Assembly (NCBI GenBank): GCA_963785725.1
Contig: CAWAWS010000033.1
Coordinates: 256,001-320,000 of the forward strand
DNA: 64,000 nt
Source of the DNA: an uncultured delta proteobacterium
Lineage (GTDB): Bacteria; Myxococcota_A; Polyangia; Palsa-1104
Direction of reading: 5' to 3'
The notes under the pieces were generated by a model. The model made no database searches and was not told the origin of the DNA. It worked only from the letters and a program-made list of their open reading frames with translations. The translations under genes and the position numbers were made by a program. This document shows, one piece after another, positions 1 through 64,000 of the stretch (positions are counted from its first letter, which is position 1; every line of letters begins with the position of its first letter).

Positions 1-2
1 CG

Positions 3-113
3 CCGCCGCTGCTGCGGGAGACGCGCCTCGCCATCTTCGCCCGCCCGCCGCTCCGCTCGCTCGAATTCGCGCTCGCGCAGCACTCGCGCGGCCCTCCGTC
101 GCTCGTCGTCTGA
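3..113 (+). CDS. 3' end of an upstream ORF ending in an RGPP motif (DUF2946/CruR-like leader; partial)
   Basis: Frame from nt 3 reads PPLLRETRLAIFARPPLRSLEFALAQHSRGPPSLVV-stop (TGA 111-113). It lies 53 nt before a TonB-dependent receptor gene. Confidence 0.55.
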   Translation, partial: PPLLRETRLAIFARPPLRSLEFALAQHSRGPPSLVV

Positions 114-166
114 CGCCTTTTTTCGTCATTCGATGATCGCGCGCCGTTTACGGCGCTGGAGGATTC

Positions 167-2916
167 ATGCGTATTCATGCATGGCGGTGCGCCGCCGTGT
201 CGGCCGCGTTGTGGGCCATGCCCGCGCTCGCGGAAGAGCACGCAACACCCACGGCGGCGCCGATTTCACCGGCGGCGCCGCGAACGGCCGCGCCGGTGCT
301 CGTCGAACGCGTCGAGCCCGTCTATCCCGAAGCGGCGCGGCTCGCCGGAATCGGCGGCGTCGTCAGCTTGCAGCTCGAAGTCGGCGTCGACGGCAGCGTC
401 GGCGACGTCAAGGTCGTGCGCTCGGCCGGCCTCGGGCTCGACGCCGCCGCCATCACCGCCGCGCGGCAGCTCAAGTTCAAGCCGGCGCTGCAGGACGGTC
501 AGCCCATCGCCGCGACGGTGCTGTTCGACCAGCGCTTCATCGTGCGCACGCATTTGGCGAGCGAGACGACCGTCGACGCGCCCGAAGCCACCTCGCCGGT
601 GCCGGCCGAGCCCGCGCCCGCGCCCGAAAAGCCAACGACGACGACCGCCAACGGCAAGCCGACGCGCAGCTACGCGTCGACGGTCGTCGGCCGCGGCCCG
701 TCGAGCGCCGCGTCGGCCGAGACCATCCGTAACCTCGACTTCGACCTGCGCCCGAAGACCGCGCCCAACGACATCTTGCGCATCGTGCCCGGCCTTCTGA
801 CGGTGCAACACCAAGGCGGCGGCAAAGCGGACCAGCTCTTCTTACGCGGCTTCGACGCCGACCACGGCACCGACGTCGGCATCTTCGTCGACGGCATCCC
901 CGTCAACATGCCCTCGCACGCGCACGGCCAAGGCTACGCCGACTTGCACTGGATGATCCCCGAAGCGCTCGATTCGATCGAGGTCGTCAAGCATCCTTAC
1001 GATGTTCGCTTCGGCGACTTCTCGACCGCCGGCGCCGTCAACCTCATTACGCGCAAGGATTTCCCCGAATCATTCGCGCAGCTCATGGTCGGCGGCTTTC
1101 CCACGCTCGGCTGCTCGGGCGGCGCCGCGCAATGCAAGCTCGTCGCGCAAGAGCGCGTGCTCATCGTCGTCGCGCCCAAGCTCAAAGGGTTGGGCCTCGC
1201 GACTGCATCCGTGGATCGCGGCCGACCTCGCGCGCGATCAAGGTCCTTTCGTCGCCGCCGAGAACCTCGATCGCTACAATATCTTCGCCAAGCTCACTTA
1301 CGATTTATCGTCGAACGACGAAATCGGCACGTTCTTTCAGGCTTATGGATCGCAATGGATCGGCTCCGGGCAGATCCCCGAGCGCGCCGTCGCCGCCGGA
1401 CAGATCTCGCAGTTCGGCTCCGAAGATCCGTCGGAAGGCGGGATGACGCAGCGGCAAATGTTCACACTGTTCTTCAAACACCGCACGGCCGACAGTGAAT
1501 TCAAGATCAGCGCTTATGTCACTCGCTATAGCTTGGCGCTCTTCAACGACTTCACGTTCTTCTTGCAGCATCCGCTCACCGGCGACGAAATGGAGCAGGA
1601 CGACAGCCGCACGTTTACCGGCGTGATTGCTTCGTGGAAGAAATATTCGCGCTGGCATGGCATCAGCTTCCGCCATCAAGTCGGCGTCTCCATGCGTTAC
1701 GACGGCATTCACCTCAACTTATGGGACGTCGAATCGAGCGCCGTCAACGACGGCGGCAAGAGCTCGGGCGGCGGCGACTTCCGCCAGCGGCTCGGCTTGC
1801 GCGCCTCCGCCGACGAGCTGTTGAACATGATCGGTCCGGGCGGCGCCGTCGAGGTCTTGAACCTCGGCAGCAATGACGACATCAGCGAGGTCAACTTGGC
1901 CGCCTTCGTCGAAGAGGACGTCGTGTGGACCAAATGGCTGCGCACGATCGTCGGCATGCGCATGGACTATTTCGGCTTCAATGTCTCCGACGGCGCGCAA
2001 GTCTACGAACCGGGAACGATCAATACGTCGGGGACGCGGCAAGAATCGGTGCCGAGCCCGAAAGCGAGCGTCATCATCACGCCGCTACCGGCCTTCGACA
2101 TCTATCTCAATTACGGCTCCGGCTTTCACTCCAATGACGCACGCATCTCGGTTATTCCGCAGACGTTACGCACGAGCGACGGCTCGCGCGTGCAAGTGTT
2201 GCCGCGCTTTTATGCGGGCGAAATCGGCTTTCGTTACACTTACGGCCAATATTTCACGGCGGCGACGGCTTTATGGGCGAGCTATCTGCAAAATGAAGTG
2301 ACGATAGACGCCGATAACGGCCAGTTCTCGATCGGCGATCCGACGCGAGCGACTGGGCATCGACGTCGAACTGCGCGCGCATCCGTGGCGTTGGCTCTAT
2401 TTCGATTACGACATCGCCTATGCGCATTCGCAGTCGCTGCCCGATCACGGCAATGGCGGCGAAATCGCGCTCGCACCCAAGCTGTATATGACGGGCGGCC
2501 TGTCCTATTTCGGCACGGGCCGAATGACGGGGCTGCGCGCGCGCTTCGGCATGCGCTATTTGAGCGGCAATCCCATGTTCGACACCAACTCGCCCGAATA
2601 TCAGGCGCTGGCGAGGAGCAATCCGCAGCAGGTCATCGGCCAGGACTATACGATCTTCGACTTGTCGGCCACCTATCGTTATCGCTGGATGGAAGTGGGA
2701 TTCAATATTCAAAACCTATTCAACGCCACCTGGCGCGAGGCGCAGTTCGGAAACGAGAGCTGCACCTATCAAGAGGTCTATAACCCGAAGAATCCGAATT
2801 ATAACGTCTGCGGAATTACGCAGCCGGCGGCGCAACGCACGGGTGTGCCCGATGTCCATTATACGCCGGGCGTTCCATTCAATCTGCAGGTCATGTTGAA
2901 GGCGTATTTCCTATGA
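167..2916 (+). CDS. TonB-dependent receptor with N-terminal TonB C-terminal domain; two frameshifts
   Basis: Signal peptide, TonB-C domain (PVYPEAAR...KFKPA), plug (HQGGGKADQLFLRGFDADHGTD...HAHGQGYADL) and a barrel ending in YFL. Split over ORFs 167..1498, 1002..2783 and 2488..2916, with +1 shifts near 1185 and 2350. Confidence 0.85.
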
Positions 2917-3986
2917 AGCCGAATATGCGATTCGTCGTGCTCGCGAGCGGCTTGTTATGCGGCGCTTGCGGCGTCGATGGCTCGGGCAGCCCGACGACCG
3001 GAAATGCCAACTTATATCAAGGCGCGGGCTCCCAATGGACGGCCAAGCTGGCGAATGATTCGACGTTCATGCTGCTGCATTTCTCGCAATTGGGGCAGAC
3101 GACGGCCGATCAGCTCATCAACGGGACCGACACGATCGATGCCAATGGCTTTACCGCATTGACGGTCACGTCGTCGGCCGGCAGCGGCGAGCCGGCGGAG
3201 GGCGCGACCTCATCGGCTGTGCAGATCGCCGATTCCTTATTCGTGCTCGCGCCATTTACGGCCGGCAATTTGATACCGATGATTCCCGCTGACAGCTGCC
3301 CGGGCGGAGTCGTGAACGCCAATCTCGTGAAAGTGAAAGTCGCCGCCGACTGGTCGCCGATGACGAACGACGCGACGGCGACCTTCACTTATGATTCGAC
3401 GACCGGGCTGGCGACTTTGCCGGCGCGTTATAGCGCGAATGATCCGGCGACGGCGATCGCCGGCGGCGAATCGTCATTGGGCGCCGGCGCCTGCAGCGAC
3501 GGCGCGTTGACGGCAGACAGCGGCGCCGAGCTGTTCTTGAGCGCGGGCGGCGTCGTCGTGCATACGCAGCCGGCGAGCGAGGCGCAAGCGCTCGACGAGA
3601 TCTATGTCGGGCTGCCGCAGACCGACGCGGCCGTGGCGCCGCTGAGCTTGGCCGGCAGTTATTACGGCTATTTATTCGTCGACGAAGCGACGCCCATCGT
3701 TAGCCCGGTCATCGTGACATTGGCGGCCAATGGCGCGACGTTGGCCGGCGGCGCAACGGCGACGAGCGGCACCGGCGGTGCGCACATGACGCTGACGAGC
3801 GCCGGCGCGGCCAACGGACTAATCATCGGCACGATCGATACGACGAGCGCGAACGGAGGCGGCGCCGCGCAACCGCTGAGCTGCGCCGCCCAAATCGGCG
3901 TCGGCGCCGCGATGCAAACCGTGCTCGCCTGCGCCGGCACGAGCCAAGACCTGCGCTTCGTCAGCCTCATCCTCTTTAGTCACTGA
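2913..3986 (+). CDS. Putative lipoprotein, translationally coupled to the receptor
   Basis: ATG overlaps the receptor stop (ATGA). Signal ends LLCGAC; sequence is Ala/Gly/Thr-rich. Confidence 0.65.
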   Translation: MKPNMRFVVLASGLLCGACGVDGSGSPTTGNANLYQGAGSQWTAKLANDSTFMLLHFSQLGQTTADQLINGTDTIDANGFTALTVTSSAGSGEPAEGATSSAVQIADSLFVLAPFTAGNLIPMIPADSCPGGVVNANLVKVKVAADWSPMTNDATATFTYDSTTGLATLPARYSANDPATAIAGGESSLGAGACSDGALTADSGAELFLSAGGVVVHTQPASEAQALDEIYVGLPQTDAAVAPLSLAGSYYGYLFVDEATPIVSPVIVTLAANGATLAGGATATSGTGGAHMTLTSAGAANGLIIGTIDTTSANGGGAAQPLSCAAQIGVGAAMQTVLACAGTSQDLRFVSLILFSH

Positions 3987-4217
3987 TATCGCAGCACTTC
4001 GAAGTGCCATTGCGCGAAGCAGCGCGTCTCATTTCCGATCGCGCAGACTTTGGAGCGCGTCCTCGACCGTCCGGCAACGTCCTCTAAATCGACAGTAAAA
4101 TCATGGCCGATCACAGCGGCAGAAGCTTCTCGTGGCGGCCGTGCGAGTTTTCGTCGGCAAATACTGGACGGTAAGGCGGGTCGGGCGATCTGCGCGGATC
4201 CCTTCCGGTCTTAGCGG

Positions 4218-4245
4218 TTGATCTATCTTCGAGTGACGATATACT
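4218..4245 (+). promoter_or_regulatory. sigma70-type promoter for the riboswitch-nrdAB unit
   Basis: TTGATC (4218-4223), 16-nt spacer, TATACT (4240-4245), directly before the riboswitch. Confidence 0.55.
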
Positions 4246-4252
4246 ACCGTAC

Positions 4253-4412
4253 GTTGTCAGGCAGGGAACCTGGTGAAAATCCAGGATTGCCCCGCAGCGG
4301 TGAGCAGGAACGACCGCCGTCACACGCACTGGCTTCGGCTGGGAAGCGACGGCTAGTAGAAGGCGAATCGCCGCGATTCGTCATGCCTGCGAGTCCGAAA
4401 ACCTCCTGACGA
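4253..4412 (+). ncRNA. Cobalamin riboswitch
   Basis: AGGGAA-CCTGGTGAAAATCCAGG-ATTGCCCCGCAGCGGTGA ... GCACTG ... GGGAAG ... B12-box-like GAGTCCGAAAACCT. Closing helix GTCAGG (4256-4261)/CCTGAC (4405-4410). Upstream of a B12-independent RNR. Confidence 0.9.
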
Positions 4413-4542
4413 CCTGCGCCGAAAGGGCGCGGATTTGACCTGAATCTCCGAGGGGAGATGGCAGGCCCGCCGAAACGCCGCGCCTGTGCGGCTGTCGTCG
4501 TGGCCTCCCGTTGTCCGCGGAAACTCGACGGAGGGATCGGCG

Positions 4543-6936
4543 ATGTTGAACGCGTCCATTACACCCATCATTTCCCCGCCCACCGGACAGCGCGAGACGG
4601 ACGCTTATTCGTCGAGCATGCGCGTGCGTAAGCGCAATGGCACGTTCGAGTCGGTCGATCTCAATAAGATCGTGCGCGCCGTCGGCCGCTCGTGCGCCGG
4701 ATTGAGCAACGTCGATCCCATGCGCGTCGCGACCAAGACCATTAGCGGCCTCTATGACGGCGCCACTACGCGTGAATTGGATCAGCAGTCGATTCAGACC
4801 GCCGCGTCGTTGACCGCCGAAGAGCCCGATTATGCGCGTTTGGCCGCGCGGCTATTGGCGACCTATATCGATAAGGAAGTCGCCGGGCAAGAGATTCAGT
4901 CGTTCTCGCAGTCGATTGCCGCCGGTCAGCGGCACGGGCTCATCGGCGACCGCGTAGCGCAATTCGTGGCGCTCAACAGCCGCAAGCTCAATGACACGAT
5001 CTCGCCGACGCGCAATCAGCTGTTCGAATACTTCGGCCTTCGTACACTGTACGATCGTTATCTGCTGAAGAATCCGCAGACGCGTCAGGTCATCGAGACG
5101 CCGCAGCACTTCTTCTTGCGTGTGGCCTGCGCGCTCTCGGAGACGATGGCCGACGTGCTCGAGATGTATCGACTGTTCTCGTCGCTGGAGTACCTGCCCA
5201 GCTCGCCGACGCTGTTCAACGCCGGCACGCGCCACGAGCAGCTGTCGTCGTGCTTTCTGCTCGACTCGCCCGCCGATCACTTGGAAGACATCTATCGCAA
5301 ATACACCGATGTCGCGCTGCTGTCGAAGTTCGCCGGCGGGATCGGGCTCGCTTATCACCGCGTGCGCTCGCGTGGCTCGTTGATTGAATCGACCAACGGT
5401 CATTCGAACGGCATCGTGCCTTGGCTGAAGACGCTCGACGCGTCGGTGGCCGCCGTCAATCAAGGCGGTAAGCGCAAGGGCGCCTGCTGTGTCTATTTGG
5501 AGACGTGGCACGCCGACATCGAAGAGTTCCTCGAGCTGCGCGACAACACCGGCGACGAGGCGCGGCGCGCGCACAACCTCAATCTCGCCAATTGGGTCTC
5601 CGATCTATTCATGCAGCGCGTCGAAGCGGACGGCACGTGGTCGCTCTTCGATCCCAAAGAGACGCCGCACTTGGTCGACCTTTATGGCGAGGATTTCGCG
5701 ACCGCCTATGTGGTCGCCGAAGCCGCGGGACTGGCGAAGAAACAGGTCAAAGCGCGCGAGCTCTATGCGCGCATGATGCGGGTGCTGGCACAAACGGGAA
5801 ATGGTTGGATGACGTTCAAAGACGCGTCCAATCGTAAGTGCAATCAGACGGCGGAAGCCGGACGCGTCGTGCACTTGTCGAATCTGTGTACGGAAATTCT
5901 CGAAGTCACCAACGACTCCGAGACCGCCGTTTGCAATCTGGGCTCGATCAATCTGTCGCGGCATCTCGAGAACGGGAAGCTGTCGTACGAGAAGCTGCGC
6001 GCGACGGTGCGCGTGGCCGTGCGTCAGCTCGATCGCGTCATCGATTTGAACTACTACCCGATTGCGACGGCGGCGGCGTCGAATGGCCGCTGGCGGCCGG
6101 TCGGTCTCGGCATCATGGGCTTGCAGGATCTGTTCTTTCAGCTGCGTTTGCCCTTCGATTCCGTCGAGTCGCGCGCGCTGTCCCGCTCGATTCAAGAGGA
6201 GATCTATTATGCGGCGCTCGATGCGTCGTGCGAATTGGCGGCGGCGCGCGGCGCGCATCCGGCGTTCGCCGAGACACGCGCCGCGCGTGGCGAGCTGCAG
6301 TTCGACGCTTGGAACGTCGTGCCCGACGACAATGCGCGTTGGCAGGCGCTGCGCGAGCGCATTGCCAAGCATGGACTGCGCAACTCGCTGTTGATCGCCA
6401 TTGCGCCGACGGCGACGATCGCGTCGATCGCCGGCTGCTACGAATGCATCGAGCCGCAGACGTCGAACCTCTTCAAGCGCGAGACGTTGTCGGGCGACTT
6501 CCTGCAAATCAATCGTTACTTGGTCGAAGAGCTGCGTGCGCTCGGCTTATGGAACGAGCACGTGCGCAATCGCATCAAGATCGCCGAAGGCTCGGTGCAG
6601 ACCCTCGGCGAGCTGCCGGCGGACGTGAAGCAGATTTATCGCACGGTCTGGGAAGTGCCGATGCGCTCGCTCATCGATATGGCGGCCGATCGTGGCGCCT
6701 TCATCGATCAAAGCCAGTCGCTCAATCTCTTTGCCGAGAGCCCCAATATCGGCGCGCTGTCGTCGATGTATTTCTATGCGTGGAAGCGCGGGCTCAAGAC
6801 GACCTATTACCTCCGCTCGCGGCCGGCGACGCGCATTGCCAAGACGACGGTCGACGATTCGAGCCCGAAGGTCAGTGAAACGGCGGCGGTCGCCTGCTCG
6901 CTCGAGAACCCCGAAAGCTGCGAAGCCTGCCAATAG
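4543..6936 (+). CDS. nrdA: Ribonucleoside-diphosphate reductase class Ia alpha subunit with ATP cone
   Basis: VRKRNG ATP cone, SPTLFNAGT, QLSSCFL, SNLCTEI, APTATIA, KTTYYLR and C-terminal CEAC. Start chosen after GAGGGA. Confidence 0.95.
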   Translation: MLNASITPIISPPTGQRETDAYSSSMRVRKRNGTFESVDLNKIVRAVGRSCAGLSNVDPMRVATKTISGLYDGATTRELDQQSIQTAASLTAEEPDYARLAARLLATYIDKEVAGQEIQSFSQSIAAGQRHGLIGDRVAQFVALNSRKLNDTISPTRNQLFEYFGLRTLYDRYLLKNPQTRQVIETPQHFFLRVACALSETMADVLEMYRLFSSLEYLPSSPTLFNAGTRHEQLSSCFLLDSPADHLEDIYRKYTDVALLSKFAGGIGLAYHRVRSRGSLIESTNGHSNGIVPWLKTLDASVAAVNQGGKRKGACCVYLETWHADIEEFLELRDNTGDEARRAHNLNLANWVSDLFMQRVEADGTWSLFDPKETPHLVDLYGEDFATAYVVAEAAGLAKKQVKARELYARMMRVLAQTGNGWMTFKDASNRKCNQTAEAGRVVHLSNLCTEILEVTNDSETAVCNLGSINLSRHLENGKLSYEKLRATVRVAVRQLDRVIDLNYYPIATAAASNGRWRPVGLGIMGLQDLFFQLRLPFDSVESRALSRSIQEEIYYAALDASCELAAARGAHPAFAETRAARGELQFDAWNVVPDDNARWQALRERIAKHGLRNSLLIAIAPTATIASIAGCYECIEPQTSNLFKRETLSGDFLQINRYLVEELRALGLWNEHVRNRIKIAEGSVQTLGELPADVKQIYRTVWEVPMRSLIDMAADRGAFIDQSQSLNLFAESPNIGALSSMYFYAWKRGLKTTYYLRSRPATRIAKTTVDDSSPKVSETAAVACSLENPESCEACQ

Positions 6937-6944
6937 GAGCCGCC

Positions 6945-7943
6945 ATGTTGCTCGATCCCGGCATGAACTTGACGTTGCGGCCCATGGCCTATCCGAAGTT
7001 TTACGAGATGTACAAAGACGCGATCCGTAACACTTGGACCGTCGACGAGGTCGACTTCTCGACCGACACCGGTGATTTGCGTTATCGCATGACCGACGCC
7101 GATCGCCACTTGATTCAGCGCTTGGTGGCGTTCTTTGCCACCGGCGATTCGATTGTCGCCAACAACTTGGTGCTCAATCTCTACAAGCACATCAATGCGC
7201 CGGAAGCGCGGCTCTATTTGTCGCGTCAATTGTACGAAGAGGCGCTGCACGTGCAGTTCTATTTGACGCTGCTCGACACGTACGTTCCCGAGCCGAGCCA
7301 GCGCGCCAAAGCGTTCGCGGCGGTGGAGAAGATTCCGTCGATTCGTCAGAAGGCCGAGTTCTGCCTGAAATGGACGGACTCGATTCAGAATCTGCAGCGG
7401 CTGGAATCGCGCGCCGATCGCAAGCAGTTCCTGCTCAACTTGATTACGTTCGCCGGCGCGATCGAGGGCTTATTCTTCTTTGCCGCGTTCGCCTATGTCT
7501 ACTTCCTGCGTTCGCGCGGTCTCTTGCATGGTTTGGCGGGCGGCACCAATTGGGTCTTTCGTGACGAGAGCGCGCATATGGCGTTCGCGTTCGAAGTGGT
7601 CAATACCGTGCGTCACGAAGAGCCCGACCTCTTCGACGACGAGCTGAAAGCGGCCGTGGCCAAGATGATGGCCGAAGCGGTCGACTGCGAGATGCAGTTC
7701 GCCGAGGATCTGCTGAGCGGCGGCGTGCCTGGGTTGTCGGTGCGCGATATGCGTCAGTATCTCGAATATGTCGCCGATCAGCGCATGGTGACGCTGGAAT
7801 TGCCGCGGCTCTATCACGCGAAGAATCCGTTCTCGTTCATGGAGCTGCAGGACGTGCAGGAGCTGGCGAACTTCTTCGAGCGGCGCGTCTCGGCCTATCA
7901 AGTCGGCGTCGAAGGCAGCGTCGAGCTCGACGCCGCGTTTTAA
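6945..7943 (+). CDS. nrdB: Ribonucleoside-diphosphate reductase class Ia beta subunit
   Basis: Di-iron ligands FFATGD, EEALHVQFY (radical Tyr), IEGLFF, RDESAH, plus NFFERRVSAYQ. Confidence 0.95.
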   Translation: MLLDPGMNLTLRPMAYPKFYEMYKDAIRNTWTVDEVDFSTDTGDLRYRMTDADRHLIQRLVAFFATGDSIVANNLVLNLYKHINAPEARLYLSRQLYEEALHVQFYLTLLDTYVPEPSQRAKAFAAVEKIPSIRQKAEFCLKWTDSIQNLQRLESRADRKQFLLNLITFAGAIEGLFFFAAFAYVYFLRSRGLLHGLAGGTNWVFRDESAHMAFAFEVVNTVRHEEPDLFDDELKAAVAKMMAEAVDCEMQFAEDLLSGGVPGLSVRDMRQYLEYVADQRMVTLELPRLYHAKNPFSFMELQDVQELANFFERRVSAYQVGVEGSVELDAAF

Positions 7944-7949
7944 CAACTG

Positions 7950-8366
7950 CTAAGCAATCGGCGCTCTTACGCGCCGTCCCCAGGCGACGAACAGCGCCAG
8001 CGCCACCAATGAGAAATTGAACGGTGTATGCGATCCTTCGCCGCGCGATATATGAAAGACGATCGCGGACGCTTGTAATGCCGCGCAGCCCAGCGCCGCC
8101 AGCACCGTCAGTTGCGGCTTGATGCGCGTGGCCGCGGGCAATACGAGGCCGATTCCGCCGCACAGATCGAAGAAGGCGGTCATGTAGAGGAATGCGGGCG
8201 AGACTTGGCCCGCCCACGGAATCATCGCCGCCAGCTTGGGAATCGGCGTCAATAGCTTCCAGAACGCCGTGCCGATGAAGATGACGGCCAAGAGCGATTG
8301 CACGATCCATAAGCCGCGGTGAAGCGCGCCCGCAGGCTTGACGCCGCCAGCCGTTCCGCTCGTCAT
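7950..8366 (-). CDS. DoxX-family membrane protein
   Basis: Four hydrophobic segments: LWIVQSLLAVIF...GGIGLVLPAATRIKP...FHISRGE. Confidence 0.8.
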   Translation of the reverse strand: MTSGTAGGVKPAGALHRGLWIVQSLLAVIFIGTAFWKLLTPIPKLAAMIPWAGQVSPAFLYMTAFFDLCGGIGLVLPAATRIKPQLTVLAALGCAALQASAIVFHISRGEGSHTPFNFSLVALALFVAWGRRVRAPIA

Positions 8367-8467
8367 GCGAATTCCTCGTCGTATTCGTGGTTACTTCGAT
8401 GCGCCTGGTTACGTCTAGTGACTGACGCTATCTTGAGGACTGCGGCGGCGGCTGGCAAGGAGGCACA

Positions 8468-8872
8468 TTGAAGTCACTAGGGAACAACAAGCTCACCAAG
8501 AGCTTCGCCGAGGATTGCGCGGCGATGCGCGATGTCTTGAACCGCGTCGGCGACAAGTGGAGCGTGCTCGTCATCGTCAACCTCGGCGAAGGCGACAAGC
8601 GCTTCAGCGAGCTCAGGCGCAGCATCGACGGCATCTCGCAGCGCATGTTGACGCTGACGCTGCGCGGGCTCGAGCGCGACGGCCTGGTCGGGCGCACGGT
8701 GACGGCGACGACGATTCCGGCGCGCGTCGACTACGCGCTGACGCGACTCGGGCGGACGCTGATCGAGCCGGTGACGGCGCTGGCGCTGTGGGCGTGGCGG
8801 CATCGACCCGACGTGGAGCGCGCGCGCGCGGGGTTCGACCGCGCGGCGACGGCGCGGCCGCGGCGCGTCTGA
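8468..8872 (+). CDS. HxlR-family winged-helix transcriptional regulator
   Basis: VGDKWSVLVI...RFSELRRSIDGISQRMLTLTLRGLERDGLV...VDYALT. Divergent from the DoxX gene. Start uncertain. Confidence 0.9.
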   Translation: MKSLGNNKLTKSFAEDCAAMRDVLNRVGDKWSVLVIVNLGEGDKRFSELRRSIDGISQRMLTLTLRGLERDGLVGRTVTATTIPARVDYALTRLGRTLIEPVTALALWAWRHRPDVERARAGFDRAATARPRRV

Positions 8873-8881
8873 CCGTTCGAG

Positions 8882-9085
8882 GTGGCCACGCGCCACGCGC
8901 CGTCGCGGCTGGAAGACGCGCTCGGCGCGCTCTCGCCCGAGCAGCGCGAAGTGTTCGTGCTCCGCGAGCTGAGCCAGCTATCTTACGAGCAAATCGCCGA
9001 CGCCGTCGGTATCGACGCCGGCACCGTGCGCTCGCGGCTGCATCGCGCCCGCGCCGCGCTACAGTCGGCGCTCGCCGACCTTTGG
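8882..9085 (+). pseudogene. Relic of an ECF sigma factor (region 4 only)
   Basis: LSPEQREVFVLRELSQLSYEQIADAVGIDAGTVRSRLHRARAAL. No room upstream for region 2. Confidence 0.7.
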
Positions 9086-9380
9086 GCGCGATCGTCAGCA
9101 CGCGATCGTACGCCGCCTCGTCGTAGCGCTGCAGCATATAGAGCAGCTCGCCGTCGAAGAAGCTCAGCTGGCCATCATTGATATTGGGATATTTCGCCAG
9201 GTACTTTTGATAGAGCGCGTGCGCTTCGTCGTACTTCTTCGGGCTCTTCTCTTGTTGCGCCTGTTTGTGCAGGACCGTCGCCTGCTCGGCCCAGCGATGG
9301 GCCTCGTCGTTCGCCCAATGCGGCTCCTCGGCGAGCGCCTGAGCGGACCACAGCATCGCAACCACGAGAGCGCTTCGCAT
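9076..9380 (-). pseudogene. Truncated secreted TPR protein
   Basis: GGAGG RBS, signal peptide and TPR-like YDEAHALYQKYLAKYP...GELLYMLQRYDEAAYDRV. It then runs into the antisense of the sigma relic. Confidence 0.55.
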
Positions 9381-9513
9381 GACGGCCTCCTACATGCTTA
9401 CTCCGAGGCACGCCGGAAAAAGTTCCCAGTATTCGAATCGGCTGAGCTGCACGTGAGAAACGGGATGGCGCGTCACGTGCATAGCCGCGCACGGCCAGCG
9501 CTGCGCCGGCGGG

Positions 9514-9801
9514 CTACGGATTGCCGGCGGCCAATGCGGGCGCGGCGAGCTGCTCGATCGTCGCCAGCCGATGGCTCGTGACCGCTTTGACGCGACCGAG
9601 CTTGGGCAGCTCATCCAAGATCGCAGGCCACGCCGGTGTCAGCCGCAGGACGCGATCGATCGACGCGGACGGCGCCGGCCGGCCGCAGTCGCGCGCCAAG
9701 AGCTCGACCTCGGTCGTGCCCAGCGCGTCGGCGACATCGCGCAAATGCACGTGCGGATGGCGCCGCCGATCGTCGCGCCAGGAAGGCCGCAGCATGTTCA
9801 T
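9514..9801 (-). pseudogene. N-terminal fragment of HemS/ChuS-like hemin-degrading protein
   Basis: LRDVADALGTTEVELLA...RLTPAWPAILDELPKLGRVKAVT..RLATIEQ resembles the HemS N-terminus. Only 95 aa. Confidence 0.6.
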
Positions 9802-9832
9802 AGCGTCACCTCCTCGCCGTCGCTACGCGGGC

Positions 9833-9991
9833 TCATAGCGCGGCCACCTTGACGAAGCAAAGGCCGCCGTCGCCCGAGCCGACCGTGCCCGTGGGCGTCG
9901 CGTCATACGTGACGATCTGCCGCTCGCAGACCTTACCGCCGCCGCCGCGAACGAGCCAGCGAGCGGCGGCCGGCGTCAGGGTGTGCCTCAT
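9833..9991 (-). pseudogene. Short ORF resembling the C-terminus of an HmuY-family heme-binding protein
   Basis: MRHTLTPAAARWLVRGGGGKVCERQIVTYDATPTGTVGSGDGGLCFVKVAAL (52 aa), directly upstream of the HemS-like fragment. Confidence 0.4.
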
Positions 9992-10094
9992 CTAAATTGG
10001 ACTTTATCGATTTTGCGAATCAGTCGCAGCAAGAATCATAACACGCACGGGTCGCGGCGCATCGCGCCGTCTCGCCGCTCGGTTCGGCTCGACA

Positions 10095-10649
10095 ATGGGG
10101 CGGCGCCGCTTGACGCTGCCCGGACCGGCGGGCAGGCTACAGCGCGTGCGAGCCCAACGAAAAACACGCGCGACGAGCCCCGAGACGCTCGACCGCGCGC
10201 TGGAGCGGTTTCGGCTGGTCTTGCACGAGCGGACGCTGCGCTTCTCCAAGGTGCGCGAGGCCATCGCGCGCGCGGCGCTGACCTACGACGGCCACTTCAG
10301 CGTCGAAGATCTGCTGCACGTGCTGCAGGCGGGCGGCGTGCGCGACGCGCATTTGGCGACGATTTATCGCGCGGTGCCGCTGATGGTCGAAGCCGGGCTG
10401 ATTCAGCCGGCGCTGGTGTCGAAGAGCGACGGGCAGCGCTACGAGGCGTCGTTCGAGCGGGAGCATCACGACCACTTGGTGTGCACGCAGTGTGGGCGCA
10501 TCGTCGAGTATCAGTCGGAGGCGCTGGAGGCGCTGCAGCGCGAGATCGCCGCCCGCTACGGCTACGAGCTCGACGATCACGTGCACGAGCTGCGCGGGCG
10601 CTGTAAGGAGTGCCGGCGGGTCGCGCACGAGAGTGCCGGCCGCAACTGA
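10095..10649 (+). CDS. Fur-family transcriptional regulator
   Basis: HFSVEDL, LATIYRAV, HHDHLVCTQCGRIVE and GRCKEC. True start may be downstream. Confidence 0.9.
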   Translation: MGRRRLTLPGPAGRLQRVRAQRKTRATSPETLDRALERFRLVLHERTLRFSKVREAIARAALTYDGHFSVEDLLHVLQAGGVRDAHLATIYRAVPLMVEAGLIQPALVSKSDGQRYEASFEREHHDHLVCTQCGRIVEYQSEALEALQREIAARYGYELDDHVHELRGRCKECRRVAHESAGRN

Positions 10650-10903
10650 CGGCGCCGGCCGTCGCCGCCGCGACGGCGCGTGGCGGCAACGAAGGGCCGG
10701 CGGCGCCGGCGTCGTCAGCTCGTCACGGCGCGCCCGGAATGGAAGATCGTGCCGGCGCGGTCAGCGGTGCCGCGCGACGACCGCTTCATTTCGCGACTGA
10801 TTCGCGACTTCAGTGCGCCGCCTTGGCAAGACGAGGGCGCGACGTCGACTGCAGTGTCCGGCGGAGCCATGCGCCTTCCGAGCGCGAAACCGGCGTCGGC
10901 GGT

Positions 10904-11548
10904 TCACGTTCGGCGCTTCCGCGGCTTCGTCGCCGGCTTCTCGGTCGTCGCTTCGCGGCTGGCGAACAGCGACGCTGCCAGCATGTCGCTCAAGCTGCCG
11001 ATCATTTGCGCGCGCGTGATCGGCGGATCCTCCAGGCTCATGAAATGCGCGACGGTATAAAGCATCGAGTGAATGCTGACGAAGAGCGCCGCCGGAAGAT
11101 CGTCGATTCGATAGACGCGGTGATGACGCAGAATATAGCGGCGCGAGATCTCGGTGAGCCGCTGCTCCAGCGCCACGAAGGCCGCGTGGCTGCGTAAGCT
11201 CTGCCAATTGCGCGCCAGCTCGCGCTGCGTCGGATTGGCCTCGATGGCGTCGCAGGCGATCTCGAGCAGCGTTCGCGTCAGCTTGCGCGGATCGGCGTCG
11301 ATGAGATCGCCGACATGCAGATCGACCACGGCCAAGAGCCGCGCCGTATCGCGCCGCAGCAGCTCCTCGATGATCGCGTCTTTGTCGTCGAAGTATTGAT
11401 AGAGCGAGCCGATGCTGACGCCGGCGCGAGCGGCGACGTGGTTGGTCGTCGTCTCGGCCAGACCGCGCGTGGCGATCTCTTGCGCGGCCGCTTCGAGCAG
11501 CGCAGCCACCATGTCGCGCGAACGATGCTGACGCGGCTGCTTCTTCAC
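10904..11548 (-). CDS. TetR-family transcriptional regulator
   Basis: PRQHRSR...TTNHVAARAGVSIGSLYQYFDDKDAI. Confidence 0.92.
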   Translation of the reverse strand: MKKQPRQHRSRDMVAALLEAAAQEIATRGLAETTTNHVAARAGVSIGSLYQYFDDKDAIIEELLRRDTARLLAVVDLHVGDLIDADPRKLTRTLLEIACDAIEANPTQRELARNWQSLRSHAAFVALEQRLTEISRRYILRHHRVYRIDDLPAALFVSIHSMLYTVAHFMSLEDPPITRAQMIGSLSDMLAASLFASREATTEKPATKPRKRRT

Positions 11549-11578
11549 GGTCGCTCCTTCCCAATGACGATGACGCGT

Positions 11579-11619
11579 GCGAGCCGGACGCGAGTTGAAT
11601 GCGAGCCGATACTCGCATT
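11579..11619. promoter_or_regulatory. Putative TetR operator
   Basis: Inverted repeat AATGCGAG-N6-CTCGCATT (11598-11619) plus GCGAG copies at 11579 and 11590, in the divergent intergenic gap. Confidence 0.6.
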
Positions 11620-11630
11620 AGTTTTCCCGC

Positions 11631-12870
11631 ATGAGCAATCGCAATCGGCTCGTGCACGGCGAGGGTATTCCAGCGACGCCGCCGACCGCGCTGACGCGAC
11701 GGTTGCGTCGGCGCATCGCCGATCGCGACCACGCCGAGCCGAGCGCGAGCCAATGGCGGGCCATGGGCGAGTCGTTCTTCGCCGGCGATCCGCTGATGGA
11801 CCGCGTCGTCGATTGGATGGCCGCGCATGGCGTTCACGCGACGAAGCCGCTGTTCGATGCCGCCGTCGAGCGCGGCATCGCCGGCGTGCCCGACGCGCCC
11901 GACGCGTTGCGCGCGCTCTTCGCCCACGTCGAGCGGCGACCGCCGTGGGTCGATCCGGCGCGGCTCGAGGCGGGCGCGCGCTGCTACCGGCATCGCGGGA
12001 ACGGTCGGGCTCGACGTGCTGCGCGACGGCGGCTTACTGCCGGGCTACTTGGCCTCGGCGGTGAATCAAACGCTCGTGCTCACCAAGGCGTTGGAAAAGG
12101 GCGCGCAGAAGCGCGTCGCCGAGACGACCAAATGGTGGGTCGATTGCACGCGTCCGGGTGGCATGGAGCGCTTCGCCGCCGGCTTCAAGACGACGCTGCA
12201 GGTGCGCCTGATTCACGCCTTCGTGCGCCGGCATGTCGGACGACTCCCCGAATGGCAAGAGGCGACCTATGGCGTCCCCGTCAATCAAGGCGATATGAAT
12301 GCGACCAATCTAGTCTTCTCGGCGCAGTTCTTATTGGGACAGCGGGCATTGGGCGTCATCCTGACGAAGTCCGAAGGCGCCGAGGTCATGCATCTGTGGC
12401 GCTATATCGGTTGGCTCATGGGGATCGACGAGCAGTGGCTATGCGAGTCCGAAGACGCGGCCCGCATCGCGCTCTATCAAAACCTATTGACGCAGCCGCC
12501 GCCCGACGAATCGAGCCGTCAGCTCGGCGCCGCCCTGGCCGACGAGCCGCTGCAGCGCCACTATGCTCGCTTTCCTAAGCTGCAAGGACATTGGAATCGC
12601 GCCCGCCACCTCAGCATCGCGCGGCTCTTCTTGGCCGCGAACGAGATGCGCGCGCTCGGCTTGTCGCGCTGGATCTTGCCTTGGTATCCGCTGCTCACGA
12701 TAGTGCCGCGGCTCGTTTGGCACGGGCTGCATCGGCTCATTCCCGGCGGAAGAGAGCGACTGATACGCAGAGGACTGGCGCAGCAGCGCGCTTATCTCGA
12801 CGTGCTCTTCGGCAAAGACGCGCAGCGAGTCAAAGCGGTACACGAAATGAAACAGCTGCCTGCCGGATAA
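11631..12870 (+). CDS. Oxygenase MpaB/DUF2236 (Lcp-related) family protein; one frameshift
   Basis: GDPLMD...PPWVD in one frame, continuing RVAET...VRLIHAFVR...GVPVNQGDM...HLWRYIGWLMGI after a +1 shift near 11983. Confidence 0.8.
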
Positions 12871-12921
12871 CGGAAGATCGCGCGTCGTGTGATCGGCGTC
12901 GAAGCGGTCTGGCGGCGCTCT

Positions 12922-14346
12922 ATGTTACAAAGTCGCGTGAAGCTCGGCGCCGCTGCCTGGATTTCGCTGTTGACGACGGTTTTCGCGACCGCCTGCGCGC
13001 CAAAGGAGCTGCCGGTATCGACGGTGGTGACCGCCAGCGACGCGCATTTTCACCGCGTGCTCGACTACCTCCAACAGGACATGATCGCGCACGACGTCAA
13101 TGGCGCGGCCATCGCCGTCGTCGACTCCGGCCGCATCGCGACCGCGGGCGTCGGCTACGTCGACACGCTGGGCTCGGCCACGGTGCAGCCGACGACGCTG
13201 TTTCGCGTCGCGTCGCTGAGCAAGATGGTGCTCGCGGCCACGACGCTGAGCCTCGACGCGCTCGATCCGAGCCAGCCCATCACGTCGTATGTGCCGCTGA
13301 CGCTCGCCGCGCCCTTCGATCCGTCGAGCGTCACGCTGCAGACGCTGTTGTCGCATACGTCGGGGCTTCCCGACGTCGAGCCCGCCGTCGCGTGTCCCGT
13401 CGGCGCAGGCCAGCTGGCGGCGTGGTTCACGGCCCACGGCAGCGAGCCGTTATGGAGCCCGCCCGGCCAGATTTGGAACTACTCGAATCGCGGCTATGGC
13501 GTCATCGGCTGGGCGATCGAAGCGGTCACCGGCCAGGCGTTCGAGGACGTCGTCGCCGCCAAAGTCTTCGTTCCGGTCGGCATGACGAGCGCGACTTATG
13601 ACGTCGCCGCCGCCATGAATCGCGATCACGCCGTCGGCCACGCCGGCACGCGCGCGTTCGATCTCGACGCCTTCGACTGCGAGGCGACGCGTCCGGAAGC
13701 GGGCGTCATCGCCTCGGTCGTCGACTATGCCCAGCTGGCGCTGGCGCTGTTCGGCAACGCCGGCGGTCCGCTGCCGCCGACGCTGGTGAACGCGATGGAG
13801 CAGCCGCTGGCGGACACCGACACCTTGGCCAACCACGCGCAGAGCTACGGCGACGGGGTCATGGTCTTCCGCGGCATCGAGGCGACGCTGATCCACCACA
13901 ATGGCCATCTACCCGGCTATGGCAGCCAGCTGTGGGCCTTTCCCGCGCAGCAGCTGGCGATCGTCGTCTTCTACAACGACGATGGACGCGATCCAGGATC
14001 AGTCGCCGAATTCGCCGCGCACGAGTACCTCGGGCAGGAGATCACGGCGGGAGCGCCGCTCGACGTCGCCACGTCGCCGCTGGCCACCTACGCCGGGAGC
14101 TACGTCGATCCGTTCATGCTCGGGCAGGTGAGCGTCCAGGTCGTCGACGGTGCGCTCCACGCCAGCAACGCGCAGTCGCCGGCGGGGCTGTCGTTCGACG
14201 CGAACGTGCCGCTACAGCCGATCGGTGGCGACGCCTTCAACGGCGCGTTGACCGACGGCGACTCGATCACGGTGACGTTCTTCCCCGGATCGAATGGACA
14301 GTCCCAATGGTTCGCGACCCGCAGCGGCGTCGGCGTTCGCCAATGA
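12922..14346 (+). CDS. Serine hydrolase, beta-lactamase class C/AmpC-like family, probable lipoprotein
   Basis: FRVASLSK (SxxK), LLSHTSGL, WNYSNRGY, HNGH; signal ends FATAC. Confidence 0.85.
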   Translation: MLQSRVKLGAAAWISLLTTVFATACAPKELPVSTVVTASDAHFHRVLDYLQQDMIAHDVNGAAIAVVDSGRIATAGVGYVDTLGSATVQPTTLFRVASLSKMVLAATTLSLDALDPSQPITSYVPLTLAAPFDPSSVTLQTLLSHTSGLPDVEPAVACPVGAGQLAAWFTAHGSEPLWSPPGQIWNYSNRGYGVIGWAIEAVTGQAFEDVVAAKVFVPVGMTSATYDVAAAMNRDHAVGHAGTRAFDLDAFDCEATRPEAGVIASVVDYAQLALALFGNAGGPLPPTLVNAMEQPLADTDTLANHAQSYGDGVMVFRGIEATLIHHNGHLPGYGSQLWAFPAQQLAIVVFYNDDGRDPGSVAEFAAHEYLGQEITAGAPLDVATSPLATYAGSYVDPFMLGQVSVQVVDGALHASNAQSPAGLSFDANVPLQPIGGDAFNGALTDGDSITVTFFPGSNGQSQWFATRSGVGVRQ

Positions 14347-14484
14347 TGTGCCGCGTGCCGCTTCATTATCGCGGTTCTCGCAAGAGTGAAGTGCGATTTA
14401 GCCCGATTGTTTCATCATCCGCGAGGCTCTAGCTTCGGCGCATCGGCACGCTGTCCCGCCGAGAGCCTGAACGAGGAGCCGCCC

Positions 14485-15033
14485 ATGTCACGTCTCGCCA
14501 CGCCCGCTTCGATCGATGCCGCCCCCGCCGCCGCCCACGCTTCGTTGCGAGCCGTCGAAAAGCAGCTCGGCGTCGCGCCCAATCTCTTTCGCGTCGTCGC
14601 CAACAGCCCGGCGGCGCTGCAAGGCTACCTCGGGCTCAACGCCGCGCTCGGCCACGGCGAGCTCGACGCGCCGACGCGCGAGCGAATCGCGCTGACCGTC
14701 GCCGAGATCAACGGCTGCGACTATTGCCTCTCGGCGCACACCTATCTCGGCAGGCACGTCGCCAAGCTCAGCGACGCCGAGCTCGAGCGCAATCGCGACG
14801 CGACGTCGGAGGACGGCAAGGCGCTGGCGGCGCTGCGCTTCGCGGCCGCCGTGACGCGGCAGCGCGGGCACGTCAGCGACGCCGAGCTGCAGGCGGTCAA
14901 GAGCGCCGGCTACAGCGACGGGCAGATCGTCGAGATCGTGCTGCACGTCGCGCTCAATACGCTGACGAACTACGTGAACGAAGTGGCGCAGACGGCGATC
15001 GACTTCCCGCGCGTCACGCAGCGCGCCCGCTGA
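14485..15033 (+). CDS. Carboxymuconolactone decarboxylase/AhpD-like peroxidase-related protein
   Basis: RERIALTVAEINGCDYCLSAH; GAGGAG RBS. Confidence 0.9.
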   Translation: MSRLATPASIDAAPAAAHASLRAVEKQLGVAPNLFRVVANSPAALQGYLGLNAALGHGELDAPTRERIALTVAEINGCDYCLSAHTYLGRHVAKLSDAELERNRDATSEDGKALAALRFAAAVTRQRGHVSDAELQAVKSAGYSDGQIVEIVLHVALNTLTNYVNEVAQTAIDFPRVTQRAR

Positions 15034-15110
15034 AGCTCGCGGCCGCGCGCGCTGGCGCGCCAATCGAGAGGAACGCCGCCAAGCCTCGCTAATGAGGTCG
15101 GCCGTCCGCG

Positions 15111-16151
15111 TTAGGCCCGGTTGACCGGCGCATAAGGCGTCCCGAAATAGGGAAAGTCGCGACGGGTGCGCGTCGGGTCGGGCGCCACGCCGTCGCCGAG
15201 CGCTCGATTCGCGGCCAAGGTGAGCATCACATCCATGGCGTCGGCGGTCAGTGGACGGCCATTGAAGCGCTCGACCGTAAATGCAGCGGTCGAGCCGAGC
15301 TCGTAAGGCAACAGCGCCGGGCATAGGCGCGCGACGAGCGATTGCGCATGCGCCGCAGCATCCGCCGTCCCGGCATAACCGGCCATTTGCCGTACGAATT
15401 CAGCGAGCGGCCCACGAAATGCCTCGACGTCGGCAGCGGGTATCGACGTATTGAACGCCTCGCGGGCAGCCGGCTGACTCGGATCATTTAGGAATAGATG
15501 CGTCAGTAGCGGAATGCCCCAGCGCGAGACCTGCGTTTCGGGCGCGTGACCCGCTAACGAAATGGTGGCCCACGCGCGGACCGTGCCCGCGCCGATGAGC
15601 TCATTGGGCGCTTCGACGACAATCGCCGTGACATTGTGATTGGCAAAAAAGTTCTGCCGATGATTGAACGCCTCGGCATTGAAGCGCCGCTCTTGGTAGA
15701 ACGCCGCCAGGAAGGCGTGCAGCGCGGCGGCGTCGCCGGCAAAGAGATCGGGCGCCGAGCCGGCGAACACGCGCACGCGCGACCGCTGCGTCGTCGTGGC
15801 GGTCGCGCCTTCGAGCAGCAGCTCACCGCCGAGGCCGCTGCGGGCGTCGTCGCCGGTCGCGCGGCGCAAGGTCAGCGGCTGGACATGTCGATGCGCGTCG
15901 CCGGGCGCGTGCGCGACCGCGCCGAAGCGCAGCTTGAAGGTCACCTCCTCGCGCGCGTCGCCGTTCAGATCGAAGCGAAACGCGTACAGCCCTTCCGGAT
16001 GCAGCGTCCCCGGCCCCGCCAACGTGGCATCGGGATTGACCGTCATCGCCATCACCGTCGTGCCGGGATCCGCGCCCTCGAACAGGTAAACATCGCAGAT
16101 ATTGAGACTCGGATCTTCTTTGGCGAGCTTGGTATCGAAGTGATGCGACAT
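15111..16151 (-). CDS. DUF4331-family protein
   Basis: MSHHFD...NICDVYLF...YAFRFD...NGRPLTAD...FPYFG. Confidence 0.75.
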   Translation of the reverse strand: MSHHFDTKLAKEDPSLNICDVYLFEGADPGTTVMAMTVNPDATLAGPGTLHPEGLYAFRFDLNGDAREEVTFKLRFGAVAHAPGDAHRHVQPLTLRRATGDDARSGLGGELLLEGATATTTQRSRVRVFAGSAPDLFAGDAAALHAFLAAFYQERRFNAEAFNHRQNFFANHNVTAIVVEAPNELIGAGTVRAWATISLAGHAPETQVSRWGIPLLTHLFLNDPSQPAAREAFNTSIPAADVEAFRGPLAEFVRQMAGYAGTADAAAHAQSLVARLCPALLPYELGSTAAFTVERFNGRPLTADAMDVMLTLAANRALGDGVAPDPTRTRRDFPYFGTPYAPVNRA

Positions 16152-16255
16152 CGGCGGCCTCCTTTGGATGATTCAACCGAGCGACGATCAACGAGCATTT
16201 CTGAACCCGCGAACAGTGGCGATTGGGCCCAACTCGCGCCCTTTCCCGAACAGCC

Positions 16256-16399
16256 TCAGGCGCCCGGCAATTCGCCGTGCACCGAGAGCCCCGGCGTTCC
16301 CGAGGTCACGAGCCAGCGCTGCCCGGCGCCCACTTCGACGGCGTCGCCGTACTTGCCGATCTGACGCGCCACTGCGATATCGATCGTCGTGTGACTCAT
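16256..16399 (-). pseudogene. Truncated RidA/YjgF-family gene (N-terminal 47 aa)
   Basis: MSHTTIDIAVARQIGKYGDAVEVGAGQRWLVTSGTPGLSVHGELPGA-stop, with an AAGGGG RBS. Confidence 0.55.
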
Positions 16400-16486
16400 G
16401 GTCGCCCCTTTTCGCCGTCGTACGGTCCCTGCTCGGACGGTGATTGTACTGAAGCTCCAACGGAATTGGACGCGCGGATGGCCGGC

Positions 16487-18247
16487 TCACACGACGAGGT
16501 CGCGGCAGTCGCAGCGATGGTCGAGCTGCGCGGCGCGCGCGTCGAGCTGCGCCGCCACCGCCGCCCGCGCCGCGTCGGCGTCGGCGTCGGCGTCGAGCGC
16601 GCCGCCGGCGAGCGCGCGCCGCGCCGCCTCGACGCGCGCCACCACCAGCCGCTGCGTCGTCGTCGCGACCCGCAGCGCCTCCTCCTCGGGCGCGTACTGC
16701 GGCGTGCCCGGCAGCGGCGCTTTTTCGCCGCGCAGCTGCACCAGCGTGACCAGATGCCGATGAATGCGCCAGCGATGCGCCTCGTTGGCCGCCAACACGA
16801 GGCGCGGATCGCGCTCGCGATAGAGCGCGGCCGTGTCCACCATCATGAGCGCGCCCCGCCGCAGCATGCCGAAGCGCGGATCGACGGGCCAGATGACGTA
16901 ATCGACGAGCCCCACCGTGAGCACGCTGATCGAGATCGACAGCGTCAAGATCGCCGGCATCTCGAGGTCGATGTCGGGCCGGAAGCTCTGGAACAGCTTG
17001 ACGGCGATGACGAGCGTTCCGAAGAAGCCGGCGTTGCGCACGCGCGGGCCGCCGACGGTGAGCCAGCTGGTCGGCGCGAAGGCCAGCGCCGCCATGATGA
17101 GGAAGCTGCCCGGATCTTCGAGGTTCGGCATCAGCGGCACGACGACGAGCAGCACGACGACGAGCGCCAACACCGTGCCGCCGGCCGACAGCAGCGACTT
17201 CGAGATCGCCGTCCCGCTCGTCGCTTCCATGGAGACCGCGAGCACCGCGAAGGCGCCGGTCGACGGGCTGTAGCCGAGGAGCCGCAGGACGACGATGACG
17301 ATGAGCGCGCTCAGCGCCGTCTTCAGCGCGGCGCGACGAACCGGCCGCATCGTCTCGGCCATCGGATTGAGCCAGGCCGCGCGCGGCGGCGCCGGCGGCG
17401 GCTCGGGCGCGGCCGGCGCTTCGAAGCGGCGCATCGCCGCGCGCGCCTCGTCGAGCACCGGCGGCGGCGCGCCGCCGCCGTGGAGGCGCTCGTAGCGCAG
17501 CGTCTCGTCGACGGCGCTGGCGACCTCGAGGATGAGCGCGGCCAGCTCGACGCGGCGCCGAACCAACTCGGGATGGCGCACCTCGGCGTTCTGCTGCAGC
17601 TCGACGTGACGGCGCAGCCGCGCGGCGTCGAGCGGCACGCGCTGGCCGCGCTGCCGCGCCTCGACCTGCGCGATCTGCTGCGCCAGCGATGCCTTCAGCA
17701 CCACCAGCGGATCGTCGGGCCAGAACGTCAGCTGCGCCAGCGCGCCGATGCCGCCGCCGAGCGCGGCCTGCAGGACGCGATAGAACGCCAGCGTGATCAG
17801 CGCGCCGGGCACGAGGTGCAGGTCGCCGCCGGTGATGGCGGCGAAGGTGGCGCCGCCCGTCAGCGCCGTCGGACCCACCGGCGTGTCGCGCGCGATGTAG
17901 AGCGTGATGCCGAGGATGAGCGCCTGCAGCGCCGTATACAGCCACGGCTCGTCGAAGCCGACGATGATGAGCAGCACCGCCACCGCGCAGCCAATGACCG
18001 AGGCGCGGAAGCGCTCGACCGCGTTCTGCGCCGAGTTGCCCACCGTCGGCAGCGAGACGAGCACGACGTAGGCGACGGTCCAAAAAGGATCGCGCGGTTT
18101 GAACGTGACGACGATGAAGCAGGCCAAGAGCAGCGACGCCTCGACGCGTAAGAAGGCGCGCACACGCGGCGGATTGGGCCGGATCTCGGGCATGATGAAG
18201 GCGGCGATGCGCTCGTGCAGCGTCAGTGACGGCGCCGCCGCGTTCAT
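16487..18247 (-). CDS. FUSC-family (MdtO-like) inner-membrane efflux subunit
   Basis: Two hydrophobic repeats, each ending in WP (FWPDDP, IWPVDP). Coupled to the adaptor gene. Confidence 0.8.
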   Translation of the reverse strand: MNAAAPSLTLHERIAAFIMPEIRPNPPRVRAFLRVEASLLLACFIVVTFKPRDPFWTVAYVVLVSLPTVGNSAQNAVERFRASVIGCAVAVLLIIVGFDEPWLYTALQALILGITLYIARDTPVGPTALTGGATFAAITGGDLHLVPGALITLAFYRVLQAALGGGIGALAQLTFWPDDPLVVLKASLAQQIAQVEARQRGQRVPLDAARLRRHVELQQNAEVRHPELVRRRVELAALILEVASAVDETLRYERLHGGGAPPPVLDEARAAMRRFEAPAAPEPPPAPPRAAWLNPMAETMRPVRRAALKTALSALIVIVVLRLLGYSPSTGAFAVLAVSMEATSGTAISKSLLSAGGTVLALVVVLLVVVPLMPNLEDPGSFLIMAALAFAPTSWLTVGGPRVRNAGFFGTLVIAVKLFQSFRPDIDLEMPAILTLSISISVLTVGLVDYVIWPVDPRFGMLRRGALMMVDTAALYRERDPRLVLAANEAHRWRIHRHLVTLVQLRGEKAPLPGTPQYAPEEEALRVATTTQRLVVARVEAARRALAGGALDADADADAARAAVAAQLDARAAQLDHRCDCRDLVV

Positions 18248-19245
18248 CGGTCGCCGAGCACGGTCACCGAAGCCGTTTGGCCGACGCGCAACGGCAAGTC
18301 GGGCGGCGGATCGACGAGCCGGATGCGCACCGGAAAGCGCTGCGCCAGCCGTACCCAGTTGAGCGTCGGCTCGACCGGCGGCAACAGCCCCGTGCCCGGC
18401 CCGTCGACTTGCTGCACGGCCCAGCCGATGCCCTGCACCTCGCCGCGCAAGCGCCGTCCCGGATAGTCGAGCACGTAGACCTCGGCCGCCATTCCCGGGC
18501 GCACGTGGTGGAGAAAGGTCTCGCGGAAGTTTCCGATCACGTACCAGACGCGGCCGTCGACGAGCGCGAAGATCGGGCGGCCCTCGAGCGCGTAGTCGCC
18601 GACGGCGATGTTGAGGTTGGTGACGTAGCCGTCGAAGGGCGCGCTGACACGGCAGTAGTCGACGTCGAGGCGAGCGGCGTCGACGCGCGCCTCGGCCACC
18701 TGCAGCCGCGCGTTCAGGCTGCCATATTGCGTCAAGAGGTTGCGCGCGCGCTCCAGCTCTTGGTGCGAGCCCTCGAGCGCGGCGGACGCGGTGCGCTGGC
18801 GGCTGCGCGCCTCGGCCACTTTGTCCTCGGTGACGAAGTCACGCTTCAGGAGCGGCTCGAGCCGGCGCAAGTAGTCGTCGGCGTATTCGGACTCGGCGCT
18901 GCGCTGGCGGATGACCTGGCGCGCGGCGCCGATGGCGTTGCGCTGGGCCTCGATCTCGCTCTCGACCTGCTTCAGCTCGGCCTCGGCCTGGCGCAGCCGC
19001 GACGCGTAGGGCCGCACGTCGACGACGAACAGGAGGTCGCCGCGATGCACCGGCTGGTTGTCGACGACGTGGAGCTCGGTGAGCGGGCCCGAGACGTGCG
19101 GCGCGACGCCGATGACGTTGGCGCGCACCGTCGCGTCGTCGGTGAGCGGGCGGCGCCGGCTGACGACGACGGCGCTGCCGACGGCGACGAGGGTGGAGAC
19201 GACGATCGCGGCGGTGACGAGCCGGCCGGCCAGCACGCGCGTCAT
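18244..19245 (-). CDS. HlyD/MdtN-like periplasmic adaptor
   Basis: TDDATV...APHVSG...VSAPFDGYVTNL...LNWVRLAQRFPVRI. Confidence 0.9.
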   Translation of the reverse strand: MTRVLAGRLVTAAIVVSTLVAVGSAVVVSRRRPLTDDATVRANVIGVAPHVSGPLTELHVVDNQPVHRGDLLFVVDVRPYASRLRQAEAELKQVESEIEAQRNAIGAARQVIRQRSAESEYADDYLRRLEPLLKRDFVTEDKVAEARSRQRTASAALEGSHQELERARNLLTQYGSLNARLQVAEARVDAARLDVDYCRVSAPFDGYVTNLNIAVGDYALEGRPIFALVDGRVWYVIGNFRETFLHHVRPGMAAEVYVLDYPGRRLRGEVQGIGWAVQQVDGPGTGLLPPVEPTLNWVRLAQRFPVRIRLVDPPPDLPLRVGQTASVTVLGDR

Positions 19246-19246
19246 G

Positions 19247-19500
19247 TCAGCGCCGGTAGAACAGAACCCAGCAGGCGAACGCGATCGCCGTCGCCAGGCT
19301 CGGGTAGATGAGGATGAGAGGACCGAGGTGGCGCTCGATTCCGGTGCGCGCAAAGACGACGCGCAGCGCGGCCGACGCGACGACGGCGACGACGATGCAC
19401 AACATCCAAGCGGGGAAGAATGCGCCAGCGACGTCGATGAGCGGATCGCACGACGTGCACGCCAGCGACCCGGCCAACGCCAGCGTTCGCCACGCCGGCG
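19247..19500 (-). CDS. YtcA-family lipoprotein (start uncertain)
   Basis: SCDPLIDVAGAFFPAWMLC...IYPSLA...WVLFY, directly upstream of the MdtN-like gene. Confidence 0.7.
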
Positions 19501-19701
19501 CGCGCCGGCCCGCTAAGGCGGATGGCGGAGCCGTCTGCAGCGAACGACCGGCAGCCGCGCGCCGATGCCGCGGAGAAACGAGCGCCGACGTGCGCCGCGC
19601 GCGCCGCGGATCGGGGCCGATTGCGGCGATCTCAGCGATGGACCTACGACGCCGACTCCACATGTTGTCAGCTCCCGAATGAGCCCTACACCCTTGTACG
19701 C

Positions 19702-21120
19702 GTGGACGTCGCTGCCGCAAGTGGATGCTTCGTCGCAACGCTGGCGGCGCTGGCGGGCTGCGCCGAGCTACCGTGGCGCTCGTATCAGGCGGCGCCGCCG
19801 ACCTCCGCGCGCATCTTTCGCGCGGCCGCTGCCGGCGCGCGCGCGGTCGCGCCGGCGCCGCCGCCGACGCTCGACGAGGCGCACGAGTATTCGCTCATCG
19901 AGCTCATCGACGTGGCGCAGCGCGCGAACCCCGAGACGCGACAGGCGTGGGAAGAGGCGCGCGCCGCCGCCGCGCGGCTCGGCCACGCCGAGTCCGTCTA
20001 CCTGCCGGCGCTGACGCTGGTCGTCACCGGCGGCGCGCAGCGGCTCGCCTTCCCATCGCCGGCGGGGGCGTTCACCGCCGGCGGGCCCTACGTCGATCCC
20101 AAGCTGGAGCTGGCCTGGACGCTGCTCGATCTCACCCGCTTCGCCGCCATCGACGAGGCGCACGCGCTCGTCACGCAGGCCAACTTCTCCTTCTCGCGCC
20201 GCCATCAGGAGGTCCTGTTCGCGGTGACGCGCTCGTTCTACGCGCTCGACGCCAGCCGCGCGCGCTTCGAGGCGGCGGAGGCGACGCTGCGCAGCGCGAC
20301 GGTCGTGGAAGAGGCGGCGCAGGCGCGGCTGCAGGTGGGGCTGGCGACGCGGCCCGAGCTGCTCTTGGCGCGCGAGGCGCGGGCGCGGGCGGCGTTCGAC
20401 GTCGAGTCGGCGGCGGGCGCGGTGCGCACCAACCAGGGCCAGCTGGCCGAGAGCGTCGGCGTGGCGCCGTTTCCGCCGCCGCGCACGACGCCGCTGGCGC
20501 AGCAGCCGACGCCCGAGCGGCTGGCCGACCCCATCGAGCAGATCATGGATACGACGCTACGGCAGCGGCCCGACCTGGAAGCGCTCGCCGCCGCCGTGCG
20601 CGCGCGCGAGGCGGCGCTGCGCGGCGCGCGGCGCAGCTATGCCCCGCGGCTGTCCTTGACGGGCAACCTCGGGTATCAGCTGTGGCACTTCGACACGACG
20701 CCGGGGAGCGGGGCGTTCACGCTCGCCGAGACCGAGCTCGACGCGCAGCTGCGGCTCGATTGGGAGCTCTTCGACGGCTTTACGCGGCTCAACGACGTGC
20801 GCGTCGCCAACGCCGAACGCGCGGCGAGCGAGGCGGCGCTGACCGCGGGCGCGTTGCGCGCGCTGCGCGAGGCGTGGACCGCCTACTTCGACGTGCAGAC
20901 GGCCGAGCGGCAGGTCGAGTTCGCGGGCGCGCTGTTGGTCTCGGCCGAGGAAGCGTACGCGGCCACGCTCGAGACCTATCGACAGGGCCTCGGCACGCTG
21001 ATCGACCTCTTGACGGCGGAGCGCGATCTGGCCGACGCCCGCGGCACCGCGATCGAGAGCCGCGCCAAGCTGTTGACGGCGGCGGCCGCGCTCGCCTTCG
21101 CGGTCGGGACGATCCCGTAA
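19702..21120 (+). CDS. TolC-family outer membrane efflux lipoprotein (MdtP-like)
   Basis: LAGC lipobox, LIELIDVAQRANPETR, RPDL, ETYRQGLGTLIDLLTAE. Start uncertain. Confidence 0.85.
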   Translation: MDVAAASGCFVATLAALAGCAELPWRSYQAAPPTSARIFRAAAAGARAVAPAPPPTLDEAHEYSLIELIDVAQRANPETRQAWEEARAAAARLGHAESVYLPALTLVVTGGAQRLAFPSPAGAFTAGGPYVDPKLELAWTLLDLTRFAAIDEAHALVTQANFSFSRRHQEVLFAVTRSFYALDASRARFEAAEATLRSATVVEEAAQARLQVGLATRPELLLAREARARAAFDVESAAGAVRTNQGQLAESVGVAPFPPPRTTPLAQQPTPERLADPIEQIMDTTLRQRPDLEALAAAVRAREAALRGARRSYAPRLSLTGNLGYQLWHFDTTPGSGAFTLAETELDAQLRLDWELFDGFTRLNDVRVANAERAASEAALTAGALRALREAWTAYFDVQTAERQVEFAGALLVSAEEAYAATLETYRQGLGTLIDLLTAERDLADARGTAIESRAKLLTAAAALAFAVGTIP

Positions 21121-21165
21121 GCGCGCGCGCTGGCGGCCGGAACTAGAACATGTTTCACTCGGGGC

Positions 21166-22038
21166 ATGAAATTCAGCATCTCGATCGCGATGAGCGAACC
21201 GTCGGAGTACGTCCCCTTGGCGCGCGCCGCCGAAGCGGCCGGCTATCACGCCGTGGTGCTCCCCGACTCGATCTTCTACTCCGAGCAGGTGTCGGCCGCG
21301 TATCCCTACACGCCCGACGGCTCGCGCATGTGGGACGGCACGACGCCGTGGATCGATCCGCTCGTCGGCGCGGCGGCGATGGCGGCCGCGACCGAACGGC
21401 TCTTCTTCTACACCAGCGTCGTCAAGCTGCCGGTGCGCAACGCGCTGCTCATGGCGCGCCAGATCATGTCGGTGGCGTCGCTCTCGGGCGATCGCTTCGG
21501 CTTCGGCGCCGGCCTCGGCTGGCTGCCCGAGGAGGCGCAGTGGTGCGGCGCGCCGTTCCAAGGCCGCGGTCAGCGCATGGACGAGGCGCTCGCCGTCCTC
21601 CAGCTCCTGTTCACGGGCGAGCTGGTCGAGTATCACGGGGCCCATTTCGACTTCGGCAAGATCCAGATGAGCCCGCGGCCCGCCAAGCCCATCCCGATCT
21701 ACATCGGCGGGCACACCGAGCCGGCGCTGCGCCGGGCCGCGCGCTACGACGGCTGGTCGTCGGCGATGCTGCGGCGCGATCAGCTGATCGAGATCGCGGG
21801 CAAGCTGCGCGCGCTGCGCCGGGAGATTGGCCGCGACGACGCGCCGTTCGAAGTGCAAGCCGTGGCGATGGACGCGTATCGAGCGGACCACTTCCAGAAG
21901 CTCGAGGCGGGCGGCATCACCGACATGATCCTCTTGCCGTGGATGTTCTACGGCACGCCGCTCCGCGGCGGCTCGCTCGCGAGCAAGCTGGACGGCATTC
22001 GCAAATTCGCCGACGAGGTCATGGCCAAGCTGAAGTAG
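21166..22038 (+). CDS. LLM-class (luciferase-like, possibly F420-dependent) oxidoreductase
   Basis: LARAAEAAGY...YPY...DP...SGDRFGFGAGLGW..EE...PIYIGG..EPALRRAAR.DGW. Confidence 0.85.
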   Translation: MKFSISIAMSEPSEYVPLARAAEAAGYHAVVLPDSIFYSEQVSAAYPYTPDGSRMWDGTTPWIDPLVGAAAMAAATERLFFYTSVVKLPVRNALLMARQIMSVASLSGDRFGFGAGLGWLPEEAQWCGAPFQGRGQRMDEALAVLQLLFTGELVEYHGAHFDFGKIQMSPRPAKPIPIYIGGHTEPALRRAARYDGWSSAMLRRDQLIEIAGKLRALRREIGRDDAPFEVQAVAMDAYRADHFQKLEAGGITDMILLPWMFYGTPLRGGSLASKLDGIRKFADEVMAKLK

Positions 22039-22106
22039 CCACGACGTCGCAGCGTTCGGCCGCGGCCGCTCGGTGCGGAACGACTACCGCCGTCGACGCC
22101 GGGCGC

Positions 22107-22502
22107 TCACGGCCGGGCGCCCGCTTCGGCCTTCTCGGTCCAACGGGAGCGCCAGTCGGGCGCGGGGAACGGCGCACCGAAGTACTGCGTCTCGTGCGCG
22201 ACCTTGCCGTCGCTGAACTCCATGATGCTGATCGTATAGTAGGGACTGTCGTCGTAGGCGATCACGTACTCCGTCACCCACAGGTCGCCGCGGCCGGAGA
22301 TGCGGTGAATGTCGAAGCGGCGCCGGGCCGGATGCTCGGCGCGCGAGGCTCTGATGTTGGCGCGGCCGTGAATGCGCTCGCCCGATTGCGGATAGTCGAG
22401 CACCACGTCGTCGCGATAGATGTCGTGCTCGGTCTCGTAGTCGCCCGCTTGCGACGCGGCCCAATGCCGATTCAGCGCCGCCCGAATCTCCTGCTCGCCC
22501 AT
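22107..22502 (-). CDS. SnoaL/NTF2-like protein
   Basis: EHDIYRDDVVLDYPQSGERIHGRANI...GKVAHETQYF..PF.AP.WR. Confidence 0.85.
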   Translation of the reverse strand: MGEQEIRAALNRHWAASQAGDYETEHDIYRDDVVLDYPQSGERIHGRANIRASRAEHPARRRFDIHRISGRGDLWVTEYVIAYDDSPYYTISIMEFSDGKVAHETQYFGAPFPAPDWRSRWTEKAEAGARP

Positions 22503-22595
22503 CCGTCGCCTCCCGAGTTGCAGCCCAAGGTGTCCGTCGAACAATGATGCGTCGCGGAGCGCCGTCGCCAAGATCGGCTACCGTGACGGCTGGAA

Positions 22596-23552
22596 TCAAC
22601 GCGCGTCGAGCGGGCGCTCTGCCACTGTGCGGTCGAGACCGCCGACGCGCCATCCCTTAGACGTCTTCTGGAGCAGCAGAATCAGCTCTTTGCCCGCGAC
22701 GTGGCCAATCGCATAGCGCCGCACCGACCGGGCGCTTCTGGACGGAAGCACGCCGCGCGCCTCGTCCATCGCGTCCGGCGTCAGCACGCGTAGCTCGGTG
22801 ACCGCGCGCGCACCGGTCGTCCCGGCGATCATGTCCTGATAGAGCTTCTTGAGCGCCGCGGCGTCGCGCGCGACGACCTCGCCGTCGGCGACGAACGGGA
22901 CGCCGCTCCAGCCGGCGAGCCACGGCACATCGCCGCGCGCGTAGGCCGCGAACCAGCCCTCGGCCGCCAGCTGGGCCCCGCCGGTGTCGTCGAGCTGCGC
23001 GGGCGGCTTCGCCGGCGCACCGCTGGCGTCGTGCGCGCTCGTGTCGGCGACGATGGTGTAGATGTGCGGCTCGGCGCCGAGGGTTCCGCACCCGCGCGCG
23101 TCGCGATGAAACTGCCAATCGAGGTACACCTTGCCGTCGGTGCTCTCGATCGGCGGCGGCGGCGGCGGAAATGGCGCGGCCGCCTGCACGCTCGCGATCG
23201 CCGCGGCGTCGAAGGCCGGCACGCCCGACGGACGCGCGCTCGTGATCCGCGCGACGCTGCCGTCATGGTCGATGACGATCGCGAGCATGGTCCACAAAGT
23301 CTGGTCGCTGTAGCTCGGGTCCTTGCGCGCGTCGATACCCGCGAGAAACCCGAGCGTGAACAGGGGGTGAATCTTCCGGTGCATCGCCACGAGGTAATCC
23401 GCCAGAGGCCGAGCCCGCTCACCGAACGGTTGCGGCGTCGGCGCCGGGTCCTCCGCGCGGCTGACGCGCGGCCCGCTCGACAACGCGAGCGCGACGAGCG
23501 CGACCGCCGTCTTCACGATGAGCGATCGCCGGCCGTTTCTGTCACGACGCAC
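22596..23552 (-). CDS. Secreted TonB C-terminal-domain protein
   Basis: Signal peptide; YLVAMHRKIH...SGVPAFDAAAIASVQAAAPFPPPP..I.S.DG.VY..W.F. Confidence 0.7.
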   Translation of the reverse strand: MRRDRNGRRSLIVKTAVALVALALSSGPRVSRAEDPAPTPQPFGERARPLADYLVAMHRKIHPLFTLGFLAGIDARKDPSYSDQTLWTMLAIVIDHDGSVARITSARPSGVPAFDAAAIASVQAAAPFPPPPPPIESTDGKVYLDWQFHRDARGCGTLGAEPHIYTIVADTSAHDASGAPAKPPAQLDDTGGAQLAAEGWFAAYARGDVPWLAGWSGVPFVADGEVVARDAAALKKLYQDMIAGTTGARAVTELRVLTPDAMDEARGVLPSRSARSVRRYAIGHVAGKELILLLQKTSKGWRVGGLDRTVAERPLDAR

Positions 23553-23694
23553 CGGCGGACTCTACCCAAAGCGACGCCGGCTGTCGCGCCCGCATGCCGG
23601 CGCCGACGCTCGCAATCGCGCCGTGAACGACCTAAGATCGCCGCGACTTCAGCCTTCCGATTGCAGCGAGCCCGTCTTTCGAAGAGAGGAACCC

Positions 23695-24291
23695 ATGCGA
23701 GCCGACATCGTTCCCGGCGCCGTCTTTCCCGACTACGAGCTGCCCGATCAGACCGGCAAGCATCACAAGCTCTCCGAGCTGCAGCGCGGCAACCCCATGC
23801 TGTTGATCCTGTCGCGCGGCGGATTTTGCCCCAAAGATCGACGGCAGCACGAGGGGCTGCTGGCGCTGCACCGCGAGCTCGAGGTCGGCTACTGCGAGCT
23901 CGTCACCATCAGCACCGACAATCTGCTCGAGACCAATGAGTTTCGCAGCGGCGTCGCCGCGCATTGGCCCTTTCTCTCCGATCCGGCCCGCAAGATACAG
24001 AAGGATCTCGACATCGCCGAATACACGGATCCCACGCATAACCCGATGATTCCGCATACGCTGGTGCTCGAGCCGGGGCTCGTCGTCTTCAAAATCTACG
24101 TCGGCTATTGGTTCTTCGGCCGGCCGACGACCGAGGAGCTGCGGCTCGATCTGCGCGCCGTGCTGCAGCGCTGTCGGCCCGATTGGGACATCACGCGGCC
24201 CGAGCTGCGCGCCGCCTGGCAGCGCGGCGAGCGGGCGCAGTTCTATCCCTACGGCAAGAGCTTGGCGAAGGTGCTCTCGGACCAGAGCTGA
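23695..24291 (+). CDS. Redoxin/peroxiredoxin-like protein
   Basis: FPDYELPDQTG...LSRGGFCPKD...WPFLSDP...YWFFGRP. Confidence 0.8.
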   Translation: MRADIVPGAVFPDYELPDQTGKHHKLSELQRGNPMLLILSRGGFCPKDRRQHEGLLALHRELEVGYCELVTISTDNLLETNEFRSGVAAHWPFLSDPARKIQKDLDIAEYTDPTHNPMIPHTLVLEPGLVVFKIYVGYWFFGRPTTEELRLDLRAVLQRCRPDWDITRPELRAAWQRGERAQFYPYGKSLAKVLSDQS

Positions 24292-24307
24292 GCGCGACCG
24301 TGGCCGC

Positions 24308-25792
24308 TCAGGCCGGCACCCGCTTGGGCAGCTCCACCACGAACGTAGAGCCGGCGCCGGGCTGGCTCGCGACCCGCATCGCGCCGCCGTGCGCCTGCAC
24401 GATCTGCCGCGACACCCACAGCCCGAGGCCCAAGCCGCTGTAGTGCTTGGCGTCGACGGCGCGCTCGAAGCGTCCGAAGATGCGCTCGAGATGCTCGGAC
24501 GGAATGCCGATGCCGTGATCGCGCGCTTCGATCCGCACCGACTCGCCGTCGACGAGCGTGACCTCGATGGGCTTGCCGGCGCCGTATTTGATGGCATTCG
24601 TCAACAGGTTCGTGAGCACCTGATCGATGCGACCGCGATCCCAGGTGACGACGATCGGTCCCGCCGCCGTAATCGACACGCTGCAGCCGGCGCGGTCGAG
24701 CTCGACTTGCAGCGACTTGACGACCTCGCGGGTCAGCTCGACGACGTCGACCTCGCTCAGCTCGAGACGCAGCCGCCCGGATTCGATGTTGGAGACGTCG
24801 AGCAGCATCGTCACCAGGCGCTCGAGGCGATCGACTTGGCCGTCGAGCGTGTCGAGCTTGGGCGCCAGCCGCTCAACCGTGATCGCGCCCTTGCGCAGCG
24901 CGCGCACGATGCCGTCGGCTTGCAGTCGCAGCGTGCTCAGCGGCGTGCGCAGCTCGTGCGAGGCGATGGCCAAGAACTCGTCGCGCACGCGCACCGCCTG
25001 CTCGAGCTCGCGCTCGATGCGCAGCTGGTCTTCGATGTCGGTGTTGGTGCCGAACCAGCGCGTGACCTTGCCGTCGGCGTCGACGATGGGATGCACGCGC
25101 GTCAAGTGCGCGCGAAAGGTGCCGTCGGCGCGGCGCAGCGGAAAGATCATCTCGAACGGCTGCCCGGTCCGAATCGAGGTCTCCCAGCGCTCCGTGACCT
25201 CCGGCAGCGATGCCGGATCGTGCACCGACTTCCAGCCCCAGCCGTTCATCTGCTCGGCGGTGGTGCCGGTGTATTCGAACCAGCGGCGATTGAAGAAGTC
25301 GAGCCAGCCGTCGACGCGCGCCGTCCAAGCCAGCGTGGGAATGCTATCGACGATGAGCCGCGCGTTGCGCTCGCTCGCTTCCAGATCGGCGCGACTCTTG
25401 GAGCGCTCCGCTTGGAAGAGCGCCGAGAGCTGCATGACGCGCGGCACGAGCGGAAAGAGCAAGACCGCGGTCACGACCGAAGCGAACGCGGTGATCGCGC
25501 GAATGGCGCCGTCGAGCCAATAGGTCGGCGTCCACACGGTGAGGATATCCATGAAGTGCGTAATGCCGCAGGAGACGATGAAGATACCGAACGCGATGTA
25601 GACCCATTCGAACGGCAGCGAGCTCTTCATGCGCCGCGTGAGATAGAGCAGCGTCGCCGAGATGCTGACGTAAGCGACGCCGATAAAGAGATTGGAGAGG
25701 ACCTGCAGCCAAACGAGACCTGGTTTCCACAAATAACAGTGGCCGTGCGGCATGAAGTCCGACGAGAACAGCTGATTCAGGAGCTCTCTCAT
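24308..25792 (-). CDS. Sensor histidine kinase with ethylene-receptor-like membrane domain and PAS domain
   Basis: MPHGHCYLW...SNLFIGVAYVSI...FGIFIVSCGITH; PAS (VHDP...WFGTNTDI); ASHELRTPL; NLLTNAIKY; DHGIGI; GLGLGL. Confidence 0.9.
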   Translation of the reverse strand: MRELLNQLFSSDFMPHGHCYLWKPGLVWLQVLSNLFIGVAYVSISATLLYLTRRMKSSLPFEWVYIAFGIFIVSCGITHFMDILTVWTPTYWLDGAIRAITAFASVVTAVLLFPLVPRVMQLSALFQAERSKSRADLEASERNARLIVDSIPTLAWTARVDGWLDFFNRRWFEYTGTTAEQMNGWGWKSVHDPASLPEVTERWETSIRTGQPFEMIFPLRRADGTFRAHLTRVHPIVDADGKVTRWFGTNTDIEDQLRIERELEQAVRVRDEFLAIASHELRTPLSTLRLQADGIVRALRKGAITVERLAPKLDTLDGQVDRLERLVTMLLDVSNIESGRLRLELSEVDVVELTREVVKSLQVELDRAGCSVSITAAGPIVVTWDRGRIDQVLTNLLTNAIKYGAGKPIEVTLVDGESVRIEARDHGIGIPSEHLERIFGRFERAVDAKHYSGLGLGLWVSRQIVQAHGGAMRVASQPGAGSTFVVELPKRVPA

Positions 25793-26038
25793 GGCTGCAA
25801 ACCAGTGCCGGATGGCGACAGCGTGCGTTGGTTTTGGCTGCTCGCGACGAGGTCGGCGCGCCGCGGCGTTCCTCGCGATCGTGGCATCACGAGCATAGTC
25901 CGCCGTCGATGATAGTGTGCGGCCGCGAAATTTGCACCGGCTTTAGGCGGTGAGCGCGGTGTCGTCGCCGCGCAGCTTCTTTACGCGCCACCTAGGCGTC
26001 GTATCAACATGTTTACATACGAGGCGCGCCGATCACCG

Positions 26039-26281
26039 TTAGTCGCCGGCGCCCGCCTGCCGTTTGCGTTCGCGCAGCATGAACAGATAGAGCCCTTCGA
26101 CTTTGGCGCGCGCCCACGGCGTGCGGCGGAGGAACTTGAGGCTCGACGCGATGCTGGGATCGCTGTTGAAGCAGCCGATGTCGATGCGCTGCCCGAGATC
26201 GGACCAGCCGAAATAGGCGACGAGCTCGGTGAGGATGGCCTCGAGGGTGAGGCCGTGCAGTGGATCGCGGGGCGGGCCCAT
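26039..26281 (-). CDS. VF530/DUF2132-family small DNA-binding protein
   Basis: DPLHGLTLEAILTELV..FGW..L...CF..DPSIASSLKFLRRTPWAR.KVE.LYL. Confidence 0.9.
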   Translation of the reverse strand: MGPPRDPLHGLTLEAILTELVAYFGWSDLGQRIDIGCFNSDPSIASSLKFLRRTPWARAKVEGLYLFMLRERKRQAGAGD

Positions 26282-26348
26282 GCGACATCATAGCCCGCCC
26301 GGCGTTGGCGCGTCATGGGGCCGGCCGCCGCCGCGCGAGCGCGCTCGC

Positions 26349-26807
26349 TCAGAAGCGGACGGTGAGCGACGCGCCGGCGCCGCTCGACGACGCGTTGAGG
26401 CTGAGGGCGCCGAGCGTCTGCGCCTCCTTCAAGCGGTGCCCCGCCCTGCCCCACAGCGCCAGCCCCGTCGACATGACGGCACTGCCCACGACCGTGCCGG
26501 CGATGCCGCCGTACATGAGGCCGTTGGCGAGCGGGCCGCCCGCCGCGCCGCCATCGTGAGGATCGAAGTTGACGCCGCCTTCGACGATGCCCATCGCCAG
26601 AAGCGGCTGGCTCACCAATGTCAAGACGAGGCCGCTGACGAAGAGCGCGATCCCGGTCACGCGCGCTGACTGCGCGTGCAGCACGTCGGGGCTGGGTTGC
26701 GGACGCTGCGTGAAGTCGACGGCGACCGGCAGCTCGTCGGCGTGGGCGGCGTGGGCGGCGCCGAGCAGCGTCGCGAGCACCATGAACGAGACCAAGGAGG
26801 AGCGCAT
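26349..26807 (-). CDS. Hypothetical secreted/membrane protein
   Basis: Signal peptide, two hydrophobic Gly-rich segments, C-terminal LTVRF. Confidence 0.6.
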   Translation of the reverse strand: MRSSLVSFMVLATLLGAAHAAHADELPVAVDFTQRPQPSPDVLHAQSARVTGIALFVSGLVLTLVSQPLLAMGIVEGGVNFDPHDGGAAGGPLANGLMYGGIAGTVVGSAVMSTGLALWGRAGHRLKEAQTLGALSLNASSSGAGASLTVRF

Positions 26808-26945
26808 GCGCGGCGAGATTGCAGGCTGCGTGCCGCCGTCGAAGTGCGCGGAAGCGTGTCGTCGTGTCCACTTTCCGACGGGCCGCGCGGCGGATTACGA
26901 CGACGCTTCATCAGCGACTTGGCGCACATGAAGACTCCGCGATCG

Positions 26946-27482
26946 CTATTTCGCCGCGCTCTTTTGATAGACGCCCGTCAACAGGCCACGCGCCAGCACG
27001 TGCCCGCTCATCGCCCGCGAGACCGCCGCCGAGCTGACCCCGTTCGGCAGCGCGATCGTCTTATCGAGCGCCAGCACTTGGAAGCGGTAGCGATGCTGGC
27101 CGCTCGGCGGGCAGATGGGCGCGAAGCCGACGCCGCCGCTGCTGTTGCGCGCCACCGTGCCCTCGGTGCCCGCCGGCGAAGCGCCCAGGCTCGGCAACGA
27201 CGGCTCCGACGGCGGCAGGTCGAACAGCGCGAGGTGCTCGAACGTGCCGCCCGGCGCATCGGGATCGTCGACGATGACGGCGATGCTCTGAGCGTCCGGC
27301 GGCACGGCCGACCAAAAGATCGGCGGTGAAACGCCGCTGCCCTGGCAGGTGTACTGGCTCGGAATCGCGGCGCCATCGGCAAACGCGGTCGACGTCACGT
27401 TGAGCGAGCCCCCGTCGGCCGCGTCGGCGCGCGCCGCCCACGACAGAACGACCGCCGCCAATGCATAGAGTAGCCATCTCAT
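26946..27482 (-). CDS. YbhB/YbcL (PEBP/RKIP-like) protein, secreted
   Basis: STAFADGAAIP..YTC.G...SPP...DDPDAP.GTF.H...CPPSG.HRY.F...ALD. Confidence 0.92.
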   Translation of the reverse strand: MRWLLYALAAVVLSWAARADAADGGSLNVTSTAFADGAAIPSQYTCQGSGVSPPIFWSAVPPDAQSIAVIVDDPDAPGGTFEHLALFDLPPSEPSLPSLGASPAGTEGTVARNSSGGVGFAPICPPSGQHRYRFQVLALDKTIALPNGVSSAAVSRAMSGHVLARGLLTGVYQKSAAK

Positions 27483-27733
27483 TTCCGACCTCCTTACGTC
27501 TCGTAAGGCAGTCTGCGTCGCTGGCGATGCGTGTCCATCGGCCCGTGCCGAATGTCATGTCGATCGCCTCGCTTCGGTGACGAGCGGCAGCGCCGGCGCG
27601 CGGTCAGTTACGGCGGCCAAGGCAACCTCACCTGCAGCGCCGGCAAGTGCCGCTTCATCGACATTCCGATGCCGCCCAACTTCGCAGTCGCAGTCATCGC
27701 ATGATTCGACCGCAATGAGGGCGAAGCGTGCGC

Positions 27734-29851
27734 TTACTTCAGCTGCTCGATGGTCTCGGCGATCGTCGTGCCGAAGCAGGCCACGGCCGGCGACGGATGG
27801 TGCTGCTGCGCCAAGCGCAGGCGATCGAGCTTGATCAACGCGCCGCGCGCCCGCAGATAATGCTGGCGCCGAATCGTCTCGACCGCGGCCTTCTTCTGCG
27901 CGCACGTCTTGCCGATATCGAGCATCCGCAGCGCGGCCATCGCCAGCTCCGGCCGATCGGCGCCCGACACCGCCTCGATCAGCCGCGCCGTGTTCTCGAT
28001 CCGGCCCGGCTCGGCGGCGGCGCGAATGCAAGCGAGCAGCAACGGCGGCGTTTGCTCGACGCCGAACTGGTCGCGTAGGAACTGCTGCGCGCCGGCTTGG
28101 TCGGTCGTATCGAACACTTCGCAGGCGCTCTTGCGAAACGCCGCGTCGCTCTTGAGCCCGGGCATGACCGCGAACGCGCTGTCCCACTCGCGGATGGCGT
28201 CGCGTCGATAGTGAAACGGCTCGGCGTAGAGATCGCCCAAGCGCAGGTGCGCCCAGCCGTCGCTCTTCTCGATGGCGAGGCGATCGCGCAGCTGGCTCTT
28301 GGCCGCGTTGACCTTGCCCTCGCTGATGAGCTGATCGATCTGCTGCCGCCAGTCGCGCGCATCCGACGCGATCGGCGCGCGCTTGGCGCCGCGCGCGGCC
28401 GGCGCCGCTGGTGGAACGGTCGGTGGCGGCAACGCCGGCGCGGCGCGTGCCGTCGGCGCGGCCGGCTCCGGCGGATCGGGCAGCTCGGCCGCCTTATTGT
28501 CGGCCGCCTCCGCCGCCTCAGGCTGCGGCGACGGCGCCGCCTTCGCGACCGCCGGCGCCGACGTCGTCACCGGCGCGGACGTCGCGGTAGTCGGCGCCGG
28601 CTCCGACGCGGCGCGCGCGGGCTCGGTCGCGGCGCGCGCAGGCTCGGTCGCCGCTCGCGCCGGCTCGGTCGCCGCCGGCACAGACGTCGTCGCAGCAGGC
28701 GCAGGCGCGGGCGGCGCGGGCGGCGTCGCGACCGGCCTGCGCACGGCCGGCGGACGCGCCGCGGGCAGGCTCGCGTGTGCGCCGGCCGACGGCGGCGCCG
28801 CCGGACCCGCCCACCGCTCGTACGCGCCCAGCGCCTGCGTCCGCAGCCGCAGATAATGGACGCGCGCCCACAACGCACCCGTCGCGCCCAGCGCGATGCA
28901 GGCCGCCGCCGCGATGGTCATGAGCCGCCAGCGCCAACGCCGCGACCCGCGATCGCGCACGACCGTCGGCGTCAGCGTCTCCTGCCCTTCCTGCGTATCG
29001 TCGAGCGCCGTCAGAAACTCGGTCGCGCTCTGGAAGCGATCGGCGGGCCGCTTCTCGAGCGCACGCAAGATCACGCGCTCGAGCCCCTCGCTGATGCGCT
29101 TGCCGGGCGCGGCGCGGCGCGGCGGCGGCGGCGCGTCGTCGACCTGCATGCGCAAGAGCGCCGTCGTATCGCTGGCGACGAACGGCCGCTTGCCGGTGCA
29201 CAACACATAGAGCACGACGCCCGCCGAGTAGACGTCGCTGCGCTGATCGGTCTTCTTGCCCTCGGCCTGCTCGGGCGACATGTAGCTCGGCGTGCCCGCG
29301 ACCATGCCGTCGGTCAGCGACAGCTCCTCGTTGACGCCGCTGATGCGCGCCAGCCCGAAGTCGAGCAGCTTGACCAGGTTCTCGGTGCCCGTCATTTCGA
29401 CGAGCATGATGTTGCTCAGCTTCAGGTCGCGATGGATGACGCCGCGCGAGTGCGCGTGCTGCAAGCCGAGCAGCACCTGACGCAAGAGCGCCACCGCGCG
29501 ATTCGGCATCAGCGTCGCCGGGTCGAGCTCGGTCAGCTGCCGCCCTTGCACGAACTCCATGACGATGTACGGCTGCCGTCGATAGACCCCGAAATCGAGG
29601 ATCGAGATGCAGTGGACGTGATGCAGCCGGCTGATGGCCTTCGCCTCGCGCTCGAACCGCGCCACCGCCGCCTTCGACTCCGCCACCGATTGATGCAGGA
29701 ACTTGAGCGCGACCTGCTTGCCGAGCCCGATGCGCTCGGCGCGATAGACGATGCCCATCCCGCCCGCGCCCAGCTGATCGATCACCTGCCAGCGCCGATC
29801 GATGACCGCGCCGATCAGCGGATCTCCCTTTTTGCTCGACTTCTTGGCCAT
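27734..29851 (-). CDS. Membrane Ser/Thr protein kinase (Hanks type)
   Basis: LGAGGMG, VALK, HRDLKLSN, DFGLA, GTPSYMSPEQ; TM helix, Pro/Ala linker, helical C-terminal domain. Confidence 0.93.
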   Translation of the reverse strand: MAKKSSKKGDPLIGAVIDRRWQVIDQLGAGGMGIVYRAERIGLGKQVALKFLHQSVAESKAAVARFEREAKAISRLHHVHCISILDFGVYRRQPYIVMEFVQGRQLTELDPATLMPNRAVALLRQVLLGLQHAHSRGVIHRDLKLSNIMLVEMTGTENLVKLLDFGLARISGVNEELSLTDGMVAGTPSYMSPEQAEGKKTDQRSDVYSAGVVLYVLCTGKRPFVASDTTALLRMQVDDAPPPPRRAAPGKRISEGLERVILRALEKRPADRFQSATEFLTALDDTQEGQETLTPTVVRDRGSRRWRWRLMTIAAAACIALGATGALWARVHYLRLRTQALGAYERWAGPAAPPSAGAHASLPAARPPAVRRPVATPPAPPAPAPAATTSVPAATEPARAATEPARAATEPARAASEPAPTTATSAPVTTSAPAVAKAAPSPQPEAAEAADNKAAELPDPPEPAAPTARAAPALPPPTVPPAAPAARGAKRAPIASDARDWRQQIDQLISEGKVNAAKSQLRDRLAIEKSDGWAHLRLGDLYAEPFHYRRDAIREWDSAFAVMPGLKSDAAFRKSACEVFDTTDQAGAQQFLRDQFGVEQTPPLLLACIRAAAEPGRIENTARLIEAVSGADRPELAMAALRMLDIGKTCAQKKAAVETIRRQHYLRARGALIKLDRLRLAQQHHPSPAVACFGTTIAETIEQLK
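28597..28673 (-). repeat. Imperfect 21-nt tandem repeat encoding (ATEPARA)x3 plus ASEP
   Basis: GGCTCGGTCGC recurs every 21 nt within the kinase linker. Confidence 0.75.
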
Positions 29852-30099
29852 CTTGAACGTTCGGAGTATAGCAGCGATGCTGCGGTCGCTCGGCCAATCG
29901 CATTGCCACGCTGAGACCGCCCGTCTATAGTTCTGGTACCTCGCCACAGTGATTTTGATGGGTCCCCGGCGAGGATTCGGCGTTCAGGGCGAGGCGCGAC
30001 GACGAAGGAATACTGTCTGTATTTCGAGGAGCAGCAACGAAGCCATGGACGTCGATGACCGGCGCGGACCGGTCGAAATCACGGTGGTGAGGTACTAGG

Positions 30100-31239
30100 T
30101 TGGCGAAACACCGCGCATCGCAACGGGCGGGCAGCATCCGGTCGCACTTCGCAGCGCTCGTTCGCGGGCTCGGCGTGCTGGTCTGGGACGCGCTCGTGCG
30201 CGCGGCGGAGCGGATTCGCGATGCCGCCGCGCTCGGCCCGCGCGCGTTCCTGCGCCGGACGGTCGTGCTGCTGGCGCGCATCGCCGGCTACGTGGTCGCG
30301 ACGGCGCTCGCCTTCGTGTTGGTCACGGCGGTGATCGCGGCCCACTGGCCGGGCGGCTTGGCGCGCGTGCTCTTGTGCGCGCTCGGCCTCGTGGTCGTGC
30401 CGCTGGCGCTCTGTCAGCTGCCGTTTTTGCGCGCGCGTCGCGGCGTCGCGACCGCTTGGAGCGTGCTCGCCGTCGTCGCGCTCGTCGCGACCGGCGGCCG
30501 CAGCGTCGGCGGCGCCATCCGCCGCCACGGTGACTGGTTCCTCCGGCAGCGCACCGACGACCGCGCGGTCGTGATGCGCAAGCTCATCGGCGGCACCGGC
30601 ATCCTGCTCGAGTGGTTCAATCCGCCGGCGGAGATGCAGAGCCACGAGCTGTCGCCCGAGCTGGAGGCGCGCTTCTTCGGTCCGTGGCGCGAAGGCGCAG
30701 CGCCCTACTCGCACGAGCCGGTTTGGGTGCGCTGGTATCATCCGCTGCCGGGCCTTGCGCGCGGGCTGCCGGCGTTCGAGTCGCGCCGCTTCGGCGCCAT
30801 TCGTCCGCAGCCGCGACCGTGGGAGTGCGAGCTCGGCCACTGCGGCGTCGATCTGGCCGCGCCGACGGGCGAGCTGGTCGTCGCGGTCGCCGACGGCATC
30901 GTCGAGCGCGTCGAGCGCGACGCCGCCGCCGGCGAGCGCGCCGGCCGCTACGTGCGCCTGTCCCATTGCGACGGCAGCGTCGTGACGCGCTACATCCACC
31001 TCGACACCATCCGCAAGGAGCTGCGGCCCGGGCGCCACATCGCCGCCGGCGAGCCGCTCGGCACCGTCGGGCGCACGGGCGTGGTCGAGAACTTCCCGCA
31101 TCTGCACTTCGGGCTGTCGCTGCGAGCGGCGAACGGCAGCGAGCGCTACGTCGACCCCGAGCCGTTCCTGCGTCTGTGGGAGCTCGAGTCGGAGACGCCG
31201 AAGCTGCGCTTGCCGCCGGCGATGATCGCGCAGCGCTGA
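30100..31239 (+). CDS. Membrane-anchored M23 metallopeptidase
   Basis: HCGVD (HxxxD), TRYIHL and PHLHF (HxH), YVDP; N-terminal TM segments. Confidence 0.88.
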   Translation: MAKHRASQRAGSIRSHFAALVRGLGVLVWDALVRAAERIRDAAALGPRAFLRRTVVLLARIAGYVVATALAFVLVTAVIAAHWPGGLARVLLCALGLVVVPLALCQLPFLRARRGVATAWSVLAVVALVATGGRSVGGAIRRHGDWFLRQRTDDRAVVMRKLIGGTGILLEWFNPPAEMQSHELSPELEARFFGPWREGAAPYSHEPVWVRWYHPLPGLARGLPAFESRRFGAIRPQPRPWECELGHCGVDLAAPTGELVVAVADGIVERVERDAAAGERAGRYVRLSHCDGSVVTRYIHLDTIRKELRPGRHIAAGEPLGTVGRTGVVENFPHLHFGLSLRAANGSERYVDPEPFLRLWELESETPKLRLPPAMIAQR

Positions 31240-31536
31240 CGCATTCGTAGCGCGACGAACGGCGCTGCGACGCGACTGTCGATTCGTGGGCGGTGCGACT
31301 CGCGACTAAGAAGGAAGGAGCGTGCCGGTTATCGCTGCTGCGGCGGTCGCCGCGCGGTCATTGGCGTTGACTCAGCAATAAGCCGCGTAGCAAAATAAAC
31401 CGAAGGTCAGTGGCGCCGGCGCTGCGAAATCCCCCCTTCACAGCGCCGGCGTCGCTGGTCTCGGTTGCCCACATCGTAGCGATTTTCGGGTGCGATTCGC
31501 AATACGGGGAAACCCTAGGTACTAGGACAAGCGCTC

Positions 31537-32454
31537 ATGAGCGTCACTGATCGCGTCTACTGGCTCGCGGCCCAGCAAGTGCTCGTGACGGCACGGCTGG
31601 CCAACATCGACGACGGGCTCATCACCCGCGGCCTCGGCTGCGAAGCGTCGACGATGGCGGCCAAGCGCTGGATCCCCTGGGACGCCTACTGCACCATGCT
31701 CGAGCGCGTCGAAGCGGCGTGCGGCGGCCCCGAGGCGCTCGAGCAGCTCTGCGCCCAGCACGTGGCGTTCAACGAAGTCAGGGCGCTCGCCGGCGCGTTT
31801 CTCGGCCCGGCGCAGCTCTACGCGTTCATCTTTCGCGTCTTGGATCCGTTCTGCTTTCCCTGCGTTCGCTTCGGCTACGGCGAGCTCGGCGACGGGCGCT
31901 TGCAGATCGACATCGAGGTGCAGCCGACGGTGCGCGGCTCCATGCAGCTCATGCGCGGCACCGTGGGCGCGCTGCGCGCCGTGCCGACCCATCTCGGGCT
32001 GCCGCTGGCGACGGTGGAGGCGGATCTCGGCGCCCATCGGACTCGCTATGTCGTGCAGGCGCCGGCTTCGCAGACCATCCTGGCGCGCGCGCGCCGTCGG
32101 ACGAAGAGCGCGATCGACAGCATGACGGCGCTGCTCGGCGAGATGGCGAGCGAGCAGCTTCGCCCCGCGCCGGCGCCGGCGCGGACGGCAGCCGGCGGTC
32201 CAGGCGCCGGCGAGCCGCTCTCCGACATTCGCGCGATCTATGGCCTGTCCGATCGCCAATTCGCCGTGCTGCAGGAGATCATCGCCGGCTGCGGCAACAA
32301 GGAGATCGGCTTTCGGCTCGGTTGCGCCGAGAGCACCGTCGAGCTGCACGTCACCGCGCTCCTGCGCAAAGTGGGCGTGCAGAGTCGCGCGCAGCTGACG
32401 GCGAAATACTGGACCGACATGCGCGCGCCGCCGCTGCGACGCATCGAGAGCTAA
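31537..32454 (+). CDS. LuxR-type HTH transcriptional regulator
   Basis: C-terminal LSDRQFAVL...GCGNKEIG..LGCAESTVELHVTALLRKVGVQSRAQL. Confidence 0.85.
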   Translation: MSVTDRVYWLAAQQVLVTARLANIDDGLITRGLGCEASTMAAKRWIPWDAYCTMLERVEAACGGPEALEQLCAQHVAFNEVRALAGAFLGPAQLYAFIFRVLDPFCFPCVRFGYGELGDGRLQIDIEVQPTVRGSMQLMRGTVGALRAVPTHLGLPLATVEADLGAHRTRYVVQAPASQTILARARRRTKSAIDSMTALLGEMASEQLRPAPAPARTAAGGPGAGEPLSDIRAIYGLSDRQFAVLQEIIAGCGNKEIGFRLGCAESTVELHVTALLRKVGVQSRAQLTAKYWTDMRAPPLRRIES

Positions 32455-32475
32455 GCGCGCGCGGCGGGAGCCGAC

Positions 32476-33718
32476 CTACTCCTCGACGTGCTGGAAATAG
32501 TGATGATGCTGCAGCACGCGCTCGAACCGGATCGTCGCCGACGCCGAGATGACCTGTCCGAACGACTGATAGGTCGCGATGAAGTCGGGATCGGTCGACG
32601 TCTTCTTCAGCAGGAACGACGCCAGGTAGCCGAGGTCGAGGCTGAGCCAGTCGAACTTGAGGCCGACGCCCGCCGAGACGACGACGCGGTTGGAGTCGGG
32701 CGCCAGCGGGCCGAGCGTCGCCGTCGGCGCCGGCGACTCGTCGTAACCGGCGCCGAGCCGGATGCGCAGCCGATCTTTCAGGAAGCCGTACTGCGCGCCG
32801 CTGCGAAATGACCAGGCCGTGTGATAGTCGAGCGGCACCGTCTGCGACGTGCTCGTGTTCGTCGCCGGCTCGGTCAGCGTCAGCGTCAGCCCCGACAGAT
32901 CGCGCCACAACGAGACGTTGACCTGCGCCGAGAGGATGAGCTGCCCGAGGAACGCGGCGGCGCCGACCTGGAAGTTGTGCGGGAACGGCAGGCTGACGGT
33001 GGCGCGCTGCACGCCCGGCGACAGCGCCTGCAGCTCGGGCGGCGTCGTGATCGCGCCGCGGCCGCTGAAGTCCATGTCGATGCGGCTGCGATAGGCGAAG
33101 CCGAGGTTGAGGTAGTGCGGGATGAGCTTGACCAGGACGCCGACGTTGCCGCCGAGGCCGGTCGCGGTGGCGCCGGCGTGCAGGTTGCCTTCGGCGGAGC
33201 CGAGCTGCACGGCGCGATAGGTGTCGAACGAGCCGAGCATGATGTCGAAGCCGACGCCGACGCTGAGCCAGGAGAACGGGCGGATCGCCAGCGTCGGCTG
33301 CAGCGTGAACGTGGTGATGTCGATGAAGTAGCCTTCGAAGCGGCCGCGCCAGCCTTCGGGATACGAGAAGTGCTCGCCGAAGTTGGCGAACCCACCGAAG
33401 CCGAGCGCGATGTACTTGCCGAAGCGCTGGCTCACGTAGATCGTCGGTGCGACGGCGGGATGCCACAGCGTCAGATTGTCGGGCGTGACCTCGGTGCGCG
33501 CGATGATGAGGTTGCCACCGATGAGCGCGCCGAAGCCGGGCTGAAAGCCCAAGCCGGCCGGGTTGTAGTCAGATCGCCGCCGGATCGTTGGCGACGGCGG
33601 CGTGCGCGCCGGCCATGCCGACGCCGGCGGCCGACTGCTCGTCGAGCTCGAAGCCGCCGCCGGCGTGCGCCGCGCGGGCCCATGCGGAAACGACCAACAG
33701 GCAAATGACTTTGCGCAT
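32476..33718 (-). CDS. FadL/OMPP1 long-chain fatty-acid outer-membrane transporter; one frameshift
   Basis: MRKVICLL...GGFELDEQSA..VGMAGA..AVANDPAAI, then ATC-TgAC-TAC-AAC (one extra base near 33570) resuming YYNPAGL. C-terminal GAGYDESP...PDSNR. Confidence 0.85.
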
Positions 33719-33732
33719 CGACAGCTCCCGCG

Positions 33733-36522
33733 TCATGGCGTGGCCACCGGCAGCGTCGCGCCGCCCGACAAGACATACGTGGTCGCTTGCGTGCGCATCG
33801 ACGGGCTCGGCATCTCGGTGAGCAGCGTCGTGTGCACGGCGTCGGCGAAGAAGGTGGAGACGAAGGTGCCGGCGGCGTTCGCGCCTTGCGCGTTGCCGTT
33901 GGCGTCGACGCCGCTGCCGCCCCAGAGCGACAGCGACAGCGCCGCCTCGTATTGCGGCGGCACCGTGGTGTCCATCCCCGCCTCTTGCACGATGGCCAGC
34001 TTCGGCGTGTTGGTCGCGCCGAGCACGTAGGAGAACGACGGCGCGCGCCGAATCAGCCGCCCGACCGAGAACGGATCGGTCGGATCGAGCACCCAGCGCG
34101 CCGTCTGCACCAGCTGCGCGTAGGCGGCCGTCCCGCGCATGATGCCGAGCTGCTGCAAGAGCTGGTCGATGGCGGGATGAAAGTCACCGTCGGAGAGGAT
34201 CTCGAATAGGTGGCCGCCGCCGACGCTGAGCACGTTGGCGCCGTTGATCGACGGGTCGGTGGCGAGGAAGACGGCGCCGTTGATGGCGCCGAGCGAGTGG
34301 CCGATGAAGCTCAAGTGCGCCGCGTCGATGGTGCCGCCGAGGCTGGCCGTCGTCAGGCGCGCTTGCAAGCTGTTGCCGCCCGTCGCCTTGACGACGCGCA
34401 CGAGCTGGGCCGCGTCGACGACGTATTGGAAGCCGCCGGCCCGCCCGCCGAACAAGTTGGCGGGATCGACGTAGCCGTTGCCCGACGCGGCCGGCTCGCA
34501 GTCGTCGGCCAGGTCGCCCGAGAACGCGGCCAGATCGCAGGCGAGCGGGTTGGTCGTGTTGACGGCGAGGCCGGTCGAGCAGACGCCGGTCGTCGTGTCG
34601 CAGCTCCCGGCCGTGGCGCCGGTACATTGGTCGTCGGCGCTACATTTGGTGCGCGCGCCGTGGAAGTCGATGTCGAAGCCGATGGCGGCGCTGCCGCTCG
34701 CCGCCAGATCGTTGGCGAGGACGAAGACGTCGCCGCGCCACGAGGTCAGGCCGTGCTGCGCGATGACCACGGGCGCGCCGCTCGCGCTCGCCGTCTTGGG
34801 CAGCGTCAGCCAGTAGTGCACCGTCGCCGGCAGCGTCGCCGCCGGCGTGACGGTGAAGCTGTCGGCGGCGGGCACGGTCGGCGTCGTCGCCGACGGCTGA
34901 CGCGTGAAATGCACCAGCCGCGTCGTCGGATCATAGATGAGCTGCGTCGTGAAGGTGCCGAGCACGACCGCTCTGACGTTCCCGAGCAGCGCCTGCAGCG
35001 TCACCGGCAGCGCCGAGAAGTCGGTGTACGCCGTCGCCGTCACGTCGGTCGAGAGCGCCGCCGTCGTGGGAAAGGCGTCGAGCGCCGCCAGCGGGCGCGC
35101 GACCGATTGCGTGGTGAAGGTCCACAGGGCGGCGATCGCGCTCGCCGGCAGTCCCTTCGTCTGCAGCTCGCCGAGCAGCGGCGCCAGCGCCAAGCGCAGC
35201 GTCTCGAGCTGCTGGGCCGAGGCGTCGTCGAGCACGCTCACCGTCGAGTGCGTGCCGTCGAAGAGCGGGTTGGGCTGCAGGAGCAGCGCCGTCGCCGGTG
35301 AAGGCACGAAGGGCACGCCGCTCGCGGTGGCGCTGCGCGTGACCACCGCGGCGTAGCGCGACTGATCGGACATCAGCGGCAGCGTCGGAACCAGCGCCAC
35401 CTGGCCGAAGCTGGGCGCCGCGACGAACACCGGCGTCTCGGCGTCGCCGCTCTGGTCGAGCGAGACGAGGAGCGTCGACAGGCCGGGCACGAGCGACGCG
35501 GCGTCGATGGTCGCGCCCGCCACGACGTCGACGGGCAGCGTGATCGCCGCCGACTCGGAGAAGCCATCGAGCGTGTTGAGCTCCATCTTCAGCGCCGCTT
35601 CGGGATCGCCGGCGGCAATCGGCAGCATCACGTTGCCGGTCGATTGGTCGATGAGGACGTCGTTGGGGAACGGGATCGCGTTCGACGTCGGATCGAACTC
35701 GGCCACCGGCTGCGCGGTGATGGTGAAGGTCCAGAAGAGCACGACGTCGTCGCGGTTGCGGCCGGGCGCCACCACCGGCAAGAGCTGCGTCAGCGCCGCG
35801 TCGAGCATCTCGCGCTGCGGCTCGGCCTGGCGCGCCTGCGCGTCCGAGACCCCCGAGAACGACGAGTGGCAGGTGGTATCGCTGGGGTCGGCGATGGCCG
35901 CGGCCGGACAGGCGCAGGCGGGATTGGTCGCATCGGCGCAGCGCACGAGCAGCGGCGTCGGCGAGAGCAAGATGAAGAACGTCGACGACGCCAGCACCAC
36001 CGCGCCGTTGGCGCCCTTGAGGCCGAGCGGGTCGCCGTTGCCGAACAGGAGCGCGGCGTAGCGATGGCCGCTGGTGAAGCGGCTGCCGTCGACAATGTTG
36101 AGCGTCTTGCCGTCGGTCGACAGGGACGCGGTCAGCCCGGTCGCCAACGTCGAGGTGGTCGTGTCGACGAAGATGATCGAGCCCGGCGCCGTCGCCGTCT
36201 GCACGGTCAGCGAGGTCGGATCGAGCGGCGCCGAGAAGGTGGTGCTCGCCGTCGAGCTGGGCGGGAAGCCGGTGAGCGTGCGCAGGTAGGCGTTGAGCGC
36301 CAGCTGCGCCGCCGACTGACCGGGCTCGTCGGGCACGTTGAGGTGCACGCCGTCGCCGCCGACGAACGCGAGGTCGTTCGGCGTCGGCAACACCGGCGGC
36401 GACGCCAGTGGGTCGTAGAGCGCGACCGAGATGTTGGACGTCCCAGGCGGCGCGGCGATCTTTGGCTGACAGCCGCCCCAGACGACTCCGAGCAAGCCGA
36501 GCGAGAGTGAAGCGACACGCAT
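33733..36522 (-). CDS. Lipoprotein lipase, Pla-1/Cef/VolA-like, with two Ig-like modules
   Basis: WGGC lipobox; repeated PTPNDL/PFPNDV...LNTLDGFS modules; QHGLT, DFHGAR, GHSLG nucleophile, DTTVP, terminal His. Confidence 0.8.
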   Translation of the reverse strand: MRVASLSLGLLGVVWGGCQPKIAAPPGTSNISVALYDPLASPPVLPTPNDLAFVGGDGVHLNVPDEPGQSAAQLALNAYLRTLTGFPPSSTASTTFSAPLDPTSLTVQTATAPGSIIFVDTTTSTLATGLTASLSTDGKTLNIVDGSRFTSGHRYAALLFGNGDPLGLKGANGAVVLASSTFFILLSPTPLLVRCADATNPACACPAAAIADPSDTTCHSSFSGVSDAQARQAEPQREMLDAALTQLLPVVAPGRNRDDVVLFWTFTITAQPVAEFDPTSNAIPFPNDVLIDQSTGNVMLPIAAGDPEAALKMELNTLDGFSESAAITLPVDVVAGATIDAASLVPGLSTLLVSLDQSGDAETPVFVAAPSFGQVALVPTLPLMSDQSRYAAVVTRSATASGVPFVPSPATALLLQPNPLFDGTHSTVSVLDDASAQQLETLRLALAPLLGELQTKGLPASAIAALWTFTTQSVARPLAALDAFPTTAALSTDVTATAYTDFSALPVTLQALLGNVRAVVLGTFTTQLIYDPTTRLVHFTRQPSATTPTVPAADSFTVTPAATLPATVHYWLTLPKTASASGAPVVIAQHGLTSWRGDVFVLANDLAASGSAAIGFDIDFHGARTKCSADDQCTGATAGSCDTTTGVCSTGLAVNTTNPLACDLAAFSGDLADDCEPAASGNGYVDPANLFGGRAGGFQYVVDAAQLVRVVKATGGNSLQARLTTASLGGTIDAAHLSFIGHSLGAINGAVFLATDPSINGANVLSVGGGHLFEILSDGDFHPAIDQLLQQLGIMRGTAAYAQLVQTARWVLDPTDPFSVGRLIRRAPSFSYVLGATNTPKLAIVQEAGMDTTVPPQYEAALSLSLWGGSGVDANGNAQGANAAGTFVSTFFADAVHTTLLTEMPSPSMRTQATTYVLSGGATLPVATP

Positions 36523-36649
36523 GGCGATTGTTTCAGCGCCGATTCGTGTACGTCAATCGCGTGACCGATTCGAAACACCAAAGTAAGGGACTTACCCTGC
36601 GGGATTCGCGGTAGCCGAGTCGTGGGTGAAGTCGTGCCGAACCGAGCGG

Positions 36650-37363
36650 TTAGACTTCGACTTTCAGCGTCGGCTTCGTGTTGGGGTAGATCTGCTCGAC
36701 GGCCGGTTCGTCGGGACCGGGCTTTTGCATGGCGAACGCATTGACCGGCTGCGATCGATTGATCCAGAGCGCGTAGTACAGATGATCGGACCGCGGGTCA
36801 TCGGTATTCGGATGCAGCAATATCGTCAACCCGAGACTATTGAGCTGCAGCCACGGCACCAGCACCGGCAGCAAATCGTTGGTGAAGCCGAAATAGAATG
36901 ACGGCGTCACGTGCGGACCGCGCGGCTGCAGATTCCAATTGCCGAGCTCGACCAGGAAGCGCTCCGCGACCCACTTACGAATCAGCGCCGCCTTTTCGTA
37001 GCTGTCTTCGTCGAAGTAGACGTGCGCGTGATAGCTCTCGATGTCGGTGTATTTGCGCGGCCGCGCCGGCAGCTGCTGCTCGCCCGGCCTGACGCTCGGC
37101 GGACGCGGCGTCGGCTCCTTGTACGTCTCGTAGCCCCACGGGCTGCGGCCGGGCGCGTGCGGCGGCGCCACGCGCGTCGCGGCCGCCGCGTTCGATCGAC
37201 CGCTCGGCGCTTCGCCGGCGACGGCGGCCCGCGCAGTCGCCGCGCGCGCCAGCGTCAACGCCGCCAAGCCCGCCGTCACCACCTGCCGGCGACTCGGTCC
37301 CAGCCGATCGGCCCAGGCTTGGTCATCGCCGCTCGGCTCGTCCTCTTGCGATCGTTCACTCAT
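36650..37363 (-). CDS. DOPA 4,5-dioxygenase-family protein with Tat-like signal
   Basis: SRRQVVTAGLAAL...ATARA; YHAHVYF, GPH, WLQLN..GL.ILLHPNT...DH...ALW. Confidence 0.8.
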   Translation of the reverse strand: MSERSQEDEPSGDDQAWADRLGPSRRQVVTAGLAALTLARAATARAAVAGEAPSGRSNAAAATRVAPPHAPGRSPWGYETYKEPTPRPPSVRPGEQQLPARPRKYTDIESYHAHVYFDEDSYEKAALIRKWVAERFLVELGNWNLQPRGPHVTPSFYFGFTNDLLPVLVPWLQLNSLGLTILLHPNTDDPRSDHLYYALWINRSQPVNAFAMQKPGPDEPAVEQIYPNTKPTLKVEV

Positions 37364-37383
37364 CGGCGTTATCGCTGGCGGCG

Positions 37384-37965
37384 CTAGCTGGCGCGGCCGA
37401 CGGCGGTGGCGCGCTCGACCTCGATGAGCCGGCCGCTCTCGACCTGGTAGACGTAGCCGTAGATGGGGATGGCGCGCGGCACCAGCGGATGATTGCGGAT
37501 GCGCTCGACGTCGGTGGTGACGCTCTCGGCCTGCTCGCGGATGGTGAGCCAGTCGATGTAGTCGCCTTGGCGCGAGCCGGGACCGGCGCCGACGTCGCGC
37601 CACTGCTTGCCGTCGTGCTGCGCCGTGTGCAGGCTGGACGCGAGCAGGCCGCGGATGATCTCGTCGCTGAACAGCTCCATGCCGCAGCTCGAGTGATGAA
37701 TGACGAACCACTCCTTCGTGCCCAAGAGCTTGTGCGAGATGACGAGCGAGCGGATGGCGTCGTCGCTGGCGCGGCCGCCGGCGTTGCGGATGACGTGCGC
37801 GTCGCCCTCGGCGAGGCCGGCGTATTTGGCCGGATCGAGGCGCGCGTCCATGCAGGTCAAGATGGCGAAGCCGCGCGCCGGCGGCAGCGCCAGCTTGCCC
37901 TTGTCGCCGAACTCGGACGCGTAGCGCGCGTTGGCCTTCAAGACGTCTTCGCGAATCTGGCTCAT
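37384..37965 (-). CDS. Beta-class carbonic anhydrase (clade D-like)
   Basis: [34 protein letters not shown]. Confidence 0.92.
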
Positions 37966-38001
37966 CGATTCCTCCTCGAGCGTGGACGGTTGGCGATCAG
38001 T

Positions 38002-38074
38002 TGGCGGCCCCTTCCGGGATTCGAACCCGGCTCGACGGTTTTGCAGACCACGCCATCCCAGATGGCAAGGAGCC
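38002..38074 (-). tRNA. Atypical tRNA with Cys anticodon (GCA), encoded CCA and G discriminator
   Basis: GGCTCCTT-GCCATCTGGGATGGC-GTGGT-CTGCAAA-ACCGT-CGAG-CCGGG-TTCGAAT-CCCGG-AAGGGGCC-G-CCA. T arm and anticodon loop are canonical. Confidence 0.8.
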
Positions 38075-38086
38075 AGAGTGTCTTCG

Positions 38087-38182
38087 TTACGACTGCGACT
38101 CGTGACGCTGCGCGATCGCCAGCAGCACGAGGTGGAACAACACGATGCCGAAGCCGAGCGTGTAGTCGACGACGCGGCTCAT
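38087..38182 (-). CDS. 31-aa single-TM microprotein
   Basis: [31 protein letters not shown]. The ATG overlaps the upstream stop (ATGA). Confidence 0.55.
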
Positions 38183-38505
38183 CGGGCGGCGCCCGCCGCC
38201 GCTATCGGCGCGACGTCCATGCCCGCGAGGATCGCCGCCAGTCGCGCCGGGCTGCAGCGTCGATAGAGCACGACCGGCACGCCGTGAGCGCGCGCCGCTC
38301 GCCGCGCGACGTGCACGGCGCCGTGGCTGTTGACGTCGGTGACGACGATGAGAAAGTCGACGCCGCGCGCCAGCAGATCGAGCGTGTTGCTGCCGCGTCC
38401 GCCGATGTGGCCCGAGTGAAAGGCGATCGAGTGCCCGCTACGCTCGGCGATCTCGCGATAGAGCGACTCGGTCCGTTCGACGCCGCCGACAATACCGATT
38501 CGCAT
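38179..38505 (-). CDS. DUF2325-like protein
   Basis: MRIGIVGG...FHSG...D..IVVTDVNSH.AV..AR..AR..GVP. Confidence 0.75.
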   Translation of the reverse strand: MRIGIVGGVERTESLYREIAERSGHSIAFHSGHIGGRGSNTLDLLARGVDFLIVVTDVNSHGAVHVARRAARAHGVPVVLYRRCSPARLAAILAGMDVAPIAAAGAAR

Positions 38506-38508
38506 AGA

Positions 38509-38895
38509 TCACCAGTGCCAAACCTGCTCGTAGCCTTCGAGCAGCTCGGCGAACGCGTGCGCGGCGATCGGCGTCGGTCCGTCGATGATCTCGTCGCGGG
38601 CGATGCCGCGCCGTTTCGCGTCATCCTCGACGTAGAACACGCGCACGCCTTTGTCGCCGAGCCGGCGCACGTCGTCGGCGAGCCGCGGCGGCTGCGTTTG
38701 CCGGCGTTCCCCGAAGGCGAGCCCGCTCGCGTCCTGATCGCGCACGACGTAATTGACCGCGTTGCCGCGCAGGAGCACGTCGGTGTCGGCGCCATTGCCG
38801 CGCAGCGACGTCACCAGCCACAAGACCGGATCGTCCTGCTCCTCGAGCGTCGCGCGATAAGCGGTCTCGACGATCTGCAAAATCTTCTTCGACAT
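38509..38895 (-). CDS. DsrE/F-like family protein (DsrF/TusC-like, no Cys)
   Basis: ILQIVETAYRATLEEQDD...VLLRGNAV...VFYVEDD..RRGI. Confidence 0.7.
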   Translation of the reverse strand: MSKKILQIVETAYRATLEEQDDPVLWLVTSLRGNGADTDVLLRGNAVNYVVRDQDASGLAFGERRQTQPPRLADDVRRLGDKGVRVFYVEDDAKRRGIARDEIIDGPTPIAAHAFAELLEGYEQVWHW

Positions 38896-38904
38896 GACGG
38901 CTCC

Positions 38905-39318
38905 TTACTTCGTGGGAATGACGAGCGTGTTGACCGAAGCCGCGACGAACTTGGCGAGGTCGGCGGGGCTGCCGCGGCGCGTGCCGGCGACCGCTTCGGC
39001 GACGCCGCGCTCGTCGACGCACAGGCCGCAGTTGACCCAATCGACTGTGACGGCGCGCGTCTCGGCCTCGGCGAGGATGGCGGCGATCCAATCCTTCGTC
39101 GTCGGATGATCTTCGAGGGCGGCGTCGCGGCCGTGCACGGCGTTGGCGTGCGGCGTCTGCTTGACGAACGGCAGCGCCACGGCGCCTTCGTAAGCGAAGA
39201 CGTTGACGTCGAAGCCGCGCTTGACGGCACGATCGATGAGGCGCAGCGCCGTCGTCGTGCGCGCGTTCTCGTAAGGCGGATCATTGAGCACGAACGTCAG
39301 CGATTGCTTGGTCGACAT
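38905..39318 (-). CDS. DsrE/TusD-like sulfur-relay protein
   Basis: PPYENARTTTALRL...VFAYEGAV...NCGLCVDERG; the Cys sits at the DsrE active-site position. Confidence 0.8.
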   Translation of the reverse strand: MSTKQSLTFVLNDPPYENARTTTALRLIDRAVKRGFDVNVFAYEGAVALPFVKQTPHANAVHGRDAALEDHPTTKDWIAAILAEAETRAVTVDWVNCGLCVDERGVAEAVAGTRRGSPADLAKFVAASVNTLVIPTK

Positions 39319-39327
39319 CTTGTCCTC

Positions 39328-39654
39328 CTAATGCCAGAGCGTCGTGTGGCCGGCGGCGAGCCGATCGATGACCGCGTCGAGGTCCGCCGGCGTGATGGCG
39401 GACGCCAGCCGTCCGGCGTGGATGCCGCGCTCGCGCAGCGAGAAGTCGTCGGCGAGGATCGCGACGCCGCTCGCGCGCAGCTCGTCGAGCACGCTCGATT
39501 CGGCCTGTGCGCGCGCCGGCAGCACGCCGTTCTGCACGAGGAAGAACGTCACCTCGTGCCGCTTGCGCGCCAGCGTCGCCGCCAGCCGATAGAAGTAATT
39601 GTCGTCGCCGGACTCGAAGGGATCGCGCGATTCGATCAGCAAATACTTGGCCAT
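39328..39654 (-). CDS. DsrH/TusB-like protein
   Basis: FFLVQNGV...LADDFSLRERGI...TLW; AGGAGGAG RBS. Confidence 0.7.
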   Translation of the reverse strand: MAKYLLIESRDPFESGDDNYFYRLAATLARKRHEVTFFLVQNGVLPARAQAESSVLDELRASGVAILADDFSLRERGIHAGRLASAITPADLDAVIDRLAAGHTTLWH

Positions 39655-39673
39655 CAGCTCCTCCTACGAAACG

Positions 39674-39707
39674 AAAAAAGCCCGCCGGCGGGTGCGCGCG
39701 GCGGGCT
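39674..39707 (-). terminator. Intrinsic terminator (attenuator 1) upstream of the dsr-like genes
   Basis: AGCCCGCC-loop-GGCGGGCT followed by a T run, about 20 nt before the start codon. Confidence 0.85.
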
Positions 39708-39726
39708 CGGATGCAGCAAATCGCAA

Positions 39727-39804
39727 CTAAGGAACGGCGATCGGCGGCCCGGTGCCCGCACGTGCGCGACAACATCCCGCGCTGTCCATCGCCATCCGTT
39801 TCAT
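39727..39804 (-). CDS. Cys-Cys leader peptide 1 (25 aa)
   Basis: MKRMAMDSAGCCRARAGTGPPIAVP with TGT-TGT at codons 11-12. The ATG lies 6 nt after the -10. Confidence 0.7.
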   Translation of the reverse strand: MKRMAMDSAGCCRARAGTGPPIAVP

Positions 39805-39810
39805 AAGACG

Positions 39811-39839
39811 ACTATCCGTTATAACGGACGCGCTGTCAA
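39811..39839 (-). promoter_or_regulatory. sigma70 promoter with palindromic operator in the spacer
   Basis: TTGACA, 17 nt, GATAGT; perfect palindrome TCCGTTATAACGGA at 39815-39828. Confidence 0.7.
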
Positions 39840-40288
39840 GGGCGTAAATAGCGCCACTTCTTCTCCGGCTTGCCGTGCTTGCCGCGGCGATCGGTCGTCC
39901 AGCCGCTGCAGGCGGACATGTGCTTGAAGACATCGGCGGGATCGGCCAAACGATCGGGCACGATGGGCTCGCTGCACAGCCAGCAGATCGTGACCTCGGC
40001 CGCCTCTTCGGCGACGCGCCTGGGGCCTTTGACGGCGACGCGCAGCACGAGCTTGGCGCGCCGCAAGTGCTCGAGCGCGATCCTCGCCGCGCCGGATTCG
40101 AGCGTGCCCAGCCGAATCTCCTCGGCGACGCGGCGCTCGGTGTCGCGCAACGCGTCCAGCGAGGTCGGCACCTCGGCGCCTTGGCGCGCGACGCCCGCGT
40201 CCTCCGCGACCCGCTCGGCGAGCGGCGCCGATCGTTCCGCCGCGAGCAGTTGCGGCACTCCCAAGCGGCGTTGCTGAAGCATGCCCAT
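39836..40288 (-). CDS. Hypothetical protein with CxxC...HxxxC zinc-finger-like motif
   Basis: AGGAGA RBS; CWLC...HMSAC near the C-terminus. Confidence 0.6.
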   Translation of the reverse strand: MGMLQQRRLGVPQLLAAERSAPLAERVAEDAGVARQGAEVPTSLDALRDTERRVAEEIRLGTLESGAARIALEHLRRAKLVLRVAVKGPRRVAEEAAEVTICWLCSEPIVPDRLADPADVFKHMSACSGWTTDRRGKHGKPEKKWRYLRP

Positions 40289-40321
40289 GACCGTTCTCCT
40301 GACAAAGTCGCAAACGTGCGT

Positions 40322-40363
40322 AAAAGCAAAAAGCCCACCGACCCTCGCGGGCTGGTGGGCTTT
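40322..40363 (-). terminator. Intrinsic terminator (attenuator 2)
   Basis: AAAGCCCACC-loop-GGTGGGCTTT followed by TTGCTTTT. Confidence 0.85.
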
Positions 40364-40381
40364 GGACCGCGTTCAGCGTCC

Positions 40382-40456
40382 TTAACAGCGCGCTGACGGA
40401 CCGTCGCCCATGCATCGCCGACAACACGTCGCGCGGTCGATGATCGGGCAACCCAT
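40382..40456 (-). CDS. Cys-rich leader peptide 2 (24 aa, 5 Cys)
   Basis: MGCPIIDRATCCRRCMGDGPSARC with TGT-TGT at codons 11-12. Confidence 0.75.
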   Translation of the reverse strand: MGCPIIDRATCCRRCMGDGPSARC

Positions 40457-40462
40457 CCTTCG

Positions 40463-40492
40463 CTTTTATCCGTTATTGCGGATGAATGTCAA
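40463..40492 (-). promoter_or_regulatory. sigma70 promoter with second operator copy
   Basis: TTGACA (40487-40492) and AT-rich -10 (GATAAAAG); ATCCGTTATTGCGGAT at 40468-40483. Confidence 0.65.
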
Positions 40493-40640
40493 ATCCGTGC
40501 ACTTTCCCGGCCGATTTGCGGGAATTGCGCGAGCGTCATCGTCCGCTATTACGGATGCCGATACGAAGCGTTAGCTGCAAGCGAGGGAATGGTCGAGCAG
40601 GGACGGCTGGGACAATCGGCGCGCAGTGGCGCGCGCGGCG

Positions 40641-41804
40641 CTATTTGAAGTTCGTCTTGATGACGAGCGCGCTCTTCGTCGTGTCCACGAAGTCCATGAC
40701 GATGGCGCCGTAGCGTCCGAACGTGTTGGCCGTGAAGTAGCTCGTCACCTTGGGGTTGATGACGTCGGAGACGCTGGGAATGTTCTCGAGCCCGCCGTCC
40801 GCGTCCTCATAGGCGCTCGTATGATTGATGTAGAGCTCGGTCATGCTGCCGGCCGGCGCTTCGGTCAATAGGCCGGAAATCGCCGTCCACTTCGCGTCAT
40901 CGTCGGGGACGTCGTAATAGTCCTGAATGCGCAGCTGCGCATTCCCATTGTCGATCGTGAAGGTCGTGTTGTCGGACCACACGGTGGCGTCGAGCCCTTT
41001 CGGCGTCGTGGTGGCGCTGAAGCGTCGCAAGAGCACGATCTTGCCGCGCACCGTGTCCAGCGTCGGGATGGTCGCGCCGAGATACCAGCGCTCCGGATGC
41101 TGCGCCGTATACGTGTCGAAGGTCTGCTCGAACGTGTTCGTCGATCCCGACTCCGGCTGCTCCTCTTTGACGCTCATGATGATCGCCTCGGTCGGATTGG
41201 CGGCGAGGAAGTCGTAGACGTTCTGCAGCACGGTCGCGAAGCTCAAGTTTTGATAGACCGTCAAATGATAGATATCGAATTGGTTATTCACATTTCGCGT
41301 GCGGATATCGAAATAGCGAATGCCCGCCGTCAGCTGATCGGGGACCGCCAGGTTCTGCGTCTTGGTCGCGCCGGCGACGTTCTCGAACAGCGCGCCCGTG
41401 TCGTGGCTCCCGGGAATCGACAGCGCCGCCAAGCTCGTCGCTCCGGGAATCGCGCCCAGCCAATTCGAACCGGTATAGGGCGGCGCCAGGTCGGTCGGCA
41501 CGACGGCCATGTCCGCCGGCGCGGCGTCGCTGGCGGCCGGATCGGCCGGCGCGGCGTCATCGACGACGACCATGTCGCCGACGCCCGCGCTCAGGTCGGG
41601 CACGCCGGCGTCGGTGGCGACGGACTGGTCGCGCCCGACGTCGAGATCGTGCGGGCTCGTGGCCAGGTCACCGAGGTCGTTCGACGACGACGAATTCCCG
41701 CAGCCGGCGACGGCGAGCGCGAGCGCGACGAACCTGGAGGCGGTCAGAATGTGCCGAGCAGCGGCGCGAGTCATGCGAGCCTTTGGCGTTGGATCATCCG
41801 CCAA
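40641..41804 (-). CDS. Phosphatidylinositol-specific phospholipase C (PI-PLC X domain) lipoprotein
   Basis: VAGC lipobox, acidic linker, LSIPGSHDT, QLTAGIRYFDIR, RGKIVLLRRF, IVMDF. Start uncertain. Confidence 0.9.
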   Translation of the reverse strand: MADDPTPKARMTRAAARHILTASRFVALALAVAGCGNSSSSNDLGDLATSPHDLDVGRDQSVATDAGVPDLSAGVGDMVVVDDAAPADPAASDAAPADMAVVPTDLAPPYTGSNWLGAIPGATSLAALSIPGSHDTGALFENVAGATKTQNLAVPDQLTAGIRYFDIRTRNVNNQFDIYHLTVYQNLSFATVLQNVYDFLAANPTEAIIMSVKEEQPESGSTNTFEQTFDTYTAQHPERWYLGATIPTLDTVRGKIVLLRRFSATTTPKGLDATVWSDNTTFTIDNGNAQLRIQDYYDVPDDDAKWTAISGLLTEAPAGSMTELYINHTSAYEDADGGLENIPSVSDVINPKVTSYFTANTFGRYGAIVMDFVDTTKSALVIKTNFK

Positions 41805-42027
41805 CGCTACTATTCTTGCCCCGTCGTTTGCGAGTCATACGTGACGAGCTTGGCTCTCTTTCGCGGTGCCGCGCCTCGCGCAGATCAGCGAGCGCGCCGC
41901 GCGACGCGAGCGCCGCGTGCGAACACCGAGCTCAGGAAACGTATGTTCGGCCACGGACGCGCGCGCGCGCACCGAGAACGGCCCGTGGCGGAGTCGGTAT
42001 CATGGCGCGACGGAGAAGGAGAGCGGC

Positions 42028-42528
42028 ATGACACCTCAGCGGCGTGGCCCGGCCATCATCGAGCTCCCGAACGATCTCGAGATCGTCATTGCGCGAGAGC
42101 TCGCGGCGCCGCTCCCACTCGTCTTCGACGTGCTGACGAAGCAGGAGCATCTGCTCAAGACCATCGCGCCATTCAGGGAGCGCGTGAGAGTGTGCTCAGT
42201 CGACCTGCGTGTGGGCGGGAAGTACCACTTCGTGTTCGTGACCGAAGACGGAATCGAGTGCTCGTTTCGTGGCACCTACTTGGAAGTCGAGCCGCCGACC
42301 CGGACCGTCCAGACGTGGCGGTTCGACGGGTGGCCGGATGCAGAGGCCGTCGAGACGCAGGCGCTTCGCGAAGCCGACGGCGTGACGACCTTGACGTGGA
42401 CGCTGGCCTTCCGCGACAAGGCCGGCCGTGCCCGCATGACCAAATTCGATGGCCCCGAGGCGAACTTGGACAAGGTCGAAGATCTCTTGATGTCGTTGCT
42501 CGATCCCGAGGGAATGGATTCCGGGTAA
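42028..42528 (+). CDS. SRPBCC/AHSA1-family protein
   Basis: EIVIARE..AP..LVF...DLRVGGKYHFV...FRGTYLEVEPP.R.VQTW. Confidence 0.88.
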   Translation: MTPQRRGPAIIELPNDLEIVIARELAAPLPLVFDVLTKQEHLLKTIAPFRERVRVCSVDLRVGGKYHFVFVTEDGIECSFRGTYLEVEPPTRTVQTWRFDGWPDAEAVETQALREADGVTTLTWTLAFRDKAGRARMTKFDGPEANLDKVEDLLMSLLDPEGMDSG

Positions 42529-43191
42529 TCGCGCTTCGGCTCAGACATCGACTGCAGGCATGAAGGTGCGCGCCGCGTTCCTGTAGAGCATTCGCTGGTA
42601 GACGGCCGCGCTCGTCGGCGTGGCCAACGCGCTCACCCAGTGGTCAGCCTGCTCACGCTCGCCGCCGTCGTCGCCGCCGCGCGCGTTCGCCCGCCCGGCA
42701 CGACCGCTCGCCCCACTCCCGCCCGCTGAGCTCAGCGTCGTCGACTTCGATGGCGCGTCCATGCTCGGCCCACTCCGCGTCGTGATCTCGATCGGCTAAG
42801 GCCACGTCACCTCGCGTCGGCTCATCGGAGCGGTCTCGACTGGCGTCCGCAGGAAGTGTGAATGCGCGCGTGCGATCGCCAGTGAGTGAATGCACTCGAC
42901 CGCGCCGCTGAACGTGACTCAGCGCAAACGGACCGCGTGTGCAATCACATGTTGCTAACAAAGCTACGGACGCAACTCGAAGAGTTGCCGTCGCGACTAC
43001 ACCCGAATTGCGGCGCGCGCAGATAGCGGCGGAACGGCCATTGCAGTCGCCGTCGCGCGCGGAGGAGGGCGCGCGCAGAACGCCTGCGCGGCGGACACGG
43101 GAGCGACAGTCCGGCTGCCGCAGCTCGTGCAAAGCGTCGCTCGCGCGACCCGTCCTCTTCTTGAACGGCTGCAACACAACTTGGAGCGCTG

Positions 43192-44409
43192 ATGTCTGAT
43201 CGACGTCGTCGTGTTGCAATGGGTTGGGCCGTCGCGTCTGCGATCGGGCTGTGCGCGTCTTGCGGGCAGTGTGCCGAGCCGTCGCGCCGCGCACTCTCTT
43301 ATGCTGCTTTGGGCGACGAGCTGGTCGAGGCGGTGCGCACCAAGTTCTTCGATGCCGATCGCGCCGCGCGCTGGGCCGCGCGCAATCGCGGCTTCGCCGG
43401 CGCCATCCGCGACGAGGCGAGCTTCGCGCGCGAGAGCAATCGGCGGCTGGCCGAGCTGGGCGCGTCGCACACCACCTATTTCTCGCCGCTGGCGCCGAAG
43501 ACGGACGAGCTCCGCGCAGTCTTCGAGCCCGAGCTCGGCGCCGCCGACGCGGTGAGCATCGGCGCACAGATCGAGCCGCTCGCCGGGCGCTTCTACGTGG
43601 TGACCCTCTTCCCCGACGGGCCGGCCGCGCACGCCGGGCTCTTGCGTGGCGACGAGATCGTCGCCGTCGATGGGCAGCCGTTCAACCCAGACGGCGCGTG
43701 GCCCGATCGCACACTCGCGGTCGCAATCCGGCGGCACGCCAATGGACCCGTGCAAACGATTGGCGTCACACCGCAGCGGGGCTCGATCAGAAAGGCGTGG
43801 CTGGCGGCCGAGCGCGCCGGCTCGCGCATCGTGACGCGCGCGGGCAAGCAGATCGCTTACGCGTGGATGTGGACCTGCGCCGGCGAGGACTATCAAGATC
43901 TGCTGGCGCAGAGGCTCACGTCCGACTTCGCGGCGGCAGATGCTCTGGTGGTCGATTTTCGCGATGGCTGGGGCGGCTGCAATCCCACCTTCGTGAACCT
44001 GTTCAATCGGGCGGTGCCGACGCTCCGCTCGTTGCGCCGCGACGGCCGCGCCCGTGTCTACGCGCCGGGTTGGCGACGGCCGCTGGTCGTGCTCGTCAAC
44101 CGCCGCACGCGCAGCGGCAAGGAGCTGGTGACGCGCGCGCTGCAGCGCGCCGGGCGTGCCACCGTCGTCGGTGAGCGCAGCGCGGGCGCGGTGCTCGCCG
44201 GCGACCCGATCACCTTGGGCAACGGCGGCATTCTGTACGTGGCCGTCGCCGATCTGCTCGTCGACGAGGAGCGGCTGGAAGGCGTCGGCGTCACGCCCGA
44301 AGTGCCCGTCGACGAGCAGCTGCCGTTTGCCGCCGGCGGCGATCCGCCGCTCGACCGCGCGCTCGAGGTCGCCGCCGACCTGGCCAAGCGCGACGCGGCG
44401 CACCGCTGA
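43192..44409 (+). CDS. S41-family (tail-specific) peptidase with PDZ domain, secreted
   Basis: ASHT, GPAAHAGLLRGDEIVAVDG, VVDFRDGWGG, TRSGKE, VGERSAG, LEGVGVTP. Confidence 0.88.
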   Translation: MSDRRRRVAMGWAVASAIGLCASCGQCAEPSRRALSYAALGDELVEAVRTKFFDADRAARWAARNRGFAGAIRDEASFARESNRRLAELGASHTTYFSPLAPKTDELRAVFEPELGAADAVSIGAQIEPLAGRFYVVTLFPDGPAAHAGLLRGDEIVAVDGQPFNPDGAWPDRTLAVAIRRHANGPVQTIGVTPQRGSIRKAWLAAERAGSRIVTRAGKQIAYAWMWTCAGEDYQDLLAQRLTSDFAAADALVVDFRDGWGGCNPTFVNLFNRAVPTLRSLRRDGRARVYAPGWRRPLVVLVNRRTRSGKELVTRALQRAGRATVVGERSAGAVLAGDPITLGNGGILYVAVADLLVDEERLEGVGVTPEVPVDEQLPFAAGGDPPLDRALEVAADLAKRDAAHR

Positions 44410-44472
44410 CCGACCCATGTTCGACCGCGCGAGAGACGGAATCTCTCGATGACCCGCAACCTGGAGGAACAG

Positions 44473-44658
44473 ATGAAAGACGTGAAGGACGAACTGAAGA
44501 AGCTGAGCAACGAGGCGCTGGCGAGCGTTCGCGGCGGTACCGTCACGCTGCGTCCGCCGTCGCTCGGCGGAGTCGGCGGCGGCAGCGCGCTTCTTTGCGG
44601 CGGCGATGCCATGGCCGAGAGCTGCGTTGCCATCATCCACATCCCCGCCAAGCAGTAA
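44473..44658 (+). CDS. Putative RiPP precursor with double-glycine leader
   Basis: GGAGGA RBS; MKDVKDELKKLSNEALASVRGG|TVTLRPPSLGGVGGGSALLCGGDAMAESCVAIIHIPAKQ. Ends 11 nt before the radical SAM gene. Confidence 0.8.
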   Translation: MKDVKDELKKLSNEALASVRGGTVTLRPPSLGGVGGGSALLCGGDAMAESCVAIIHIPAKQ

Positions 44659-44669
44659 GGAGTAGCCAC

Positions 44670-46145
44670 ATGTCCTCGAAGATCGCTGGCGCCTATCAGA
44701 CGTCTCGTTACAACTTCTTCGTACCGACGATCGAGGCGACGCTGCTTTACAACTCGCTCCACGGAAGCGTCGTCGGTCTGGGCTCGGCGCAAGCGGCCAA
44801 GCTTGCTTCGGCGCTGGCCAAGCCGGGCGTCGCGGTCTTCGAGGATGATCTACCACCCGAGCTGTTCTTGCAGCTCAGCGAAGGGCACTTCGTCGTCCCG
44901 CCGGGAACGGACGAGCTGGCGCTCATCAAAGAGCGCTTTCGCAAGGCGCGCAATGACGCGCCGGCGATTCTGACGATTACGACGACCATGGATTGCAACC
45001 TCGGCTGCTACTACTGTTATGAAGAGCGCTCCGGCGATCAGCTGACCCAGCAAGGCGATCTGGAAGCGCTCGTGGCCGAGGCGCGGCGCCTCGTGACGCG
45101 GCAAAACAAGACGACGCTGCATGTCGATTGGTATGGCGGCGAGCCGCTCCTGAACGTCGAGTTTCTCGAGGTGGCGTCGGCGCGTCTGTGTGCGCTCGCC
45201 GATGAGCTCGGCGTGCATTACGAGGCGTCGATCCTGACCAACGGCACCTGTTGGCCGGAGGATGTGGGCGCCTTCGTGGCGCGACATCGCATCGTCCGCG
45301 TGCAGATTCCGTTCGATGGGCTCAAGGAGAATCACGACAAACGAAGGCATTATCGCAAGGGTTATGCGCCTTCGGAGGACGCGTCGAGCTTCGAGCTGGC
45401 CGCCGCGCTCGTCGGAAAGCTGCTCGACCACACGCGCGTCGACATCCGCTGCAATATCGATCGTTCCAACGGCTCGGACTTTGTCGGGCTGATTCGCTTT
45501 GCACGCGAGCAGGGCTGGTTCGACAAGCGCTTCGCCGCGGTCATTCAACCGGCGCGCTTGACGAAATACTCCGAGCACACGTCGTTCATGCACAAGGCCG
45601 AGCTCGTTCGCAGCGACTTCGACACCGTTCGAGAGGAGATCGAGCGCGCGGTTCCCACGCATGTCGAAGTGCAAAACTCGAAAGTAGCGGCGTTTCCCGA
45701 GCCGCGCTTCTCGGTCTGCGCGGCGCTCAATGAAGATGCCGTCGTCGTCGGCGCCAATGGCTCGCTCTATCGCTGTGGCTTGCAGGTGGGCGAAAAGCAC
45801 CGCGTCGTCGGCGAGCTTCATGGCGCCGCGGCCAAACCGGACAACAAGCGCCATTTACCGCTTCTCGGCGCCGCCGGTAATGACGTCGAATTCTGGCGCA
45901 CATTCGATCCGACGGAGCGCCCGCGCTGCTCGGCCTGCACGTTCTTGCCGATCTGTTGGTCGGGTTGCCCCAAGGTGCATCTCGAAGGCGACGCACTGGC
46001 GATCGCACGGCAAGGCGAATACTGGCGCACCAACCTTCCGCGGCAGGTCGCCAACGGGCTCGGGCTTACGCTCGACGGAGAGTACGCGTTTTCGGCGCAA
46101 GACCAGTTCCCGGATGGCGAGCCCGAGACCCTCTCGCACTCGTAA
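44670..46145 (+). CDS. Radical SAM/SPASM peptide maturase
   Basis: AAGGAG RBS; about 90-aa RRE-like N-terminus, CNLGCYYC, WYGGEPLL, TNG; SPASM C-x18-C and CxxC-x5-C-x3-C. Confidence 0.9.
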   Translation: MSSKIAGAYQTSRYNFFVPTIEATLLYNSLHGSVVGLGSAQAAKLASALAKPGVAVFEDDLPPELFLQLSEGHFVVPPGTDELALIKERFRKARNDAPAILTITTTMDCNLGCYYCYEERSGDQLTQQGDLEALVAEARRLVTRQNKTTLHVDWYGGEPLLNVEFLEVASARLCALADELGVHYEASILTNGTCWPEDVGAFVARHRIVRVQIPFDGLKENHDKRRHYRKGYAPSEDASSFELAAALVGKLLDHTRVDIRCNIDRSNGSDFVGLIRFAREQGWFDKRFAAVIQPARLTKYSEHTSFMHKAELVRSDFDTVREEIERAVPTHVEVQNSKVAAFPEPRFSVCAALNEDAVVVGANGSLYRCGLQVGEKHRVVGELHGAAAKPDNKRHLPLLGAAGNDVEFWRTFDPTERPRCSACTFLPICWSGCPKVHLEGDALAIARQGEYWRTNLPRQVANGLGLTLDGEYAFSAQDQFPDGEPETLSHS

Positions 46146-46427
46146 CGTGCGCTGAAGACATAGTCCCGCCCATTCTCCGCGACGTCTCGAGTCGAATCCT
46201 CACGACAGCAGATCAGCGCCGTCCTGCAATTCAGTGCAAACGCGCGGCGGCGGCCGTGTGACCTATCGGTGCGACAAATCGCCGCAGGAATGGAATGCAA
46301 TCGTTTATCGGCTAGTCCGAGCGATCGATTGCCTCGACGGCGTGATCTGGACACACCGAGGTTGCGCCAAGTCATCGACAGCTCTCCCTCGCATACGTCA
46401 TCGTCGCGCGCAAAGGAGACTCCCCCC

Positions 46428-46982
46428 ATGACTAACGCAGTATCCCGCAATCGTATTCTCGGTATCGTCGGCACCTTGGTGCTGGCCGGCCTCGCCAGCG
46501 GCTGCACCTCCGGCGTGCTCGTCGACGAGAACTTCGACACCATCACCGATTCGCGCACGGCCAACGCGTCGGTGACGTTCCAGGAGCTGGGTTCGAACCT
46601 CTTGCCCAACGGCACCGAGTACACCTTCAACCTCAACCACCAGCCGTACATCTCGTTCGACGGGTTCCAGGCCGATGGCGCCACGACGTCCAAATACCCG
46701 GGCCTCGTGAACAGCGGGCATGTCATTCCGAACGGCAACTACCGGGTCGAGTTCTTCCAGCCCCAGGTCGGCTTTGCTTACTCGCCGCGCTTCACGCACT
46801 CGTACGCCAACCCGGGCACCTGCACCGATACCTTCTCCGGCGAGAGCGACGGCGACTGTGCGGTGTACTACTTCGAGCTGAACTACAACTGCCCGGTCTG
46901 CACCGGCTCGAGCTGCGGCGGCATCCAGACGCTGCCGACGCACAACGGCTTCCCGGTCATCGATATGTGCGTGTCCTTCTAA
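46428..46982 (+). CDS. Hypothetical lipoprotein with Cys-rich C-terminus
   Basis: AAGGAG RBS; LASGC lipobox; six further Cys in the C-terminal 55 aa. Confidence 0.7.
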   Translation: MTNAVSRNRILGIVGTLVLAGLASGCTSGVLVDENFDTITDSRTANASVTFQELGSNLLPNGTEYTFNLNHQPYISFDGFQADGATTSKYPGLVNSGHVIPNGNYRVEFFQPQVGFAYSPRFTHSYANPGTCTDTFSGESDGDCAVYYFELNYNCPVCTGSSCGGIQTLPTHNGFPVIDMCVSF

Positions 46983-47019
46983 TCATTCCCGAGGTTCGCT
47001 CGGTCGACCGACCTCGCAC

Positions 47020-49563
47020 TTAGGATCTGGCGGCGCGACGCCGACGGCGATACGCCACGGCCAGCAGCGCGAGGAGGCTCCACATCCCCGCCGGCGAGCT
47101 CGCGCCGCGTTGCATCTCGCAGCTGCAGCCACCGCCGCTGTGACCAGCGCCGCCGCCACCGCCACCGCTGCCGTGACCGGCGTCGACGCCGCCGCCGGGC
47201 ACGCCCGCATCGTCGACGATGCCGCCGTCCGTCGGCGTCGCCGGGTTCGTGAAGTCGACGGCGATCGTGTGATCGGCCGTGACGTTGGTGAACGTATACG
47301 ACGTCGCCGCGCCGGTATCGAGCCCGTCGACGGTCACGTGCTGCACGACATATCCCGCATGCGGCGTGATCGTGAACGTCTGATCTTGGTTTTGCTCGAG
47401 CGTCACCGCGCCGCTCGGGTCGATGTCGCCGTTGGCATCCGCCGACGCCGTAATCGTGTAAGTGGCGACCGGATTCACCGTCAGGCCGTTTTGCTCGCGC
47501 AAGAGCTCGAACAGAATGTCCGGCCGCACGACGACATAATCGGAGTCGAGCGAATTGGCCACGTTCATGAAGCTGGTCGGCGTCACGCCTTGCCACGGCT
47601 GCGCTTGAATGACCAAGAAGCGAGGCTCCTTGCCGTCCCAGCCGGCCGCCGACGACGCGATGAACTGCTGCATCGCTTGCTCGTTCGTGCAGTAGTTGCA
47701 GGAGAGCGCCATGCTCGGCAGCTTGTTGTCGTAGATGGTCAGCCCGCCGCCGGTGTTCTGCGCGGTCAAGCCGAGCAGCGACGGCGCGTTATCGGCGTAG
47801 CTGTTGCCCACGTCGAGGTCGATGCCGCCCGTGATCGTGTTCCACACGGTGATGATGCGGAAGCCGGCGCGCTGCTCGTACGTGTCCGTCTTGGCGATGA
47901 ACTGTTGCAGCTGGCCGGCGTCGGTCCACGAGTTCGGATAGGTGTAGCCATAACCGGACGGGCCGGACAAGATGCAGTCGTTGTCGGTGGCGCTCGTCCG
48001 GTAATAGTCGAGCGCGCCCGGCATGGCGTCGACCATCGCCGGCGACATCGTCCAGCCCATCGGCACCATGCCGCGGCCGGCGTCGCTCCACAGCTTGCGC
48101 TCGAGGTGCTCGACGTACTGCAGGTTGTCGCCGTCGCTCAAGATGAAGGCGACGTACAGCTTGTTCGCCAGCGTCGGCTTCGGCGGGATCGGCTTGACGT
48201 GAATGGTGCGCGACATGCCGCTGTGCATCGTCAGGTTCGTCGAGAAGTCGCTGGCGATCGTGGCCACGCCGTACTGCGAGGCCAACGTCACGCCCGAGCC
48301 TTCGTCGGTCCACCAACCCATCCAGCGTCCGCCGGCGCCCATCGACGCCAAGAACTGCTTCAACAGCGGCGTGTCGCTCGCCTGCGTCGGATCGAGCCAC
48401 AGCGCGGCCACGCCCAGCGCCGTCGCGTACTCGCGCACGGCGGCGCGGTTCGTCGGGTTGAGCCCGATGGCGACGCGATGATCGAGGGTGGGCCAGACGT
48501 TGTCGTAGAGGTATTGATAGACGGCGAGCTTGCTCGTGAACTGCCCGCGCAGATCCTGCAAAATCGGCAGATTGTAAGGCGCCGCCGTCAGCTTGGCGAC
48601 GAGGCTCGGCGCGACCACGAGCGCCTTCTTCGGCCCGGCCAACGTCGTCGCCAGGTTGACCGTATCGGGCTGCGCGTTCTCGAACACGATGATGCCGGCG
48701 ATCTCGCTGCGATACTTCGTGATCAAGCTCCAGTTGTCGGTCACGTCGGTGTATTGCAGCCCGAGCGACTGCAGCCAGGTGTGCGGCCCTTCGGCGAAGG
48801 CGTCGCCTTCGTACGAGAAGATGCGCGGCTGCGTGGCGTTGACGATGCCCTTCAACGACGCGAACAGCACCAGCTCGTCGTCGGCCTGGCTCTTCGTGAC
48901 ACCGACCCAGTTGACCTTGATATAGGCGGCGCCGAGCCAAAAGACGCGCAGCTCGAGCTGATGATTGTCGGCGCTCAGCGTAAACGGCAGCGACAGCGTC
49001 GTATAGGTCGCGGCGACGGGAAACTGCGTGCGCGTGAAGGTCTGGCTGGCGACGACCTGGTTGGCGGTGGCGTCGTTGACCTCGAGCCGGACGACGGGAT
49101 TATTGTCGGCCGTGTTGTTGTCGATGATCATGCTGAACTGCGCCGTGTTCGCGCCCGCCGGCACCGTCGTGTCGTACGGTCCGTAGATCATGTAGGCGTT
49201 GGCCGTGTCGACGTTGACCTGGCACAGCCAACCGTCGTTATCGAGGTGGCCGGTGTTGTGCGAAAGCTGTGTACCGATGGCGCTCCATTGTTGCGGCGCC
49301 TCTTGCAGCTCGATCAAATCCTGCACCGGCGCCGGCGTCGGAAAGGACGGCAGCAGCTGATCCGCGGGCCAATTGATCGTCGCCGGCAGCGCCGCGGGGT
49401 GCAGCGACGTCGCCGCCGACAGCTGCTGCGTCGGCGCCGGCGAGCAAGCGGCGCAGCTCGCGATGAGCGCGAGGCCGAGCCAGCGGCGACGCGCGTGATA
49501 CGTCGCCGCCACAGCGTTCGGCCGATTGATCCATCGCGCAGCTTCGATTTTCAGGGGTGTCAC
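47020..49563 (-). CDS. GxGYxYP-family putative glycoside hydrolase with MYXO-CTERM anchor
   Basis: SDGDNLQY, PMGWT, SGYGYTYP; Ig-like repeat; C-terminal GGGCSC...LLALLAVAYRRRRR. Confidence 0.85.
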   Translation of the reverse strand: MTPLKIEAARWINRPNAVAATYHARRRWLGLALIASCAACSPAPTQQLSAATSLHPAALPATINWPADQLLPSFPTPAPVQDLIELQEAPQQWSAIGTQLSHNTGHLDNDGWLCQVNVDTANAYMIYGPYDTTVPAGANTAQFSMIIDNNTADNNPVVRLEVNDATANQVVASQTFTRTQFPVAATYTTLSLPFTLSADNHQLELRVFWLGAAYIKVNWVGVTKSQADDELVLFASLKGIVNATQPRIFSYEGDAFAEGPHTWLQSLGLQYTDVTDNWSLITKYRSEIAGIIVFENAQPDTVNLATTLAGPKKALVVAPSLVAKLTAAPYNLPILQDLRGQFTSKLAVYQYLYDNVWPTLDHRVAIGLNPTNRAAVREYATALGVAALWLDPTQASDTPLLKQFLASMGAGGRWMGWWTDEGSGVTLASQYGVATIASDFSTNLTMHSGMSRTIHVKPIPPKPTLANKLYVAFILSDGDNLQYVEHLERKLWSDAGRGMVPMGWTMSPAMVDAMPGALDYYRTSATDNDCILSGPSGYGYTYPNSWTDAGQLQQFIAKTDTYEQRAGFRIITVWNTITGGIDLDVGNSYADNAPSLLGLTAQNTGGGLTIYDNKLPSMALSCNYCTNEQAMQQFIASSAAGWDGKEPRFLVIQAQPWQGVTPTSFMNVANSLDSDYVVVRPDILFELLREQNGLTVNPVATYTITASADANGDIDPSGAVTLEQNQDQTFTITPHAGYVVQHVTVDGLDTGAATSYTFTNVTADHTIAVDFTNPATPTDGGIVDDAGVPGGGVDAGHGSGGGGGGAGHSGGGCSCEMQRGASSPAGMWSLLALLAVAYRRRRRAARS

Positions 49564-49692
49564 GCCTCACGATGTTAGCAAGCGTGCCGTCGCAGCGTGT
49601 GTCTCACCTTTGATACGGCACGCGCCGCGTCACAGCGCAGTCGAATGCGCGGATCATTCCCTGCGTTACGCGCCGCTGATGCTCGCGAAAGC

Positions 49693-50658
49693 CTAGGACG
49701 CGGCGATCTTGGGGTCGGCGCGGGTCAGAAAGTCGAGCAGGAGCGGCGCCACCCGCTCCGGGCTGTCGACGTGAGCGAAGTGCGACGTGTGCTCCAGCCA
49801 CGTGAGCTTAGCGTCGGGAATGAGCGCAGCCAGCCGCTCGCCCGTCGCCGGTGGCACCAGCGGATCCTGCCGCGAGTACAAGAGCAGCAGCGGCACGGGA
49901 AACGGCTGCGCGCGCCGGCGGCGCTCGGCCAACGTCGCCGTGAAGTCGGCGAACCCCTGCGGCGCCATGGTGTCGCGCAGGTAGCCGACGAAGGCGGTCG
50001 CGCCCGCCTCGGAGTCGAGCGCCGCCGCGTACTCGCGCGCTTCCTGCCGCGACTTCAGGGTCTCGTCATAGTAGTGCACGTTGCGGTGCACCCAGGTCTC
50101 CGGCGACCGGCGCACCCACCAGCGCAGCAGCGCCGGCGCGCCCGGGATCGACAAGACGCCGTGTAGCGCGTGCAGCCGCGCGATCGGAAATCCGGGCGAG
50201 TGAATGTTCACCAGCCGCGAGAACGCCGCCGGCGCCGTGAGCGCATGGCGCATGCACAAGAAGCCGCCGAGCGAATTGCCGACGGCGAGGCAGCCGGACA
50301 GCCCAAGCGCCGCTTGAAACTCGCCGATCCACGCCGCCAGCGCCGTCGCGTCGAGGCGCGCAGCCGGCTTGTTGCTGCGACCCGCGCCGGGCAGATCGGG
50401 CGCGATGAGGCGGAAGCGCGCGCCCAACGGCTCGAGCAGGTAGCGCCAGGAGTAGCTCGACGTCATGAGCCCGTGGATGAGCAGGAGCGGCTCGCTGCCG
50501 CGACCGTACTCCCGATACTGAATCCGCAGCCGCCCGAAGTGCGCCGACGTCATGTCGAGCTCGCGCGCCGCCGAGTCGAAGTACGGATGCGGCCGCCGCG
50601 GCTCCTCGGACAGCGCGCCGAATGGCAGACGGCGAAACGGGCGTGGAGCGGCGTTCAT
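49693..50658 (-). CDS. Alpha/beta-fold hydrolase
   Basis: LLIHGL, APDLPGAGRS, GNSLGG, QDPLVP, SHFAHVD. Confidence 0.9.
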   Translation of the reverse strand: MNAAPRPFRRLPFGALSEEPRRPHPYFDSAARELDMTSAHFGRLRIQYREYGRGSEPLLLIHGLMTSSYSWRYLLEPLGARFRLIAPDLPGAGRSNKPAARLDATALAAWIGEFQAALGLSGCLAVGNSLGGFLCMRHALTAPAAFSRLVNIHSPGFPIARLHALHGVLSIPGAPALLRWWVRRSPETWVHRNVHYYDETLKSRQEAREYAAALDSEAGATAFVGYLRDTMAPQGFADFTATLAERRRRAQPFPVPLLLLYSRQDPLVPPATGERLAALIPDAKLTWLEHTSHFAHVDSPERVAPLLLDFLTRADPKIAAS

Positions 50659-50794
50659 GGTCGCATCCTAGCACCGCCGCAACACGTCGAAGGCTCGCCG
50701 CTGCCTCGTCGATTTCCGCTACGGAGGTGCTCGTAGCTCGCGGTCGCGGTATGCTGGACGGCGGCTGGCGCGCTCCAGCCGAGCGGGGGGTGGG

Positions 50795-51172
50795 ATGGGC
50801 CAGCCGAGCATACTCTTGGTGGATGACGACGCAGCGTGCCGTATCACCCTCTTGCACAACCTCACGCTGCGAAAAATAAGAGTCGCCTGCGCCACGAATG
50901 GGGAGGAGGCGCTGCGCGAGCTGCAGCAGACGCCCACAGAATTCACGGCGATTGTGCTCGACCTCCGCATGCCGGTCATGGACGGCGCCGAGTTTCTGCG
51001 TCGCTATGAAGGAGGCCGGCCGGTGATCTTGACCAGCGGCCACGGCACGGAGTGCGACCTGCCACGGGCCGTGCACATGATCATCCCGAAGCCGATCGAC
51101 GTGCCGCTGCTGGTGAGCGCGATTCTCGATATCGCGATCGTCAATCCGTGGGGGCTGCCGAAGCGACACTGA
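50795..51172 (+). CDS. Single-domain response regulator (receiver)
   Basis: ILLVDDD, VLDLRMPVMDG, ILTSG, PKP. Confidence 0.85.
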   Translation: MGQPSILLVDDDAACRITLLHNLTLRKIRVACATNGEEALRELQQTPTEFTAIVLDLRMPVMDGAEFLRRYEGGRPVILTSGHGTECDLPRAVHMIIPKPIDVPLLVSAILDIAIVNPWGLPKRH

Positions 51173-51243
51173 ACGGCGGCGCGGGCGCCCGGACGGATAG
51201 CTGAATTCGGCGGCGCAACCTCAGCCGCCTCTGTCCTTCTTCG

Positions 51244-51300
51244 CGCCGGCAGGCGGGCCTCGATGAGCTTGATCTGCCCGTTGTGGTTCGCCTCGTGCTC
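51244..51300 (-). pseudogene. Tiny relic resembling a DinB-family C-terminus
   Basis: EHEANHNGQIKLIEARLPA, with no intact upstream ORF. Confidence 0.4.
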
Positions 51301-51367
51301 GCGGACGCGGGCTCCTCGCGCCGTCCTTGTCTCTGCTCGCGATGGATCACAAGCCGAGAGACACTGT

Positions 51368-52152
<785 letters not shown>

Positions 52153-52156
<4 letters not shown>

Positions 52157-52788
52157 GCGCGGAAGAAGACCACGCCGAGGTTGTTCGACGGCAGCGCAAA
52201 GACGGTGGGCGCGCCGAAGCCGTGCGCGGCAGCGACGGCGGCGACCGCCTCGAGGTCGCGCACGCCCCAGGCCGGATTCTGCGCGCGCAGCGCGTGATCG
52301 AAGGCCTCGTTGCTGGGTGCGGTGTGGCCGCCGTCGCGGCGGAAGGGACCATAGAGCACGAGCGGCGCGCCCGCGGGCAGGATGGCGGCCGCGCCGCGGA
52401 CGAGGCCGACGCAGGCGGCCCAAGGCGCGATGTGGATCATGTTGACGCACACGACGGCGTCGGCGCGCTCGATCATCGCCGGCGGCCAGGGCGAGGCGGT
52501 GGCGTCGAGCGCCAGCGGGGCGCGCACGTTGGCGACGGCGGCGTGGGCGATCCAGGCGGCGATGCTGGCGCGCTCGACGGTGCCACAGTCGCTCGGCTGC
52601 CAGATCAGCTGCGGGAACGCGGCCGCGAAGTAGACGGCGTGCTCGCCGGTGCCGCTGGCGACTTCGAGCACGATGCCCGACGACGGCAGCACCTGCCGCA
52701 GCACGCCCAAGATGGGCTCACGATTTCGCTGCGTGGCCGGGGCGAAGCGGCGCGCGTCGTCGTCATCGCGTGGAGGCGGGGCGCTCAT
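52153..52788 (-). CDS. DUF938-family SAM-dependent methyltransferase-like protein
   Basis: APATQRNREPI, LEVASGTGEH, WQPSD, NMIHI, LYGPF, SNEAFD..LR...P.WGVRD. Confidence 0.9.
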
Positions 52789-53060
52789 CGCCGGCACGAT
52801 AGCGCGAAGTCGACGACCGCGCGCGCGATCATCGCGCCAAACGTGTGGCCGCCGGCGCAGATCGAGGCGCGCAGCGACTTCAAGATCGACAGTCGCCGCT
52901 TGGCGCCAGGAGGTCCGGCCTCGTCCCATCGGGTCGAGCGGACACACGGCTGGCCGGCGAGCGACCCATGGCGGCACAGCGTCGACGACTGCGGGCGCGG
53001 GCACAACCGATGCACTGACGAGATCGCGGCGGCTGCTGCCGCAGACAATGGAGATCTGCC

Positions 53061-53702
53061 ATGAACGCGCTGACGCTTCATCCCGACTTGCTGTTTCGCG
53101 ACGATCGCTTCGCCCCGCAATCGCAGCCGGCGCTCGCCGTGCGCGTCAGTGACGGCCGCAAGCTCGTCGTCAGCATCGTCGTCGTGCTCGCCGCAGTGAC
53201 GGCCTTGACGATCTTCTCAGGCTCGCACCCGACCTTCACGACCACCGACGCCGAATACGCGCTGGCCACCGGTCCCGTGAGCGAACAATGGGTCGAGCGC
53301 ACGAGCGCGCTGCTCGCGGACAATCCGCAGCTCGCCGATCGCCTGGCGCGTCTCATCCAGAGCAGCACCATCGACGGATTGCAGCGCGGCATGGCGCTCG
53401 ACGCGCTGGCGCGGACCGGTCACGAAGTCGAGCAGAGCGCGATGATCGCGGCGCTCTCTTCGCCGGCGCTGCAGAACGACCCGGCGTATCCGTCGCTGCT
53501 GGCGCGCCTCGGCCAGATCGAGACGCCTACGCCGGCGACGCTCGCCTTCGTGAACGCGACCGCGACGCAGGCGCGGCGCGACGGCGCCGACTCGCTCGCC
53601 TTCGCCGCCGAAGAGACGCAGTCGGCTTACGCGCAGCGCGCGGCCCAGCAGTCGACGCGTCACGGCCGCCACTGGTTTCAGCTGCGCGCCCGCGGCCGCT
53701 GA
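53061..53702 (+). CDS. Hypothetical membrane-anchored helical protein
   Basis: GGAG RBS, single TM segment, helical HEAT-like composition. Confidence 0.6.
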   Translation: MNALTLHPDLLFRDDRFAPQSQPALAVRVSDGRKLVVSIVVVLAAVTALTIFSGSHPTFTTTDAEYALATGPVSEQWVERTSALLADNPQLADRLARLIQSSTIDGLQRGMALDALARTGHEVEQSAMIAALSSPALQNDPAYPSLLARLGQIETPTPATLAFVNATATQARRDGADSLAFAAEETQSAYAQRAAQQSTRHGRHWFQLRARGR

Positions 53703-53902
53703 GATGCGCTTCGTCCGCGCCGACGGCCCCGTTCGCGACTCCGCCTGCGTGCCCATCGGCCGGACGCCCGCCTGCCTCTAAGCCGCTCTCTGCGTAACCG
53801 CTTCCTTCCTCTTCCATCTCCCAAGCTCGTCCCATTCAGGCGCCGGCGCAGTCGATTGGTCGGGTCCTTTCGACTCACCGAGTCCAACCCGGGCAGGCGC
53901 AG

Positions 53903-54502
53903 GTGCGCCGAAGGCCGCGCGATCCGCGGGCGATTGGGCAAGCCGTGCTCGGCCTGCGCCCTGCAACAGACGCGAGCAGGAGGAGACGGATGTGGCCTCA
54001 TGAAACCGACGACGACGATTTGTCGGAGCTGGCCTTGGTCTGGCCGCGGTCACCCATCGCCGGCGACCCATCGACGAGTGACTCGCGCATCGCGACGACG
54101 AGCGGCGGCGCCGGCCACGCACATCCCGAGCGACTGCACGTCCTCGTCGTCGACGATGATCTCGACGTGCGCGAGACCATCGCCGACGCCTTGCAATTGC
54201 GCGACATCGACGCCAGCGTCGCCGCCGACGGAGCCGAGGCGCTGCGCCGGCTGCGCACCGAGCCTCTGCCCGACGTCGTGCTGCTCGACCTGCGCATGCC
54301 GGTGATGGATGGCGAGGCGTTCCTCGTCGCGCAGCGTCTCGTCCCGGCGATCGCCGCCATTCCGGTGGTGCTGCACACCTCCGAGCGCGACGAGCAGACG
54401 CTGGCGCGGCTGGGGCTCGCGTACCTGCTCCGCAAGCCGTGCACGATCGAGACGCTGCTCAGCACCGTGCGCACGGCGGCGGCGCGCTCGCGCGACCACT
54501 GA
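53903..54502 (+). CDS. Response regulator receiver protein (true start probably downstream)
   Basis: VLVVDDD, PDVVLLDLRMPVMDG, IPVVLHT, LRKP. Confidence 0.82.
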   Translation: MRRRPRDPRAIGQAVLGLRPATDASRRRRMWPHETDDDDLSELALVWPRSPIAGDPSTSDSRIATTSGGAGHAHPERLHVLVVDDDLDVRETIADALQLRDIDASVAADGAEALRRLRTEPLPDVVLLDLRMPVMDGEAFLVAQRLVPAIAAIPVVLHTSERDEQTLARLGLAYLLRKPCTIETLLSTVRTAAARSRDH

Positions 54503-54557
54503 CCATTTGCGGACGACTCGACCCGTTGGCCGCCACCGCTCACTCGAAGGGAATGAC

Positions 54558-54968
54558 ATGAAGGATGACCACGCCGGCGCGACCGGCTCCGACTCTTGGC
54601 TGCTCATCGCCGACGACGATGCCGAGATGCGCTGGCTCGTGCGCGCGGCCGTCGGCGGCACGTTTACCCGCGTCGTCGAGACGGCAGACGGGCGCGAGCT
54701 GTTTTGGGAGCTGCTGCGTCACAGCGTCAGCCCGCCGCCGGACCAGAAGCTCGTGGTCGTCGCCGACGTGCGCATGCCGGTCTACGACGGGCTCGTCGTG
54801 CTCGAAGCCGCCCGCGAGGAGCTCGGCCTGCGCGTGCCCCTCATCGTCATCACCAGCTTTCCCGACGCGCAGCTGTGCGAACGCGTGGCGCGCGTCGGCG
54901 GTCGTCTGTTGTCGAAGCCGTTCTCGATGCGCCGGCTACGCCACTTGGTGAAGGAGGTGCTGCATTAG
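54558..54968 (+). CDS. Single-domain response regulator
   Basis: LLIADDD, VADVRMP..DGL, IVITSF, SKPF. Confidence 0.85.
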   Translation: MKDDHAGATGSDSWLLIADDDAEMRWLVRAAVGGTFTRVVETADGRELFWELLRHSVSPPPDQKLVVVADVRMPVYDGLVVLEAAREELGLRVPLIVITSFPDAQLCERVARVGGRLLSKPFSMRRLRHLVKEVLH

Positions 54969-54982
54969 ATCGGCGCGGCGCC

Positions 54983-56410
<1,428 letters not shown>

Positions 56411-56493
56411 GATCGCCGCAATAGCGTAGACGAGCTGACGGGCGTTCGCCAGCGCGGCTCAGGTCGAAACCGCATCGCGGAGCAAGCGTCGGC

Positions 56494-56934
56494 TCAGTCG
56501 GAGATGCCGCAGCCGCGCCACGTCGTCGCGTCGGGAATCGCCAGCACGGCGACTTGGCGCAAGAGCGCGCCCACGTCGAACGGCTTATCGAACAGCGCGG
56601 CCGCGCCGCTGCGATAGGCGCGCGCGTGCGTCTCGGTGTCGCCGAACGCGGTGATGATGATGATCGGCACGTGCCAATCGAAGCGATTGCGCAGCAACTC
56701 GAGCGCCTGCAGCCCGGTCACACCCGGCATACGAACGTCGGAGATGACGAGGTCCGGCGCGTCGACGCTGCTGAGCGTGCGATCGATCTCGGCGAGCAGC
56801 TCGCGCCCGTCGCTGAACGCGCGAACCTCGTAGCCGCGCTGGCGCAGCCGATCGCACAAGAGCGCGCGCATCGCCGGGTCGTCCTCGGCCACGAAGACAT
56901 GAATCTTCCGCTCCGACTCCGCTGCTCCCGACAT
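56494..56934 (-). CDS. Single-domain response regulator
   Basis: VFVAEDD, PDLVISDVRMPG, IIITAFG, DKPF; GAGGAGG RBS. Confidence 0.88.
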   Translation of the reverse strand: MSGAAESERKIHVFVAEDDPAMRALLCDRLRQRGYEVRAFSDGRELLAEIDRTLSSVDAPDLVISDVRMPGVTGLQALELLRNRFDWHVPIIIITAFGDTETHARAYRSGAAALFDKPFDVGALLRQVAVLAIPDATTWRGCGISD

Positions 56935-57047
56935 GGCCGCCTCCTCGAGCGTGTAAGAACGTAGACGTTCGGCGTGCGGGCTTGGTCCGGCGCCCGCGAC
57001 CTCCCGCGGCGTTCGCACCAAAGTCAAAGCATGCGGCGTGCCGAGCG

Positions 57048-58511
57048 CTATTCGGCGGTACGCGTCGCGTCGCCGCCGACGGGCAGGAAGATCGAGAAGC
57101 AGGTGCCTTCGCCGGGCAGGCTGTCGACGGTGATCCAGCCGCCGTGCTCGCGGACGAGGCCATGCGACACCGAGAGGCCGAGGCCGGTCCCTTCGCCGAT
57201 GTCCTTCGTCGTGAAGAACGGCTCGAAGATGTGCGCGACGACGTCCGCCGGCATGCCCGGACCTTCGTCCTCGACGGAGAGGCACACATAATCGGCGAGC
57301 GGCGCCCGCGCGTCGTGCGGTGGCCGTAAGGCGCAGCGCGAGACGCCGACGACGATCGTGCCCGGCTTCTTCATGGCCTGGATCGCGTTGACGACGAGGT
57401 TGGTGAGCACCTGCTGAATCTGCCCGGCGTCGAGGCTGGCGACGGTCGCGCCCGCGCAGACCGTGCGAATGACGATCTGATACTTTTGCGCCATCGGCAC
57501 GAGCACCGGCACCGCGCGCTCGACCAGCTCGCCGAGGTCGGTGGCGACCTTCTGCGGCCGCCGCTGTCGCGAGAAGTCGAGCAGCTGACGAATGAGCGCC
57601 GTCATCCGCTGCGTCTGCTCCATGATCACGCCGGCCGAGCTGCGCCGCGCGTGCGCGTCCACGTCATCCTCGGCGAGCAGCCCGGCGTGACCGCCGATGA
57701 CGTTGAGCGGCGTGCCCAGCTCATGCGCCATGCCCGCGGCCAACTTGCCCACCGTCATCAGCCGATCGGCGTGGCGCAGCTGCTCGATCGTGTCGAGCTT
57801 CGAGCGCGCCTCGGCGGCGACCGCCGCCTGCGTCGCCGCCAGCCGCGCGCTCATGCTGTTGATCTCGGCGGCCAAGTCGCGGAATTCGTCGTCGGCGTCG
57901 AGCTCGACGGGCGGCGGCGCCAGCTCACCGCCGCCGATGCGCTTGGCCTGGTCGACGAGCTTGCGGACCGGTCGACCGACGATCCACTCGCCGAGCACGA
58001 AGGCCAAGAGCGCGCCCAGCGCCGCGACGGCCAAGGTCGTTCCCAGCGCCGCCCACACCATCTCGCGCAGGTGCTGGTGTTGCGGCGCCAGCGGCTCGGA
58101 GACTTCGATCGCGCCATGATCGACGGAGCCGAGCGGCACGTAGACGAGCGTGCGATCGGCCTCCACGGTCGCGCTCTGCTGTCCATCGAGCAGCGCCGCC
58201 AAGGGCTCGGAGCGCAGCTCCGGCGGGGGTGGCGTCAGCGAGATCCAGCGCACCGACGTCGGCGCCGAGTAACGCGCGACCGCCTCGACGTGCTCGATGG
58301 CCCGCTCTTGCCCGTGCGAGGTGCGCGCGCTGACCGCTCGCCAGACGCGCTCGGTGCCGGCGGCGATGGTGCGGCCGAGCAGAATGTCGTCGTGCACGCT
58401 GTCGTCGAGCATGAGCTCGCGGTCACGGCGCACGCTGAGCAGCGTCTCGACCGCGAAGATCGCCAGCACGCCCGCCATCAACAGCAGCGTGATCTTGGTG
58501 GTGACTTTCAT
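57048..58511 (-). CDS. HAMP-domain sensor histidine kinase (NtrB-like)
   Basis: Two TMs, HAMP, AHELGTPLN, NLVVNAIQA, DEGPGM, FEPFFTTK, GTGLGL. Confidence 0.93.
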   Translation of the reverse strand: MKVTTKITLLLMAGVLAIFAVETLLSVRRDRELMLDDSVHDDILLGRTIAAGTERVWRAVSARTSHGQERAIEHVEAVARYSAPTSVRWISLTPPPPELRSEPLAALLDGQQSATVEADRTLVYVPLGSVDHGAIEVSEPLAPQHQHLREMVWAALGTTLAVAALGALLAFVLGEWIVGRPVRKLVDQAKRIGGGELAPPPVELDADDEFRDLAAEINSMSARLAATQAAVAAEARSKLDTIEQLRHADRLMTVGKLAAGMAHELGTPLNVIGGHAGLLAEDDVDAHARRSSAGVIMEQTQRMTALIRQLLDFSRQRRPQKVATDLGELVERAVPVLVPMAQKYQIVIRTVCAGATVASLDAGQIQQVLTNLVVNAIQAMKKPGTIVVGVSRCALRPPHDARAPLADYVCLSVEDEGPGMPADVVAHIFEPFFTTKDIGEGTGLGLSVSHGLVREHGGWITVDSLPGEGTCFSIFLPVGGDATRTAE

Positions 58512-59926
58512 GCGGCGCTCTTCTCCAGCTCGAACCAGAACGTGCAGCCGTGGCCGGGCGAAGACCGCACACCGACGCGACCGCCGTGCGCCTCGACGAG
58601 CCGCCGCACGGTGGCCAGGCCGAGGCCAATCCCGGCGCGGCCCGCCGCGTTGTCACCGCGAACGTAGGGCGCAAACGCGTGATCGACGAATCCGGCCGGC
58701 AAGCCGGGGCCCGTGTCCTCGACCTCGACGCGAACACGGGCGCCCGAGCGCTCGCGAATCCTGATGGTGACGATGCGCGTCGTGGCCTCGCCCATGTATT
58801 TGACGGCGTTGCGCACGAGGTTGCCGACGCAGCTCATGAAGACGCCGGCACTGCAGGCGACGGCGAGCGGCGCTGGCGCGTCGACGCGCAGCTCGACGCG
58901 CTCGGCGCTCGCCTGCAGGCGGAGCTCGTCGACGAGCCCGGCCAAGACGGGCGCGACCTCGCTGCGCGCACCCAACGTCGGCCGCGCGCCGGCGCGCGCG
59001 AACTCGAGGAGCGCGTCGACCAGCTGCTGGACGTTGCCCAACGAGCGCGTGATCTGCGCGCGGTAGCGATCGACGGTCTGCTTCGGCGCGTGCGGTCGCG
59101 CGATGACGTCGACCTGCAGGTGCAGCGCGCCGAGCGGGCTCAAGATGTCGTGCGCGACGCGTCCGGCGAACGACTCCAGCTCCTCGGAACGGTCGCTTTG
59201 GATGCGCTCGAAGTGCCGAATCGTCGACAGCAGCAGCGACGCCAGCACGAACGTCAGCCCGATGCTGAACAGATCGAGACCGACGGCGAGCCCGATCGAC
59301 AGCCGGCTGAGCGACTTGATGCGGGCGCCGACGCGCTCGCCGCTGCGCGTATTGAGCTCGCGAATGTGCAGGAGCCCGGTGTCCAAGCGGTCGATGATCG
59401 GCCTGATGTCGCGCGTCAAGATCGTTTGCCAGCGCTCGCCGTCGCCGGCGCCGGCGATCGGCGCCAGCAGTGGACCGATCGATTGGTCGAGCGCGAAGAG
59501 CTCGCGCGCCACCGGTCCCCACAGCTCGCGCTCACCGGTGAACGTCGGCAGCGCGCGATAGATGCGCCACTCGTCGTGAATGTCTTTTTGGATGCTCGCG
59601 ATGCTGCCGCGCAGCTCGGCGAGCGAGCTCGGCATCGGCTGGTGGGCGAGCTGCGCGGCGGCGACGCCGTCGACGTAATCGTCGAGCACGACCTCGAGCT
59701 GCCGGATGGAGCCGCGCATGTGCGACACGTGATCGACGCTGGGCGAAGCGTTGAGGACGATCTCGTCGGCGGCGGTGCCGATCTGCAGGTCGCTGTATTC
59801 GGAGATGGTGGTGGCGAGGACGAAGCTGGCGACGACGCCGGCGAAGACCAAGAACAAGGTCCGGCTCGATGTCGGACGGCGGTAGGCGATAGAGCTGCCT
59901 TCGTCGCGATGGCCGCAAAGTCCCAT
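58508..59926 (-). CDS. Membrane sensor histidine kinase (four-helix periplasmic domain)
   Basis: Two TMs, VAHDILSPL, NLVRNAVKY, DTGPG, GIGLGLA. Start uncertain. Confidence 0.92.
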   Translation of the reverse strand: MGLCGHRDEGSSIAYRRPTSSRTLFLVFAGVVASFVLATTISEYSDLQIGTAADEIVLNASPSVDHVSHMRGSIRQLEVVLDDYVDGVAAAQLAHQPMPSSLAELRGSIASIQKDIHDEWRIYRALPTFTGERELWGPVARELFALDQSIGPLLAPIAGAGDGERWQTILTRDIRPIIDRLDTGLLHIRELNTRSGERVGARIKSLSRLSIGLAVGLDLFSIGLTFVLASLLLSTIRHFERIQSDRSEELESFAGRVAHDILSPLGALHLQVDVIARPHAPKQTVDRYRAQITRSLGNVQQLVDALLEFARAGARPTLGARSEVAPVLAGLVDELRLQASAERVELRVDAPAPLAVACSAGVFMSCVGNLVRNAVKYMGEATTRIVTIRIRERSGARVRVEVEDTGPGLPAGFVDHAFAPYVRGDNAAGRAGIGLGLATVRRLVEAHGGRVGVRSSPGHGCTFWFELEKSAA

Positions 59927-60132
59927 TAATCTGGAGCTCTTGCACCCTTCATTCCATCCATCCGACGCTACCGGACGAGCGCGTCAGCGACGGCAAACTC
60001 ACGACCAGCGGCGATGGCGCGTCGCGTTCGAGCGAGTCAAAGCGACACAGTGAGGCAGGACGACCGGTCAGGTCGAACGTCGTCGGGTGGGCACGAGCGG
60101 GCTCAGGTGCGCGCCTCGGTCGCGAAGACGGG

Positions 60133-61699
<1,567 letters not shown>

Positions 61700-61763
61700 C
61701 GATCCCTCCCATCCCCAACCGCAGTGGACTTACGAGTGGTGCGTCGGTCGATCGAGCGCGCGA

Positions 61764-63290
<1,527 letters not shown>

Positions 63291-63721
63291 CGTCGCCTCC
63301 CTTTGTCGAACGAGATGGGAGGCACTGTATCGATGGCGCATTGCGTCACTGTTTCGTCAGAATGAATTGTCTGTAACTCGATCAACAAAATGACATTTGG
63401 AGCGACCACTGACAAACAGGTCCAGCTCGCTTCCGCCAATCGTCATTTCGAGTGCAGTCGAGCGGCGGCGATCACCGTCGCTGAGCGGGCCCAGATCCGC
63501 CGACGATGGCGAACGCTCAGCCGGCCTCTTTTTGCCGCGCGGGATTGCACGCCAAATCGAGCCGCATTGTTAGTCAGCCATTTGTGCGCGTCATTTCAGC
63601 GCGCGCGCACAACCGCTAGCGGCGCCACCGCCGCCGCTGATCGTGGGACATCGATCGTGTATCCTGCGACGCCTTGGGCTCACCGACCTCAGCAGCTCGT
63701 CCAATCGTCGACCGCCCGCGG

Positions 63722-64000
63722 GTGCGCACGGCGCTGCTTGCCGCAGCCGCGCTGCTCATGGTCGCGCATTGCCTCCGCTTCCGCGACTTCACCGTCGACG
63801 ACGCCGCCATCAGCTACGCCTATTCGCAGAGCTTCGCGCACGGAAACGGCCTGGTCGGCTTCGCCGGCGGTGAGCGAGTCGAAGGCTATTCCAACTTCCT
63901 ATGGGTGATCCTCGTAGGCGCTTGCACTGCGGTCTTCGGCCACATCCTCATCGTCGGCAAAGTGCTCGGCCTGCTGTTGGCTGTCCTCATCACGCTCGGC
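63722..64000 (+). CDS. Membrane glycosyltransferase-like (GT-C type) protein, runs off the window
   Basis: [21 protein letters not shown]...[15 protein letters not shown]. Start uncertain. Confidence 0.65.

Follow-up and report, generated by a model that had tools for sequence, protein, structure and literature searches.

A conserved tRNA with a cysteine anticodon and G73 in the sulfur regulon of Polyangia-type myxobacteria

The 64,000-nucleotide window, i.e. the whole stretch of DNA analysed here, contains a tightly packed cluster of leader peptides, DsrE-fold genes and an atypical tRNA, which raises the question of whether these elements form one new gene system. The first-pass annotation had read them as such, as a cysteine-attenuated sulfur-scavenging operon with a dsrH-dsrE-dsrF trio and its own cysteine-supplying tRNA. 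Nearly everything that it listed is present, all on the minus strand (Table 1): both promoter/operators, both Cys leaders and both terminators were located, the three Dsr-like, DUF2325, beta-class carbonic anhydrase (beta-CA) and DOPA-dioxygenase-family genes pass their Pfam cut-offs, and ARAGORN calls the tRNA(GCA). The fixed combination did not hold. Among 80 loci that hold the trio elsewhere, the trio is intact in 79, the tRNA accompanies it in none and a beta-CA stands beside it in one. Taken jointly as one explanation, we lean on balance towards a genome-specific mosaic, each module of which belongs to a single Polyangia-type sulfur-starvation regulon. The novel part of the cluster is the conserved GCA/G73 tRNA, which is undescribed. 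The spacing of the genes suggests that they are co-transcribed; the DOPA-dioxygenase-family gene is in the cluster by position only.

Table 1 Features of the cluster and their positions in the window
Feature	Position	Strand	Remark
Auxiliary operator palindrome, TCCG-N6-CGGA type	40541..40556	.	Exact-copy count
Promoter 1, TTGACA then operator	40468..40492	-	Operator overlaps likely -10 region
Leader peptide 1 (predicted)	40382..40456	-	24 codons, 5 Cys, TGT-TGT at codons 11-12
Intrinsic terminator 1	40322..40363	-	Modelled antiterminator: 5' arm with leader nt 47-51
150-aa protein, C-terminal CxxC..H..C	39836..40288	-	No Pfam family, 6 homologs
Promoter 2, TTGACA, operator, -10 GATAGT	39814..39839	-	Overlaps 3' part of 150-aa gene
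Leader peptide 2 (predicted)	39727..39804	-	25 codons, TGT-TGT at codons 11-12
Intrinsic terminator 2	39674..39708	-	Modelled antiterminator: 5' arm with leader nt 46-51
DsrE-fold gene 1, 108 aa, no Cys	39328..39654	-	PF02635
DsrE-like gene 2, 137 aa	38905..39318	-	PF02635
DsrE-fold gene 3, 128 aa, no Cys	38509..38895	-	PF02635
DUF2325 protein, small Rossmann/flavodoxin-like fold	38179..38505	-	Pfam cut-off passed
Putative hydrophobic micro-ORF, 31 codons	38087..38182	-	No family match (Pfam)
Atypical tRNA, GCA anticodon, G73, encoded CCA	38002..38074	-	ARAGORN
Beta-CA	37384..37965	-	PF00484
DOPA 4,5-dioxygenase-family protein, RR in N-terminus	36650..37363	-	PF08883 (DOPA_dioxygen)

Operator, leaders and a model of two-layer control

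The palindrome that follows each TTGACA proves to be a genuine operator: the genome has 16 exact copies, where 0.16 are expected, and three of the 16 lie within the window. A simple promoter scan listed promoter 2 only. The TTGAC-plus-operator layout recurs in 7 of 14 family genomes (0 with the reversed control), and its ten loci in relatives comprise cysD-cysN (2), ssuA-type binding proteins (4, of which three exceed the TIGR01728 cut-off and the fourth, an incomplete gene, was judged by eye), XRE-cupin genes (2) and DUF2325 genes (2). As the same promoter-operator leads all of these in relatives, it defines a sulfur regulon, and the sulfur-linked control claimed for the cluster is borne out. 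The operator was not found at the source genome's own cysD and ssuA, nor seen at two class homologs of the DOPA-dioxygenase-family gene, and several copies are intragenic or precede genes without a sulfur link. The candidate regulators in relatives combine HTH_3 and Cupin_2 domains and probably bind the palindrome, since operator sites precede their genes. SutR (YdcN) of E. coli has a cupin architecture. According to the available text, it is an XRE-family regulator of sulfur utilisation (PMC4797297); the candidates resemble it by family and the tie to sulfur genes, and the shared operator precedes both sulfur genes and XRE-cupin genes in a SutR-like arrangement, with binding to the palindrome presumed. 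An operator and a candidate sulfur-starvation regulator are now defined for Polyangia-type myxobacteria.

The tandem codon of both leaders, TGT, accounts for only 12% of the Cys codons in the source genome. Leader 2 is leaderless, its ATG lying 6 nt past the -10 box, and leader 1 probably has little or no 5' untranslated sequence. Neither terminator hairpin was equalled in folding by any of 200 shuffles (z -5.2 and -4.0), and a simple terminator scan listed the first only. A third cassette, in the same-genus genome G003, keeps the promoter, TGT-TGT-CG, the stop position and the terminator. The modelled antiterminator lies in the same register in all three leaders, with matching changes; its predicted pairing probability is 0.68-0.83, and 0.00-0.07 with a ribosome at the stop codon, although 62-72 of 200 shuffles reach it, so that no leader by itself exceeds chance. 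At equilibrium, the full-length leader RNA always folds the terminator in the model. The succession of a short ORF, tandem regulatory codons and an intrinsic terminator is that of an attenuator, and the claimed Cys-codon attenuation by both leaders stands as a working model.

We propose that an XRE-cupin repressor like SutR/YdcN would occupy TCCG-N6-CGGA between -35 and -10 and release it when sulfur is short. If Cys-tRNA were also short, the ribosome would stall on TGT-TGT, leader nucleotides ~43-51 would pair with the 5' arm of the terminator and transcription would read through, whereas a ribosome reaching the stop would cover these nucleotides and let the terminator form. The read-through transcript would yield the trio, the DUF2325 protein, the beta-CA and the tRNA. 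Ribosome stalling in the leader ORF likewise sets the RNA switch of the classical trp and his attenuators. In mycobacteria, polycysteine sORFs, often leaderless, precede sulfur genes and set an RNA switch by ribosome stalling; in the available text (10.1101/834739), they control a ribosome-binding site, whereas the leaders here have an intrinsic terminator, just two adjacent rare TGT codons and a repressor operator above.

The DsrE-fold trio and the other proteins

The names dsrH, dsrE and dsrF could not be kept, as the similarities, all weak, point to DsrE for gene 2, to DsrH for gene 3 and, among solved structures, to YchN/MTH1491 for gene 1. Like DsrEFH/TusBCD, the trio consists of three adjacent DsrE-fold genes with conserved Cys in one only: gene 1 has no conserved Cys column across 73 sequences, whereas in gene 2 Cys97, which aligns with DsrE Cys78, Cys100 and three histidines (His57, His62, His71) are invariant (78/78). 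The CxxC with three invariant His, the gene order and the subunit types set it apart from these complexes. Moreover, the trio scores 15.8-17.5 bits with the curated TusB/TusD profiles, far below the TIGR03011/TIGR03012 cut-offs (49.2 and 89.25), and the acceptor DsrC/TusE (PF04358) was not found in genome G000, which is 88% complete and has one TusA. A clearly sulfur-related immediate neighbour occurs at only ~9 of the 80 trio loci (132 of 139 flanking genes scanned), and the operator at only 3 of 78. The trio, with its one CxxC subunit, probably handles persulfide or thiol, and a widespread, highly conserved DsrE-fold trio is now flagged.

For the 150-aa protein, described earlier as Zn-finger-like, all 7 aligned sequences keep CxxC..H..C unchanged; a Pfam search gave no family, and its Atlas matches are all under 0.9. 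The beta-CA groups by sequence with COS and CS2 hydrolases (E 5e-29 and 4e-25), five entries named carbonic anhydrase scoring higher, and it may release sulfide from COS or CS2. DUF2325 is a recurrent member of the sulfur regulon and is thus placed under sulfur starvation. It directly precedes the tRNA in 7 of 11 copies, has two subtypes (~32% identical) and occurs without the tRNA in 29 of 29 loci.

A distinct tRNA of the sulfur regulon

The tRNA has an 8-bp acceptor stem, a 5-bp T stem, a 5-bp D stem with a 3-nt UGG loop, a bulged anticodon stem and a variable loop of 3-4 nt. All 11 distinct copies carry GCA and G73. The search pattern behind five metagenome copies demanded G73-CCA, so that these are no test of G73; a pattern asking for neither G73 nor the 8-bp stem recovered both in 4 of 4 copies. 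In the alignment, 220 of 220 cells are paired and four pairs show double changes, a level reached by none of 500 shuffles. Acceptor pairs 1-8 form in 10 of 10 aligned copies (one double change, at pair 7); pairs 3-7 vary freely, and G1-C72, G2-C71, G73 and the D arm are invariant. The G413 copy has U33C.

Of the 11 copies, 7 have an operator scoring at least 16.7 no more than 700 nt away and 9 have one no more than 3 kb away, against a background of 7 in 1500 windows at a score of at least 14; in G391, just 37 nt separate the tRNA from the promoter and operator in front of it. Among the neighbouring genes are TauD-family, SsuE, sulfite dehydrogenase, rhodanese and XRE-cupin genes, and the flanks differ among loci while the operator stays in front. 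Trio and beta-CA are absent from the other carriers' tRNA loci (tblastn; gene list for G413). Covariation and the upstream operator thus establish the tRNA as a distinct, conserved gene of the sulfur regulon. Its spread is patchy (0/41 genomes of the order, 6/138 in another family), and the family is hidden in existing genomes because annotation software labels it plain tRNA-Cys.

Several known classes were considered. Canonical bacterial tRNACys has the GCA; it also has U73, a 7/5 acceptor branch and a full D loop, which are missing here. The tRNASec, selC* and allo-tRNA class has the 8-bp stem together with a long variable arm, which the tRNA here lacks, and tRNAPyl was rejected, as the T loop is canonical and each of five carriers has a single strong PF01409 match (G323 also one weak extra match). 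In the available text of PMC5389517, only tRNASec is named with a 13-bp branch, and the bacterial 8/5 form further recalls the tRNA here by G73, a long D stem and a tiny loop; selC* tRNACys shares the 8-bp stem and GCA, but has an 8/4 branch and U73 and is in some cases accompanied by SelB*/CysRS* (PMC5389517, PMC7609411). In what is available of both papers, none of these is described under a nutrient regulon. A short variable arm with a 13-bp branch thus lies outside the structural classes named in the available parts of the compared literature, and could be a new orthogonal scaffold. Long tRNA arrays and the Anabaena trn operon also hold accessory, stress-linked tRNA genes (PMC8421152, available text). 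The array Trp tRNAs resemble the tRNA here in their TGG D loop, in G73 and in a single U.G of the acceptor stem. Its nearest outside relative, from the array of phage Mx1, shares the D arm and GCA but has a 7-bp stem and U73; here, by contrast, a Cys anticodon is joined to G73 and an 8-bp stem in a solitary gene behind a sulfur operator. The tRNA probably arose from such short-D-arm array or phage tRNAs by a change of U73 to G73 and one added acceptor pair.

What the tRNA may carry

CysRS recognises its tRNA chiefly by U73 and GCA, and G73 is the bacterial Trp determinant (PMC9976931). The claim that the tRNA supplies cysteine meets with this G73, and an ordinary cysteine donor is unlikely. 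As a GCA tRNA without the Cys-loading base, it may allow Cys codons to be read without cysteine, or have a signal role. We tentatively place first a charge with another amino acid; the single most likely role, held just as tentatively, is that a housekeeping synthetase charges the tRNA with it and the tRNA rescues ribosomes stalled at Cys codons, which would spare sulfur at the price of missense. TrpRS is the best candidate by identity because of G73, the array-Trp-like body and an anticodon one base from CCA; against it, the array Trp tRNAs have A1-U72 rather than G1-C72, and Trp inserted at Cys codons would be disruptive. SerRS is improbable, as there is no long variable arm. Searches of five carriers found no dedicated synthetase, i.e. 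neither a second CysRS nor a PylRS/SepRS-like paralog, and the one CysRS per carrier has no column diagnostic between 4 carriers and 3 non-carriers (three sequences dropped out at the filter). In Streptomyces, tRNAProA/ProRSx is reportedly a case of deliberate mistranslation with an encoded dedicated synthetase; there too, an accessory tRNA has a body and an anticodon that indicate different amino acids, whereas here mistranslation is a proposal and the five carriers yielded no such synthetase. It is possible, though doubtful, that sulfur starvation switches on this GCA/G73 8/5 tRNA to place a non-Cys residue at UGC/UGU, as a programmed, reversible, sulfur-sparing recoding. If so, in the source genome the tRNA would also shut its own Cys-Cys attenuators and close a feedback loop. 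The feedback claimed earlier is possible there, yet it cannot explain the conservation of the tRNA, because the other carriers show no Cys-Cys leader in their upstream sequence (by eye). The 73-nt tRNA offers a defined handle on the question of whether deliberate recoding of a sense codon upon a nutrient signal occurs in bacteria.

Alternatively, within the same regulon, the tRNA might never be charged and keep GCA as a decoy for CysRS or for Cys-codon A sites, sparing free cysteine, deepening Cys-codon stalls or feeding RelA, a possibility that we also regard as doubtful. G73 and the 13-bp acceptor branch oppose CysRS while GCA, T loop and CCA are retained, and the synthetase searches, the freedom of pairs 3-7 and the tolerated U33C agree with it; the invariant G1-C72, G2-C71, G73 and D arm, however, fit recognition by a specific protein. 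In the source genome, the decoy would reinforce the attenuators rather than damp them. As starvation already leads to a build-up of uncharged canonical tRNACys, a decoy would bring no obvious gain.

Closest to the first-pass annotation, and unlikely in our view, is the reading that the single CysRS charges the tRNA in spite of its G73, so that it supplements the other cysteine tRNA; with U8 paired, a lower demand for sulfur modifications may be its benefit. GCA and G1-C72 are kept, and the nearest relative is the U73 phage tRNA. Some methanogens charge a G73 tRNACys with Cys (PMC8762117), and in the available text a CysRS variant accepts an 8-bp-stem tRNA (PMC7609411), but those cases carry altered or extra CysRS and the carriers here a single one. 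Moreover, G000, G303 and G323 also hold a U73 tRNACys, and an extra tRNA does not ease a cysteine shortage.

A single co-evolving system, for instance one in which persulfide sulfur goes into tRNA-bound cysteine synthesis, is quite improbable: the tight packing, the tRNASec-like 8/5 stem, G73 and extended D stem, and DUF2325 next to the tRNA speak for it, but it is already disfavoured by co-occurrence, as trio (80/80) and DUF2325 occur without the tRNA and the tRNA without the trio, and there is neither a long variable arm for SerRS nor, in the five carriers, a SepRS-like paralog. Least probable of all is that the tRNA is a degenerate array tRNA which integration left behind and which hitch-hikes in sulfur loci, since the patchy spread, array-like D arm and single U33C stand against complete pairing with compensatory changes, an operator kept despite differing flanks, and scanned copies with no adjoining array tRNAs, save that two of them have a single ordinary tRNA at a distance of 1.5-2.4 kb.

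A conserved tRNA family with a GCA anticodon

The main finding of our analysis is the atypical tRNA of the window cluster, which combines a GCA anticodon with G73 and an 8-bp acceptor stem; the two other GCA tRNAs of the source genome both have U73. Its oddity had been noted in the first-pass annotation, and it proves stranger than was claimed there. Folded alone, the window gene does not stand out from shuffled sequences (21 of 200 fold as well), and its reality therefore rests on its homologs, counted as 11 distinct sequences since the copy in genome G424 is identical to that of locus L118. A metagenome pattern scan requiring G73-CCA returned five relatives among 25 matches, the other 20 being dropped as tRNA-Ser variable arms or other tRNAs. 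With a D-arm and anticodon pattern that did not require G73-CCA, copies were found in 4 of 400 genomes of the class, each carrying both G73 and the 8-bp stem. The search model R2 located the tRNA in 6 of the 138 genomes searched in one family; of the 28 matches listed, 22 were weak (at most 51 bits, versus at least 99) and were attributed to ordinary or array tRNAs. Searches of 41 genomes of the order, 150 class genomes (with model R1), 400 genomes of the phylum, plasmids and viral contigs found no member of the family; three matches in one of the viral scans were unrelated.

In an alignment of 10 copies, all 220 cells are paired and four pairs show double changes, a result matched by none of 500 shuffles in a test that ignores kinship among the copies. 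The molecule comprises the acceptor stem, one linker base, a 5-bp D stem that is invariant and closes a UGG loop, a bulged anticodon stem, a variable loop of 3-4 nt and a 5-bp T stem. The acceptor stem of every copy includes a single U.G, located at one of pairs 3 to 6. An Rfam search of the cluster interval gave no match, and in the literature covered, mainly the main texts of open-access papers (tRNA surveys may sit in supplements), no account of the tRNA, the operator or the regulon was found.

An operator (the palindrome TCCG-N6-CGGA behind a TTGACA -35 box) scoring at least 16.7 on a matrix built from tRNA-free loci lies within 700 nt of 7 of the 11 copies and within 3 kb of 9; a score of 14 was reached in 7 of 1500 random windows. 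In one genome (G391) the promoter-operator stands 37 nt ahead of the tRNA, locus L101 has a weak site following TTGAC, and in G323 no operator was found in the 1436 nt of upstream sequence scanned. The DUF2325 gene is directly upstream of 7 of the 11 copies, and the 29 other DUF2325 loci all lack the tRNA. Genes nearby encode, among others, TauD-family, SsuE, sulfite dehydrogenase, rhodanese, GST and XRE-cupin proteins. By eye, a short hydrophobic ORF of ~20-30 codons appears to lie just 3' of the tRNA at four loci (L101, L118, L171 and L172), with a TauD-family gene next in three.

Charging, role and origin of the tRNA

In the available part of one source, U73 and GCA are given as the major determinants for CysRS and G73 as the bacterial Trp determinant (PMC9976931). 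As a candidate role we tentatively suggest that the atypical tRNA is charged with another amino acid. Five carrier genomes had no consistent extra TrpRS/TyrRS-family gene as a dedicated synthetase (1-3 matches per genome) and no PylRS/SepRS-like gene. A PF00587 search covering the source genome matched weakly a protein which we take to resemble amino acid:carrier-protein ligases. An uncharged decoy is a similarly tentative reading, slightly less likely. Charging with cysteine itself seems unlikely to us, with one CysRS in each of the five carriers, no diagnostic column in a CysRS comparison (7 of 10 sequences kept) and, in some methanogens, a G73 tRNACys alongside an altered CysRS, as excerpted from PMC8762117.

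Sequence comparison indicates that the family most likely derives from array-type tRNAs, the acceptor end having then changed. The tRNA array of Myxococcus phage Mx1 contains a tRNA-like gene without annotation that shares the short D arm and GCA, but its stem has 7 bp and it carries U73. The TGG loop and G73 also occur in array Trp tRNAs, with the U.G present in 5 of 6 among those listed. The selC* and allo-tRNAs, in the available parts of their descriptions, have long variable arms (PMC7609411, PMC5389517), whereas that of the atypical tRNA is a short loop. The source genome also has a long tRNA array. By eye, this is interrupted by a gene that is presumably Ro60/TROVE-like, after which an RtcB-like gene follows.

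Operator, leaders and the probable sulfur regulon

The operator motif TCCGYWWWWRCGGA occurs 16 times in the source genome against 0.16 expected under a Markov model, although it was derived from the window itself, the source of three of these copies. TTGAC directly precedes the motif in 7 of 14 family genomes and 4 of 4 genus genomes, and in 0 of 27 other genomes of the order; a reversed control never matched. At 10 loci in relatives the operator leads cysD-cysN (two), genes for ssuA-type sulfonate binding proteins (four), XRE-cupin regulators (two) and DUF2325 (two), and the sulfur reading of the first-pass annotation is supported by the first two of these. Elsewhere, a looser form lies upstream of DUF2325 at 14 of the 20 other loci listed out of 29. 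Operator copies in the source genome also stand ahead of a YeeE-type sulfur transporter pair, of a porin gene adjoining an XRE-cupin gene and of another DUF2325 copy; cysD and ssuA there are without the operator, and some copies sit within genes or ahead of unrelated genes. We consider it highly probable that the cluster belongs to a sulfur regulon. As operator sites precede XRE-cupin genes, the XRE-cupin protein (one is encoded at 55046-55651 of C2 in the source genome) is the putative regulator and would act at the operator as a repressor. An XRE-family regulator linked to sulfur utilisation, SutR (YdcN) of E. coli, is described in the available part of PMC4797297. A second operator-led unit in the source genome could represent a degenerated version of the window cassette.

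Both window leaders have TGT-TGT at codons 11-12, TGT making up 12% of Cys codons in the called genes of the genome, and each terminator hairpin folds better than 200 of 200 shuffles. A third cassette, ahead of DUF2325 in a related genome (G003), has the promoter, TGT-TGT-CG, stop position and terminator all as in the window. We modelled antitermination on nascent transcripts that stop at the terminator loop, with the bases beneath the ribosome blocked. With the ribosome stalled at the Cys pair, nt ~43-51 stay open and pair with the 5' arm of the terminator in all three leaders, where sequence differences between leaders match, and a ribosome at the stop codon prevents this pairing; the shuffle control is weak, as 62-72 of 200 shuffles pair equally well. 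On this modelling, attenuation at the Cys codons is probable: cysteine shortage would stall the ribosome at TGT-TGT, and nt ~43-51 would bind the terminator arm. The full-length leader RNA always forms the terminator. Any switching would need to occur kinetically. Mycobacterial Cys-responsive leaderless ORFs likewise carry Cys codons, but their target, in the part of the report available, is the ribosome-binding site (10.1101/834739).

The DsrE-fold trio and the remaining cluster genes

Every part listed in the first-pass annotation is present on the minus strand of the cluster, yet the fixed system proposed there was not supported. The neighbourhood comparison it had called for found the trio complete and in order at 79 of 80 loci in many phyla, with a GCA tRNA at none of the 80 and DUF2325 and a beta-CA at one each; the trio is a module of its own. 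A search of 14 other family genomes gave no trio, and the operator is present at 3 of 78 trio loci. All 78 sequences of gene 2 carry Cys97 and Cys100, the former aligning with DsrE Cys78, and conserved Cys is absent from genes 1 and 3. An immediate neighbour clearly related to sulfur occurs at ~9 of 80 loci (132 of 139 flanking genes covered). We infer that the trio acts like a DsrE-family sulfur carrier, but do not class it as DsrEFH or TusBCD. Scores are far below the TusB/TusD cut-offs, and DsrC was not found in the source genome (8.9 Mb, 68% GC, 88% complete). The window occupies 256001-320000 of C33 there, and with homologs labelled Polyangia, Polyangiaceae or Myxococcales, among other names, the genome is probably that of a Polyangia-type myxobacterium. 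A PDB search with the single sequence of gene 2 gave chance matches only.

The suggestion from sequence that DUF2325 is an L7Ae-like RNA binder was rejected. Its model (pLDDT 89) matched generic Rossmann-like folds only (best structural match Z 9.4, rmsd 2.8 over 95 residues; no Foldseek match at E<=0.001), and no function follows. Solved relatives of the beta-CA include COS and CS2 hydrolases, which are not the closest, and sulfur would be handled by the trio and the beta-CA. The DOPA-dioxygenase-like gene is a cluster member by position only.

Coordinates of the features discussed and of further observations in the window and elsewhere
Feature	Sequence	Position (strand)	Remarks
Atypical tRNA	window	38074-38002 (-)
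VolA/Pla-1-like lipoprotein and FadL-family transporter	window	32476-36522 (-)	directly downstream of cluster; own promoter-like site at 36556
69-aa ORF with Gly-Gly motif, then radical SAM gene	window	44449-46145 (+)	possible modified-peptide locus
Cobalamin riboswitch	window	4263-4404 (+)
Long tRNA array	source genome, C3	124966-129345	~20 genes; short D arms in several
Weak PF00587 match	source genome, C14	195069-196340	423 aa
Second operator-led unit	source genome, C17	2300-6471	end of a cupin gene, short paralog (34% identity) of DsrE-fold gene 3, DUF2325, porin
Operator-like copies	source genome, C15	64800-65030; 375215-375901	tandem arrays or within coding sequence
Operator-like copies	source genome, C39	316204-316303	tandem arrays or within coding sequence
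Mx1 array tRNA-like gene	L196 (OR576727.2)	1496-1572
Operator-led 10-codon leader	G006, L121	1555-1590	four consecutive Cys codons, ahead of DUF2325; no U-tract terminator
TTGACG promoter-like site and TGT-TGT leader	Vitiosangium sp. GDMCC 1.1324, L007	5440-5650	~100 nt ahead of trio

Follow-up and report, generated by a model that had tools for sequence, protein, structure and literature searches.

A conserved accessory tRNA with a cysteine anticodon, an 8/5 fold and G73 in operons of an apparent sulfur-starvation regulon

The window (the whole stretch of DNA analysed, 64,000 nt from contig CAWAWS010000033.1 of an uncultured delta proteobacterium) includes a single tRNA gene, which ARAGORN called as tRNA-Cys(GCA) on the minus strand at 38074-38002. 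It lies in a minus-strand operon in the order three DsrE-like genes, a DUF2325 gene, a 31-codon ORF, the tRNA, a beta-carbonic anhydrase gene and a Dopa dioxygenase-like gene, and the features of the operon and of the region upstream are listed in Table 1. The operator that lies between the promoter hexamers is the palindrome TCCGTTATAACGGA. No family was found for the 31-codon ORF, nor was there a tblastn match to it in the other loci tested.

Table 1. Features of the tRNA locus, with positions in the window
Feature	Position	Strand	Remarks
Accessory tRNA, GCA anticodon, 8/5 fold, G73, encoded CCA	38002..38074	-	73 nt; ARAGORN, sequence and homologues
Acceptor stem, 5' strand, 8 nt	38067..38074	-	Partner strand 38013-38006; 56/56 cells paired in 7 copies
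Discriminator G73	38005	-	CCA encoded at 38004-38002
Compact D hairpin, 5 bp, UGG loop	38053..38065	-	Invariant in 7 copies
Anticodon arm, top two pairs weak	38035..38051	-	17/17 identical to array tRNA-Cys (L278)
Dopa 4,5-dioxygenase family gene	36650..37363	-	Probably last operon gene
Beta-carbonic anhydrase family gene	37384..37965	-	Directly 3' of tRNA
31-codon hydrophobic ORF	38087..38182	-	ATGA overlap with DUF2325 stop
DUF2325 protein	38179..38505	-	Commonest neighbour of accessory tRNA
Three DsrE-like genes	38509-38895, 38905-39318, 39328-39654 (38509..39654)	-	Co-operonic with tRNA in source genome only
GC-rich hairpin and U tract, attenuator terminator	39674..39708	-	Between leader 1 and first DsrE gene
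Leader peptide 1, 25 aa	39727..39804	-	UGU-UGU at codons 11-12
Sigma-70-like promoter with palindromic operator	39811..39839	-	Operator 39815-39828, between hexamers
150-aa ORF, no family	39836..40288	-	Behind leader 2
Second operator, leader peptide 2 and terminator	40329..40482	-	Operator 40469-40482; leader 40456-40382, five Cys

An earlier note on this DNA had described the tRNA as non-canonical, and most of the anatomy it gave was borne out. The 8 nt between the T stem (5 bp) and the discriminator do pair over 8 bp, including three G-U pairs, the 3' end is G-CCA, the anticodon (38044-38042) is that of tRNA-Cys, the 5-bp anticodon stem includes two G-U pairs, and the variable region is short (4 nt). 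In the D arm, the compact hairpin with its UGG loop stands but the sixth (outer) pair does not, being unpaired in two of five aligned copies, and the conserved arm is a 5-bp stem that is closed by a 3-nt UGG loop and preceded by a 1-nt linker. A 7-bp acceptor with a bulged A is an unlikely but conceivable reading, the innermost U-A being constant among the copies of the core form defined below; that this pair is C-G in variants from family f4 backs it as a pair. A tRNA-His-like reading (G-1:C73) was ruled out, as the encoded end that follows is G-CCA in six of the seven core copies and G-CTA in one. The minimum-energy fold is a cloverleaf with z = -1.3, so that the fold energy by itself proves nothing. 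When six core copies were folded, the cloverleaf was bettered in energy by a rod-like fold in three, through pairing between the 3' side of the T arm and the D-loop region. No Rfam match reached the gathering level, the best match below it being to tRNA-Sec (RF01852; 32.6 bits against a gathering score of 47), and the same model gave no match across eight homologue loci.

The gene is real and not an assembly error, because six other genomes have it at identical length and with G73, and because in two soil studies contigs span the gene without gaps, in full (X1) or for the most part (X4), a comparison that speaks to coverage and gaps and not to the base at 38005. The source genome also has a housekeeping tRNA-Cys and an array tRNA-Cys, both with U73, as well as a tRNA-Sec. 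Hence, the GCA/G73 gene is an accessory one.

The core form, with GCA, an 8-bp acceptor, G73, the compact D hairpin and a variable loop of 4-5 nt, was found in seven copies, namely in the source genome and in six genomes of family f10. A class-wide pattern for GCA tRNAs without U73 matched in 14 of 401 genomes, the matches being the source gene, four core copies (G846, G813, G882 and G828), two variants (G140 and G845), a different tRNA-Cys (G875) and six that are not tRNA-Cys. All 138 genomes of f10 yielded eight matches and added a core copy in G914, and a search with the D hairpin, which matched in 20 of 147 genomes, returned six core copies (that in G903, with C33, was new), one array tRNA-like gene with a CCA anticodon and 13 sequences that are not tRNAs. 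In family f4, eight of 201 genomes matched, with three variants (G140, G699 and G673) and five array tRNA-Cys with U73. As the patterns are blind to copies with other letters in the loops or the T stem, these counts are lower bounds. Another GCA tRNA without U73, which belongs to a different tRNA family, has a C1-G72 acceptor and lies upstream of an apparent Rsr gene (L290:1470-1543 in G875 and L322:1500-1573 in G943).

The distribution is patchy, with the core form in 6 of 138 f10 genomes and in none of the 41 other genomes of the order of the source genome, to which the G-CCA pattern was applied; a DNA search of its own family found the accessory tRNA in none of 14. Two of 400 other genomes in a sample of the phylum matched, both with tRNA-Ala, and the one match in 241 genomes of the class of a Vitiosangium genome was judged from the matched text not to be a member. 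A scan of metagenomes with a narrow pattern gave one match, which was no tRNA. In viral contigs, the exact D hairpin and anticodon loop had no matches, and the G-CCA pattern revealed no 8/5 tRNA among 80 of 110 stretches. A phage tRNA with GCA, a 7-bp acceptor, A1-U72 and G73-CCA was observed in two viral contigs (L176 and L179, 301-375).

The seven core copies are 95 % alike, and the eight acceptor pairs, G73 and GCA are present in all seven. With homologues conserved in six further genomes, and seven intact copies across two families, the suggestion in the earlier note of a decaying gene is not supported. The 56 acceptor cells, all of them paired, include one double change and four one-sided ones, but 46-82 of 500 shuffles reached the observed values and the covariation is by itself not significant. 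Three of the four variants (G140, G699 and G673) are best read as having 7 bp and A73, and in the fourth (G845) the acceptor is long and comes with U1-G72 and U73. All that is common to the three acceptor solutions (8 bp with G73, 7 bp with A73, and long with U1-G72 and U73) is GCA and an acceptor unlike that of tRNA-Cys. A normal tRNA-Cys with U73 is present in all 11 carriers (seven core, four variant).

The tRNA-Cys of Myxococcus phage Mx1 (OR576727.2, near 48887-48960; L376:1497-1570), which is absent from the GenBank annotation, matches the accessory tRNA exactly in the 13-nt D hairpin and almost exactly in the anticodon arm, but it has a 7-bp acceptor and U73. A similar 7/5, U73 tRNA body is found in a Vitiosangium genome, and the 13-nt D hairpin is also in an array tRNA with a CCA anticodon. 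The compact tRNA-Cys of Mx1 and the arrays therefore resemble the accessory tRNA in the D hairpin, the 1-nt linker, the anticodon arm (nearly equal) and the 4-nt variable loop, but they are 7/5 tRNAs with U73 that lie in tRNA clusters, whereas the accessory tRNA is 8/5, has G73 and is solitary in sulfur-starvation operons. We infer that the compact D arm was inherited from phage or array tRNAs, which would leave one extra acceptor pair and G73 as the only derived features if the direction of change was as we suppose. The parent form (7/5, U73, as in Mx1) is thus two features away and provides natural controls. Because the tiny D loop is common to phage and array tRNAs, it is no tRNA-Sec trait here. 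An array tRNA-Trp or tRNA-Asp, which have the D hairpin in common, was considered as the source, and the anticodon arm and Mx1 favour tRNA-Cys. A tRNA-Pro called by ARAGORN in Mx1 (L376 1908-1983) is also missing from the GenBank annotation. The source genome (G000) has two arrays with irregular tRNAs (C3:124900-129400 and C39:623900-627500), both presumably accompanied by Rsr/Ro60 and RtcB-like genes. In the array tRNA-Trp, no bases separate the D hairpin from the acceptor stem, the anticodon stem has 7 bp and the variable region is 2 nt long.

DUF2325 adjoins four of the seven core copies and all four variants, and the accessory tRNA is in only two of 29 DUF2325 loci. Residues G7, G8, H30, G32, N59, S60, H61 and R68 are invariant in an alignment of 31 DUF2325 sequences, which suggests that they form an active or binding site. 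The source genome has three paralogues, and Myxococcota is the commonest phylum among the DUF2325 clusters (Atlas), on which ground the class that carries the tRNA is probably myxobacterial; the Atlas gave DUF2325 alone, and no solved relative was found by sequence (best E 0.14). The link to sulfur chemistry by the Dsr trio that the earlier note had considered was not supported, since a T-arm scan found a similar tRNA at none of 80 trio loci (the best 80 of 180 relatives) and there was no Dsr match within about 1.5 kb of the tRNA in the other carriers. Low-threshold ARAGORN predictions at trio loci, among the matches listed, were dismissed as noise. In profile searches, one of which covered 35 of 74 flank ORFs, the neighbours in other carriers were a TauD-family dioxygenase (three carriers; the best scores, below the cut-off, were to the TmpA and gamma-butyrobetaine dioxygenase models), a family 2A encapsulin and/or its cysteine desulfurase (three carriers), a glutathione S-transferase, an XRE-cupin regulator, a rhodanese, cysK and an OprO/P porin. 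The accessory tRNA is the sole tRNA of its locus in all carriers, and in G882 it is the first cistron after the promoter and operator. A serine-hydrolase gene recurs beside the tRNA cassette (L291, L321 and L377), as Pfam Ser_hydrolase in G828 and as look-alike gene starts in G914 and G903.

With up to one mismatch, the operator palindrome occurs at seven sites in the source genome; 60 shuffled palindromes averaged 0.65 sites, with two of them reaching seven. A looser search gave 25 sites. Sites lie before or beside genes for a sulfate permease, a sulfur-transport protein (YeeE-type), SfnB-like and SfnG-like proteins and an alkanesulfonate monooxygenase, at a DsrE-like/DUF2325/porin cluster and at an XRE-cupin regulator gene (C2, L127:4047-4676). 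Others are by benzoate-catabolism, AMP-ligase or unassigned genes, so that either the regulon is not purely one for sulfur or some sites are due to chance. The palindrome appears to mark many sulfur-scavenging genes across the class, and the putative XRE-cupin regulator, which we take to resemble E. coli SutR, probably binds it.

The operators in the window are followed by cysteine-rich leaders and terminators (Table 1), though the hairpin at 39674..39708 is absent from the output of a simple terminator scan. In a genome of the same genus (L248:1310-1500), an operator, leader and terminator likewise precede DUF2325, a Cys-Cys leader lies upstream of the first DsrE gene in L022, and a Cys-rich leader ORF precedes the Dsr trio in Vitiosangium. 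The leader Cys codons are UGU in five of seven cases, compared with 14 % genome-wide (p = 9e-4). For all three leaders folded as nascent transcripts, stalling of the ribosome at Cys-Cys releases a stretch able to pair with the 5' arm of the terminator; in folds of the full-length leaders the terminator is retained in both ribosome states, and the antiterminator is found in the nascent-transcript fold only. On this modelling, the Cys-Cys leaders and terminators are a probable cysteine-sensing ribosomal attenuator. The tie to sulfur starvation proposed earlier is thus supported by the operator, by the Cys-leader attenuators and by sulfur-gene neighbours in other genomes. The accessory tRNA gene is conserved in two families of one class in operons with the palindromic operator, which it has in common with sulfur-scavenging genes, and its conserved context appears to be a sulfur-starvation regulon, with predicted induction, and not the Dsr trio.

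By its defining features, the accessory tRNA does not belong to the known groups. Canonical bacterial tRNA-Cys shares GCA with it but has U73 and a 7/5 fold, as opposed to G73 (all seven core copies) and eight pairs. Like tRNA-Sec, bacterial forms of which include some with a GCA anticodon, it has an 8/5 acceptor domain, G73 and a long D stem with a tiny loop (PMC7609411, PMC11415595); it differs in having no long variable arm, a 5-bp anticodon stem and no sel genes in the flanks read. The selC* tRNA-Cys or tRNA-ReC described by Mukai 2017 (PMC5389517) are likewise accessory tRNAs with an 8-bp acceptor and GCA, but they are described there with U73, a long variable arm, an 8/4 fold with a bulge and linked selB*/cysS*, whereas the five carriers tested have one full CysRS each and no second cysS, and a scan of 35 of the 74 flank ORFs detected no selB. 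The allo-tRNAs of the same study are non-canonical accessory tRNAs with G73 and an anticodon at odds with acceptor identity, as here, but their 12-bp branch (8/4 or 9/3) and long arm make them SerRS substrates, in contrast to a 13-bp branch (the 5-bp T stem is invariant) and a short arm (PMC5389517). The tRNA-ProX/ProRSx pair of Streptomyces is another case of an accessory tRNA of mixed identity in soil bacteria, with a non-U33 loop (found here in one copy), but tRNA-ProX has its own synthetase (PMC11415595), and here none was found for Cys or Ser and there is a clear regulatory context instead. Finally, the tRNAs of the L-array (trn operon) lie in a long tRNA cluster and the accessory tRNA is solitary. 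Among titles and abstract openings in the literature, no such tRNA was found, though supplements (e.g. that on irregular tRNAs in Mukai 2017) and subscription papers may hold one. Hence, a conserved non-canonical accessory tRNA with a sulfur-starvation context, and a role predicted from sequence, is apparently undescribed. Since Rfam misses it and ARAGORN labels it a plain tRNA-Cys, annotations conceal genes of this kind.

U73 and GCA are the major determinants for CysRS (PMC9976931). As the earlier note had suspected, the tRNA is probably not a CysRS substrate, with U73 lost and the acceptor one pair too long. Each of five carriers tested has one CysRS, one SerRS over the cut-off and one SelA. 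A comparison of carriers with five non-carriers found no carrier-specific columns in CysRS (492 gap-free columns) or in SerRS, and no dedicated synthetase was found when the CysRS and SerRS families were counted in the five carriers. We consider it likely that the tRNA is functional, sulfur-regulated and a poor substrate for CysRS, and it probably either remains unloaded, as a decoy, or inserts another amino acid at Cys codons.

Our best reading, tentative and somewhat short of an even chance, is that of a starvation-induced, uncharged decoy for Cys codons and CysRS. The tRNA would be transcribed when sulfur or cysteine is short, then cut out and matured. With GCA kept, charging by CysRS presumably lost (U73 gone, acceptor too long) and no other synthetase expected to be efficient, the uncharged look-alike could compete for the anticodon site of CysRS and/or enter the A site at UGU/UGC, so that cysteine would drain more slowly into bulk protein and pausing at Cys codons would deepen. 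It would also keep open the Cys-Cys attenuators of the regulon to which it belongs, and it might trigger RelA. This reading is ranked first because GCA and an acceptor unlike that of tRNA-Cys are all that unites the three acceptor forms, because no synthetase fits and because the features for decoding are relaxed. Counted in its favour are the invariance of G1-C72, G2-C71, G73, GCA, the D hairpin and the T stem across the core copies, the relaxed top of the anticodon stem (85.7 % paired) together with C33 in one core copy (G903), and the presence in the A73 variants of C2-G71, which is a SerRS antideterminant (PMC9976931). An operator within 3 kb was also counted for it, and this was found for six of the seven core copies (upstream in four), one of four variants and none of 14 U73 controls, the contig of the seventh core copy ending early and the flanks being shorter in 12 of the 14 controls, for most of them about 1.5 kb on either side. 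Counted against it, the constant G73 is not independent evidence, as copies so alike probably have a single origin; the four variants, of which one alone has an operator nearby, may be degenerate and not equivalent forms; G73, G1-C72 and G2-C71 also make up the serine acceptor set; and what a decoy would gain is not evident, since uncharged tRNA-Cys builds up in starvation anyway. If the decoy is real, it would represent a regulator of a new kind, an uncharged tRNA dedicated to the rationing of cysteine.

A close second, possible if on balance unlikely, is that SerRS (TrpRS being less likely) charges the tRNA weakly and EF-Tu delivers serine to UGU/UGC in starvation, with the weak anticodon stem and C33 damping the error rate. 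It is placed so near because the benefit is clearer, the regulation fits, and both derived traits, G73 and the 8-bp acceptor, are traits of tRNA-Sec, for the serylation of which G73 is the strongest element in E. coli (PMC9976931). Serine identity resides mainly in the long variable arm, with help from G73, G1-C72 and G2-C71 (PMC9976931); the accessory tRNA has these acceptor elements and, of the bacterial Ser identity set, G73, C72, G2-C71, C11-G24 and G30-C40, but it lacks R4-Y69 and the main determinant, its variable region being 4-5 nt in all core copies. The single SerRS of the carriers retains its N-terminal arm and has no carrier-specific residue. Binding of 13-bp acceptor domains by EF-Tu is minimal, and an engineered 13-bp tRNA is nevertheless delivered (PMC11231383). 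Precedents exist in allo-tRNA-Ser with Leu anticodons (PMC5389517) and tRNA-ProX with its non-U33 loop (PMC11415595), but insertion of serine would leave the A73 variants unexplained, and the proteins of the operon show no significant shortage of Cys (5 in 942 codons, p = 0.12). In a broader form, which we regard as doubtful, a sulfur-repressed, short-arm tRNA that is serylated or otherwise charged would decode UGU/UGC and feed back on the attenuators, a starvation-gated ambiguity of the code that would give a proteome with less sulfur during sulfur shortage. The predictions for the Cys-Cys attenuators are opposite, as a decoy would keep them open and a charged tRNA would shut them. The question of deliberate mistranslation versus rationing of a codon whose amino acid is in short supply is thus made testable by a 73-nt gene. 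The cue and purpose of expression of tRNA-ProX are given as unknown (PMC11415595); unlike it and the allo-tRNAs, the accessory tRNA brings its cue with it, in the form of a sulfur-starvation operator and Cys-Cys attenuators.

It is improbable that the tRNA has no decoding role and is a tRNA-shaped element for processing or stabilising a polycistronic mRNA, or a recently spread passenger. Its position, always between or before genes and with some tens of bases to the next start, and its patchy distribution would suit such a role, but the neighbours change while the tRNA stays nearly identical and keeps GCA, it is the first cistron in G882, and a processing signal would not need a Cys anticodon. 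More improbable again is an ordinary Cys tRNA, charged by CysRS (perhaps poorly) for extra Cys decoding in starvation. Retention of GCA in 11 of 11 copies and of G2-C71 would fit, as would the charging in vivo of 23 of 26 Anabaena array tRNAs (PMC8421152). The tRNA-Cys of some methanogens does have G73, A73 or C73, but with an altered CysRS (PMC8762117), which was not seen in the carriers; here a major determinant is gone, C3-G70 is kept in only two of seven core copies, and an extra tRNA is of no help if cysteine is limiting. A scaffold for tRNA-dependent cysteine synthesis, on which Ser-tRNA would become Cys-tRNA via SelA or a persulfide relay (DsrE, cysteine desulfurase), is very improbable, since the Sec-like 13-bp acceptor domain and long D stem, the desulfurases near the tRNA in three carriers and SelA in six of six core carriers tested are offset by the unlinked Dsr trio, by the serylation required first, and by SelA itself, which has no second copy, is absent from variant carriers G140 and G699 and, being equally present in non-carriers (four of four), is uninformative in its co-occurrence.

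Two further RNA features were noted. In the source genome (C3:63575-63650, plus strand; L134), a tRNA-like element with a T arm and a G-CCA end, missed by both ARAGORN and model R1, lies near KaiC/KaiB-like genes. In the window, a cobalamin riboswitch is present at 4263-4404 (Rfam, 73.3 bits).

Follow-up and report, generated by a model that had tools for sequence, protein, structure and literature searches.

The closest characterized family to the locus described here is that of CrpA/CrpC (TIGR04463). CrpC was shown to form thioethers, the first two Cys of its three-Cys AuxI site lie 19 residues apart, the open three-Cys AuxI is proposed to bind a substrate Cys, and the Cys donors of CrpA precede their acceptors (PMC13692751). 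Cys donors also precede acceptors in PapA, for which PapB accepts positions i+1 to i+7 (PMC12373016). GggB and QmpB form unnested sactionine rings though they are ranthisynthase-like overall (PMC9389541, PMC10288494). C39 peptidase ABC transporters recognize substrates with hydrophobic residues at positions -4, -7 and -12 before the GG (PMC10885120).

We analyzed a 64,000-nucleotide stretch of DNA from an uncultured delta proteobacterium (hereafter, the window), in which a small peptide gene and a radical SAM gene almost certainly form a real precursor/maturase RiPP pair. The features of the locus are as follows:

43192..44409, + strand: S41-family peptidase with a PDZ domain (PF03572, E 2.5e-19) and, judged by eye, a hydrophobic lipoprotein-like N-terminus
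44463..44468, + strand: ribosome-binding-like GGAGGA ahead of the precursor ATG, read from the sequence
44473..44658, + strand: gene of the 61-aa precursor; LCGGDAMAESCVAIIHIP is unaltered in two homologues, which are 87% and 67% identical
44473..44538, + strand: double-glycine leader, residues 1-22, with V-4, L-7, L-12 and L-15, fitting the C39 transporter recognition pattern given in PMC10885120
44542..44565, + strand: VTLRPPSL, residues 24-31, the family V-x-L-x-x-P-x-L motif in the register of a gap-free alignment, with Pro 13 residues before Cys42; putative enzyme-recognition element
44587..44643, + strand: conserved core from Ala39 to Ile57, A-L-L-C42-GGDAMAES-C51-V-A53-I-I-H56-I, from the alignment of 170 precursors
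44670..46145, + strand: RRE-radical SAM-SPASM maturase, 491 aa, from PF04055 and TIGR04085 scores over cut-off and the predicted structure
44994..45017, + strand: CxxxCxxC motif, C109/C113/C116 (residues 109-116), invariant in 116/116 aligned relatives
45717..45980, + strand: SPASM domain with putative ligands C350/C369/C433 (AuxI) and C420/C423/C429 (AuxII) and candidate fourth ligand His437, by analogy to CrpC (PMC13692751)

The translation of 44473-44658 agrees with the sequence-only reading of this DNA, which had described an ORF of 61 aa, with a leader of the double-glycine type, 39 further residues and two Cys, located 11 nt before an RRE-rSAM-SPASM gene; Cys42 and Cys51 both lie within the 39 residues that follow the leader end LSNEALASVRGG (22 aa), and 11 nt indeed separate the precursor stop from the ATG of the enzyme at 44670. 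An in-frame ATG at 44449 gives an alternative 69-aa precursor, the longer form called in databases; the 61-aa start is likelier because GGAGG lies 5 nt 5' of 44473. No promoter or terminator signals above chance were found at the locus. Within the sub-branch of the window, LCGGDAMAESCVAIIHIP is identical and His56 is present in all three precursors. A related copy about 95% alike was found in a soil DNA run, in which one contig spans the precursor and the enzyme; no RNA run was listed as a carrier. When a precursor profile was built without the branch of the window, the window ORF came out above all others of the 131,051 six-frame segments in its genome, with a genome-wide E value of 0.093 that is modest taken alone. 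A strict version of the motif was absent from all 380 control windows.

Enzyme relatives amounted to 548 matches with E values of 1e-30 or better among 7,999 scored candidates; the best 120 of the 548, the window's own excluded, were 47-82% identical, and the nearest named relatives came from Kofleriaceae and Myxococcales genomes. We compared 88 loci of such relatives, comprising 18 genome loci and 70 metagenome contigs, many of them near-duplicates. A peptide with the same C-terminal motif was present upstream in 18/18 genome loci by motif alone, and the precursor profile matched upstream in 79/88 loci, a count that is not independent because the profile descends from the same loci. The nine unmatched loci consisted of three lacking upstream DNA, three with a related peptide (L077, L081 and L088) and three with nothing. 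The related peptides end in C-x-A-hydrophobic-x-D beside more distant enzymes, and C-x-A-hydrophobic-x-[DE] is kept upstream of enzymes 27-42% identical (these three loci and L117). Searched against the 50%-identity representatives of the whole library, the precursor profile gave 120 matches with E values no higher than 0.001; roughly a dozen of these had no usable Cys pair. Named hosts belong to at least nine phyla (Pseudomonadota, Acidobacteriota, Planctomycetota, Cyanobacteriota, Gemmatimonadota, Bacteroidota, Verrucomicrobiota, Vulcanimicrobiota and Myxococcota); 8 Bradyrhizobium plasmids carry the pair, and cultured strains of Bradyrhizobium, Wandonia and Salinarimonas are among the carriers. 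One canonical pair from a cultured strain is WP_050631493.1 with WP_128929577.1, the annotated start of the latter falling some 225 nt within the match. The distribution of the family is patchy: none of the 41 other genomes from the order to which the window belongs held a further locus, nor did any of 400 genomes in the phylum sample or of 400 in a sample of the order of the related locus L001, with three candidates scored per genome in the large searches. Viral contigs yielded two distant enzymes only.

The sequence-only reading did not recognize the family, and the databases and literature searched give the same picture. No NCBIfam family cut-off was reached by the enzyme and no NCBIfam model matched the precursors. 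In a 3,421-entry sacti/ranthipeptide precursor set (PMC10288494), RLCG and TCLA each occurred 0 times and LCGG once in an unrelated entry, compared with 1,979 occurrences of a control motif. No description was found in open-access full texts for the family motif and accessions, and none of the relevant kind in the open-access literature for FlmE/OhkG; the family motif was also unmatched in the supplements of PMC13692751, queried with no control term. The screen of PMC9062424 limited lengths to 340-450 aa, which excludes the enzymes of this family. This is apparently a real and undescribed radical SAM RiPP family, which the SPECO screen or the RaS-RiPP atlas may list as a predicted family. New radical SAM RiPP families regularly bring new cross-links, and this one is testable at once because it is broad, consists of just two genes and occurs in cultured strains.

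Conservation was counted over 170 pooled precursors, including 4 doubtful rows, or over the 166 clean rows. The family consensus is A-R-L-C-x5(6)-C-[LIV]-A-[LIV]-[VI]-[ED]-[IVL]. Both Cys are invariant; among the 170, Ala is found at Cys1-3 in 147, Leu at -1 in 166, Gly at +1 in 152 and Ala at Cys2+2 in 164, the last being the best-kept non-Cys residue, distant relatives included. The loop between the Cys varies in sequence and length, with spacings of 5 (134 precursors), 6 (31), 8 (3, the window's branch) and 4 (2), and never 1. Gly occupies Cys1+2 in 121/170 and Cys1+3 in 32/170, and Thr occupies Cys1+3 in 82/170. The L/I/V pattern of the tail is strongly conserved and appears as a strand in the prediction; the predicted fold of the canonical precursor is not confident (pLDDT 66, pTM 0.33). 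Acidic neighbors of the Cys, which the sequence-only reading had taken as a hint, are not a family feature: Asp/Glu is found at Cys1+3 in 8/166 clean rows (the position of Asp45 in the window) and at Cys2-2, the position of Glu49, in 17/170. Cys-Asp/Glu links are not favored because these acids are poorly conserved. Farther on, at Cys2+5, Asp/Glu is found in 140/166 and absent in 26/166, and the window peptide has His there. This His56 was overlooked in that reading, which was correct in stating that the part after the GG contains no Trp, Tyr or Phe. Across the family, aromatic residues are not conserved; the 170 precursors show W in 2, Y in 25, F in 8 and H in 14.

The leader of the window peptide is unusual for its family. 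Its residues at -4, -7 and -12 are V, L and L, which is the double-glycine pattern, and its PF10439 score of 16.3 bits is below the cut-off of 27.1. Such a leader was found in 4/170 precursors (those of the window and L001 and two close homologues of the former), a number to be read as a floor since the search favors the commoner leader type; it was seen only in the myxobacterial branch and is not a trait of the family. The typical family leader is basic and strand-like, with the pattern LIVSD..P..LKPG..[FL].VV.V.L.DP.L. The enzymes of the window and L001 fall into one clade of seven with an SH-aLRT value of 100 (quick tree of 75 rows, partial loci excluded), and DNA context was seen for 2/7 enzymes of this branch. 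The V-x-L-x-x-P-x-L motif is moderately conserved, with P at Cys1-13 in 74/170, L at -16 in 67/170 and L at -11 in 68/170. Because the GG leader precedes this motif, the 39-residue 'core' of the sequence-only reading still holds a probable recognition element: its length after the GG is right, and part of it is conserved and leader-like. We infer from the sequences that the V-x-L-x-x-P-x-L segment is the RRE-binding site of the precursor. The library peptide P0141, which has two cores with a VVSV or VVRV strand ahead of each, fits enzyme recognition in this segment. The GG leader would have been added in front of an older recognition element, a direction suggested by its rarity and its nesting on a midpoint-rooted tree. 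The window copy thus suggests a RiPP export route gained by a second leader stacked before the first; if true, this would be natural leader grafting, with a GG leader placed before the old recognition motif and an S41 peptidase recruited.

The S41 peptidase gene, overlooked in the sequence-only reading, ends 63 nt before the precursor start, and its positional counterpart in L001 is 48% identical to it over 363 aa. S41 homologues flank the pair in 5/88 loci (L001, L014, L019, L022 and L023), the last four belonging to two lineages other than that of the window, and five close genomes gave 30-31% partial matches to the window's peptidase or none. It is probably a member of the cassette, judging from these gene arrangements. 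The term S41 is absent from the main text, perhaps apart from Table 1, of a RiPP protease review. No other neighbor was conserved across the 88 loci, most of which have no conserved transporter or protease. A gene neighboring the pair encodes a MYXO-CTERM domain, which, with the Kofleriaceae and Myxococcales origin of the nearest named enzyme relatives, makes a myxobacterial host probable. L001 shows the gene order of the window together with a C39 transporter, a second ABC gene, an outer-membrane factor and HlyD. No transporter was found within the window's locus; the genome (88% complete) has a single C39 transporter (one PF03412 match), accompanied by two HlyD genes on contig C26, and two further short GG-leader ORFs elsewhere. 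From this transporter and these ORFs, export of the product in trans via the C26 transporter is possible. In the myxobacterial branch, a C39 transporter would cut at the GG and export the peptide, and the S41 peptidase may trim it outside the cell. The window region showed no synteny with close genomes that would mark insertion boundaries.

The maturase scores 45.8 bits against PF04055 (cut-off 29.5) and 33.2 bits against the SPASM model TIGR04085 (cut-off 27). In the structure predicted for it (pLDDT 92), three strands plus helices make up an N-terminal unit, and the model superposes over residues 13-465 on CteB, the closest solved structure, with the CteB RRE included (Z 23.0, rmsd 4.3, 384 aligned residues); by this model the N-terminal unit qualifies as an RRE. 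Identity to any solved enzyme is below 20%. Lower in the fold ranking are anSME (Z 21.8), ChlB (20.3), SuiB (19.5), TigE (19.2) and the epimerase EpeE (about 16). TigE, ChlB and SuiB carry out chemistries other than thioether formation, and the presence of these three and anSME in the same fold neighborhood speaks against a thioether inference. The SPASM region contains Cys at 350, 369, 420, 423, 429 and 433 and none after C433, as the sequence-only reading had noted in describing six Cys without the usual terminal one. These six Cys, K435 and H437 are invariant in 116/116 relatives, and a seventh Cys is absent family-wide: some later Cys occurs in 33/116, of which 20 share a single site 35 residues farther along, and none is conserved. 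By analogy to CrpC, C350/C369/C433 would coordinate AuxI, leaving one iron open, and C420/C423/C429 would coordinate AuxII. The L081 enzyme (27% identity) has a Cys 16 residues past the C433 position and no His, which suggests a Cys-to-His swap in the window's family, and His437 may complete the AuxII cluster in place of the seventh Cys. A His-ligated or open AuxII would, if true, extend knowledge of SPASM clusters.

At six active-site-proximal positions, defined as in PMC10288494, the profile is F,F,T,S,H,Q in CteB and Y,T,I,S,K,L in the sactisynthase StsB. The family consensus, Y,Y,I,S,G,L, agrees with StsB at 4/6 positions and with CteB at 1/6; the window enzyme (Y,Y,L,P,G,L) departs from the family I and S with L189 and P214, so that its exact match to StsB is only 2/6. 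Position 5 is Gly in 115/116 relatives and His in CteB, a basic residue that we take to bind the acceptor. In complex predictions, the precursor-maturase pair scored 0.44 (runs 0.30, 0.66, 0.44) versus 0.01 for the best control, with contact agreement of at least 44% and a partner pLDDT of at least 45. The score mark was passed by 116/157 solved pairs and 2/215 mismatched pairs, of which 18 solved and both mismatched pairs scored 0.60 or below; the predicted complex thus weakly supports the pairing.

Taken as a whole, the explanation that we favor, with moderate confidence, is a RiPP pair in which Cys are joined to nearby carbons as thioethers, likely in small unnested S-to-alpha-carbon rings. 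The RRE would bind the V-x-L-x-x-P-x-L segment and the substrate thiol would be held at the AuxI cluster with its three Cys. The 5'-deoxyadenosyl radical would abstract H from the acceptor, and a thioether would form between each Cys and a carbon close by, with a predicted change of -2 Da apiece. In a shared register of i+2 or i+3, Cys42 would be linked to Gly44 or Asp45 and Cys51 to Ala53 or Ile54, with Ala53 as one likely acceptor. Conversion of both Cys to thioethers by the maturase is quite probable by analogy, and it is the best guess because both Cys are invariant and the three-Cys AuxI is as in CteB and CrpC; the closest solved structure, CteB, is thioether-forming and the top family, TIGR04463, holds CrpC. 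That the thioethers are alpha-linked in unnested rings is a more tentative analogy, and such a linkage would be forced if both Cys share a register, because Gly is frequent at the first acceptor (121 or 32 of 170). CrpC is reported as non-alpha, which tells against the alpha reading. If this holds, an enzyme that accepts a variable stretch of 5-8 residues between the Cys would be a useful macrocyclization tool.

A ranthipeptide, sharing the thioether step and differing in the acceptor carbon, is the closest alternative. The Cys would be bonded to a beta or gamma carbon, for example Cys42 to Asp45 (C-x-x-D as in CrpA) in the window and, elsewhere in the family, Cys2 to the acid at +5 or Cys1 to a Thr; we consider this somewhat unlikely. 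The top family models (CrpC-like TIGR04463, Clo7bot, CefB, PapB) point toward it, as do the C-X-X-Q/D repeats of CrpA and the naming of CrpC as a ranthisynthase in PMC13692751, the acid at Cys2+5 in 140/166, which is within the i+1 to i+7 tolerance of PapB (PMC12373016), and the Thr at Cys1+3 in 82/170. However, acids at Cys1+3 are confined to 8/166, the window has His at Cys2+5 and 26/166 have no acid there, and profile position 5 is Gly in 115/116 and not His as in CteB. It is also conceivable, but unlikely, that the enzyme leaves the Cys untouched and modifies the tail, by a C-C cross-link, a Val/Ile cyclopropane, epimerization or, in the window's branch, a His56 cross-link; the two Cys would then serve, with equally low probability, in a disulfide, in metal binding or as the fourth AuxII ligand. 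The conserved, strand-predicted L/I/V tail and the His56 of 3/3 sub-branch precursors fit such chemistry, TigE, ChlB and SuiB are close in the fold ranking, and a variable loop between fixed Cys also suits a disulfide-closed loop. Nevertheless, no aromatic residue is conserved across the family, EpeE is much lower in the ranking (Z about 16), and an open three-Cys AuxI is the arrangement proposed for substrate Cys binding in PMC13692751.

As for function, the leaderless-type two-gene cassette might be an intracellular anti-phage or toxin-antitoxin-like module that only the myxobacterial branch made secreted, which we regard as improbable. Most loci lack a conserved transporter or protease, as would be expected of such a module, and SIR2/DUF87, AbiE and ThiF/JAB genes surround the pair on one Bradyrhizobium plasmid. 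Among 44 loci picked for flank length and low redundancy (160 ORFs called, 126 scanned with Pfam, 82 with PADLOC), 9 had a clear PADLOC defense neighbor (CBASS, AbiE, short Argonaute, CapP, ThsA-like, Fic or BilD-like) and one more had a TIR-AAA gene by Pfam, compared with none in 20 control regions, for which every one of 104 ORFs was scanned. The one-sided Fisher P of 0.016 for 10/44 is overstated because some loci are kin, four positives being related Bradyrhizobium-type loci, and because the controls, from three genomes of the window's lineage, are unmatched in taxa; generic kinase, OmpA, methyltransferase and AAA matches were moreover removed by hand, on both sides. Neither gene of the pair matched a PADLOC model, the window's own neighbors are not defense genes, and mobile cassettes in general collect in such islands. 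The frequent location of leaderless relatives in defense or mobile islands is a lead only. A widespread, undescribed RiPP class, in which the seventh SPASM Cys was exchanged for an invariant His, two Cys are stapled round a variable loop onto Ala or the tail in an unseen ring topology, and an ancestral intracellular form in defense islands became secreted in the myxobacterial branch via a grafted GG leader and a recruited S41 peptidase, would join these elements, and has a similarly small probability.

Compared with known systems, the locus resembles CrpA/CrpC in its RRE-rSAM-SPASM architecture, three-Cys AuxI, 19-residue first spacing and Cys-bearing substrate upstream. TIGR04463 is the best NCBIfam model for the window enzyme, yet at 168 bits versus a cut-off of 525 (152 versus 525 for a Bradyrhizobium family member); FlmE/OhkG is the third family match, at 131 bits versus 500. 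Whereas CrpC has a fourth AuxII Cys and thus seven SPASM Cys, the window enzyme has six, and whereas CrpA is a 29-kDa protein with repeated C-X-X-Q/D, the substrate here is a 61-aa two-Cys peptide (PMC13692751 for CrpA/CrpC). CteA/CteB, the SCIFF ranthipeptide system (PDB 5WHY), offers the closest solved fold with an RRE (Z 23.0) and an open AuxI site. However, identity to the CteA/CteB and PapA/PapB systems is 13-15%, their precursors have six Cys versus two in the window, the active-site profile of CteB is F,F,T,S,H,Q versus Y,Y,I/L,S/P,G,L in the window's family, and scores against the ranthipeptide models are below cut-off (NF047865, 94.8 versus 340; TIGR03974, 51.1 versus 425). The type 2 sactipeptides of GggB (streptosactin) and QmpB, compared by description, share two Cys, a ranthisynthase-like enzyme and candidate small unnested rings, but belong to streptococcal quorum-sensing clusters with another precursor motif and leader. 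The QmpB ring is reportedly nine-membered, which by atom count would correspond to Cys i to the alpha-carbon of i+2. BlaA/BlaB and StsA/StsB, which make Cys-Gly hairpin sactipeptides, are alike in having two Cys and conserved Gly. BlaA links Cys13-Gly22 and Cys15-Gly20 in a CxC arrangement and BlaB is MftC-like (PMC10288494), whereas the window's family has Cx5-8C; identity with BlaA/BlaB was rejected on this connectivity, the Cys spacing of 4-8 and the mycofactocin model TIGR03962, on which the window enzyme scores 38 bits versus 265. With double-glycine/C39 systems the window peptide shares the hydrophobic residues at -4, -7 and -12, but here the leader belongs to one branch only, the locus has no transporter, and a second motif, that of the family itself, follows the GG.

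The library protein P0141, a family precursor of 112 aa, contains two cores in tandem, each preceded by a VVxV strand of its own. Peptides of sister families were found at the following DNA loci:

L077, 3-158
L081, 26-226
L088, 519-704
L117, 4777-4956

These peptides contain additional cysteines, in the patterns CGC-x3-C, CC-x3-C and CSC-x3-C, and end in C-x-A-hydrophobic-x-D; the enzymes encoded downstream of them are 27-42% identical to the window enzyme.

Features in the surroundings of precursor and maturase genes lie at the following sites:

Window 46428-46982: 184-aa ORF, secreted-looking and Cys-containing
Window 47020-49563, minus strand: putative GxGYxYP glycoside hydrolase bearing a MYXO-CTERM sorting tail
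L096 (NZ_CP022220.1, 122144-135526; 979-kb Bradyrhizobium plasmid): pair and neighbours
L019, 1-4146, minus strand: ORF for a Tc-toxin-type component, carrying the Pfam domains SpvB and TcdB-middle

The 184-aa ORF matched nothing in Pfam; five paralogues of 29-41% identity occur at other places in its own genome, and it was not found beside family loci. SIR2/DUF87, AbiE and ThiF/JAB genes flank the plasmid pair; the RefSeq version of its radical SAM gene starts at a point that leaves out most of the RRE region. At L019, the toxin-type ORF lies upstream of the family locus, where genes for an S41 peptidase and a replication initiator are present as well.

The window's genome encodes a single C39 peptidase ABC transporter, and short ORFs with double-glycine leaders also occur outside the window:

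Contig C26 (L092, 7375-12679): C39 peptidase ABC transporter and two HlyD genes
Contig C33, near 227948, plus strand: double-glycine ORF
Contig C39, near 555863, minus strand: double-glycine ORF

No obvious precursor adjoins the transporter and HlyD genes, and this transporter could serve scattered double-glycine peptides. By-eye reading of neighbouring ORFs revealed no evident synthetase near the two short ORFs. Their leader, KKL[TS][LI]S[KR]ETLR.L[ST]...GG, differs in type from that of the window precursor, and their cores are rich in Thr, Ser and Cys; both resemble lanthipeptide precursors.
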